Shown here: piece by piece, positions 1 through 15,464 of the stretch
How positions within the stretch are numbered: the stretch's first letter is position 1
Layout: the number at the start of each line of letters is the position of its first letter
From: a virus
Lineage: Duplodnaviria; Heunggongvirae; Uroviricota; Caudoviricetes
Virus record (IMG/VR): IMGVR_UViG_2869953405_000005
Length of the DNA stretch: 15,464 nucleotides
Reading direction: 5' to 3' (one strand)
Position numbers and translations under genes: made by a program
Notes under the pieces: generated by a model
Database searches by the model: none
What the model was told of the DNA's origin: nothing
Seen by the model: the letters and a program-made list of their open reading frames with translations, nothing else

Positions 1-219
1 TCAGTTTTCCTTATACGGATTAATTTTATTGTGCAGTGTGTTGAACGACGCCCATACAACGTCGGTATACAATTCAGTAACTGGCTCAATTATTTTCCCG
101 ATTGCCCAGACAAAAATTAGAGGGGATATCGGTATCATCAATACGATAAACAGAATGAGAAACAAAAATTCTGTCGCCCTACTTTTTTGCGGATATTCTT
201 TTCTGAATAATGTAGTCAT
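1..219 (-). CDS. hypothetical small membrane protein (72 aa, one predicted TM helix)
   Basis: ORF with stop at 1-3 and ATG at 217-219; hydrophobic stretch FLFLILFIVLMIPISPLIFVWAIG; co-oriented with and 30 bp downstream of ORF 252..464; weak Shine-Dalgarno; no family recognised. Confidence 0.35.
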   Translation of the reverse strand: MTTLFRKEYPQKSRATEFLFLILFIVLMIPISPLIFVWAIGKIIEPVTELYTDVVWASFNTLHNKINPYKEN

Positions 220-251
220 TTCTTACCGCCCTTTCGGGCGGCCTCCCGACA

Positions 252-464
252 TTAATCGTTGTGGTAACTCATGGCTTCATTTGCAGCATCAACCGGATCA
301 ACCTCCCACCAGCAATAATTTGGTGCGTTTCCTTCAGGTGTCCACGGTTCTAATTCATTTTTTGCCACATTCTCGTCGCCAGTAATTTTAAAAATCTGCT
401 CAGAGAATTTTTTCACCCACTCGTTATATTTTTCAGTGTTAATAATTTTCTGTGTATTTGACAT
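252..464 (-). CDS. hypothetical small protein (70 aa)
   Basis: ATG at 462-464 preceded on the minus strand by GGAGGT about 7 nt upstream; no family recognised. Confidence 0.5.
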   Translation of the reverse strand: MSNTQKIINTEKYNEWVKKFSEQIFKITGDENVAKNELEPWTPEGNAPNYCWWEVDPVDAANEAMSYHND

Positions 465-522
465 AGATATACCTCCAGTTAAGGATTAAATTTTATTTAC
501 AGTGCCGGGTAATGACTCCAAC

Positions 523-1026
523 TTATTGATAGTGTTTTATGTTCAGATAATGCCCGATGACTTTGTCATGCAGCTCCACCGATTTTGAGAACGACAGCGA
601 CTTCCGTCCCAGCCGTGCCAGGTGCTGCCTCAGATTCAGGTTATGCCGCTCAATTCGCTGCGTATATCGCTTGCTGATTACGTGCAGCTTTCCCTTCAGG
701 CGGGATTCATACAGCGGCCAGCCATCCGTCATCCATATCACCACGTCAAAGGGTGACAGCAGGCTCATAAGACGCCCCAGCGTCGCCATAGTGCGTTCAC
801 CGAATACGTGCGCAACAACCGTCTTCCGGAGACTGTCATACGCGTAAAACAGCCAGCGCTGGCGCGATTTAGCCCCGACATAGCCCCACTGTTCGTCCAT
901 TTCCGCGCAGACGATGACGTCACTGCCCGGCTGTATGCGCGAGGTTACCGACTGCGGCCTGAGTTTTTTAAGTGACGTAAAATCGTGTTGAGGCCAACGC
1001 CCATAATGCGTGCAGTTGCCCGGCAT
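523..1026 (-). CDS. insB: IS1 InsB transposase component
   Basis: 167-aa ORF matching recalled IS1 InsB; position inside IS1 downstream of insA. Confidence 0.9.
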
Positions 1027-1220
1027 CCAACGCCATTCATGGCCATATCAATGATTTTCTGGTGCGTACCGGGTTGAGAAGCGGTGTAAGTGAACTGCAG
1101 TTGCCATGTTTTACGGCAGTGAGAGCAGAGATAGCGCTGATGTCCGGCAGTGCTTTTGCCGTTACGCACCACCCCGTCAGTAGCTGAACAGGAGGGACAG
1201 CTGATAGAAACAGAAGCCAC
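945..1220 (-). CDS. insA: IS1 InsA
   Basis: 91-aa ORF with CxxC...CxxC zinc-finger N-terminus matching recalled IS1 InsA. Confidence 0.9.
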
Positions 1221-1347
1221 TGGAGCACCTCAAAAACACCATCATACACTAAATCAGTAAGTTGGCAGCATCACCACAGTGCTGAACTTAATTATTCAGA
1301 TTTTGGATTATGCTTTCTCTTCACGAAGTTCCGATTGTTAATTTGGC

Positions 1348-1737
1348 TCACAACAGCACCTTCTGAAAATTACCCTGATAGAAAGCCAGTACACGCTGCA
1401 TAGCTTCGCTCTTCCGGCACTCGCTACAGATTATGTTTTGACGCCTGTCGTAGCGGCGTATTTCTCCGTCTGGTAATGACCAGATAAGGTCAGGATCAAC
1501 CACAGATGGTTTCTTCAGATTTGCCCTTGAGAGTTTTTTGCGGGCGTTTTGCCAGTCCTTACGCGCCTGTTCAGACGGGAATAACCCGTAACCAGAGTTG
1601 TATACATCGCCACTGGCAACCAGCTCTCTGGCGAGAACACTCATCAGATATCTTGTCGCACCTGTCTTGGCTTCCAGTTGCCGCAACGTCTCGCGACCGC
1701 TCAGACGTACAAGTTCAACAACCTGCCCTTTAATTTT
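1348..1737 (-). pseudogene. 5'-truncated gene fragment (HTH-like region), cut by IS600
   Basis: Minus-strand frame is open from the IS600 boundary (1737) to the stop at 1348; the apparent start is only a TTG at 1686 with no RBS; product not recognised. Confidence 0.4.
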
Positions 1738-1801
1738 TGAGGTAGCCTGAGTTTAACGGACACTCCTTCCTGAAATAGAATGGCATCAGAAGGAGCTAAT
1801 A

Positions 1802-2104
1802 ATGAGCAGAAAAACCCAACGTTACTCTAAAGAGTTCAAAGCCGAAGCTGTCAGAACGGTTCCTGAAAATCAACTTTCGATCAGTGAAGGCGCTTCCCGA
1901 TTATCTCTTCCTGAAGGCACTTTAGGACAATGGGTTACCGCCGCCAGAAAAGGGCTCGGTACTCCTGGTTCCCGCACGGTGGCTGAACTGGAATCTGAAA
2001 TTCTGCAACTGCGTAAGGCGTTAAATGAAGCTCGCCTTGAGCGAGATATATTAAAAAAAGCAACAGCGTATTTTGCACAGGAGTCGCTGAAAAATACGCG
2101 TTAA
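1802..2104 (+). CDS. IS600 OrfA (IS3-family transposase, N-terminal HTH part)
   Basis: 100-aa ORF, identical to ORF 10048..10350; RBS GGAG before the ATG. Confidence 0.9.
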   Translation: MSRKTQRYSKEFKAEAVRTVPENQLSISEGASRLSLPEGTLGQWVTAARKGLGTPGSRTVAELESEILQLRKALNEARLERDILKKATAYFAQESLKNTR

Positions 2105-2139
2105 TCGAACAATGGCGACAACAATTTCCCATTGAAGCG

Positions 2140-2958
2140 ATGTGTCAGGTATTTGGTGTATCCAGGAGCGGTTATTACAACTGGGTACAGCATGAACCCT
2201 CAGACAGAAAACAAAGTGATGAGCGGCTAAAACTGGAGATTAAGGTGGCACATATCCGCACTCGCGAAACATATGGAACCCGGCGGCACCAGACGGAGCT
2301 GGCAGAGAATGGCATCATCGTTGGTCGTGACCGACTGGCACGTCTTCGTAAGGAGCTAAGGCTACGCTGTAAGCAGAAACGCAAGTTCAGAGCGACTACG
2401 AACTCGAACCACAATCTGCCAGTTGCGCCAAATCTGCTGAACCAGACGTTCGCTCCTACAGCACCAAATCAGGTCTGGGTGGCGGACCTGACGTATGTTG
2501 CCACACAGGAGGGATGGTTGTACCTCGCTGGCATCAAAGATGTTTATACGTGCGAAATTGTCGGCTACGCCATGGGAGAGCGCATGACAAAAGAGCTGAC
2601 AGGTAAAGCCCTGTTTATGGCGCTCAGGAGCCAGCGCCCACCTGCCGGGCTAATCCACCACTCTGATCGAGGTTCACAGTACTGCGCATACGATTACCGG
2701 GTCATACAGGAGCAGTCTGGTCTGAAAACATCAATGTCGCGTAAAGGTAACTGTTACGACAACGCTCCGATGGAAAGCTTCTGGGGAACGCTGAAAAATG
2801 AGAGCCTGAGCCACTATCGTTTTAATAACCGGGATGAAGCCATCTCAGTAATACGGGAATACATTGAGATTTTCTACAATCGTCAGCGTCGTCACTCTCG
2901 TCTGGGGAATATCTCCCCGGCAGCCTTCAGGGAAAAATATCATCAGATGGCTGCTTAA
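2140..2958 (+). CDS. IS600 OrfB (DDE transposase catalytic part, normally expressed as OrfAB by -1 frameshift)
   Basis: 272-aa ORF in the -1 frame relative to orfA; integrase-core-like sequence (HSDRGSQY...). Confidence 0.9.
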   Translation: MCQVFGVSRSGYYNWVQHEPSDRKQSDERLKLEIKVAHIRTRETYGTRRHQTELAENGIIVGRDRLARLRKELRLRCKQKRKFRATTNSNHNLPVAPNLLNQTFAPTAPNQVWVADLTYVATQEGWLYLAGIKDVYTCEIVGYAMGERMTKELTGKALFMALRSQRPPAGLIHHSDRGSQYCAYDYRVIQEQSGLKTSMSRKGNCYDNAPMESFWGTLKNESLSHYRFNNRDEAISVIREYIEIFYNRQRRHSRLGNISPAAFREKYHQMAA

Positions 2959-3001
2959 AAAAAGAACAAATGGTAGTGTCCGCTATTGCCAGTACACCTC
3001 A

Positions 3002-3143
3002 GGGTATAAGGGGTTATGGCCACCGGACTACCAAACGGCTGCCAGCCCTCTTTCAGTTTATGTGTCAGCTTTTCCGCAAGATCTGACGGCGGCGCCGCCC
3101 TGACAACATCATAGTGTTTAAATGCCATGGTTCTTTCCACCAT
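3002..3143 (-). pseudogene. N-terminal fragment of a small gene interrupted by the IS600 end
   Basis: Minus-strand ORF MVERTMAFKHYDVVRAAPPSDLAEKLTHKLKEGWQPFGSPVAITPY runs into the IS600 terminus at 3001; GGTGGAAAG precedes the second ATG (3126-3128). Confidence 0.3.
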
Positions 3144-3321
3144 CTGAAAAATAATTCTTTAAAATACCTGACATGTAATACAGAAAAAACACAAAACCAT
3201 ACCTTAAATAAAAACCTGATTATCAAGCAGATATGCATGGATAAACTACAAGACGAGATATAAACCACCCTGCATTTAAATAAACAATAAACAACATCAG
3301 AAAAATAATTCTGCTCTATGG

Positions 3322-3348
3322 TTTACATTCAAAAATATCATTTATACT
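3322..3348 (+). promoter_or_regulatory. candidate sigma70 promoter for ORF 3389..3724 (TTTACA, 15-nt spacer, TATACT)
   Basis: Hexamers read directly from the sequence at 3322-3327 and 3343-3348; spacing is suboptimal at 15 nt. Confidence 0.3.
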
Positions 3349-3388
3349 TTTCAGAACATCACCAGCAAGGCATAAACAAGGAAACTAA

Positions 3389-3724
3389 ATGAAGTGGATT
3401 GTGATTGATACAGTTATCCAGCCATCATGCGGAATATCTTTTTCAGTCATATGGAGTAAAATAAAATTAATAATCTGGTATCAATCGGATGCTTTCTTAC
3501 CTCCTGAAAGTATATTTACACTGACTCACACAGGCATCATGCTCAATAACAAAGTGCTACCTGTAACCATTTACAACGTAGTACCATTCAATAAAACATT
3601 CTGGAATTCAATCAAAAATAGCCAGGAATGCCCTACAAATACAGATAACGTATTGAATGAATGCTTTAATAACCGTTGCACTCTGCAAATATGTCCTTAT
3701 GGACTAAAACAACAAAGTCCATAA
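3389..3724 (+). CDS. hypothetical Cys-rich small protein (111 aa), orphan
   Basis: ATG preceded by AAGGA about 8 nt upstream; 6 of 12 Ile codons are ATA (manual count); C-terminal third has 5 Cys; lies in AT-rich DNA; no family recognised. Confidence 0.45.
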
Positions 3725-3758
3725 GGAGTTTACTCACATCTGACAAAATCAATATAAA

Positions 3759-3780
3759 CAGCCCCTCCGGAGAGGGGCTG
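3759..3780 (-). terminator. intrinsic-terminator-like hairpin (9-bp perfect stem, 4-nt loop) with T-rich tract on the minus strand
   Basis: CAGCCCCTC-CGGA-GAGGGGCTG; on the minus strand it is followed by TTTATATTGATTTTG; no T-tract on the plus strand. Confidence 0.45.
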
Positions 3781-4171
3781 GAGAGTGGCGCTATGTGCCA
3801 TTGCATGGTGCCGGGTGCCTCCCGGTGAATTCAGTACCAGCACCTGAATCCGCGATTATCCCATATACCTACTCGCTGATTGCCCCTCCGCACAGGGGGA
3901 TTCACCATGCCAGTTTCTTTTAACAAACTCCCCGCAAACCAGACAACAGTCAACCGCCTGAATTGTGAAGTATTTAAAAATTTCTCCCGCTAACTGATAC
4001 CCGGCTAACAGTCTGGCGTTTTCTTTTTCAGCAACGGGAAAGCAACAACCACCACACCCGCCACCAGCACACCGTCAGCCAGCACTGACATTATCCGGCT
4101 GCTGCAATGCCATTCACAAAAACAGTAAGCAATCACTTTTTACCGTAACAGGTGATAATCCAGATATGTAT

Positions 4172-4525
4172 CTACCCCAGATGAGTAATCCGAAGTTCAT
4201 CCATACCACAGGTCCTGGCTATTCTGTTGTACTCCTGAACAAGAGCAAATAATTCTGAATTAGCAACCATGAACTCATCGCAAACCCTCTGTATAGCATC
4301 ACTATTCAGAATAATAACGTCTCTTCCCGAAAGACGATCAGGAGTACAGAACAAAACTGTCAAACGGCTGAAGGCCTTTGCTCGTGCTGCATTGACTATA
4401 TCAATACGCTGCCTAAGGATGAAACACCCCGACGCCTCATCAATATTCACTCTACCCACACCATATGAATGATAAATATTTAATGCTGAAAAAACCATTA
4501 GACCGTATAACAAACACTCAATCAA
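4172..4525 (-). CDS. hypothetical protein (117 aa), doubtful
   Basis: ORF opens right after a stop with a TTG at 4525 and no Shine-Dalgarno; first ATG is codon 10; unrecognised; may be a gene remnant. Confidence 0.2.
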   Translation of the reverse strand: MIECLLYGLMVFSALNIYHSYGVGRVNIDEASGCFILRQRIDIVNAARAKAFSRLTVLFCTPDRLSGRDVIILNSDAIQRVCDEFMVANSELFALVQEYNRIARTCGMDELRITHLG

Positions 4526-4635
4526 TACTTAACAGAACTTTTATTTTTGACAAACATAAAATATTTTCAACAATATCCTGAGCCAGGTATATTTCAGTAT
4601 AAGGCTCTGCCGGAAGGAATCTGGAAGAATGAATA

Positions 4636-4712
4636 TGGCGCGCTGTACTGGATTCGAACCAGTGACCGATTGCTTAGAAGGCAATTGCTCTGTCCGGCTG
4701 AGCTAACAACGC
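4636..4712 (-). tRNA. tRNA-Arg (anticodon UCU)
   Basis: 77-nt cloverleaf folded by hand: acceptor GCGTTGT/ACAGCGC, D-stem GCTC/GAGC, anticodon stem ATTGC/GCAAT with loop CTTCTAA, T-arm ACTGG-TTCGAAT-CCAGT, encoded CCA. Confidence 0.85.
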
Positions 4713-4812
4713 TGAATACCGATAATGGACCGCCATCGGGGACCCGCCCCCGCACCAACAACCCTGTTATCGTGTCGTCTGCTCTTCCTGATAAGCTAAT
4801 GGCGGTTTGTGA

Positions 4813-4888
4813 TGGTGGCCCTTGCTGGATTTGAACCAGCGACCTGGCGATTATGAGTCGCTCGCTCTCACCACTGAGCTAAAGGGCC
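4813..4888 (-). tRNA. tRNA with CAU anticodon, ileX/ileZ-like (tRNA-Ile2; Met not excluded)
   Basis: 76 nt: acceptor GGCCCTT/AAGGGCC, anticodon loop CTCATAA, T-arm GCTGG-TTCAAAT-CCAGC, encoded CCA; resembles recalled E. coli ileX but diverged. Confidence 0.8.
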
Positions 4889-4924
4889 GGGAGCAGAATA
4901 ATAACGGTCCGTAATTAATTCCGC

Positions 4925-4949
4925 AATAAAAAACCCGCTCGGCGGCGGG
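4925..4949 (-). terminator. intrinsic terminator between Q-like gene and tRNAs (tR'-like candidate)
   Basis: On the minus strand CCCGC-CGCCGA-GCGGG is followed by TTTTTTATTG. Confidence 0.5.
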
Positions 4950-4990
4950 TTGTAGAAACTCTTCTAACGTCAGGCATAAAACGCCCATAG

Positions 4991-5845
4991 TTATGACGAA
5001 TTTACCACAGATTCCGGAAAAATCAACCTAGTTACCTTTTTTAACTGCCGCTCAGCCCATGCTTCTTCAATATCAAACCGAGTCACCAGCGCATCATAGA
5101 ATTTCTTAACTGTTTTTTCCCATGACGCGCGTGTTATCTGGTTTGTCACCTCGCATATAGCATTAAATGCCTCCGTTGATGGTAGTCTTTCATAGCCACG
5201 ACCACCACAACGCTGGCAGTCTCTGATAACAGGCATACCACGTTTTACCGACTCTTCACGATGAATGGCGACACCACGCCCACGGCAATCCTTACAGGCG
5301 GTGGAAACCTCACCCTTTCCGCCACACTCCGGACAGGCAACTTTTACCACCTCCCTGACTTTTTTCCATTCTTCCCAGTAAGACGGATACACACCTTTCG
5401 TACACTTTGCCCATACCGGCGGCTTACCATCCGGATACTGGACCTTGTTTGTAAAAACTACGCTTTCAATAAATTTTTCCCCATAGCAACAAGGGCACTG
5501 CTTTTTACTCGCTGCGCTGCGGGCATAATCCTCAAAAGCGTACGAAGCCATAATGCGCATCACTACCGGTTTTATTTCTGCCGGAAGTTTTCTCAACGCC
5601 GCCACACGATCGCACCGACTGAGTGCATAATCTGCCAGTAATTCTGTTGCCCGCGCCCTGTCATTCATACTGATGCCCATTTTCCCCAGGAACGCAGAAA
5701 ACCCCATCTCAGCCCGATTCTGTGTCATGCCCTGCGCGGCCATCACATCAGTGATACTCAGCGCATCTTTTGACGTTGAGGCCGATGCATCGGTCAGGCA
5801 AGGGGATTTTGGGGAGTAGTATTTCGGTAAATCTTCCAGTTTCAT
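4991..5845 (-). CDS. putative lambdoid late antiterminator Q-like protein (284 aa, DnaJ-type Zn-finger motifs)
   Basis: Sits between rusA and terminator/tRNAs as in lambdoid late-control regions; CPECGGKG, CKDCRGRG and CQRCGGRG motifs; ATGA overlap with the rusA stop; Q assignment rests on position and motifs, not a verified alignment. Confidence 0.5.
   Translation of the reverse strand: MKLEDLPKYYSPKSPCLTDASASTSKDALSITDVMAAQGMTQNRAEMGFSAFLGKMGISMNDRARATELLADYALSRCDRVAALRKLPAEIKPVVMRIMASYAFEDYARSAASKKQCPCCYGEKFIESVVFTNKVQYPDGKPPVWAKCTKGVYPSYWEEWKKVREVVKVACPECGGKGEVSTACKDCRGRGVAIHREESVKRGMPVIRDCQRCGGRGYERLPSTEAFNAICEVTNQITRASWEKTVKKFYDALVTRFDIEEAWAERQLKKVTRLIFPESVVNSS
4999..5026 (-). promoter_or_regulatory. 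candidate late promoter (pR'-like): TTGATT, 16-nt spacer, TAAATT on the minus strand
   Basis: Hexamers read from the sequence; overlaps the 3' end of the Q-like ORF; predicted start lies about 40-60 nt upstream of the terminator at 4925-4949. Confidence 0.25.
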
Positions 5846-6216
5846 TTTTTGACCTGCTCTTCATGCATTATGGGGTAAATCTTCACCCCCAGACGTCCAC
5901 CAGATACTGGCTGACCACGAACGATATTGATTTCATCAAACTGCTCATCGTCCATTAACACTCCCGCATGTGTCAGTGCATCCAGTGGTGCTTTCAGGAT
6001 ATTGTCCAGGTCACGACGGCGCTTATCCGGTGGCTCTGCAATAATCTTTATCGCCAGTCTTCCGGACAGGCTTAATTTCAGTCGCTGCTGACGGACAATA
6101 AGCGCCACATCCCGGCGATAACGCTCACCGGCTTTTGATACAAAATATGTGTTGTCACGACGTCGCCAGTAAGTATTCACCGTCGGCGGATAAGGTAAAA
6201 TAAACTCATGACGCAT
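5842..6216 (-). CDS. rusA: RusA-family Holliday junction resolvase (124 aa)
   Basis: Resembles recalled E. coli RusA (RRRDLDN... motif region); nin-region position upstream of Q. Confidence 0.8.
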   Translation of the reverse strand: MRHEFILPYPPTVNTYWRRRDNTYFVSKAGERYRRDVALIVRQQRLKLSLSGRLAIKIIAEPPDKRRRDLDNILKAPLDALTHAGVLMDDEQFDEINIVRGQPVSGGRLGVKIYPIMHEEQVKK

Positions 6217-6473
6217 CAGCGCAGCACCTCCTGCACCAGTTTTTCAAACTTTCCGACTCTGGTTTCCAGCTCTGCCACACAGTCCACCAGCTCATCTACT
6301 GCTTTCTGTGCGCGATGCTTCGCCTGCATCAGTTCCCGAAGCGCGGGTACCATATCTTTACGGATAGCGTCTTTTGTTATGCCCGTTTTTTCGAGTTGTT
6401 CAGCATGACGCAGCATTTCCTGCGCGTGTTTACGCAATTGTTCAGGGGTAAAAGTCATTGTCTGGTTGTTCAA
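6216..6473 (-). CDS. hypothetical phage nin-region protein (80-85 aa; start ambiguous: TTG at 6473 or ATG at 6458)
   Basis: Stop overlaps the rusA start (TGATG); helical, charged sequence; no family recognised. Confidence 0.45.
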   Translation of the reverse strand: MNNQTMTFTPEQLRKHAQEMLRHAEQLEKTGITKDAIRKDMVPALRELMQAKHRAQKAVDELVDCVAELETRVGKFEKLVQEVLR

Positions 6474-6807
6474 AAGAAACGCTCCATCTTACTGCTGTCA
6501 GTTCGTTTATTACTGTATCTGCGCGGATTGCCGGGCTTCATGGGAGTGGAAAGCACCCGTGCACTTTCCTGGTCCACAGGCAGAAAATGTCCGTAGACTG
6601 GCCCCCTGAATCTCCAGACAACCAGTATCACTTAAATAAGTGATAGTCTTAATACTAGTTTTTAGACTAGTCATTGGAGTACAGATGATTGATGTCTTAG
6701 GGCCGGAGAAACGCAGACGGCGTACCACACAGGAAAAGATCGCAATTGTGTCAACGCCACGATGTTTGACCGTTATTTGCCATTTTCATGCCCGCTAAAT
6801 ACTTTCG

Positions 6808-8777
<1,970 letters not shown>

Positions 8778-9025
8778 GTTGATGTCCTTTCTGGTGTGAG
8801 AACCTTAAGGAAACAACATGGTGTAGCAGCCAGCCAGTTATTTCTCTGGCGTAAGCAATACCAGGAAGGAAGTCTTACTGCTGTCGCCGCCGGAGAACAG
8901 GTTGTTCCTGCCTCTGAACTTGCTGCCGCCATGAAGCAGATTAAAGAACTCCAGCGCCTGCTCGGCAAGAAAACGATGGAAAATGAACTCCTCAAAGAAG
9001 CCGTTGAATATGGACGGGCAAAAAA

Positions 9026-9931
9026 GTGGATAGCGCACGCGCCCTTATTGCCCGGGGATGGGGAGTAAGCTTAGTCAGCCGTTGTCTCCGGGTGTCGCGT
9101 GCGCAGTTGCACGTCATTCTCAGACGAACCGATGACTGGATGGATGGCCGCCGCAGTCGTCACACTGATGATACGGATGTGCTTCTCCGTATACACCATG
9201 TTATCGGAGAGCTGCCCACGTATGGTTATCGTCGGGTATGGGCGCTGCTTCGCAGACAGGCAGAACTTGATGGTATGCCTGCGATCAATGCCAAACGTGT
9301 TTACCGGATCATGCGCCAGAATGCGCTGTTGCTTGAGCGAAAACCTGCTGTACCGCCATCGAAACGGGCACATACAGGCAGAGTGGCCGTGAAAGAAAGC
9401 AATCAGCGATGGTGCTCTGACGGGTTCGAGTTCTGCTGTGATAACGGAGAGAGACTGCGTGTCACGTTCGCGCTGGACTGCTGTGATCGTGAGGCACTGC
9501 ACTGGGCGGTGACTACCGGCGGCTTCAACAGTGAAACAGTACAGGACGTCATGCTGGGAGCGGTGGAACGCCGCTTCGGCAACGATCTTCCGTCGTCTCC
9601 AGTGGAGTGGCTGACGGATAATGGTTCATGCTACCGGGCTAATGAAACACGCCAGTTCGCCCGGATGTTGGGACTTGAACCGAAGAACACGGCGGTGCGG
9701 AGTCCGGAGAGTAACGGAATAGCAGAGAGCTTCGTGAAAACGATAAAGCGTGACTACATCAGTATCATGCCCAAACCAGACGGGTTAACGGCAGCAAAGA
9801 ACCTTGCAGAGGCGTTCGAGCATTATAACGAATGGCATCCGCATAGTGCGCTGGGTTATCGCTCGCCACGGGAATATCTGCGGCAGCGGGCTTGTAATGG
9901 GTTAAGTGATAACAGATGTCTGGAAATATAG
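9026..9931 (+). CDS. insD: IS2 InsD (orfB, DDE transposase part)
   Basis: 301-aa ORF matching recalled IS2 InsD; overlaps the insC end at the A6G frameshift site. Confidence 0.9.
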
Positions 9932-10047
9932 GGGCAAATCCAGTCCGTTATAAAAACGCCGGTAAATCGTTCCCAGAGAACCGTGAGGTAGCCTGAGTTT
10001 AACGGACACTCCTTCCTGAAATAGAATGGCATCAGAAGGAGCTAATA

Positions 10048-15464: not shown

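Follow-up and report, generated by a model that had tools for sequence, protein, structure and literature searches.

Organization of the locus

The first 464 positions of the window, that is, of the whole 15,464-nucleotide stretch of DNA analyzed here, carry two co-oriented small genes on the minus strand, denoted here as orfA and orfB. The former (252-464) begins with an ATG and encodes a protein of 70 residues; the latter (1-219) encodes one of 72 residues and is complete, because its TGA stop corresponds to window bases 1-3. They are separated by a gap of 32 nt (220-251), not of 30 as an earlier note on this DNA had it, while the 6-bp GC hairpin that the same note placed at 226-241 is indeed there. 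Read along the minus strand, the gap consists of a GGGAGG Shine-Dalgarno (SD) sequence (242-247) abutting the 5' side of the hairpin, the hairpin itself (CCGCCC-GAAA-GGGCGG, with a GNRA tetraloop, defined from sequence and folding), and an A-rich spacer of 6 nt, TAAGAA (220-225), devoid of any SD, which leads to the orfB ATG. Upstream of orfA, a conserved leader, TTTAATCCTTAACTGGAGGTATATCT (465-490, minus strand), includes the strong GGAGGT ribosome-binding site (RBS) that had been pointed out earlier (471-476), with a spacer of 6 nt to the ATG; this leader is also present in loci without orfA.

Sequence comparison indicates that both ORFs are genuine genes under purifying selection (dN/dS of about 0.2 for both, specifically 0.20 for orfA and 0.21 for orfB) and full-length members of conserved families. 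The possibility that they represent pieces of one larger frameshifted gene, or chance ORFs lacking conservation, is negligible: no support for it was found, the homologues are uniformly 70 and 72 residues long, each ORF has an SD and a start codon of its own, the two are found apart in other loci, and selection acts on both. An antisense ORF of 118 aa (29-385, plus strand) was discarded as spurious, with stops interrupting it in 8 of 34 divergent alleles.

The region upstream of orfA has been invaded by insertion sequences. An IS1 element of exactly 768 bp (508-1275, minus strand) lies 43 nt upstream of the orfA ATG, at the distance previously estimated. It is bounded by the terminal inverted repeats GGTAATGAC.../...GCATCACC and contains insA (945-1220) and insB (523-1026), in the same orientation as orfA and orfB. 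The element is flanked by a 9-bp target duplication, ACAGTGC[C/T]G, whose left copy (ACAGTGCCG, 499-507) was recognized by comparison with the empty site in L001, and whose right copy (ACAGTGCTG, 1276-1284) was recognized by sequence comparison. L001 is the prophage of E. coli ATCC 25922, situated at potC. The identical IS1 insertion occurs in L210 and L215, which match the window with 99.9% identity up to position 3001, and the prophage of near-identical genomes terminates 69 bp past orfB. On the other side of IS1 lies the native upstream neighbor of orfA, a 5'-truncated DUF977 gene (1348-1738, minus strand; Pfam PF06163, 7.6e-21); window positions 1276-1738 align with positions 7966-7505 of the prophage L214, whose DUF977 gene spans 7473-7895. 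It is followed by an IS600-like element of the IS3 family (1739-3001, plus strand), with ORFs at 1802-2104 and 2140-2958.

As judged from these alignments, positions 1-1738 are a fragment of the early-right region of a prophage. The IS600-like element has truncated DUF977, with loss of the promoter-proximal part of the operon, and IS1 has separated orfA and orfB from what was their native transcription unit, with a possible effect on their expression. A promoter scan of window positions 1-1400 returned two promoter-like sites, against 2.2 expected by chance, and none between DUF977 and orfA; a terminator scan of the region stayed at chance level, and an Rfam scan of positions 1-1400 gave no match. 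Both genes are relics here, lodged in an IS-wrecked prophage remnant of the Shigella type, and in this genome they are probably silent.

Position of orfA and orfB in intact prophages

The native surroundings of the two genes were read in prophages L001, L002, L209, L212-L214 and L216-L218, where the gene order is cro/YdaS, YdaT, an O-like HTH gene, a DnaC-like gene, DUF1627, DUF977, orfA, orfB, small ORFs, hokD, DUF968, RusA and Q. In every intact prophage examined, orfA and orfB belong to the early-right operon, with DUF977 on one side and the hokD/DUF968/RusA/Q block on the other. Transcription from PR would reach them once the replication genes have been passed, ahead of hokD/NinG-like/RusA/Q. 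A different location was found for orfB in 933W, epsilon34, MG40, epsilon15 and ArgO145, where it resides in the exo-xis/ea region.

These data bear on the earlier proposal that the pair follows the late region, is oriented like the late operon and could provide a lysis accessory. Under such a reading orfB would be a holin, antiholin or spanin-like protein, in keeping with its small size and single transmembrane (TM) segment, and with its placement in the window downstream of the Q antiterminator gene on the same strand. However, that apparent late position is a product of IS-mediated scrambling. In intact prophages the pair precedes Q and the lysis cassette lies past it; in L001, for instance, the holin, lysozyme and Rz genes are found beyond Q, about 9 kb from orfA and orfB. 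In P22-like and Stx phages, moreover, orfB is an early-left gene, beside ead/eaA, xis and int. A role in lysis is thus very improbable, and the placement in the late region does not hold.

The early-operon location brings orfA and orfB close to the accessory genes (morons) of the lambdoid nin, exo-xis and 'ea' regions, which are likewise small, non-essential and mosaic, and are exchanged as modules. The two are not among the lambdoid accessory genes that have been studied (orf60a, orf61, orf63, ea22, ea8.5 and ninA-H), and no phenotype is recorded for them.

The encoded proteins

Hydropathy and family assignments confirmed that one product is soluble and the other a single-pass membrane protein, as had been noted, and HMM searches identified both, contrary to the initial impression that neither could be recognized. 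OrfA is 100% identical to RefSeq WP_000072553.1 and matches phrog_4659 from end to end (residues 1-70 of 70, E 4.8e-51). It is acidic (pI 4.5) and Trp-rich, and its best KD19 window (-0.38) denotes a soluble protein. The AF2 model (pLDDT 81.7, pTM 0.70) depicts a three-helix, presumably cytoplasmic protein for which the fold search gave no significant match, just as the Pfam search yielded none and a search of PDB sequences with the orfA alignment (A1) produced only noise. OrfA belongs to an orphan family of Enterobacteriaceae prophages, confined to Escherichia and Shigella except for relatives at 41-54% identity, those named being from Phytobacter, Salmonella and Klebsiella. Beyond truncated close copies, an exhaustive HMMER search with OrfA found only proteins of 75 and 93 aa, at 46-47% identity, as true relatives, and a profile search with alignment A1 added a few enterobacterial hypothetical proteins, one of them named as from Klebsiella pneumoniae. 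Three giant proteins (2565-3770 aa) that also came up were rejected as artefacts, their scores being summed from weak repeat matches.

OrfB, in turn, is 100% identical to RefSeq WP_000209148.1 and belongs to phrog_1832 and to Pfam DUF4014 (PF13198), with 91.8 bits against a cutoff of 23.2 and residues 1-72 aligned to profile positions 1-72. It has the hallmark of this family, one hydrophobic helix followed by a ...W..F..LHNKINPY tail. The single strongly hydrophobic segment (residues ~18-41, KD19 2.96) is flanked by a net charge of +3 on its N-terminal side and of -2 on its C-terminal side, which predicts a bitopic inner-membrane protein with an N-in/C-out topology. Alignment A2 revealed a conserved P30-I-S-P33 kink within the TM helix and an invariant C-terminal tail, E45..E49.Y51..W56..F59..L62-H-N-K65.N67-P68, and the AF2 model (pLDDT 81.7) shows helices at residues 14-28 and 32-66. 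A PDB sequence search with alignment A2 gave nothing, and neither protein yielded an informative homologue or fold match.

Other DUF4014 members, namely 933W L0067, epsilon15 gp46, epsilon34 gp27 and ES18 gp39, share with OrfB the 72-residue length, the TM segment and the LHNKINPY tail. Identity between OrfB and the Stx-phage copies reaches 93%, and with those of Salmonella phages it is about 51%. Both in this DNA and in E. coli prophages of the Rac/Qin-like kind, orfB is an early-right gene that follows an SD-hairpin linker, whereas the DUF4014 gene of Stx and P22-like phages lies in the early-left exo-xis/ea region and is preceded by an ordinary SD.

Neighboring but separable genes

The description of orfA and orfB as a two-gene cassette was not borne out, since they are found apart in most contexts. 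Copies identical to OrfA and OrfB are annotated in many E. coli genomes. Among 5426 E. coli genomes, orfB is present in 1003 and orfA in 601, and the two are adjacent in 484, so that the association is not obligate. In the 80 IMG/VR loci with orfB, orfA is adjacent in 35 and absent in 43; of the other two, L085 carries orfA 1.1 kb upstream of orfB, and in L080 the match to orfA, 262 bp upstream of orfB, is limited to residues 18-70. In ArgO145, three genes lie between orfA and orfB and a different gene follows orfA, and every Stx or P22-like phage examined has orfB but no orfA.

This pattern weakens the suggestion of a toxin-antitoxin or toxin-immunity pair, with the toxic role assigned to OrfB and the neutralizing one to the acidic, soluble OrfA, or the reverse. 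The adjacent, co-oriented arrangement in those 484 E. coli genomes, the frequent toxicity of small single-pass membrane proteins, and the small size and acidic character of OrfA would fit such a pair. However, about half of the orfB-bearing genomes lack orfA, and orfA may precede another gene, as in ArgO145. In addition, neither protein matched a PADLOC family at E <= 1 or a toxin-antitoxin-related Pfam family, no private promoter rose above chance level, and both genes are embedded in a long polycistronic early operon. We regard this explanation as quite improbable.

OrfA and OrfB are, therefore, products of separate genes, neighbors through mosaic linkage and not an obligate pair, although some functional connection may exist, because about 80% of the genomes bearing orfA (484/601) have orfB next to it. 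The whole of window positions 1-464 is probably best described as a set of two accessory genes from the lambdoid early operon, both intact and each mobile independently of the other, linked by mosaicism and surviving here as relics.

Possible functions and database names

What OrfA and OrfB do can be guessed only from their size, charge, topology and conservation pattern. It is conceivable, on these grounds, that OrfB uses its conserved tail to bind a host envelope protein and modulate it while lytic growth is at an early stage, an effect that might amount to superinfection exclusion or to the inhibition of an envelope enzyme; equally tentatively, OrfA might bind and inhibit a cytoplasmic host factor. 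Small phage membrane proteins or peptides that inhibit envelope functions, such as epsilon15 gp22 and gp28, D3 Iap, Gnarl1-3, T4 Imm and P22 SieA, are comparable in size and accessory status and, as regards OrfB, in membrane location, but they have no detectable homology to OrfA or OrfB, and orfB belongs to early lytic operons and would not be expressed as a lysogenic-conversion gene.

Some database entries are more specific and would make OrfB an inhibitor of an O-antigen acetyltransferase or of another O-antigen enzyme, under names such as 'sugar acetyltransferase inhibitor' and 'O-polysaccharide acetyltransferase inhibitor'. Several facts agree with this: DUF4014 genes are carried by O-antigen-specific phages (epsilon15, epsilon34 and P22-like), small phage proteins (Gnarl1-3) do alter the O-antigen (PMC12373910), and a short stretch of OrfB, PRKS..E.LFLI, weakly resembles gp28, the 'transacetylase repressor' of epsilon15. 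However, the epsilon15 gene credited with that function is the one for gp28, whereas the DUF4014 member of this phage is gp46. The BLASTP alignment of OrfB with gp28 covers 29 aa (E 0.007, in a single comparison), and profile comparison by hhalign gave a probability of 29% over 20 TM-proximal columns, leaving the invariant C-terminal motif outside. No match to the epsilon15 alpha-polymerase inhibitor was obtained, and the literature search found no experiment. An O-antigen role of this kind consequently appears improbable.

Literature searches on DUF4014 and L0067 found nothing relevant, the genome paper on epsilon34 contains no discussion of gp27, and the exo-xis papers do not treat the DUF4014 gene. 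The peptides of OrfA and OrfB are absent from the Gnarl supplementary files (PMC12373910), so that they cannot be linked to that screen. Since no sequence or literature support was found for 'acetyltransferase inhibitor' or for 'released from the phage upon host infection', such unsupported DUF4014 names should not be propagated. For the window itself the two genes matter little, being a catalogued relic.

A portable linker between orfA and orfB

The gap between the two genes proved to have a distribution of its own. The hairpin starts 10 nt past the orfA stop, has a dG of -12.4 kcal/mol and is kept in the minimum free energy structure of its 91-nt context (z -2.67). An intrinsic terminator can be discounted, since the stem lacks a U-tract on its 3' side (the next bases are UAAGAAAUG); the terminator scan did not call it, and Rfam has no match for it. 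The distance from the GGGAGG SD to the orfB AUG (219-217) is 22 nt, which is beyond functional spacing, but it becomes 6 nt when the 16-nt hairpin is skipped, and thus falls into the range of 5-11 nt.

The exact 23-mer of the linker occurs in at least 120 viral contigs, and precedes at least three unrelated families: DUF4014, a DUF7167-like 60-aa gene and a family of 135-163 aa. In all cases the hairpin ends 6-9 nt from the start codon and GGAGG abuts its 5' side. The spacer appears as TAATGA or TAATAA at other loci, and the hairpin as variants with CCGCCU, GGGUGG or a GGAA loop. These three single changes, the only ones seen, all preserve the structure, and no compensatory double change was found. 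The two genes are joined by a portable element of about 25 nt, made of the SD GGAGG, a GNRA hairpin, 6 nt and the AUG. By analogy with T4 gene 38, in which a hairpin cuts the SD-AUG distance from 22 to 5 nt (PMC3014915), the linker is most likely a hairpin-bridged ('split') RBS for the downstream gene. As in the split RBSs of T4 genes 38 and 25, the SD is too distant from the AUG and the interval between the two contains a stable stem-loop in its entirety; unlike them, the element belongs to lambdoid prophages, is portable and reused before unrelated genes, has a GNRA tetraloop, and has a translational role that is predicted.

Other roles can be envisaged for the hairpin: a stabilizer or processing site at the mRNA 3' end after orfA, a translational repressor masking a GGCGG SD, or a neutral recombination scar. 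Such readings are favored by its high stability and its proximity to the orfA stop, and by the coincidence of the linker with mosaic breakpoints. Moreover, the 3' arm plus the next base reads GGGCGGT, which is SD-like, so that GGGCGG might be a weak, masked SD, in which case the effect of the hairpin on translation could be repression and not enhancement. On the other side, 89 of 126 occurrences have no ORF ending just upstream, so that the hairpin is not tied to the 3' end of the preceding gene; a downstream start codon at 6-9 nt and an abutting GGAGG on the 5' side always accompany it; and the orfB alleles without the hairpin carry an ordinary SD at normal spacing. These non-bridging roles were considered, taken together, rather unlikely.

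The linker probably serves, in addition, as a homologous-recombination joint by which small gene modules are reshuffled, because it recurs before different genes. If both roles apply, it would illustrate neatly the way in which small accessory genes are exchanged and expressed in lambdoid phages. The mosaic breakpoints, at window positions 215/216, 224/225 and 249/250, correspond to the linker edges, and single prophages were found with two copies of the linker about 1064 bp apart.

Gene content and conservation

The two small ORFs lie on the minus strand. The first, orfA (252-464(-)), encodes a protein of 70 residues beginning MSNTQKIINTEKYNEW... and carries a GGAGGT ribosome binding site (RBS) at 471-476(-), 6 nt ahead of its ATG. 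The second, orfB (1-219(-)), encodes 72 residues beginning MTTLFRKEYPQKSR... and is complete, since its TGA stop corresponds to window bases 1-3. The gap between them (220-251; coding strand UGUC-GGGAGG-CCGCCC-GAAA-GGGCGG-UAAGAA-AUG) holds a hairpin at 226-241. An IS1 of 768 bp (508-1275), flanked by the two copies of a 9-bp target duplication (499-507, 1276-1284), ends 43 nt from the orfA ATG, its insA and insB being co-directional with orfA and orfB; sequence comparison revealed the empty site in E. coli ATCC 25922. All the elements listed in an earlier note (both ORFs, hairpin, RBS and an IS1 some 43 nt upstream) are present, and the ORFs are indeed adjacent, although the gap measures 32 nt and not the 30 bp indicated there.

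Both ORFs are real, conserved genes. The orfB product matches Pfam DUF4014 over its full length (91.8 bits versus a cutoff of 23.2), as well as phrog_1832, and that of orfA gives an end-to-end match to phrog_4659 (E 4.8e-51) and none in Pfam, NCBIfam or PADLOC. Many complete E. coli genomes contain a 505-bp stretch of the region at 99.8-100% identity, with WP_000072553.1 (hypothetical; orfA) and WP_000209148.1 (DUF4014 family; orfB) as the annotated products. RefSeq, Pfam and PHROGs already list the two genes as phage proteins of uncharacterised function. Natural alleles gave dN/dS values of 0.20 (orfA, 13 alleles) and 0.21 (orfB, 44 alleles). The homologues are uniformly 70 and 72 residues long, which rules out that both ORFs are pieces of a larger, frameshifted gene. 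An antisense ORF (29-385(+)) was also considered and discarded, as 8 of 34 divergent alleles have stop codons within it.

Predicted features of the two proteins

AlphaFold yielded helical models for both products. The orfA protein is acidic (pI 4.5; 13 D+E versus 6 K+R), contains four Trp and lacks any hydrophobic segment. It belongs to a narrow family, in which the Escherichia/Shigella members share at least 83% identity, and other relatives, with Phytobacter ursingii, Salmonella enterica and Klebsiella as named sources, show 41-54%; Y13, W16, F20, S21, E37-L-E39, W41, D56-P-V-D59, A61, N62 and S66 are invariant. A small helical fold is confidently predicted (H3-28, H31-38, a loop and H57-66; pLDDT 81.7, pTM 0.70). 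As a tentative proposal, this small protein would bind or inhibit a host factor in the cytoplasm.

The orfB protein has an N-terminus of net charge +3, a hydrophobic helix spanning approximately residues 18-41, with a conserved P30-I-S-P33 kink, and a C-terminal part of net charge -2; in the model, the kinked helix runs into a long extramembrane helix (H14-28, H32-66). Conservation peaks in this tail (E45, E49, Y51, W56, F59, L62-H-N-K65, N67 and P68), suggesting a specific partner located beyond the membrane core. It is conceivable, with less than even probability, that orfB would use its tail to act, early in lytic growth, on a protein of the host envelope, by way of superinfection exclusion or inhibition of an envelope enzyme.

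Several functional names have been propagated for DUF4014 in epsilon15 gp46, epsilon34 gp27, MG40 gp26, ArgO145 and several E. coli records. Neither homology nor the literature searched was found to back 'acetyltransferase inhibitor', 'O-polysaccharide acetyltransferase inhibitor' or 'released from the phage upon host infection'. In epsilon15, the name 'transacetylase repressor' belongs to gp28, the DUF4014 member being gp46; the stretch shared by gp28 and orfB covers only 20-29 juxtamembrane residues (BLASTP pairwise E 0.007; hhalign probability 29%).

Operon position and distribution

The earlier note placed the two genes downstream of a late region, in late-operon orientation, and considered a lysis accessory, a toxin/immunity pair or a membrane moron. 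In every intact prophage recovered (L001, that of E. coli ATCC 25922, and L002, L209, L212-L214 and L216-L218), the order on one strand is cro/YdaS-like, YdaT, O-like HTH, DnaC-like ATPase, DUF1627, DUF977, orfA, orfB, several small ORFs, hokD, DUF968 (NinG-like), RusA and Q, with the holin, lysozyme and Rz genes located past Q. This location between DUF977 and the hokD block places orfA and orfB in a nin-like accessory stretch of the delayed-early PR transcript. The late assignment, which derived from Q (4991-5845(-)) and RusA (5842-6216(-)), does not hold, since these genes sit in the window in a different, rearranged block (4991-6473(-)) and the pair lies early, upstream of Q, in all those prophages. 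The same position excludes a lysis role, which for orfB or the pair retains only a negligible probability. In Stx phages (933W L0067) and in P22-like and epsilon15-like Salmonella phages (epsilon34 gp27, MG40 gp26, epsilon15 gp46), the DUF4014 gene is placed in the other early operon, in the exo-xis/ea region, adjoining ead/eaA, xis and int.

Among 5426 complete E. coli genomes, orfA was found in 601 and orfB in 1003, and both were contiguous (at least 80% of the 506-nt query) in 484, so they do not form an obligate pair. When 80 IMG/VR loci were chosen solely for encoding DUF4014, orfA was directly upstream in 35 and absent from 43; in one of the others it lies 1.1 kb upstream, and in another a partial match (residues 18-70) lies 262 bp upstream. 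Phage ArgO145 has another gene right after orfA, with orfB three genes further on. The two genes are thus separate modules, though often linked, a pattern that does not fit a toxin-antitoxin or toxin-immunity design. A dedicated orfA-orfB partnership is very improbable. The finding is a real but ordinary one, of two separately distributed early-operon accessory genes.

A portable hairpin linker

The hairpin (dG -12.4 kcal/mol) is present in the MFE fold of its 91-nt context (z -2.67) and has no match in Rfam. It lacks a following U-tract and was not called by a terminator scan, so it is not an intrinsic terminator. The unit TC[A/G]GGAGG-CCGCCCGAAAGGGCGG-UA recurs beyond this junction: at least 120 viral contigs contain the exact 23-mer, always 6-9 nt before a start codon. 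It precedes DUF4014 about 44 times, a DUF7167-like 60-aa gene about 49 times and a 135-163-aa family about 28 times, and 89 of 126 copies have no ORF ending immediately ahead of them. This is a portable linker reused before at least three unrelated gene families. Often, one prophage carries two copies about 1064 bp apart, and the unit was located at ~11176 and ~12241 in L001 and also in L099, L115, L147 and L155.

DUF4014 loci fall into three classes, namely orfA-linker-orfB, a conserved leader plus linker and orfB without orfA, and loci devoid of the linker, with an ordinary GGAG placed 5-7 nt ahead of the start. Loci without orfA (L005, L006 and L034) also have its 26-nt leader and RBS (465-490(-); TTTAATCCTTAACYGGAGGKATWTCT) upstream of orfB, and there about 14 nt stand in for the whole ORF before the hairpin unit; orfA therefore behaves like a discrete insertion or deletion in a conserved intergenic 'socket'. 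Homology breakpoints of phage matches (window 215/216, 224/225 and 249/250) coincide with the linker edges.

The GGGAGG abutting the 5' side of the stem is the only good Shine-Dalgarno (SD) sequence for orfB, 22 nt from the AUG but 6 nt if the stem-loop is bridged. The same arrangement is known for T4 gene 38, where bridging reduces 22 nt to 5, and gene 25 is similar, with a reduction from 27 to 11; initiation at both genes is enhanced by the structure in between (PMC3014915). The natural variants of the hairpin (two G.U-forming changes, and GAAA to GGAA, still a GNRA loop) all keep the structure, with no compensatory covariation among these few. Portability, SD geometry and breakpoints together suggest a hairpin-bridged (split) RBS that may also serve as a recombination joint; we give the former about an even chance, and the latter is about equally balanced between true and false. 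A hairpin that masks or represses, or an RNA-stability element, is a possible alternative. The reusable linker is the only mildly new element here and, as a split RBS, would join a known kind.

A relic in a rearranged chromosome

Upstream of IS1, all that persists of DUF977, the native upstream neighbour of orfA, is a remnant (1348-1738(-)) whose 5' part was removed where an IS600-like element (1739-3001) cuts the gene. Three near-identical genomes (L210, L211 and L215) are 99.9% identical to window 1-3001, both insertions included, and allowed the comparison to be extended leftwards. In L215, homology to intact prophages ends 69 bp past the orfB stop (L215 8464-8900, left of window 1), and an in-frame fusion joins the small gene that follows to the 3' end of a tyrosine integrase gene, which abuts chromosomal ompW-yciCBA; the gene layout matches in L210 and L211. 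The pair is therefore the last piece left at a deleted prophage edge, a stranded relic for which PR and all of the promoter-proximal operon are gone in this genome. Expression would need IS1 read-through or a fortuitous promoter; promoter scans of the region gave nothing above chance.

The separate prophage fragment with RusA and Q (4991-6473(-)) is only ~94% identical to the matching L210 block and differently arranged, which indicates IS-mediated rearrangement between strains. A 111-aa ORF of this fragment without Pfam match (3389-3724(+)), oriented opposite to RusA and Q, occupies the position where intact prophages have an IraM/PmrD-like gene. A second IS1 (10498-11266) is nested in an IS600-like element (9984-12023), whose two halves map to a contiguous L210 copy with a 9-bp overlap, the IS1 target duplication. 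An IpaH-type effector gene (13713-15464(-); LRR_TTSS and NEL E3 ligase domains), whose ORF starts at the right window edge and whose true start may lie outside, marks a Shigella-type ipaH island or prophage remnant. Together with IS21, also present, and the nested IS1/IS600, it constitutes a Shigella chromosome signature, and identical orfA proteins are often labelled Shigella sonnei.

Follow-up and report, generated by a model that had tools for sequence, protein, structure and literature searches.

A gene read against the late region of a decayed lambdoid prophage is very probably iraL, which encodes an anti-adaptor of RssB

Background

The stretch of DNA analysed in this work (hereafter "the window"; 15,464 nucleotides, IMG/VR virus record IMGVR_UViG_2869953405_000005) carries on its minus strand the remains of a lambdoid prophage and, reading in the opposite direction, a short A+T-rich gene. 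Which protein this gene encodes, from which promoter it is expressed, and whether it can still play a role in the physiology of its host are the questions that the locus raises. The first-pass annotation, made from the sequence alone, had presented the product as an orphan, cysteine-rich protein that it did not recognise, and the gene as an autonomously expressed "moron" with an extreme usage of AUA codons.

Results and discussion

Identity of the open reading frame

The open reading frame at 3389..3724 (plus strand) is intact, extends from ATG to TAA, encodes a protein of 111 aa and is preceded, as previously noted, by the sequence AAGGA, a Shine-Dalgarno element at 3378-3382 located 6 nt before the start codon. 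The protein is, however, not an orphan. It is identical in 110 of 111 residues to IraL from the uropathogenic E. coli strain CFT073 (WP_000871291.1), the sole difference being the substitution L74S, and at the DNA level the window and CFT073 agree in 597 of 601 nucleotides over 3200-3800, a region that comprises the promoter, the coding sequence and the 3' flank. The profile search proposed for the 111-aa protein readily detected its family: the NCBIfam model NF007393 ("anti-adapter protein IraM") matched with a score of 162 bits against a cutoff of 121, with residues 1-110 aligned to profile positions 1-113 of 114. Among the known structures, chain A of PDB entry 8TWD (residues 1-78 of IraM from E. 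coli K-12) was matched with E = 6e-31, and the K-12 IraM sequence can be aligned to the protein without gaps, at 61% identity over 107 residues. The exact protein is present on about 1000 contigs in the protein collection, where it is described as 'IraM [Shigella sonnei] / MULTISPECIES Shigella'. Pfam offers no family for it, either at E <= 0.01 or at E <= 10, and NCBIfam alone gives it a name; K-12 IraM is likewise devoid of any Pfam match at E <= 10, including the PmrD profile PF11183, which is given for members of the family in a precomputed table.

The names iraL and iraM refer to paralogous genes, and the distinction between them has been formalized: iraL proper is defined by at least 95% nucleotide identity to the CFT073 coding region and at least 96% identity in the promoter region (Hryckowian et al., PMC4045071). 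With 4 differences in 601 nucleotides the locus from the window falls within these limits. On the other hand, it does not qualify as iraM proper, i.e. the K-12 type, which requires at least 95% identity and a homologous promoter, since the proteins are only 61% identical and the upstream DNA cannot be aligned. We therefore consider it highly probable that the gene at 3389..3724 is iraL, the paralogue of iraM that is carried by prophages, and that its product is an anti-adaptor of RssB. As such, the gene is already known, for iraL has been characterised in uropathogenic E. coli and in Shigella sonnei, and the main value of this analysis is that the record is corrected and an allegedly unrecognised protein is assigned to a known regulator of RpoS stability.

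The gene is widely distributed, which answers the query about its occurrence in E. coli and Shigella prophages. Of 5426 complete E. coli genomes, 1446 carry the iraL coding sequence, in 1-3 copies each and always at 90% identity or more, with the annotation of an IraM-family gene; it also occurs in four deposited phage genomes, in addition to the Shigella contigs mentioned above. A megablast search with the segment 3100-4000 retrieved the region from 1432 complete E. coli genomes at a coverage of at least 80%, with the open reading frame annotated as 'anti-adapter protein IraM'. When the search for related loci was carried out with a narrow alignment, it returned Escherichia and Shigella only. 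We also observed that in Shigella flexneri SFBU0723 (CP182557.1) there are two separate loci for iraM-type proteins, which share 62% identity with the protein from the window; as both are located in one chromosome, some Shigella carry a duplicated iraM.

Promoter, transcription start and regulatory inputs

The start of the iraL mRNA has been mapped in CFT073 by 5' RACE, and the reported end, 'ACATCACCAGCAAGGCATAAACAAGGAAAC...' (PMC4045071), matches the window from position 3356 onward. Carried over from CFT073 by sequence identity, the start at 3356 would leave a 5' untranslated region (UTR) of 33 nt (3356..3388, plus strand), in agreement with the complementing iraL fragment used in the same study, which ran from -100 to +33. 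The authors of that study predicted sigma-70 -35 and -10 elements upstream of the mapped start, and we infer that these are exactly the -35-like hexamer TTTACA at 3322-3327, the same in CFT073 and E. coli 042, and the -10 hexamer TATACT at 3343-3348, which ends 7 nt before the start. The candidate hexamers pointed out previously are therefore placed just upstream of the start mapped in CFT073. From the -35 hexamer through the 5' UTR, the two sequences differ by only two single bases, at 3355 and 3386. The spacer between the hexamers has 15 nt and is suboptimal; it is for this reason that the pair was not listed by the consensus promoter scanner, which requires a spacer of 16-18 nt. The two matches that the scanner did report between 3000 and 4100 (3281-3309 and 3440-3467) do not exceed the chance expectation and were discarded. 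According to the scenario that we favour, iraL would be transcribed alone from this sigma-70-type promoter, antisense to the late region, and in the course of ordinary exponential growth.

The relationship to iraM suggests a different scenario, in which the gene from the window would be a functional iraM orthologue: instead of acting constitutively in the log phase as an anti-adaptor, it would stay off in normally growing cells and be switched on by PhoP/PhoQ in response to Mg2+ starvation. The two genes do belong to the same protein family, iraM is known to be PhoP-regulated, and the upstream region contains a PhoP-box-like direct repeat, TGTTTATTGTTTATTTA, at 3277-3293 on the minus strand (positions -79 to -63 relative to the start of iraL), with one mismatch to the pattern KGTTTA-N5-KGTTTA. 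However, the DNA is rich in A+T, and 39 of 200 shuffles yielded at least one match with no more than one mismatch, so that the repeat is not significant. Moreover, no alignment could be obtained between the K-12 iraM promoter and the sequence preceding iraL, the similarity starting only about 4 nt before the ATG, the level of identity between the two proteins is modest, and the published data on iraL describe activity in the log phase with no added stress (PMC4045071). K-12 IraM (b1160; 8TWD, PMC10844676) thus differs from its paralogue both in the promoter region, which is unrelated, and in the mode of expression, which is PhoP-dependent and stress-induced for iraM, as opposed to log-phase for iraL. 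Taking this evidence together, we find the iraM-like regulation improbable and retain the log-phase anti-adaptor as the preferred reading.

A search for the Fur box in the region 3200-3400 gave a best match of 11/19, which is below the values from shuffles of this region, and thus revealed no evidence of direct control by Fur. Later transcriptome papers report that iraL is expressed at a higher level in CFT073 lacking Fur and that its expression increases by 1.6 log2 on the shift from 23 to 37 C. Neither the PhoP-box lead nor the Fur-box lead counts as evidence of regulation.

Prophage context and nucleotide composition

The remains of the prophage on the minus strand include the genes for the antiterminator Q (4991-5845) and for RusA (5842-6216), as well as two tRNA genes. 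One of them, with the CAT anticodon (4813-4888) and 1.1 kb away from iraL, was assigned by ARAGORN to Met and is identical to genes of E. coli 042 and CFT073 that are annotated in RefSeq as tRNA-Ile, i.e. as a reader of AUA; the other is tRNA-Arg(tct) (4636-4712). The middle tRNA-Arg of CFT073 is degraded in the window. A DUF3927-like small open reading frame is located at 4005-4136, and a DUF1737 gene at 2955-3143 (minus strand) is cut by IS600. The open reading frame of interest is oriented opposite to Q, RusA, both tRNAs and the DUF1737 fragment, in keeping with the earlier statement that it is antisense to the phage late operon. The window further contains two identical copies of IS1 (508-1275 and 10498-11265), two copies of IS600 (1738-2958 and 9984-11980, the second one split by IS1), the istAB genes of IS21 (6808-8777) and, at 13713-15464 on the minus strand, a gene for a type III effector E3 ubiquitin ligase of the IpaH family (NF046045, 563 bits), which runs off the end of the window. 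The load of insertion sequences and the ipaH gene point to a Shigella-type chromosome, the latter marking the region as an ipaH island of the Shigella type. Two additional open reading frames, of 378 aa (12008-13144, plus strand) and 117 aa (4172-4525, minus strand), exhibit no match to NCBIfam or Pfam.

The promoter and the coding sequence of iraL are contained in an AT-rich island of 30-36% GC (about 3100..3750 in the composition profile), which is sharply bounded by prophage DNA of approximately 45-55% GC; the open reading frame itself has 34.5% GC, compared to 49.3% for the window. This composition also accounts for the codon usage that had been regarded as extreme. The protein has 13 isoleucine codons rather than 12 (ATA 6, ATC 4, ATT 3), which makes the share of ATA 46%, equal in practice to the share of A among the third positions, A/(A+C+T) = 0.43, and similar to that in K-12 iraM, where 8 of 18 isoleucine codons are ATA. 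We have therefore rejected the AUA usage as a special signal.

The interpretation of iraL as a moron, i.e. an accessory gene of deviant composition with its own promoter and dispensable for the phage, is well borne out by the GC island, by the antisense slot, and by the sigma-70-type promoter at the start mapped in CFT073. Furthermore, the antisense slot, between Q with the tRNAs and the holin-lysozyme cassette, is also where iraL is found in E. coli 042, in CFT073 and in phage vB_EcoS-640R1; the location recurs in complete lambdoid prophages and in the four deposited phage genomes. Its position calls to mind other morons from the Q-S region of lambdoid phages, such as stx of the Stx phages, and bor and lom of lambda, with which it shares the deviant GC content, the own promoter, the location in the late region and expression from the prophage. 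However, iraL is antisense to late transcription, while stx is co-directional with it.

The hairpin just downstream of the gene, also mentioned in the first-pass annotation, does exist. The terminator scan and folding located it at 3759-3780, 35 nt past the stop codon, as a G+C-rich element with a 9-bp stem and a 4-nt loop, and a folding energy of -27.4 kcal/mol (z = -3.0) was calculated for the 79 nt that surround it. It is not, however, evidently the gene's own terminator. The T-run belongs to the minus strand, iraL converges on the hairpin, and the same hairpin is common to 43 records of lambdoid and Stx phages that do not possess iraL, which also illustrates that the phage can dispense with the gene. 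In VT1-Sakai, the same hairpin is found on the late strand about 240 bp downstream of stx1B, and iraL lies on the lysis-gene side of this element. We have therefore rejected the hairpin as a terminator of iraL; as it is the sole hairpin downstream of the gene, an intrinsic terminator belonging to iraL was not encountered in this region. The element looks like an intrinsic terminator of the late (minus) strand, a component of the phage backbone that bounds the moron slot, and for iraL it may serve at best as a 3' hairpin devoid of the T-tract.

The closest known counterpart of the locus is iraL of CFT073 (c1429; Hryckowian et al. 2014, mBio, PMC4045071), which it resembles in the promoter, the UTR, the slot and all residues of the protein but one. 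The two differ in that the CFT073 potB prophage is complete, whereas that in the window is decayed, cut by insertion sequences and endowed with the L74S allele. The lysis cassette is missing, the lysis region being truncated by IS600. Since the prophage is so heavily decayed and its lysis genes are lost, the phage regulatory inputs to iraL may also differ.

In this context it should be considered whether iraL is itself a decaying remnant, a gene carried along in a dead prophage with no more role in the physiology of the host. The surrounding prophage has indeed been broken by IS1, IS600 and IS21, and the neighbouring DUF1737 gene is truncated. Nonetheless, the coding sequence, the Shine-Dalgarno element, the promoter and the UTR of iraL are all intact and nearly the same as in the functional CFT073 copy, about 1000 Shigella contigs carry the identical allele, and published data document both a sigma-S phenotype of the S. 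sonnei delta-iraL mutant and an enrichment of iraL in Shigella compared to commensals (PMC4045071). We attach very little credence to the remnant scenario. Comparison with iraM reveals purifying selection (pN 0.22, pS 0.68), and we believe that the iraL copy is probably expressed and active in spite of the decay of the prophage and its many insertion sequences. A Shigella-type genome would then have retained, in a prophage that is otherwise in ruins, a still intact switch of phage origin by which the level of the general stress sigma factor is raised in growing cells.

Predicted interaction with RssB and control of sigma-S

The function of IraL has been established experimentally. [quoted passage not shown] RssB is the adaptor through which sigma-S (RpoS) reaches the ClpXP protease; in the mechanism that we envisage for the window, RssB would be blocked by IraL, sigma-S would remain undelivered, its half-life would increase, and the general stress regulon would be pre-armed in the lysogen. 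In a host strain with a defective rpoS or rssB, iraL would be without effect. The gene is commoner in Shigella and uropathogenic E. coli than in commensals, and the authors suggest that it helps these bacteria to meet changing or stressful environments (PMC4045071).

The protein can be divided into residues 1-78, predicted to form a PmrD-like beta-barrel and a helix that bind RssB, and a tail with four cysteines (residues 81-105). The crystal structure of the IraM-RssB complex defines three clusters of contacts (PMC10844676), which we mapped onto the protein from the window according to the ungapped alignment with K-12 IraM. In cluster I, which faces the 4-5-5 surface of the RssB receiver domain, all five residues are retained (I4, I6, W22, K26 and I42). 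In cluster II, which contacts the C-terminal domain (CTD) of RssB, 3 of 5 are retained, with the substitutions T13S and L75I, and in cluster III, which contacts the linker, 2 of 4, with H63N and I64V, while P66 is kept. Thus, 4 of the 9 CTD and linker contact residues differ from K-12 IraM. This pattern, with cluster I preserved and clusters II and III altered, appears to fit the published binding of IraL to the N-terminal domain only. The single difference from CFT073 adjoins position 75, one of the contacts to the CTD of RssB: codon 74 (3608-3610) is TCA (Ser) in the window and TTA (Leu) in CFT073, E. coli 042, E. albertii and the phage copies, and L74S is the common Shigella allele.

The similarity to PmrD raises the question of whether RssB is the only target. 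One could envisage that the protein functions as a PmrD-like connector, which acts on a response regulator besides RssB, for instance by shielding its phosphorylated receiver domain, with RssB as one target among others. PmrD, which protects phospho-PmrA (PDB 4HN7, 2RQX), has nothing but the fold in common with IraL: the sequence identity is merely 13-19%, Pfam scans reveal no PmrD match, PmrD is a protein of 85 aa that lacks the Cys4 tail, and both its target and the outcome of binding are different. Given also that the RssB-contacting residues of cluster I are all conserved and that no other partner of IraL has been reported, a connector with additional targets seems very unlikely to us, and we regard the protein as an anti-adaptor of RssB.

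The conserved cysteine tail

The protein contains five cysteines in total, but only four of them (Cys81, Cys92, Cys97 and Cys102), and not all five as previously stated, are located in the C-terminal third, the fifth being Cys14. The four form the motif C-P-x10-C-x4-C-x4-C-P-Y-G (3629-3703, plus strand; residues 81-105). Searched with a profile, a collection of 1.84 billion representative proteins yielded about 50 relatives among small proteins, including those named IraM by their sources in Citrobacter, Salmonella, Enterobacter, Cronobacter, Kosakonia and other genera; long matches composed of multiple stretches (in proteins of approximately 260-3100 aa) were treated as repeat-protein noise and excluded. 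RssC of Salmonella and the IraM-named proteins of Citrobacter, Enterobacter, Cronobacter and Kosakonia exhibit only 20-51% identity to the protein from the window, and they have the same small architecture and the Cys4 tail. In the family alignment of 39 representatives, which extends down to 20% identity, C97 and W72 are conserved in 100% of the sequences, C81 and C102 in 97%, and C92 and P103 in 95%, which makes the four tail cysteines, together with P103 and W72, the most conserved positions of the IraM/IraL/RssC family throughout the Enterobacteriaceae. The motif deduced from this alignment is C-P-G-N-x7-C-x4-5-C-x4-C-P-[YF]-G, and the protein from the window conforms to the family pattern C-x10-C-x4-5-C-x4-C-P-[YF]-G, with C81, C92, C97, C102 and P103 all in place.

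This result contrasts with the description of the tail in the structural study, in which IraM was crystallised without residues 79-107 and the tail was called less conserved, flexible and proteolytically unstable (PMC10844676). The AlphaFold2 model calculated with the 39-sequence alignment assigns the tail a pLDDT of 68-74, up from 30-42, and supersedes an earlier poor model (pLDDT 62), which was based on 12 close sequences. A profile search of the PDB with the tail alone yielded only matches to CCCH zinc fingers, with insignificant E-values of 3-4, and a literature search returned no paper on these cysteines. It is tempting to speculate, albeit tentatively and with less than even confidence, that the Cys4 tail forms a small metal-binding (probably zinc-binding) or redox-sensitive module that controls the stability or activity of the anti-adaptor. 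The conservation of the tail may be the only new point of this work, and we put it forward as a hypothesis. If the tail does bind metal or sense the redox state, it would provide an extra input to the control of RpoS. Beyond the tail, IraL from the window possesses, compared to K-12 IraM, a C-terminal extension of four residues, QQSP.

Follow-up and report, generated by a model that had tools for sequence, protein, structure and literature searches.

What is the GC-rich island next to a small hydrophobic open reading frame, in the midst of AT-rich DNA, on this stretch of viral sequence (IMGVR_UViG_2869953405_000005; 15,464 nucleotides, here called the window)? An original prediction had taken the island for a structured RNA and the reading frame for a small membrane peptide, possibly a type I toxin. 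We identified the island as a copy of STnc100, an already described small regulatory RNA (sRNA) of lambda-like prophages, and we read the small open reading frame as a gene fragment, the 3' part of tciB, probably left by modular recombination. The whole explanation, an STnc100 gene and a truncated tciB remnant in the cargo slot of a prophage, has in our estimate a probability of about 0.88. The comparisons below establish the family membership of both features, the structure of the RNA, the genomic slot, and the truncation junction and its spread among genomes. Both features are real and both are members of described families; the finding is an ordinary one, already known. It carries little weight as a discovery: the sRNA family is curated in Rfam and has been detected experimentally in EHEC, with its relative PasD detected in EPEC, and DUF3927, to which the small ORF belongs, is a catalogued family of unknown function.

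The island is distinct in composition, as had been noted. The GC content is 0.525 in 3700-3899, compared with 0.30-0.36 in 3100-3699 and 0.33-0.43 in 4100-4599. It had also been noted that no long ORF covers the island, and only chance ORFs of 20-50 amino acids overlap it. On the minus strand, the island and its borders match the curated Rfam family STnc100 over model positions 1-206 of 206. That is, the match is not truncated, and its score of 132.4 bits compares with a gathering score of 47. The GC content of the matched stretch is 55%. The suggestion of a structured RNA was therefore correct. A search of Rfam had been proposed along with it, and a match there had been listed as an outcome that would count against the prediction; the search gave just such a match, to RF02076. 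The parts of the sRNA gene are as follows.

3750 to 3939, minus strand: full-length match to STnc100 (Rfam RF02076, 132.4 bits, E = 1.7e-29).
3752 to 3910, minus strand: predicted sRNA proper, about 160 nt (from the fold, the alignment and the 5' ends of PasD1 and PasD2).
3917 to 3946, minus strand: predicted sigma-70 promoter (from reading of the sequence, conservation and the PasD loci).
3781 to 3802, minus strand: linker from the structured domain to the terminator (AAUGGCACAUAGCGCCACUCUC), a candidate seed (from its variability and the position of the PasD seed).
3750 to 3780, minus strand: Rho-independent terminator (from a terminator scan and the Rfam consensus).

STnc100 is widespread in phages of this kind. 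Diverged copies (68-100% identity) are present in 284 phage records, mostly Stx-converting phages. In eight loci that we fetched, STnc100 scored 143-208 bits and was directly 3' of stx2B, stx1B, a tRNA-Arg gene or Q, and 5' of the nanS-p esterase gene. Homologues in 20 other lambdoid phage or prophage loci scored 114-208 bits. Across the homologues the slot is the same: after stx2B, stx1B, a tRNA gene, Q or tciB, and before nanS-p or the lysis genes. In the copy of the window the variable hairpin is shortened, and few of the loci examined score as low against the Rfam model.

Several members of the family have been characterized. EcOnc27 (strain Sakai), also called sRNA103 (EDL933), is an Hfq-binding RNA directly 3' of stx2B that is overlapped by STnc100, and its overexpression increased the levels of the fimZ and espA transcripts (PMC12711010, PMC7873438). 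The evidence for EcOnc27 comes from Hfq-CRAC and a Northern blot. EDL933 contains 11 copies of STnc100; transcription of these has been detected, with confirmation by Northern blot for one (PMC5331693). STnc100 has been found in outer-membrane vesicles of STEC (PMC12370729), ChIP-exo in Salmonella revealed sigma-factor binding at copies of STnc100, and publications discuss the family as one that marks Stx-type prophages. A 2026 preprint assigns a common ancestry to STnc100 and PasD1 and PasD2 of EPEC. The stability of PasD1 and PasD2 depends on Hfq, and their targets have been identified by RIL-seq (PMC8550237). By analogy, the RNA in the window would act like EcOnc27/sRNA103 and PasD1/2, as an Hfq-bound, trans-acting, base-pairing sRNA. 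Its dependence on Hfq is something we infer from these homologues.

We compared the copy in the window to both types of relative. It shares with STnc100/EcOnc27/sRNA103 the full-length covariance-model match, the helices, the terminator and the position, with the late promoter, Q, tRNA or cargo genes on one side and nanS-p or lysis genes on the other. The 5' structured domain of the VT2-Sakai copy, after stx2B, is nearly identical to that of the window. In contrast, the cargo upstream of EcOnc27/sRNA103 is stx2B, and in the window it is a truncated tciB. Hairpin 2, which is variable, is shorter in the window, and the linker is of the AAUGGCACAUAGCGCCACUCUCC variant rather than that of VT2-Sakai. 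In addition, AsxR adjoins STnc100 in VT2-Sakai as a convergent partner, whereas the window has no such partner: Rfam, searched at E values up to 10, gave no AsxR/AgvB convergent anti-sRNA on either strand of 3300-4650. An EHEC-type 'dyad' with AsxR was thus rejected; an iraM-like gene occupies the convergent position instead.

PasD1 and PasD2 (EPEC E2348/69; homologues of EHEC EcOnc13) are like the window RNA in being directly 3' of a DUF3927 gene. The gap between that gene and the sRNA is 41 nt at PasD1 and PasD2 and ~95 nt in the window. They share with it the 5' sequence GCAUGGUGAAUCC, the first hairpin, the geometry of the promoter, and a common plan of structured domain, linker and terminator. 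In contrast, PasD falls below the STnc100 gathering score and has its own 3' half and terminator, so that only the 5' part of the alignment is common. We looked in the window RNA for the PasD seed, UGUGAG, and for a PasD-type 3' half. Neither was present; the linker reads AAUGGCACAUAGCGCCACUCUC.

The sequence in the window is predicted to fold as the family does. Its layout is a closing helix around four hairpins, then a linker, then the terminator. The closing helix has 8 bp, GCAUGGUG (3910-3903) paired with CACCAUGC (3810-3803). The 161-nt RNA from 3910 to 3750 has a predicted free energy of -69.5 kcal/mol (z = -2.96), and none of 200 shuffled sequences was as stable. Its minimum free energy structure is the same as the centroid structure and reproduces all of the family helices. 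An alignment of nine sequences gave a consensus of five helices: the closing helix, CCCCC/GGGGG, GGAUUCAG/CUGAAUUC, CCGGG/CCCGG, and the terminator hairpin. Structure and covariation had been proposed as a check on the original prediction. In the consensus fold, 99.1% of the cells were paired, compared with 38-51% when the partners were slid, and there were compensatory changes at 3 pairs. Covariation was modest because most pairs never vary. In a 17-sequence alignment, one pair in hairpin 3 appears as four standard pair types. There are G-U pairs at several positions, one of them in all nine sequences (9/9). On the plus strand these would be A-C mismatches, and therefore the RNA strand is the minus strand.

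The nested inverted repeats that had first drawn attention to the island were partly those of the RNA. The inner one, CCGGG/CCCGG, is an invariant hairpin of the family. The outer pairing, GGTGC...GCACC, is not used by the family structure; one of its arms is in the closing helix GCAUGGUG/CACCAUGC and the other is in the loop of the GGAUUCAG/CUGAAUUC hairpin.

Where the RNA begins can be estimated from PasD. The estimated starts of PasD1 and PasD2 (coordinates from Table S6 of the published paper, PMC8550237) map in E2348/69 to the G of GCATGGTGAATCC in both copies. This G is the first base of the closing helix and is homologous to the G of GCATGGTG in the window. By this homology with the PasD 5' ends, STnc100 would be transcribed from its own extended -10 sigma-70 promoter with a start at ~3910. 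The parts of the predicted promoter are a -35 of TTGTCT (3946-3941), an 18-nt spacer with a TG (3925-3924) inside it, and a -10 of TAAAAG (3922-3917). The TG is one base before the -10, and the start is thereby placed at 3910. The PasD loci have TTGACT, 18 nt and TAAAAA at an equal distance from the estimated 5' end, and a TGTT..AA motif is invariant in all contexts of STnc100. The predicted promoter is weak by consensus, with 4/6 matches in each hexamer and an 18-nt spacer, and a generic promoter scan did not report it. That the 5' end mapped for PasD predicts an extended -10 promoter for STnc100 is a possible lead for sRNA specialists.

The Rfam model begins 28 nt upstream from the inferred start, and the conserved block begins ~65 nt upstream. 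It is therefore possible that there is a longer transcript, or that the RNA is derived or processed from a 3' UTR. The block at 3949-3975 (minus strand; AAATAC.TCACAATTCAG...GTTGA), upstream from the -35, is invariant or nearly so in every context of STnc100, whether the sRNA follows stx2B, stx1B, a tRNA gene, Q or tciB; the PasD loci lack it. The block could be the site of a regulator, it could be a further promoter upstream, or it could belong to a longer transcript.

We noticed one difference between phage types in this region. Compared with the Stx2a-type copy in VT2-Sakai, the Stx2c-type copy has a base change within the predicted -10 run, in the sequence homologous to 3911-3922, and has one T fewer between the -10 and the start. 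A machine-learning study found that deletion of a T at +103 from stx2B separates low-HUS lineages. The published deletion appears to fall between the predicted -10 and the start, with the coordinates not matched base for base.

At its other end, the RNA would form the four-hairpin domain closed by GCAUGGUG/CACCAUGC and stop at the Rho-independent terminator at ~3752. The terminator stem (3780-3759) has 9 pairs, 7 of them G-C, and is followed by UUUAUAUUG; the U-tract is interrupted (UUUAUAUU). Between the structured domain and the terminator is the linker, which varies as a cassette would: there are five unrelated variants in 17 aligned loci, and the structured domain is nearly invariant. The variant in the window, AAUGGCACAUAGCGCCACUCUCC, is shared with an Stx1 phage, phi296, PhiR12_2 and one Stx2a phage. 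The PasD seed UGUGAG is at the equivalent position. Because of this variability and the position of the PasD seed, 3781-3802 is likely the target-pairing region, as judged by sequence comparison. If so, the variable linker, immediately 5' of the terminator, would set the target specificity, and the cassette-like variation is consistent with seed swapping.

The sRNA gene and the small ORF are in what is left of a prophage. Prophage DNA occupies only 2999-6219 of the window and is 98.3% identical to E. coli 042; the 1.3-kb region around the sRNA is 99.5% identical to the prophage of that strain. The features that define the setting are the following.

4991 to 5845, minus strand: Q-type late antiterminator, start of the phage late region (Pfam Antiterm, E = 7e-55; E. 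coli 042 annotation).
4813 to 4888, minus strand: tRNA with a CAT anticodon (Rfam; the identical gene in E. coli 042 is tRNA-Ile by PGAP).
4636 to 4712, minus strand: tRNA-Arg (TCT) (Rfam match).
3389 to 3724, plus strand: iraM-like anti-adapter gene, convergent with the sRNA (NCBIfam NF007393; E. coli 042 annotation).
1738 to 3001: IS3-family element.
6808 to 8777: IS21 istA/istB.

The order of genes in the E. coli 042 prophage is RusA, Q, tRNA-Ile, tRNA-Arg, 'DUF3927 family protein', IraM (on the opposite strand), a DUF1737 remnant, holin and lysozyme. In a lambdoid prophage, this is the cargo slot of the late region. Q and two tRNA genes are 5' of the sRNA on the same strand, and E. coli 042 and the 20 other loci are arranged alike. 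In a scan of the whole window, the only Rfam matches besides STnc100 were the two tRNA genes. As we reconstruct it, a decayed lambda-like prophage would have its cargo ('moron') slot here, with the following order on the minus strand: Q antiterminator, two tRNAs, a gene of PHROG 2873, a 5'-truncated tciB (DUF3927) remnant, and STnc100 with its own terminator.

The iraM-like gene matched NF007393 with E = 4.7e-48 (162 bits; cut-off 121). The hairpin that it shares with STnc100, at 3759-3780, lacks a T-run when read on the plus strand, and therefore transcripts of iraM could run on antisense into STnc100. The same arrangement of iraM and STnc100 is present in an Stx2a phage and at one other locus (L011).

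The prophage remnant is bounded by IS elements, and the sRNA survives within this small remnant. Much of the rest of the window is dense in IS elements; these stretches, together with a NEL ORF, are at 508-1276, 1738-3001, 6808-8777, 9984-12023 and 13713-15464. There are two copies of IS1 that are 99.7% identical, a second IS3-family copy that is split by one IS1, and a further rve-type transposase at 9026-9931. The NEL ORF, an E3 ubiquitin ligase of the IpaH type, runs off the right end of the window. The density of IS elements and the IpaH-type ORF suggest a Shigella-type chromosome.

We turn now to the small ORF and the DNA upstream from it. The features are these.

4005 to 4091, minus strand: the 28-aa ORF of the original prediction, the 3' part of the 43-aa ORF (MSVLADGVLVAGVVVVAFPLLKKKTPDC).
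4005 to 4136, minus strand: 43-aa ORF with a GTG start, 'DUF3927 family protein' by PGAP (Pfam PF13064, PHROG 1470).
4105 to 4622, minus strand: 518-bp segment that replaces tciA and the 5' part of tciB (no homology to tciA-tciB loci).
4172 to 4498, minus strand: 108-aa ORF (PHROG 2873 end to end, E = 3.8e-70).

The translation reported for the 28-aa ORF, MSVLADGVLVAGVVVVAFPLLKKKTPDC, is exact, and its Shine-Dalgarno was rightly called weak: neither of the candidate starts (4091 and 4136) has a good one. The 43-aa ORF matched Pfam DUF3927 (PF13064) with 95.6 bits (cut-off 25; E = 1.7e-27), and the 28-aa reading did so with 58.3 bits (E = 7.3e-16). PHROG 1470, labelled 'TciB-like inhibition of cell division or resistance to colicin', matched only residues 12-40 of the ORF, to profile positions 23-51 of 54 (E = 7.8e-13).

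Full-length members of this family look different. Searching a database brought up 113 relatives, 23-66 aa long and almost all of them from E. coli and Shigella. The full-length forms are 52-57 aa, with two hydrophobic segments joined by a conserved loop, DF-SSRIMSVLADG. In nine genomic places, the full-length gene is in the Q-tRNA-cargo slot and shares 4 nt with the end of a TerB-domain gene of 143 aa. STnc100 is 66 nt downstream from it in all seven of these loci that were scanned (7/7). TciB of P1 (54 aa) matched DUF3927 over the whole profile (E = 7e-31), and in P1 the tciB gene begins at the final base of the TerB-like gene tciA. Both P1 genes were named by homology only, and both are non-essential in P1. 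In E2348/69 a diverged 52-aa DUF3927 gene is 41 nt upstream from each of PasD1 and PasD2. These copies have no TerB gene upstream; that is, the TerB partner is common and not universal. The dN/dS between full-length copies is 0.27-0.61 (from small counts), and copies at high divergence keep the frame and both hydrophobic segments. Based on these values and on this retention, the DUF3927 family is a real coding gene. The membership of P1 TciB was set by a Pfam scan of the fetched P1 tciB. A tblastn search of the phage collection with full-length TciB gave no match, for which the low-complexity filter and the shortness of the query are the probable cause, and PADLOC and PDB sequence searches with TciB, TciA, the PHROG-2873 ORF and IraM returned nothing useful.

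Compared with these, the ORF in the window is missing its front part. By BLAST, DNA homology to full-length tciB loci runs only from 4104 downward, which is codon 25 of 57, and upstream it resumes at the tRNA-Arg gene. Only 4005-4104 of the 43-aa ORF is homologous to tciB, and the first 11 codons have no relation to that gene. Over its last 32 residues (SSRIMSVLADGVLVAGVVVVAFPLLKKK...), the ORF aligns with the conserved loop and the second hydrophobic segment of TciB (P1), DUF3927 and PHROG 1470. In contrast to those proteins, the first hydrophobic segment is missing, so that the hydropathy profile has one hydrophobic segment where full-length copies have two, and there is no TerB-like tciA upstream. 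At 43 aa the ORF is also shorter than the 52-57 aa of the full-length forms. Instead of overlapping tciA, it follows the PHROG-2873 ORF, which ends 35 nt before the GTG. E. coli 042, where the sequence is identical, has no annotated gene for that 108-aa ORF, and phage mEp460_ev081 has only short 'hypothetical' calls there; annotation has probably missed a real phage cargo gene. The replacement segment (4105-4622) is also present in mEp460_ev081. From these alignments, another phage gene would have taken the place of tciA and of codons 1-24 of tciB by recombination, and the small ORF would be the surviving C-terminal transmembrane helix of tciB, not an independent gene.

The junction seen in the window is a common one. 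It was found at at least 99% identity in 1,183 of 5,426 complete E. coli genomes. Because these copies are so nearly identical, their intactness says nothing about selection; the junction is one successful allele. Another remnant 5' of STnc100 has its junction at 4063, has no ATG, and is called as 24 aa. A further remnant in that position is N-terminally truncated and has a C-terminal frameshift. PGAP 'DUF3927 family proteins' of 24-43 aa beside STnc100 can thus be read as truncated tciB remnants (three junction classes examined). We infer that the remnant peptide is without function; its ORF is intact in more than 1,000 genomes and may nonetheless be translated.

The original prediction had likened this ORF to type I toxins and to small regulatory membrane peptides. 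This was not supported, as the ORF is a 5'-truncated remnant of tciB/DUF3927, and intact copies of tciB encode two-helix proteins directly 3' of a TerB-like gene. The window does share with type I toxin-antitoxin loci such as hok/sok a small hydrophobic ORF, a basic tail and a prophage setting (hok/sok itself is present at another place in the related prophage of E. coli 042). In contrast to such loci, it has no antisense or overlapping RNA and no match to a known toxin family in Pfam or PADLOC, and its ORF is a fragment of a larger gene. The search for an antisense partner (Rfam, both strands of 3300-4650, E up to 10) gave no significant match but STnc100, which is downstream from the ORF and co-directional with it. 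We also considered complementarity between STnc100 and the ORF mRNA and rejected it: the duplex energy did not stand out from that of shuffled sequences (fraction 0.23), by a method that is crude when the RNAs are long. No repeats of the ORF region of at least 14 nt were found elsewhere in the window, the PADLOC defence and toxin models did not match the ORF, and DUF3927 was the sole match in a Pfam scan of it. It is quite improbable that the 28- or 43-aa ORF is a functional stand-alone membrane peptide, whether a type I toxin or a regulator. A single hydrophobic helix with a KKK tail would suit such a peptide, as would an intact ORF that PGAP calls a 'DUF3927 family protein' in more than 1,000 genomes and 28-aa versions annotated on hundreds of contigs. 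However, what remains is the C-terminal half of a two-helix protein that has lost both its first helix and its TerB/TciA partner, translation would begin behind a weak Shine-Dalgarno at either start, remnants elsewhere have no ATG or are frameshifted, and the near identity of the copies removes intactness as evidence of selection. The searches for an antisense family, for pairing with STnc100 beyond that of shuffled sequences, for repeats and for known defence or toxin models also go against it. A narrower version, in which the C-terminal helix of tciB is translated from ATG 4091 or GTG 4136 as a single-pass peptide with its own activity, is in our view a long shot. If it were true, the peptide could be a toxin or a dominant-negative partner of intact TciA/TciB from co-resident prophages, and it could be co-regulated with the adjacent sRNA, as the C-terminal helix of tciB adjoins STnc100 in more than 1,000 E. 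coli and Shigella genomes.

Two other readings concern the RNA. The structured element might be mainly a terminator or insulator at the end of a cargo cassette, with the 'sRNA' a stable 3' fragment of transcripts from upstream (tRNA or cargo mRNA) that has little function in trans. It would fit that the element always comes after the cargo slot (stx, tciAB or tRNAs), that a strong terminator hairpin closes it, that the promoter we propose is weak, and that conservation reaches ~65 nt and the Rfam model 28 nt upstream from the inferred start. A plain terminator, however, would not need a four-hairpin domain that is almost invariant despite unrelated flanks. In addition, homologues are bound by Hfq, PasD has defined 5' ends and many RIL-seq targets, and copies of STnc100 in Salmonella have sigma-factor binding by ChIP-exo. 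We consider this reading unlikely, and it is compatible with the one we prefer. The other possibility, that the island encodes a protein on the plus strand, we hardly credit. It comes from a PGAP pseudo-CDS in E. coli 042, a partial 'hypothetical protein' at the equivalent of 3795-3920, with similar calls elsewhere. However, that feature is flagged as incomplete or pseudo, there is only a 42-aa ORF (3795..3923) beneath it, the 132-bit match to an RNA family on the other strand explains the region fully, and substitutions keep the base pairs and not the reading frame. Most likely, the plus-strand pseudogene call over the sRNA is an artefact of an unannotated sRNA gene. For users of the annotation, the plus-strand 'hypothetical protein' pseudogene over the island can be regarded as spurious.

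In a locus from E. coli SCEC020007, we observed two copies of STnc100 in tandem (1365-1558 and 1834-2022 of that locus; 138 and 132 bits) after a degenerate tciB remnant.

Follow-up and report, generated by a model that had tools for sequence, protein, structure and literature searches.

The late operons of lambdoid and Stx phages carry cargo (moron) genes, among them stx and nanS-p, which lie downstream of Q, PR'/tR' and the ileZ-argN-argO tRNA genes. Small proteins of another kind, those of the AraC Negative Regulator (ANR) family (Aar, Rnr and Cnr), are below 10 kDa, comprise three helices and share a signature of A10, E14, A22, W26, A29, W43 and R47 (PMC4983702). Here we describe a locus in a 15,464-nt stretch of viral DNA (Caudoviricetes; IMG/VR record IMGVR_UViG_2869953405_000005; hereafter the window), in which a first-pass annotation had picked out a minus-strand frame of 117 codons as lacking a credible translation start. 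We consider it likely that this frame is the longest-ORF, over-extended reading of a small gene at 4450..4172, which starts with GTG, follows an untranslated leader and encodes a helical protein made from the late transcript. Like moron cargo, the window gene lies in the slot downstream of Q, a terminator and tRNA genes, and only some lambdoid prophages carry it; Stx phages have the tRNAs but not the gene. Unlike the known cargo, it is unrelated to any toxin or known conversion gene, and unlike typical sporadic morons its family keeps its position across genera. The closest counterpart, WP_001017777.1 of E. coli ETEC1738 (near cluster P0019, a member of the same lineage that is 63% identical to the window core), resembles the window gene in its length of 92 aa and in its GTG AAT ATT GAT start. 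The two differ in their surroundings: the ETEC1738 gene is preceded by a strong AGGAG and an unrelated upstream region and is followed by a hairpin and T-run terminator of its own (seen in L006), whereas the Shine-Dalgarno sequence of the window gene is weak, its 75-nt leader is open and no terminator is predicted between this gene and the one that follows.

The surroundings of the gene are those of a lambdoid late region. A Q-type late antiterminator gene (4991..5845, minus strand; Pfam Antiterm PF03589, E = 7e-55) has directly downstream of it an intrinsic terminator (4925..4951, minus strand; stem AACCCGCCGCCGAGCGGGTT then TTTTATT), which is likely to be the tR' that is read through by Q-modified RNA polymerase. 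Two tRNA genes come next, both on the minus strand and upstream of the 117-codon frame, which is the first ORF downstream of them, as the first-pass annotation had placed it. The tRNA with anticodon CAT (4813..4888, minus strand), called Met by ARAGORN and Ile by PGAP in the identical E. coli locus, is an ileZ-like lysidine tRNA, while tRNA-Arg (UCU; 4636..4712, minus strand; ARAGORN, Rfam tRNA 68 bits) lies 186 nt upstream of GTG 4450. Stx2 phages have a tRNA block with 88% identity to this one, so the gene occupies the slot of stx; the earlier remark that the frame lies where the first cargo gene of an Stx-type phage would sit is supported, the gene following Q, the terminator and the ileZ/argN-like tRNAs. 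Downstream, a gene for a DUF3927/TciB-like 43-aa membrane protein (4005..4136, minus strand; Pfam DUF3927 E = 1.7e-27; phrog_1470; also called by PGAP in E. coli 042) lies 35 nt after the TAG stop of the 92-codon gene, and the two are probably co-transcribed, since a scan of the window predicted no terminator between them. Beyond it lie an STnc100 sRNA match (3750-3939, 132 bits) and an IraM-like gene (3389-3724, plus strand).

Prophage DNA that matches segment 3900-5000 (1.1 kb) at >99% identity occurs in 823 complete E. coli genome records, that of strain 042 among them, and in phage mEp460_ev081. Holin, lysozyme and terminase genes come next in those genomes, and the intact relatives 042 and mEp460_ev081 both keep holin and lysozyme genes downstream. 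In the window itself IS elements have cost the prophage its lysis genes, and its remainder has been replaced by IS1, IS3-family and IS21-family elements beside an ipaH-type gene, making this a Shigella-like degraded prophage. Taken with the intact relatives, the gene order suggests a late transcript that would run through Q, the tR'-like terminator, the two tRNAs, the 92-codon gene and the DUF3927 gene and then, where these are retained, holin and lysozyme. The product would be made mainly once Q allows read-through after prophage induction, from the mRNA that remains after tRNA excision, and we infer that expression of the gene is late and Q-dependent.

A similar position is kept by the family at large. 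In prophages of the Citrobacter complex, Serratia and Morganella the order on one strand is a Q or N6-methyltransferase gene, the family member, and then holin and lysozyme, often with tRNA genes a few hundred bases upstream; the Q-to-lysis position is seen in L090, L094 and L096-L099. The ETEC1738-lineage gene occupies the slot between Q/methyltransferase genes and holin genes, and STEC prophages have the homologue between the tRNAs and nanS-p, so that placement in the cargo slot extends to STEC and other prophages. One homologue (P0035), on an ETEC-type plasmid near a K88-like fimbrial operon, is an exception to the Q-proximal position. This synteny is the strongest clue to function.

As read from the sequence, the 117-codon ORF (4525..4172, minus strand) begins with TTG at 4525-4523 and comprises 117 sense codons followed by TAG. 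An in-frame TAA lies upstream at 4529..4531 (minus strand), 27 codons before GTG 4450. The frame had been described as opening immediately after a stop codon, and this is nearly but not strictly the case, a single sense codon (GTA) standing between the TAA and TTG 4525. Its first ATG is indeed codon 10 (4498-4496), and the other in-frame candidates are TTG 4513, GTG 4459 and GTG 4450. Anti-Shine-Dalgarno scores, taken as the predicted pairing of the 20 nt upstream of each start with the 3' end of 16S rRNA, were -0.9 kcal/mol for TTG 4525, -2.4 for TTG 4513, -2.4 for ATG 4498, -2.1 for GTG 4459 and -4.5 for GTG 4450, against a window-wide background with a mean of -2.5 and an sd of 2.6 kcal/mol. 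At the opening of the frame the pairing is therefore poorer than the background mean, and the reported lack of a Shine-Dalgarno sequence there stands.

To assess coding constraint, three E. coli lineages were compared: that of the window; an AraC-linked lineage, in which the gene directly follows an AraC/HTH_18 gene in STEC prophages (L003, L004, L005 and L007); and the ETEC1738 lineage, comprising ETEC1738 and a MAG contig (L006 and L009). The proposed CDS (4172..4450, minus strand; GTG 4450-4448, 92 codons, TAG 4174-4172), here called the core, is exactly 279 nt in all three, with no indels and 67-72% nucleotide identity. Differences between lineages cluster at third codon positions (first/second/third positions: 24/23/44 for the window against L003, 19/19/40 for the window against L006 and 24/18/40 for L003 against L006), and dN/dS (Nei-Gojobori, three lineages) is 0.26-0.27 in frame, compared with 0.8-1.25 when the two other sense frames are read. 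No lineage has a stop inside the sense frame. A locus search with the three-sequence alignment returned mostly near-identical copies, which served the polymorphism analysis and not the analysis of context; the core was intact in all 82 such copies (IMG/VR and genome loci), with seven synonymous and five non-synonymous segregating sites. The 117-codon frame is not a chance ORF, since purifying selection acts on its 3' three quarters. The comparisons show 4450..4172 to be a genuine, conserved small protein-coding gene, together with its extent and synteny; it is an ordinary prophage gene and not a truncated one, and nothing here points to an unusual mechanism.

Several lines of evidence place the start of this gene most likely at GTG 4450. 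It is the only start codon common to all three E. coli lineages, in which the sequence GTG AAT ATT GAT GA is conserved. A weak Shine-Dalgarno-like element, GGTGTGGG (4455..4462, minus strand), lies 4-11 nt upstream; none of the other four candidate starts pairs as well and the value falls in the top 25% of the background, and the element is weak in that a quarter of random window positions score equally well. The element aligns with the strong CAGGAG of the ETEC1738 lineage, where L006 carries ATGGCAGGAGTAGAGTG in place of the ATGGTGTGGGTAGAGTG of the window, and from this alignment GGTGTGGG reads as a weakened Shine-Dalgarno sequence. In the ETEC1738 lineage (L006, L009), AGGAG stands 4 nt upstream of the GTG (-6.9 kcal/mol), homology to the window extends no more than 17 nt upstream of the GTG, with unrelated sequence beyond, and an in-frame TGA occurs 11 codons upstream with no start codon between. 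Consistent with this, PGAP starts both WP_001017777.1 (92 aa) and QM042_10135 at the GTG equivalent to 4450. The distant homologues begin no more than three residues from the same point, their N-termini aligning to codons 23-26, and have Shine-Dalgarno sequences of their own (-5.1 to -8.3 kcal/mol). In the phrog_4827 model, position 11 aligns to residue 33, which puts the start of the model at about residue 23. In the alignment, the ATG of the Serratia and Morganella homologues falls at GTG 4459, and a 95-aa product from this codon is possible in the window lineage; the codon is GCG in two of the 82 copies, and the other two lineages have no start codon there. We therefore infer that translation would begin at GTG 4450 (codon 26), served by the weak GGTGTGGG element, and would yield a product of 92 aa with the predicted N-terminus (f)Met-NIDEASGCFILR. 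The suggestion of a non-canonical start was apt in so far as the start is not ATG; the codon proposed here is this internal GTG and not the TTG.

The remaining 25 codons of the frame (4451..4525, minus strand), which contain TTG 4525, TTG 4513, ATG 4498 and GTG 4459, behave differently from the core. We consider the 75 nt between TTG 4525 and GTG 4450 most likely to be an untranslated leader that is open by chance in the window lineage. Among the 82 close copies this extension shows one synonymous change, five non-synonymous changes and one frameshift, the last being a 1-nt deletion in L016, whose core is intact; it is open in the other 81. Its density of segregating sites (9.3 per 100 nt) is near that of adjacent intergenic DNA (~12) and above that of the core (4.3). 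Compared with the core, the extension has a higher density of non-synonymous changes (Fisher p = 0.014), and in this respect it cannot be told apart from upstream intergenic DNA, although the ratio of non-synonymous to synonymous changes in extension versus core is not significant by itself (p = 0.18) with such small polymorphism counts. In the AraC-linked lineage the upstream frame is open in L003 and L004, whereas in L005 and L007 a 4-nt indel relative to these puts a stop six codons upstream of the GTG. The 131-nt L005-type variant is matched at >=99% identity by at least 78 of the 80 complete genomes that carry this lineage, every sampled match spanning the same 131 nt. An ungapped comparison of the window and L003 extensions does give a few synonymous-looking changes, but their best nucleotide alignment requires frame-breaking -2/+2 indels.

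Scans of the same region for other signals were negative. The leader and start region showed no stable RNA structure relative to shuffled sequence in the three lineages (z ~0), and an Rfam scan of 3300-5200 gave no match within 4172-4635. A promoter scan returned only chance-level matches, none convincing for the leader, the sole minus-strand sigma-70-like match (4570-4543, 9/12) being within chance expectation. If the extension were translated, the tryptic peptide MVFSALNIYHSYGVGR would be expected. An apparent module boundary at -79 came from one outlier copy, L046, which has an IS1 insertion 79 nt upstream of the GTG; a second apparent outlier, L016, reflects the offset from its 1-nt deletion.

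These observations bear on two readings in which the leader is translated. Were the longer frame used, translation from TTG 4525 (in some alleles GTG 4528) would give a product of 117/118 aa and translation from ATG 4498 one of 108 aa, and a hydrophobic N-terminal segment, CLLYGLMVFSALNIY, could then serve as a membrane anchor. Nearly all close copies and L003/L004 have the frame open, the phrog_2873 model has 108 positions and runs from Met10, and metagenome callers give clusters of 117/118 aa and of 108 aa; moreover, initiation can proceed without a Shine-Dalgarno sequence on leaders that are AT-rich and lack structure. We nevertheless regard this as quite unlikely. Pairing at the starts concerned is no better than background, and the extension has a substitution pattern like that of intergenic DNA, is closed in the prevalent L005 type, is frameshifted in L016 above an intact core, and has no counterpart in the ETEC1738 lineage or in any distant homologue. 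The Met10 with which phrog_2873 begins lies 16 codons before GTG 4450; this codon, ATG 4498, is AAT in the L003 lineage, the position is out of frame in L005/L007 and L016, and the ETEC1738 lineage has unrelated sequence there. Nor is the hydrophobic character kept in L003 (MIDCIRYSLNVFSIKSYNH). It is more improbable again that the leader is a regulatory upstream ORF which delivers ribosomes from TTG 4525 to the weak GTG, by in-frame continuation in the window lineage or by termination-reinitiation at an overlapping GTGA in the L005 lineage, possibly with a prior 11-codon ORF (4557..4522) whose TGA overlaps TTG 4525. Such coupling would fit the upstream frame of L005/L007, which ends in a TGA overlapping the GTG start (GCGTGAAT), the retention of a leader of ~78 nt in the lineages with weak Shine-Dalgarno sequences (window -4.5 kcal/mol, L003/L005 -2.8) and its absence from the AGGAG lineage, and the homology between the window and L003 lineages, which begins exactly at TATTGATTGA. 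However, the upstream ORF has no credible initiation signal of its own, its peptide is not conserved and aligns best with frame-breaking indels, no RNA structure was detected, and a pattern drawn from three lineages could be coincidence.

Two further readings would deny that an intact gene lies here at all. That the region is a non-coding spacer or decaying pseudogene, or that the real gene lies opposite (4269..4472, plus strand, 67 aa), might be suggested by PGAP/RefSeq, which leaves the interval from tRNA-Arg to DUF3927 without a CDS both in E. coli 042 and in all 54 sampled genomes (>=98.8% identity), and by pN/pS in the wobble-matched antisense frame, which is equally low (0.37-0.50). The low antisense values are, as expected, a mirror of the sense-strand constraint, and the antisense frame is interrupted by two stops in the window core and by another two in L003, where the ATG of the 67-aa ORF is GTG. 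With every copy intact, a sense frame unbroken in each lineage and protein homologues with their own Shine-Dalgarno sequences in six genera (E down to 1e-33), this reading is highly improbable and already contradicted by the comparative data. The first-pass annotation had itself named two findings that would count against a gene, a lack of any homologue together with no translation signal, and a frame simply antisense to a real gene; homologues exist, and it is the antisense frame that is broken. Its main suggestion, that the frame is what survives at the 3' end of a longer gene after loss of the 5' end, is scarcely credible. The heavy degradation of the prophage by IS elements and the IS1 upstream of the GTG in the related copy L046 lend it some plausibility, but neither 1.84 billion representative proteins nor a 5.8-billion-protein collection yielded a homologue of greater length, and family members of 91-99 aa span the core end to end with the same N-terminal position to within three residues. 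The spacing from tRNA to gene is also unchanged in the intact phage mEp460_ev081 and in ~1180 E. coli genomes.

The 92-aa product belongs to an uncharacterised enterobacterial prophage family (phrog_2873/phrog_4827; WP_001017777.1-like). The long frame matches phrog_2873 strongly (E = 3.8e-70, 233.9 bits; positions 1-108 of 108 against residues 10-117) and phrog_4827, which has the short form, more weakly (E = 4.2e-5; residues 33-113 against positions 11-91 of 96); both are labelled "unknown function". Relatives of 91-99 aa (up to 110 aa with extensions added by gene callers), all labelled "hypothetical protein", were found in the Citrobacter freundii complex, Salmonella, Serratia, Morganella, Xenorhabdus and Shigella, with profile-search E-values of 1e-33 to 1e-11, and those of full length align end to end with codons 23/26-117. 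In a 16-sequence alignment R48, N89 and N100 are invariant and P62, Y99 and A103 nearly so, and the core has the family motifs ER-x2-AFS-x-L-x-V...PD and AN-x-EL-x2-LV-x-EYN as well as the family length of ~92 aa. A tblastn search of 50,697 phage genomes returned a single record with the gene. Nine family members scanned with Pfam, NCBIfam and PADLOC gave no match at E <= 0.001 (best 0.0091), and a literature search on DUF3927 in prophages and on WP_001017777 returned nothing relevant.

The outcome is mainly an annotation correction, concerning a conserved small gene in the stx-equivalent slot of lambdoid prophages. The gene is missing from RefSeq in all of the sampled carrier genomes, while the locus is carried by ~1180 complete E. 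coli genomes; where it has been called, by PHROGs and metagenome callers, it bears 16-26 spurious N-terminal residues, whose resemblance to a membrane anchor could mislead functional prediction. A second useful outcome is a cleanly delimited member of an uncharacterised late-operon family, the 92-aa boundary providing a clean construct for testing the function of a widespread late-operon protein.

An AlphaFold2 model based on a nine-sequence alignment predicts an antiparallel two-helix hairpin (helices 3-34 and 50-81; pLDDT 87, pTM 0.75), consistent with a 92-aa protein that would be soluble and fold in this way. Fold searches returned only generic helical hairpins, with no match at E <= 0.001. 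Our best guess, held with low confidence, is that the product is not an enzyme but a small coiled-coil protein that binds a partner (protein or nucleic acid), either late in the lytic cycle or as lysogenic-conversion cargo. GapR/UPF0335 (DUF2312) is of similar size, and there is a weak profile match over the first helix and loop (MN..a....ks..eR.e....e.a......v.......G.DVK); this candidate was rejected, the PDB-sequence profile match having E = 0.023 over half the protein and hhalign giving 16.8% with an approximate GapR query, and there being no Pfam match. A more specific proposal is that the family forms a functional component of the late programme, as a modulator of lysis timing or late transcription or as an ANR-like anti-activator acting on an adjacent AraC-type regulator, with some members under leader-ORF control (coupling or reinitiation) at a weak GTG behind a ~78-nt leader; we consider this unlikely. 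An ANR anti-activator, a reading prompted by the AraC neighbour, was rejected as an assignment, since the ANR signature is absent and the 92-aa product has no tryptophan. The window protein differs from ANR proteins also in having two long helices and a length of 92 aa, and most family members have no AraC neighbour. It resembles them in being small, all-helical and probably oligomerising; a dimer forming a four-helix bundle would be expected. The contexts too are partly alike: in one lineage the homologue starts 21 nt after the AraC/HTH_18 gene, and the plasmid-borne homologue sits beside its fimbrial operon.

The 5′ end of the 117-codon minus-strand frame (4525..4172, with TTG 4525 as its first codon) overlaps other short open reading frames. 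An 11-codon ORF on the same strand (4522-4557; ATG TTT GTC AAA AAT AAA AGT TCT GTT AAG TAT TGA) ends in a TGA that overlaps TTG 4525, lacks a Shine-Dalgarno sequence and probably arose by chance in AT-rich DNA. On the opposite strand, the deposited annotation of phage mEp460_ev081 (L002) places a 38-aa ORF over the leader, the 25-codon extension upstream of GTG 4450, at L002 5566-5682 (+), which corresponds to about 4465-4581 (+) in the window; this is probably a spurious call, and the 92-aa gene that starts at GTG 4450 is missing from the same annotation. In one IMG/VR copy (L046), an IS1 end lies 79 nt upstream of the GTG, precisely at the leader's 5′ boundary (junction sequence …GGAGTCATTACC/GTATTGATTGAG), and the leader and the gene are both undamaged. 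Within the coding sequence itself, a consensus scan identified a hairpin resembling a terminator at 4318-4336 (-), with CGTCTTTCGGGAAGAGACG and then TTATTATT. With only three G-C pairs, it is no more than chance would produce, and the conserved PDRLSGRDVIIL codons overlap it.

Upstream of the gene, the tRNA at 4813-4888 (-) carries the anticodon CAT and was assigned to Met by ARAGORN and to Ile by PGAP at the identical E. coli locus. If the PGAP call holds, this tRNA would be ileZ-like and lysidine-dependent, as in Stx phages. In other genera, too, family members repeatedly have same-strand tRNA genes of various specificities (Thr, Met/Ile, Gly, Asn) upstream, at distances of 170-650 nt in four loci (L094, L096, L099 and L100) and about 2.2 kb in a fifth (L090), an arrangement like that of the window.

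About 80 complete genomes of E. coli, the majority of them STEC (O113:H21, O104:H21, O91), also carry a homologue, which starts 21 nt past the gene for a 241-aa AraC/HTH_18 regulator (164-889 in L003, 4323-5048 (-) in L005 and 4322-5047 (-) in L007). This locus sits in the stx-equivalent slot, in the order tRNAs, TolA-like gene, AraC-type gene, homologue and nanS-p, and, as in the window lineage, the homologue is omitted from the PGAP annotation. A 91-aa, 34% identical family member (cluster P0035) is encoded at 4001-4276 on Rep3-type plasmid contigs (L100-L102), adjoining a K88-like fimbrial usher/PapB operon. Because a tRNA-Thr gene lies about 580 nt upstream in L100, the plasmid locus appears to be a captured prophage fragment.

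IS elements are densely packed in the window (508-807 / 10498-10797; 1738-2958, 9984-10283, 11266-11980; 6808-8777; 9026-9931), and comprise two identical copies of IS1, two or three copies or fragments of the IS3 family whose repeats are 100% identical, an IS21-family istA/istB pair and one further rve transposase. Of the prophage's late and regulatory region, only about 3.3-6.5 kb is left between them. An IpaH-type type III effector gene (13713-15464 (-); Pfam matches to NEL E3 ligase at E = 6e-77 and to LRR_TTSS) extends past the window end and, taken together with the IS load, suggests that the window represents a Shigella-type degraded prophage or an ipaH island. A 378-aa ORF with a TTG start and without a Pfam match (12008-13144 (+)) lies between a fragment of the IS3 family and the ipaH gene. 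Separately, the Rfam sRNA family STnc100 (RF02076) gave a full-length match at 3750-3939 (-) (132 bits, E = 2e-30; gathering threshold 47 bits), immediately downstream of the DUF3927 gene and convergent with an IraM-like gene.

Follow-up and report, generated by a model that had tools for sequence, protein, structure and literature searches.

The stretch of Caudoviricetes DNA analyzed here (IMG/VR record IMGVR_UViG_2869953405_000005; 15,464 nucleotides, hereafter the window) carries two closely spaced tRNA genes together with ipaH, a gene for a type III secretion system (T3SS) effector. This raises the question of which genes the tRNAs serve. A first-pass annotation, made from the sequence alone, had proposed that the tRNA pair, decoding AGA and, if lysidine-modified, AUA, is matched to the rare codons of the resident morons. 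Here, we ask what the two tRNA genes are, where they come from, and whether their match to codon usage is particular to the morons beside them or is shared by foreign DNA in general.

Identity of the two tRNA genes

ARAGORN called only two tRNA genes in the window, tRNA-Arg(tct) at positions 4636 to 4712 and tRNA(cat) at positions 4813 to 4888. Both are on the minus strand, in the same orientation as the gene for the antitermination protein Q (positions 4991 to 5845). Both align over the full length of the Rfam tRNA model RF00005 (model positions 1 to 71 of 71), at 68.0 bits for the Arg gene and 72.5 bits for the CAU gene against a gathering score of 29. With a finder call and a covariance score above the gathering score, each qualifies as a tRNA with a canonical cloverleaf, and the anticodons, UCU and CAU, are those read in the first-pass annotation. 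The corresponding genes score 70.1 and 72.5 bits in a Stx2a phage and 71.7 and 68.4 bits in phage phiP27. Thus, the scores in the window equal those of the phage counterparts, and neither gene is pseudogene-like.

The CAU gene is labeled tRNA-Met by ARAGORN and in some phage records, whereas RefSeq/PGAP names it tRNA-Ile in near-identical Escherichia coli loci. Its acceptor stem, GGCCCTT/AAGGGCC, forms the pairs C4-G69 and C5-G68, as in ileX, where metT has T4 and A5. The anticodon stem, like C4 and C5, is that of ileX and not of metT, and the acceptor, anticodon, and T stems differ throughout from those of K-12 metT. These two acceptor pairs are said to have been described by Ikeuchi et al. 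in 2005 as recognition determinants of TilS. Taken together, the sequence features clearly point to a tRNA of the Ile2 (ileX/ileZ) type, as the first-pass annotation had allowed, and not to a tRNA-Met, and the gene deserves the label tRNA-Ile2 in annotation. It is 100% identical to the gene in the ileZ position of the Stx2a phage Stx2_EH2201 and differs by 1 base from the ileZ of phiP27. In contrast, 8 positions differ from E. coli K-12 ileX (68 of 76 identical), which bears out the divergence from the host gene stated in the first-pass annotation. Rfam flags an A27-C43 mismatch atop the anticodon stem of ileZ.

The Arg gene is an argO allele. It matches the argO of a Stx2a phage at 76 of 77 positions, whereas K-12 argU is much more distant, with about 20 of 77 positions different. 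The gene has the anticodon UCU, A20 in the D loop (AGCCGGACA), and C35, and argU likewise has A20 and C35; these two nucleotides are identity elements for ArgRS. Several of the differences between ileZ and ileX and between argO and argU are compensatory stem changes. Both tRNAs are near-identical to phage alleles, and two isolated phages, mEp460 and phiP27, carry the CAU tRNA as well. These comparisons indicate that both tRNAs are of phage origin, an origin that had been suggested for the CAU tRNA.

Other phage tRNAs, those of T5-like phages, have a described role in escaping host defenses. The tRNAs here could likewise be replacements that escape tRNA-targeting defenses or toxins, such as anticodon nucleases or colicin D-type cleavage of tRNA-Arg. 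The divergence of both tRNA bodies from the host copies fits this reading, and so does a small gene just downstream (positions 4005 to 4136, minus strand) that encodes a 43-amino-acid (aa) DUF3927/TciB-like membrane protein and falls in a "resistance to colicin" PHROG (phrog_1470, E = 7.8e-13; PF13064 in identical Shigella sonnei loci). However, ileZ and argO have the same anticodon loops as their host counterparts ileX and argU, although it is there that escape variants should differ, and evasion of an anticodon nuclease is therefore unlikely. Moreover, the choice of tRNAs, the two rarest-codon isoacceptors and no others, fits codon supply. We consider a role in defense escape very improbable.

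The spacer between the tRNA genes

The two tRNA genes are separated by exactly 100 bp (positions 4713 to 4812). It had been suggested that this spacer may be the remnant of the third tRNA of the ileZ-argN-argO triad, and the alignment agrees. Read on the minus strand, positions 4805 to 4726 align to the argN(UCG) gene of Stx2a phages, first over the 5' strand of the acceptor stem and the D arm and then over the T stem, the 3' strand of the acceptor stem, and CCA. In place of the 19-nt anticodon stem-loop are 26 unrelated nucleotides, and the 6-nt T loop reads GCGGGT instead of TTCGAGT and lacks TTC. The spacer of phiP27 has the same 26-nt replacement and a normal T loop. None of the loci examined provided a donor for the 26-nt replacement arm; there were only chance matches of 10 to 15 nt.

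ARAGORN made no call for this remnant, and Rfam gave no tRNA match to it even at E <= 10. We also considered whether the spacer could be a noncanonical functional tRNA or another known RNA. The predicted fold is cloverleaf-like, the anticodon arm being replaced by a 7-bp stem with a 3-nt loop, but it is not significantly better than the folds of shuffled sequences (z of only -1.3 to -1.6). The single Rfam match at E <= 10 was a meaningless 9-bit match to a long noncoding RNA.

We then have the evidence of natural variation in a sample of 121 cassettes (the window and 120 IMG/VR contigs, the latter retrieved by a pattern with anchors in ileZ and argO). Of these, 82 have an intact Arg(UCG) gene in the middle and 32 have the disrupted allele seen in the window, and the exact sequence of the window is the single commonest variant (19 cassettes). 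Among the variants of the disrupted allele, a run of G grows from 5 to 6 to 12, and one G>C change breaks a pair of the predicted stem. Such expansions, together with the pair-breaking change, are a pattern of neutral decay. The weak fold z-score, the pair-breaking variants, and the growth of the G run count against a functional spacer along with the Rfam result, and we rejected that interpretation. On the alignment, the 100-bp spacer is best described as a decayed argN, a pseudogene at positions 4726 to 4805 on the minus strand. Because the middle gene is the most variable member in the sample, with an anticodon that is sometimes UUU or UCU, argN is evidently the dispensable member of the cassette. 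The 80-bp remnant accounts for the odd spacer between the two tRNAs. It also adds a small point to what is known of the family: the phiP27-type ileZ-argO "pair" is a triad in which the anticodon arm of argN has been replaced, although this may have been noticed before.

The prophage remnant and its relatives

Over 11.7 kb, the window matches the 4.84-Mb chromosome LR213449 at 100% identity, and it is at least 99.9% identical to CP010829, the sequence of S. sonnei FORC_011 (PMC5447701). It is a chromosomal prophage remnant of S. sonnei at yecD/yecE that has been cut up by insertion sequence (IS) elements. Packed into 15 kb are two copies of IS1, two of IS600 (IS1 interrupts one of these), an element of the IS21 family, and IS2. 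Four S. sonnei genomes span the remnant (L127, L128, L129, and L132), with an identity of at least 99.9%, and tRNA scans of L127 and L128 found both tRNA genes.

On the minus strand, the order of features is RusA (positions 5842 to 6216), Q, a hairpin, the tRNA cassette, an ORF of 108 aa, the DUF3927/TciB-like ORF, and an STnc100-family small RNA, with an IraM-like gene on the opposite strand. The 108-aa ORF (positions 4172 to 4498, minus strand) lies directly downstream of argO and matches phrog_2873 over its full length (E = 2.8e-70); its homologues are unnamed and occur only in E. coli and Shigella. The STnc100-family prophage RNA (positions 3750 to 3939, minus strand; Rfam RF02076, 132.4 bits against a gathering score of 47) has its own terminator at positions 3780 to 3759, and STnc100 is also found downstream of the cargo slot in a Stx2a phage and in E. 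coli TK3889. The IraM-like anti-adaptor gene occupies positions 3389 to 3724 on the plus strand (NCBIfam NF007393, 162 bits against a cutoff of 121).

The ipaH gene (positions 13713 to 15464, minus strand; NCBIfam IpaH_Shig, 563.5 bits) encodes a T3SS E3 ubiquitin-ligase effector, which PGAP names as the IpaHd allele in enteroinvasive E. coli (EIEC). It adjoins remnants of plus-strand tail fiber genes. It lies 9 kb from the cassette, with four or five IS elements in between, and its orientation is inverted with respect to the Q-tRNA module. Between Q and ipaH are the IS21-family element, IS2, and the IS600 split by IS1, and Q points away from ipaH.

The opposed orientations suggested that the Q-tRNA module and ipaH had come from two different prophages. 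This was not the case. In EIEC FDAARGOS_944, yecD/yecE is likewise the site of a lambdoid prophage, which is near-complete there and has the order int, a gene for a LexA-family (cI-type) repressor, replication genes, RusA, Q, ileZ, STnc100, iraM, lysis genes, terminase, head, tail, J, lom, tail fiber, DUF4376, ipaHd (in reverse), and dinI. Since this prophage is collinear and sits at the same site, a single prophage lineage accounts for both the Q-tRNA module and ipaH, and we rejected the idea of two sources. The comparison indicates that the S. sonnei arrangement is derived, through an inversion and the deletion of lysis and morphogenesis genes.

The same relatives bear on whether the cassette is needed. 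In FDAARGOS_944, 705 bp (positions 4051 to 4755 of the window) were lost through GGTTGTTG microhomology, and the deletion took argO and the two small ORFs after it, together with the 3' portion of the argN remnant. Another S. sonnei genome, L130, has an identical ipaH in a different neighborhood without the Q-tRNA module. With the module absent in the one and argO deleted in the other, the cassette is dispensable.

Because tRNA genes are common attachment sites, the pair could also have been host chromosomal tRNA genes that mark the integration site of the prophage. However, in intact prophages and in isolated phage genomes the tRNAs lie internally, between Q and the lysis genes, and this position refutes such an origin. 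The prophage ends at yecD and yecE, 10 to 20 kb away, and the sequences are unlike host ileX and argU.

Signals upstream of the cassette

A promoter-like element lies on the minus strand at positions 4898 to 4926. It consists of TTGCGG (4926 to 4921), a 17-bp spacer, and TATTAT (4903 to 4898), and it ends 9 nt before the 5' end of ileZ. Across the 120 IMG/VR loci, the arrangement TTGnnn-17-TATTAT followed by 9 to 10 nt to the tRNA is kept in at least four unrelated upstream contexts, in which ileZ is joined to the 3' end of a methylase gene, to the Q terminator, or to one of two other sequences. The -35 hexamer matches at only 3 of 6 positions, so the element was missed by a consensus scanner. 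This conservation across contexts is good indirect evidence for a putative sigma-70-type promoter of the cassette. With such a promoter-like motif of its own, the cassette could be expressed without induction of the prophage.

The Q gene ends upstream of this element. Its product of 284 aa belongs to Pfam PF03589 (E = 7e-55) and to PHROG 127 (Q-like), and its E. coli homologues are annotated "antitermination protein." The gene is 102 bp upstream of the cassette. Between its stop codon and the cassette, at positions 4924 to 4951 on the minus strand, is an intrinsic-terminator-like hairpin with a T run. The hairpin (4951 to 4932) has a 7-bp stem with 5 G-C pairs and is followed by TTTTTTATTG; it may be either the end of the Q transcript or a tR'-type terminator. 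With a terminator-like hairpin in this place, any link between the cassette and Q-dependent transcription is tentative.

E. coli TK3889, EIEC FDAARGOS_944, and phages share this layout of the late region, with the cassette downstream of Q and upstream of cargo and lysis genes. In lambdoid prophages, the cassette is a convenient marker of the cargo slot next to Q.

Distribution and conservation of the cassette

A 701-bp query made of the cassette and its flanks matched 3,080 of 5,426 complete E. coli genomes. It also matched phages mEp460 (100% coverage, 97.7% identity) and phiP27 and many Stx2 phages, and the matched cassettes always follow Q or a late-region methylase gene. In a scan of species-representative genomes, cassettes with exact flanks occurred only in Escherichia representatives and in two metagenome-assembled genomes that are probably misbinned. 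The order is ileZ, argN, and argO on one strand. The window keeps this order with two intact tRNAs, its middle gene being decayed. Thus, the element is the already well-known ileZ-argN-argO cassette of Escherichia and Shigella lambdoid (Shiga-toxin-type) prophages in its common two-tRNA form. The triad was reportedly first described by Plunkett et al. in 1999.

In 120 diverse contigs, ileZ is nearly invariant (pi = 0.0015 to 0.004), whereas the flanks vary 50-fold more. The variability of argO is intermediate and includes a compensatory double change in the T stem, from CACTGG/CCAGT to CAGTGG/CCACT, which argues for selection on that tRNA.

These patterns speak for the family, and the remnant in the window could still be something else, namely, an inert relic in which the tRNAs are intact because the remnant is young and in which they have no meaningful expression or selective effect. 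The prophage is heavily degraded by IS1, IS600, IS21-family, and IS2 elements, deletion has removed its lysis and morphogenesis genes, and the Q-tRNA segment has been turned around with respect to the tail fiber-ipaH segment. The module is partly or wholly lost in relatives, and the adjoining argN has already decayed. On the other side, the near-invariance of ileZ and the compensatory changes in argO argue that selection acts on the family generally, and they are silent on this remnant. We regard an inert relic as quite unlikely as the explanation of the locus. Nevertheless, the phage of the window is dead, and with its lysis and morphogenesis genes gone the original beneficiaries of the cassette are absent; in this window the cassette may be a neutral leftover.

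Rare-codon usage

The proposal that the tRNA pair is matched to the resident morons depends on how common ATA, AGA, and AGG are in these genes and in their surroundings. Together, these three codons make up 4.3 per 1,000 codons in 42 K-12 core genes and 6.0 in the 17 host genes that flank the EIEC prophage. The values are 14.8 in 16 morphogenesis genes of this prophage, 24.7 in 19 of its early, lysis, and Q genes, 26 to 30 in the four IS transposases of the window, 32 in Q, 34 to 36 in ipaH, 48 in the tail fiber gene, and 54 in the iraM-like gene, which owes its value to ATA only. The densest of the window is the 108-aa ORF, with 9 rare codons in its 117-codon reading from TTG (77 per 1,000 for the ORF at positions 4172 to 4525). 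Overall, compared with host genes, the horizontally acquired genes of the locus all have ATA, AGA, and AGG at 2.5 to 9 times the frequency.

The particulars of ipaH are as the first-pass annotation had read them. The gene has 10 ATA, 5 AGA, and 5 AGG codons among 583, and AGA, at codon 9, is the first for Arg. Of these codons, 8 ATA, 3 AGA, and 2 AGG lie among the N-terminal 290 and 2, 2, and 3 among the C-terminal 293. The IraM-like ORF is ATA-rich, as claimed (6 of 13 Ile codons); it has no AGA or AGG, and its GC content is 34.5%. Rare codons are more frequent in ipaHd than in host genes (odds ratio, 6.2; p = 7e-9) and than in the prophage morphogenesis genes (odds ratio, 2.5; p = 9e-4). However, there was no significant difference between ipaHd and the 19 early and lysis genes of the EIEC prophage (Fisher p = 0.12). 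In ipaH, ATA makes up 0.33 of the Ile codons and AGA plus AGG 0.31 of the Arg codons, approximately what is expected without any bias at a GC3 of 0.47.

A cargo rich in the codons of phage tRNAs is evidence of specific tuning only if it exceeds other mobile DNA in this respect. Since Q, the tail fiber gene, the IS transposases, and the early genes are also enriched, the "match" is one to foreign DNA in general and is not a tuning to morons. Thus, the first-pass proposal stood in part. Compared with host genes, ipaH and the IraM-like ORF are indeed enriched in rare codons, so that the refuting condition named in the first-pass annotation, no elevation over the genome, did not hold. However, the match is not specific to them, as other mobile genes are equally rich.

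Several observations would nevertheless suit a tRNA pair that is specifically matched to ipaH and the iraM-like ORF and retained for them, so that domesticated tRNAs boost AT-rich virulence cargo in the lysogen. Among the named genes, ipaH and iraM have the highest rare-codon densities, with ipaHd above morphogenesis and host genes. The promoter-like element would permit expression without induction, both tRNAs are intact in an otherwise nearly stripped remnant that has stayed at least 99.9% identical in the four S. sonnei genomes, and the cassette and ipaHd occur in the same EIEC prophage lineage. The rest of the data counted against this reading. The early and lysis genes of the prophage resemble ipaHd, Q, the tail fiber gene, and the transposases are just as rich in these codons, iraM lacks AGA and AGG altogether, and the unbiased codon use of ipaH gives no sign of coadaptation. 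The identical cassette stands beside quite different cargo (stx2, TolA-like genes, or nothing) in thousands of genomes. Conversely, ipaHd is kept in EIEC despite the deletion of argO, and ipaH is kept in L130 without the module. Transcription of ipaH is under MxiE/IpgC control, which is unrelated to phage late control and also counts against tuning. We therefore consider specific tuning to the morons unlikely.

Proposed role of the cassette

We favor, with a probability of about three in four, the standard account for this cassette, in which this known two-tRNA form of the ileZ-argN-argO cassette supplies scarce isoacceptors for foreign coding sequence generally. The enrichment of ATA, AGA, and AGG across early and late phage genes, IS transposases, and morons means that the benefit would be a general one for foreign, unbiased coding sequence; ipaH and iraM would be only the AT-richest examples of the genes served.

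The cassette is in its usual place, immediately after the late antiterminator gene Q and ahead of a variable cargo slot. Stx phages have stx2AB in this slot, and the window has the 108-aa ORF and the DUF3927 peptide there, with STnc100 and iraM after them. Transcription would start from the cassette's own sigma-70-type promoter and probably also come from Q-dependent late transcription. The transcript would be processed to tRNA-Ile2 and tRNA-Arg(UCU). The first would read AUA after the host TilS has turned C34 into lysidine, and the second would read AGA and, weakly, AGG. The outcome would be extra gene copies for the scarcest host isoacceptors, with any effect on translation following from these predicted steps.

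In a bolder version of these steps, the cassette would work on its own, with constitutive transcription, and would still be active in the dead prophage. It would be retained because its extra tRNAs measurably raise translation of many Shigella virulence genes that are AT-rich and unbiased, such as the ipaH copies of chromosome and plasmid and other T3SS effectors, and it would no longer be an aid to phage replication. Such a domesticated virulence modulator appears improbable. A precedent for tRNA-linked control of virulence is leuX in uropathogenic E. coli, and if phage tRNAs did boost IpaH or other effectors, this would add a translational layer to virulence control in Shigella. Otherwise, the significance of the locus is small and lies mainly in correct annotation.

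Comparison with known systems

Among the closest parallels of the cassette are those in the Stx2 phages of the 933W/Sp5 type. These have the same gene order and strand, with ileZ 100% and argO 76 of 77 identical, a common 40-bp upstream promoter-like region, and the same late-region site between Q and the cargo slot. In Stx2a phages, STnc100 and iraM follow the cargo as they do in the window. However, argN is intact in the Stx2 phages and a pseudogene here, and their cassette is behind a DNA methylase gene instead of directly behind Q. Their Q also belongs to another family (127 aa, compared with 284 aa in the window), and their cargo is stx2AB, where the window has the 108-aa ORF and DUF3927.

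The Stx2e phage phiP27 (AJ298298) is closer with respect to the middle gene, as it has two annotated tRNAs, a spacer of about 100 bp, and the very same 26-nt replacement of the argN arm. It differs in the T loop of the remnant, which is TTCGAGT there and GCGGGT in the window, a second lesion. Its cargo is stx2e, and its cassette is 92% identical overall to that of the window.

The K-12 genes ileX/ileY and argU have the same anticodons as the pair in the window, whereas the tRNA bodies have diverged. Other lambdoid phages of the Shigella/Salmonella group (SfI, Sf6, ST64T, and P21) carry tRNA-Asn and tRNA-Thr genes just after Q, and the role proposed for these tRNAs is to supplement codons that are overused by the phage (PMC3636060). 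Their tRNAs share the position after Q and this rationale with those of the window, but the tRNA species are different and the cassette sequence is unrelated.

Variation in the tRNA cassette

In the ileZ gene of the cassette (window 4813-4888, minus strand), the uppermost pair of the anticodon stem is a mismatch, A27-C43, which Rfam flags. Host ileX has G-U at this position, whereas the A-C of ileZ is kept in every phage allele that we observed. Other parts of the cassette vary among the 120 IMG/VR contigs fetched with a pattern anchored in ileZ and argO. The middle tRNA has the anticodon UUU (Lys) in two contigs and UCU in one, and some argO alleles have a compensatory T-stem change, from CACTGG/CCAGT to CAGTGG/CCACT. 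In 4 of the 120, argO is truncated: directly past the anticodon loop it gives way to another sequence that resembles a DUF3927-type ORF. Exact matches to the cassette were also observed in MAG bins (loci L136 and L140 from the species-representative genome scan) that carry the names "Proteobacteria bacterium" and "uncultured Collinsella sp."; in the Collinsella bin, the match almost certainly comes from an Escherichia prophage contig that was binned wrongly.

Deletion and rearrangement at the locus

Compared with window 4051-4755, EIEC FDAARGOS_944 has a deletion of 705 bp that removed argO and both small ORFs; ileZ was kept. The junction (at ~4999-5006 of its locus, L134) lies within an 8-bp repeat, GGTTGTTG, one copy of which is in the DUF3927 ORF and the other in the replacement arm of the argN remnant. 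Against the collinear prophage of this EIEC strain, the Q-tRNA-iraM segment of the window is inverted, and the window is without any lysis, head or tail genes. The window is densely populated with IS elements (523-1249, 1737-3004, 6808-8777, ~8628-9931, and 9983-12023): two copies of IS1, an IS21-family element (istA/istB), IS2, and two copies of IS600, the second of which is interrupted by the second IS1 to leave two halves overlapping by 9 bp. In S. sonnei CP151334 (L130 14257-21752), IpaH is identical to that of the window, but beyond IS1 a different phage-like region, with a Dam methylase and a resolvase, replaces the IS21/RusA/Q/tRNA module. Therefore, the locus varies between strains.

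Possible late-operon context and the cargo slot

Within the 3' end of Q, we observed a candidate extended -10 promoter (TTGATT, 16 nt, TGgTAAATT; window 4999-5026, minus strand), with a strong hairpin and T-run about 45 nt downstream (4924-4951, minus strand). These could form a pR'/tR' pair yielding a very short leader RNA. If so, the tRNA cassette would belong to the Q-dependent late operon.

The cargo slot (4005-4498, minus strand), which in Stx phages holds stx2AB, here encodes a 108-aa ORF and a 43-aa DUF3927/TciB-like peptide. The 108-aa ORF is phrog_2873, has homologues in E. coli/Shigella only, and contains the highest ATA/AGA/AGG density of the window (9 such codons among the 117 of its TTG reading). 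At 3750-3939 (minus strand), we found a full-length match (132 bits) to the STnc100 family of prophage sRNAs, with its own terminator; the iraM-like gene is convergent with it. A 2026 preprint links STnc100 with the PasD sRNAs. An Stx2a phage has STnc100 at the equivalent position, just 3' of the cargo slot and after stx2B, and E. coli TK3889 likewise has it just 3' of the slot, as in the window.

Follow-up and report, generated by a model that had tools for sequence, protein, structure and literature searches.

The site at positions 4925-5026 is very probably the pR'-qut-tR' late-gene cassette of a Q-lambda-family antiterminator, lying inside a decayed lambdoid prophage in a Shigella/EIEC-like genome. 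A lambda-like late switch is in itself textbook biology, and this one is stranded in an IS-riddled prophage remnant. Throughout, the window refers to the whole stretch of DNA that was analysed (15,464 nucleotides), and the coordinates of its features are collected in Table 1. Four features of a Q-lambda-type cassette, for which both a definition and a mechanism have been published (PMC9388147), are present, namely an upstream PF03589 Q gene, an adjoining predicted sigma-70 promoter, a pause element and an intrinsic terminator. The cassette sequence itself is intact in the window, and its start site, pause, termination and Q-dependence are each predicted from that sequence.

Table 1 Features of the putative late-gene cassette and its surroundings in the window.
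Feature	Position	Strand	Basis
Gene for the Q antiterminator (284 aa), a long-form Q-lambda-family member	4991..5845	-	PF03589 and lambda Q match
Single copy of the 8-bp unit GGTAACTA	5029..5036	-	relatives have two copies of GGTAACWA, one has three
pR' -35, TTGATT (predicted)	5021..5026	-	direct reading; invariant in 78 close relatives; aligned with lambda/P22 TTGACT
Spacer TTTCCGGAATCTGTGG, 16 nt, candidate Q-binding element	5005..5020	-	conserved across divergent Q
pR' -10, TAAATT (predicted)	4999..5004	-	same hexamer in lambda and P22 pR'; no change among 78 close relatives
Predicted +1 (A4992) and sigma-dependent pause element AACTAT + GGG, +1..+9	4984..4992	-	register shared with P22 AACGATGG
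TATG, +15..+18, putative pause site	4975..4978	-	fits the T-N-Y-G scrunched-pause consensus, shifted one nt downstream relative to lambda
tR' intrinsic terminator (predicted)	4925..4951	-	stem-loop and T run; hairpin +42..+61
Promoter-like TTGCGG-17-TATTAT, part of the tRNA module	4898..4926	-	directly upstream of tRNA-Ile2
tRNA with CAT anticodon, tRNA-Ile2 (lysidine type; tRNA-Ile in RefSeq relatives)	4813..4888	-	ARAGORN, Rfam, RefSeq
tRNA-Arg (TCT)	4636..4712	-	ARAGORN, Rfam
Same-strand cargo ORFs, span	4005..4525	-	ORF list
117-aa phrog_2873 ORF	4172-4525	-	PHROG E = 3.8e-70
43-aa ORF	4005-4136	-	DUF3927 family protein in RefSeq

Promoter and pause element

The initial annotation had proposed a promoter made of TTGATT, 16 nt and TAAATT, and these elements are indeed read on the minus strand at 5026-5021 and 5004-4999. 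The spacer, tttccggaatctgtgg (5020..5005), closes with TGg, an extended -10 motif (T5007 G5006). The hexamers match 8 of 12 consensus positions and were not listed by a promoter scan with a threshold of 9/12. As sites of 8/12 quality number 61 in the window, or roughly 2 per kb on each strand (three of the 61 also with TGn), the hexamers cannot alone carry the promoter claim.

The pair nonetheless rises above chance because of a composite motif and comparative evidence. Six nt past the -10 begins AACTATGGG, which corresponds to the pause element AACGATGG(G) of lambda and P22. Lambda reads AACGATGGG at the equivalent place, after TAAATT and six nt, and in the P22 record the first A of AACGAT is the annotated 5' nucleotide of the P late RNA. 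The composite motif TAAATT-N6-AANNATGGG was matched once, against 0.01 matches expected. The sigma-dependent pause element has been described as a -10-like sequence with a discriminator-like sequence, accompanied by a TNYG pause, for which the scrunched-pause consensus is T+14 N+15 Y+16 G+17 (PMC9191641). A literature search for the motif string AACGATGGG gave unrelated primer matches only. The resemblance to the compact pR'/tR' arrangement of lambdoid phages, noted earlier from the letters of the stretch, is borne out by an in-register alignment with lambda and P22, the record of the latter annotating P late, qut, +1 and t late, and the start that had been placed near 4990 agrees with the homology-derived +1 at A4992. 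Despite hexamers that are no better than chance, the cassette is thus, by its alignment, homologous to the lambda/P22 pR'-qut-tR'.

Terminator and leader

The hairpin and T-tract that had been placed before the tRNAs were likewise found there, beginning 48 nt past the -10 and lying 40 nt upstream of tRNA-Ile2. The stem-loop AACCCGC-CGCCGA-GCGGGTT (4951..4932) has seven pairs, five of them G-C, with a dG of -11.2 kcal/mol, and is followed by six T's (4933..4928) and then ATT to 4925. The terminator is predicted to act in one direction, the plus strand being without a T run after the hairpin, and the terminated RNA is predicted to measure about 66 nt (~65-68 nt). Terminator-like sites numbered 4 in 2.3 kb, against 1.7 +/- 1.5 expected, and the 73-nt leader as a whole folds unremarkably (z = -0.56). 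Rfam was run at a permissive E-value, and the real matches are the two tRNAs only; a below-threshold match to Trp_leader over 4925..5031, with 25.7 bits where the gathering score is 41 (E = 0.012), is most simply explained by the terminator hairpin with its T-tract and was set aside. A folded leader hairpin at +7..+21 was also rejected as a conserved element, as +11 and +18 vary among close relatives.

Conservation among relatives

The layout was compared over 17 loci, the window and 16 relatives; the window's Q shares 35-89% identity with 11 aligned Q proteins, and four further relatives stand outside the protein alignment. The order of -35, -10, N6-7, -10-like pause hexamer and intrinsic terminator is common to all 17 loci. 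The pause hexamer follows A-A-N-N-A/C/G-T in 16 of the 17 and is ATAGTG in Pm34. By the terminator scan, the terminator is found 26-67 nt from +1 in 15 of 17 loci and at +108..+132 in Midgardsormr38; the scan mis-called lambda, whose terminator, when read directly, ends near +194.

Among 78 close relatives, the invariant columns include all 12 of the hexamers, all 7 key columns of the pause element and 13 of the 14 stem columns, whereas 13 of the 71 other columns vary. In the pause element, A1, A2, A5, T6 and GGG are invariant, which takes in the positions equivalent to -11A and -7T, and +3/+4 are free; with +3/+4 recurrently mutated, the element agrees with the -10 consensus at anything from 3/6 to 5/6 positions. 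Variable leader positions are +11, +18, +23 and +31, and the terminator varies in its loop (+50, +52) plus one stem singleton. Recombination (mosaic) junctions sit directly after the T-tract.

The spacer is nearly identical in mEp237 and Midgardsormr38, the Q proteins of which share 55% and 51% amino acid identity with that of the window, and the flanking DNA there is different. The sequence TTTCCSGAAWCTG is thus kept in loci whose Q proteins are as little as ~51% identical, it is unlike the lambda spacer, and the choice of CCGG or CCCG within the spacer co-varies with a Q helix. These patterns point to TTTCCGGAATCTG within the spacer as a candidate Q-binding site.

Over 1,200 complete E. coli genomes have a match that covers at least 80% of the module. 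The module of E. coli 042 stands ahead of tRNAs, cargo and then holin, lysozyme and terminase genes, and E. coli JNE082640 carries a sister allele that is followed by tRNA-Ile, two tRNA-Arg genes and stx2A. In the public records inspected for this Q clade, the promoter, the qut site and the terminator are all left unannotated.

The Q gene and the 8-bp repeat

The label of a Q-like gene, given from the translation, agrees with the protein searches: PF03589 was matched at E = 7e-55 (183.6 bits against a cut-off of 26.7), phmmer aligned the protein end to end with lambda Q (PDB 7UBM; E = 1.8e-40, lambda residues 1-113 and 116-207) and the PHROG label is 'anti-termination protein Q-like'. The insertion in Q is a second zinc ribbon at aa 114-181 (68 aa). 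Conservation extends to the four zinc ligands and to the C-terminal L..VTR. In place of C53, H56 and L58, three lambda Q residues that are important in antitermination, the window's Q has L, M and I. To our knowledge, this Q subfamily is unstudied.

The promoter had been described as overlapping the 3' end of the Q-like gene. This holds for the window, in which the hexamers cover the last 11 codons and the stop codon TAA lies at 4993..4991; however, the overlap is a derived and rare state, since an 8-bp repeat has lost one of its copies and Q is thereby lengthened by 11 aa. In relatives, the second repeat copy provides the normal Q stop codon (mEp460 reads ggtaactaggtaacaagg at the repeat), and Q ends in VTR* before the -35 in most of them. 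Copy numbers of 1, 2 and 3 are all seen among IMG/VR loci. Among E. coli complete genomes, the best match, TK3889, is of equal length and the next matches listed are 8 nt longer. In the alignment with 11 homologues, only this allele runs past ...VTR. In lambda Q, the C-terminal segment refolds and contacts RNA polymerase (PMC9388147), and as the 11-aa tail follows directly on this segment, the window's Q allele may be impaired. No cII/C1-type antisense promoter site (TTGC-N6-TTGC, as in lambda paQ and P22 Pa23) was found in Q, and matches to the motif were below chance.

Proposed mechanism

The following steps are established for lambda, and we infer them for the window by homology. Sigma-70 RNA polymerase would initiate constitutively at A4992 from TTGATT-16-TGgTAAATT; in lysogens, pR' is constitutive and is terminated at tR' (PMC7547250). 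Sigma region 2 would re-bind the -10-like AACTAT with GGG (+1..+9), and a scrunched pause would occur at about +16 to +18. Without Q, the complex would escape and terminate at the hairpin and T-tract (+42..+65), releasing an RNA of ~65-68 nt. When present, Q would bind the promoter-spacer site (candidate TTTCCGGAATCTG), load onto the paused polymerase and form, together with NusA, a nozzle on the RNA exit channel by which terminator hairpins are blocked. Read-through of tR' would then extend into the tRNAs and same-strand cargo ORFs and, in intact relatives, on into lysis and structural genes.

Downstream genes and prophage decay

According to the initial annotation, the tRNAs and the cargo slot are under Q-dependent antitermination. 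The module does precede both, but the tRNAs have a conserved promoter-like site of their own and iraM, in the cargo region, is antisense, being encoded on the opposite strand. The tRNA cluster is of the Stx-phage type (Ile2, Arg, Arg), with the first and third genes intact and the middle one degenerate. Its promoter-like site, which matches only 8 of 12 consensus positions, is kept with the tRNA module in an Stx2a phage, where it comes after a methylase gene in place of tR'. In an Stx2a phage, dRNA-seq has also shown that a tRNA promoter starts transcription downstream of tR' and before stx2AB (PMC7547250). Given the conserved site and the mapped promoter, the tRNAs are probably not solely Q-dependent. 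Ahead of the phrog_2873 ORF is a further promoter-like site (9/12; 4570..4543), and the ORF itself contains a terminator-like site (4336..4318).

The proposal that cargo expression is coupled to prophage induction fared less well. An IS21-family element breaks the phage helicase gene upstream of rusA-Q and separates Q from the early operon, in place of whose early region IS2, IS3-family and IS1 copies and an ipaH gene are found. Homology to intact prophages stops at the IS3-family element at 3004, where the late operon is cut. Phage late genes, which follow the terminator in relatives, are absent downstream of it in the window, leaving the tRNAs, two small ORFs and the antisense iraM. Coupling to induction is thus doubtful in the window, as IS elements cut Q off and the late genes are lost. 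With the early and late operons damaged in this way, the present-day output is most likely a short leader RNA and tRNAs from their own promoter, and Q-dependent read-through, if any, is no longer tied to the normal induction cascade.

Alternative readings

The elements might be chance hexamers that adjoin a generic end-of-operon terminator of the Q transcript. Such a reading would fit the hexamer score, which equals the background rate of the window, and the leader fold, yet the in-register homology with the annotated lambda and P22 pR'/qut/tR', the excess of the composite motif over expectation and the element-specific conservation in 78 relatives make it extremely improbable. A rather unlikely but more serious reading is that the tRNAs and cargo ORFs depend for the most part on promoters of their own, moron-style, with tR' insulating them and Q read-through being minor. 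The conservation of TTGCGG-17-TATTAT with the tRNA module even behind the methylase gene, the tRNA promoter start mapped between tR' and stx2AB (PMC7547250), the 9/12 promoter-like site ahead of the phrog_2873 ORF with a terminator-like site inside it, and iraM on the opposite strand all speak for such autonomy. It is, however, compatible with read-through from pR', the lysis genes downstream in intact relatives are presumed, by analogy with lambda, to rely on Q-modified polymerase that has crossed this region, and the tRNA promoter-like site scores no more than 8/12 itself. Doubtful to a similar degree is the view that the cassette is conserved only because the decay is recent, so that the 284-aa Q would be inactive or unexpressed and the terminator never bypassed. 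In its favour are the loss of the 8-bp repeat, which adds 11 aa right behind the segment that in lambda refolds, the IS21-family element in the helicase gene upstream of rusA-Q, the IS2, IS3-family, IS1 and ipaH sequences in the early region and the cut of the late genes at 3004. Nonetheless, Q otherwise shares 98.9% identity with its counterpart in phage mEp460, E. coli TK3889 and several independent contigs also have the 284-aa allele, beside intact lysis and terminase genes, and outward transcription from the IS elements could still express Q.

The pR'-tR' RNA itself might also have been selected, as a trans-acting Hfq-type sRNA analogous to StxS that was kept after the prophage decayed, which we regard as improbable. 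In Stx phages, the pR'-tR' transcript is a functional sRNA, and antiterminated promoters have been proposed as a source of sRNAs (PMC7547250); the hairpin and U-tract at the leader end and a cassette that is intact amid heavy IS damage are consistent with such a role. On the other side, Stx2a phages match the tRNA module alone and share no similarity with the window in the pR'-tR' region, for which StxS homology was rejected; the leader matches no Rfam family, it varies at four positions in close relatives, and qut function explains why it is conserved as far as about +27. That the cassette outlives the phage through co-option of the ~66-nt pR' RNA as an StxS-like trans regulator, tuned by the repeat and the +3/+4 polymorphisms, is very improbable; if true, the 1-, 2- or 3-copy state of the 8-bp repeat would set whether Q stops short of the promoter or continues into it. 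The reading that we prefer remains that of a homologous pR'-qut-tR' cassette in a decayed prophage.

Comparison with known systems

The window mainly shows a regulatory switch orphaned by IS-mediated decay, and its practical value is in annotation, the module being widespread in E. coli and sometimes placed directly before stx2. An exact +1, pause element and terminator would allow prediction of which prophage cargo is induction-coupled, and the relatives offer a natural allelic series of pause elements, in which AACGAT, AATGAT, AACTAT, AAAGAT, AACAAT and AATAAT are represented. The module also supplies a candidate Q-binding element for this Q subfamily.

P22 (P late/qut/t late, gene 23) resembles the window in having a Q-lambda-family antiterminator immediately upstream, a -10 TAAATT, a 6-nt discriminator and AACGATGG at +1. 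Its terminator is similarly compact (annotated at +31..+59, +28..+57 by scan, against +42..+65 in the window). Unlike the window's Q, however, P22 gp23 is a short form of 207 aa without the second zinc ribbon. P22 also differs in its -35 TTGACT and in a 17-nt spacer of other sequence, presumably with a different Q-binding element, and its lysis genes come straight after the terminator, tRNAs and cargo being absent. The lambda pR'/qut/tR' (6S RNA) shares the Q family, the -10 and the pause element with GGG. Its leader, however, measures 194 nt, against ~66 nt in the window, its TNYG is at +14..+17 rather than +15..+18, and the spacers differ; relative to lambda Q, the window's Q has the 68-aa insertion and the 11-aa tail extra. 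The lambda mechanism is structurally defined (PMC9388147, PMC9191641).

The Sp5/933W-type arrangement, pR'-StxS-tR'-tRNA-stx2, has the same functional layout as the window, with a constitutive pR' and a tR' that terminates in lysogens. Its tRNA module is homologous to that of the window (~88% identity) and has its own promoter. However, its pR'-tR' DNA is dissimilar at megablast level and its leader, unlike the window's, is 258 nt long and processed to a 74-nt sRNA. The Q of these phages belongs to a different family. The Stx2 prophage of E. coli JNE082640 belongs to the same Q clade, and its Q is 89% identical to the window's. It shares the -35, the -10 and the terminator hairpin exactly, its spacer is one base off (CCCG, against CCGG in the window), and the tRNA module likewise follows the cassette directly. 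It differs from the window in having three functional tRNAs and stx2A as cargo, in a Q that stops at VTR* before the -35 and in the pause element AACGAT.

Identification of the pR'/tR' cassette

The initial annotation proposed a compact pR'/tR' arrangement at 4925-5026 (minus strand), with the tRNAs and cargo under Q-dependent antitermination. Re-reading the minus strand confirmed the coordinates and description of its promoter and hairpin, and in-register homology with lambda and P22 identifies the site as a true Q-lambda-family pR'/qut/tR' cassette (qut, Q-utilisation site). From this homology, we consider it very probable that the site corresponds to pR'/tR' and would function as such in an intact phage.

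The promoter and hairpin were in themselves insufficient for this assignment. The hexamers score 8/12 against consensus, under the promoter-scan threshold, and 61 promoter-like sites of this quality are found in the window. An element missing from the initial annotation, AACTATGGG, begins 6 nt past the -10, and it is because of the composite TAAATT-N6-AANNATGGG, for which 0.01 matches were expected in the window and one was found, that the site stands above chance. The window order is TTGATT-16-TAAATT-cgtcat-AACTATGGGCGTTTTATG, compared with TTGACT-17-TAAATT-tgactc-AACGATGGGTTAATTCG in lambda and TTGACT-17-TAAATT-tgactc-AACGATGGATAAATG in P22. P late and the qut site are marked in the GenBank record of P22, as is the 5' nucleotide of its late RNA, the first A of AACGAT. 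In register with P22, the predicted start (+1) would be A4992, within the stop codon of an extended Q, in agreement with the start near 4990 proposed initially.

A sigma-dependent pause element consists of a -10-like sequence followed by a discriminator-like sequence (PMC9191641). In the window, AACTAT, with GGG after it, retains the A and T corresponding to -11A and -7T in a -10 element, and as a predicted pause element it fits this definition. TATG at +15..+18 matches the T-N-Y-G scrunched-pause consensus, which lies at +14..+17 in lambda (PMC9191641). As the hairpin spans +42..+61 and the T run extends to +65, the predicted terminated RNA is about 65-68 nt long. The terminator position is thus compact like that of P22, whose t late is annotated at +31..+59 in the GenBank record, and unlike that of lambda (194 nt). 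Folding of the whole leader was no better than that of shuffled sequences (z = -0.56).

Features of the window. Positions are in window numbering.
Feature	Position	Strand	Remarks
pR' -35, TTGATT	5026..5021	-	Direct sequence reading
Spacer, 16 nt	5020..5005	-	3' end TGg = extended -10; direct sequence reading
pR' -10, TAAATT	5004..4999	-	Direct sequence reading
Spacer CCGG, possibly covarying with Q residues about 236-243	5014-5017	-	Sequence comparison
Stem-loop AACCCGC-CGCCGA-GCGGGTT	4951..4932	-	Terminator scan; dG -11.2 kcal/mol
T run, then ATT	4933..4928	-	Terminator scan
Q-like ORF, 284 aa	4991..5845	-	TAA stop at 4993..4991
Promoter-like TTGCGG-17-TATTAT	4926..4898	-	Ends 9 nt before mature tRNA-Ile2 5' end
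tRNA(CAT), tRNA-Ile2	4888..4813	-	
tRNA-Arg(TCT)	4712..4636	-	
117-aa ORF	4172-4525	-	Full-length PHROG 2873 match, E = 3.8e-70
iraM homologue	3389-3724	+	NCBIfam E = 4.7e-48; strand opposite pR'
IS1, two copies	508-1276; 10498-11266		Second nested in IS3-family copy 9984-12026
IS3-family, two copies	1738-3004; 9984-12026		
IS21-family istA + istB	6808-8777		Element about 6595-8800
IS2 genes	8628-9931		
Tail-fibre gene fragments	12008-13712	+	
ipaH-family type III effector (E3-ligase) gene	13713-15464	-	Runs off window; adjoins tail-fibre fragments

The Q gene

The ORF upstream of the cassette matches PF03589 (183.6 bits), which is the Q-lambda family (PMC9388147), and a PHROG described as 'anti-termination protein Q-like'. 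Its phmmer alignment with lambda Q (7UBM, the cryo-EM loading complex) covered lambda residues 1-113 and 116-207 (E = 1.8e-40). On these matches, we assign it to the Q-lambda-family antiterminators. The cassette of this family comprises the Q gene, pR', a Q-binding element, a sigma-dependent pause element, a terminator and the late genes (PMC9388147). The mechanism is already textbook and would apply here by homology, and novelty is low.

Between the two lambda-aligned blocks lies an insertion of about 68 aa, CPCC...CPEC (CxCC...CxxC; Q residues 114-181, window 5303-5506, minus strand), a second zinc ribbon sited where the 'arm' of lambda Q starts. It is common to the window Q and most homologues, while lambda and P22 Q are without it. 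At Q residues about 236-243, spacer CCGGAA pairs with ...QITRASWEK and CCCGAA with ...[IL][ST]LDTWKK (nine loci, two clades). This pairing is possibly a co-variation between Q and a candidate Q-binding element, although phylogenetically it represents a single event.

Conservation and variation

We took the DNA following the Q stop from 16 relatives, giving 17 loci with the window: lambda, P22, ES18, mEp237, mEp460, Midgardsormr38, FSL SP-016, Klebsiella, Yersinia, Vibrio-host-recorded and Stx2c phages, and five E. coli prophages. The 11 Q proteins aligned were 35-89% identical to that of the window. All 17 loci present a -35/-10 pair, 6-7 nt and a -10-like pause hexamer, which reads A-A-N-N-(A/C/G)-T in 16 and ATAGTG in Pm34. 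An intrinsic terminator follows in every locus, often with unrelated hairpin sequences. By scan, its distance from +1 was 26-67 nt in 15 loci, while that of Midgardsormr38 lay at +108..+132; the lambda terminator was mis-called, and direct sequence reading puts its end near +194.

Among 80 IMG/VR loci with near-identical Q (L019-L098), the motif was found in 78, yielding 22 haplotypes over -36..+68. Across these 78, the 12 hexamer columns showed zero variation, as did A1, A2, A5, T6 and G7-9 of the pause element, and the 14 terminator-stem columns held one singleton. Variation was found in 13 of the 71 other columns, including loop positions +50 and +52, as well as +3 and +4 (4989-4990, minus strand), the only tri-allelic columns. 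The hexamer alleles (AACGAT, AATGAT, AACTAT, AAAGAT, AACAAT and AATAAT) share between 3/6 and 5/6 positions with the -10 consensus. This pattern of fixed and free columns corresponds to the footprint expected of a putative sigma region-2 binding site. The +3 alleles recur on +11 G and +11 T backgrounds alike; the +3/+4 diversity could stem from recurrent mutation or recombination and could be neutral or tune pause strength.

The extended 3' end of Q

In most relatives the 8-bp unit GGTAACWA is present twice and the sequence is ...aag gta act agg TAA caagg TTGATT; alleles with two or three copies encode a normal 273-aa Q ending in ...KVTR*, as in lambda. Because the window has only one copy (5029-5036, minus strand), the stop codon is lost and Q runs on through its own promoter as LIFPESVVNSS* (+11 aa). 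We thus read the overlap of promoter and Q as a derived state. The one-copy state recurs in E. coli TK3889 as well as in six IMG/VR contigs, and one contig has three copies; L025, L076 and L019 are loci with other copy numbers among the near-identical alleles. The remaining copy ends in ...CTA in the window and ...CAA in TK3889, which suggests independent slippage events.

In lambda Q, residues 195-207 refold and touch RNA polymerase, with L202 and T206 being functionally important (PMC9388147). Both are kept in the window Q, but the 11-aa tail might interfere. The chances that this Q allele and its context still permit antitermination are about evenly balanced.

The tRNA module and cargo

Constitutive transcription from pR' stops at tR' in lysogens, and induction leads to antitermination and a late transcript that includes the toxin (PMC7547250). 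The sister allele of E. coli JNE082640 (Q 89% identical, same hexamers and terminator hairpin) lies ahead of tRNA-Ile, two tRNA-Arg genes and stx2A. The order in E. coli 042 is Q, tRNAs, DUF3927, iraM (opposite strand), DUF1737, holin, lysozyme and terminase, and TK3889 and mEp460 have comparable downstream late genes.

Many matches in complete E. coli genomes span only Q to the T-tract (query positions 1-150) and then diverge. After TTTTTTAT, the junction continues as T gcgg... before the tRNA module and as G actg... before another module. The 40 nt 5' of tRNA-Ile2, including TTGCGG-17-TATTAT, were inherited with the tRNA module and not with Q/pR'/tR'; they are also present in a Stx2a phage, there after a methylase gene. 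As the module carries its own promoter-like site, tRNA expression is probably both autonomous and by read-through.

Between the two tRNAs (about 4726-4805, minus strand) lies a degenerate counterpart of the middle tRNA-Arg of Stx-phage clusters, with acceptor and T-arm ends kept, a scrambled anticodon region and a 4-nt insertion; neither ARAGORN nor Rfam called it. The PHROG 2873 ORF, with a promoter-like site of its own (4570..4543) and an internal terminator-like site (4336..4318), was without annotation in the RefSeq and mEp460 records inspected. IraM, an anti-adapter protein that stabilises RpoS, is placed in the cargo region, with the same layout in 042. With 3005-4640 as query, at least 80% was matched in about 860 complete E. 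coli genomes.

Genomic surroundings

The window as a whole is a patchwork of prophage remnants and insertion sequences, and dense IS elements flank the surviving Q-tRNA-iraM block. Some 380 nt upstream of rusA, the IS21-family element interrupts a replicative-helicase gene of phage origin. The window is homologous to the 042 prophage from rusA (6219) as far as 2999, where the homology ends at an IS. Q is thus severed from pR, and the late operon has been lost; the switch at this locus is orphaned. The ipaH-family gene points to Shigella or EIEC, and its arrangement with the tail-fibre fragments presumably resembles the chromosomal ipaH islands of these bacteria. Of the 30 ipaH codons for Ile, 10 are AUA, and the neighbouring prophage tRNAs read AUA and AGA.
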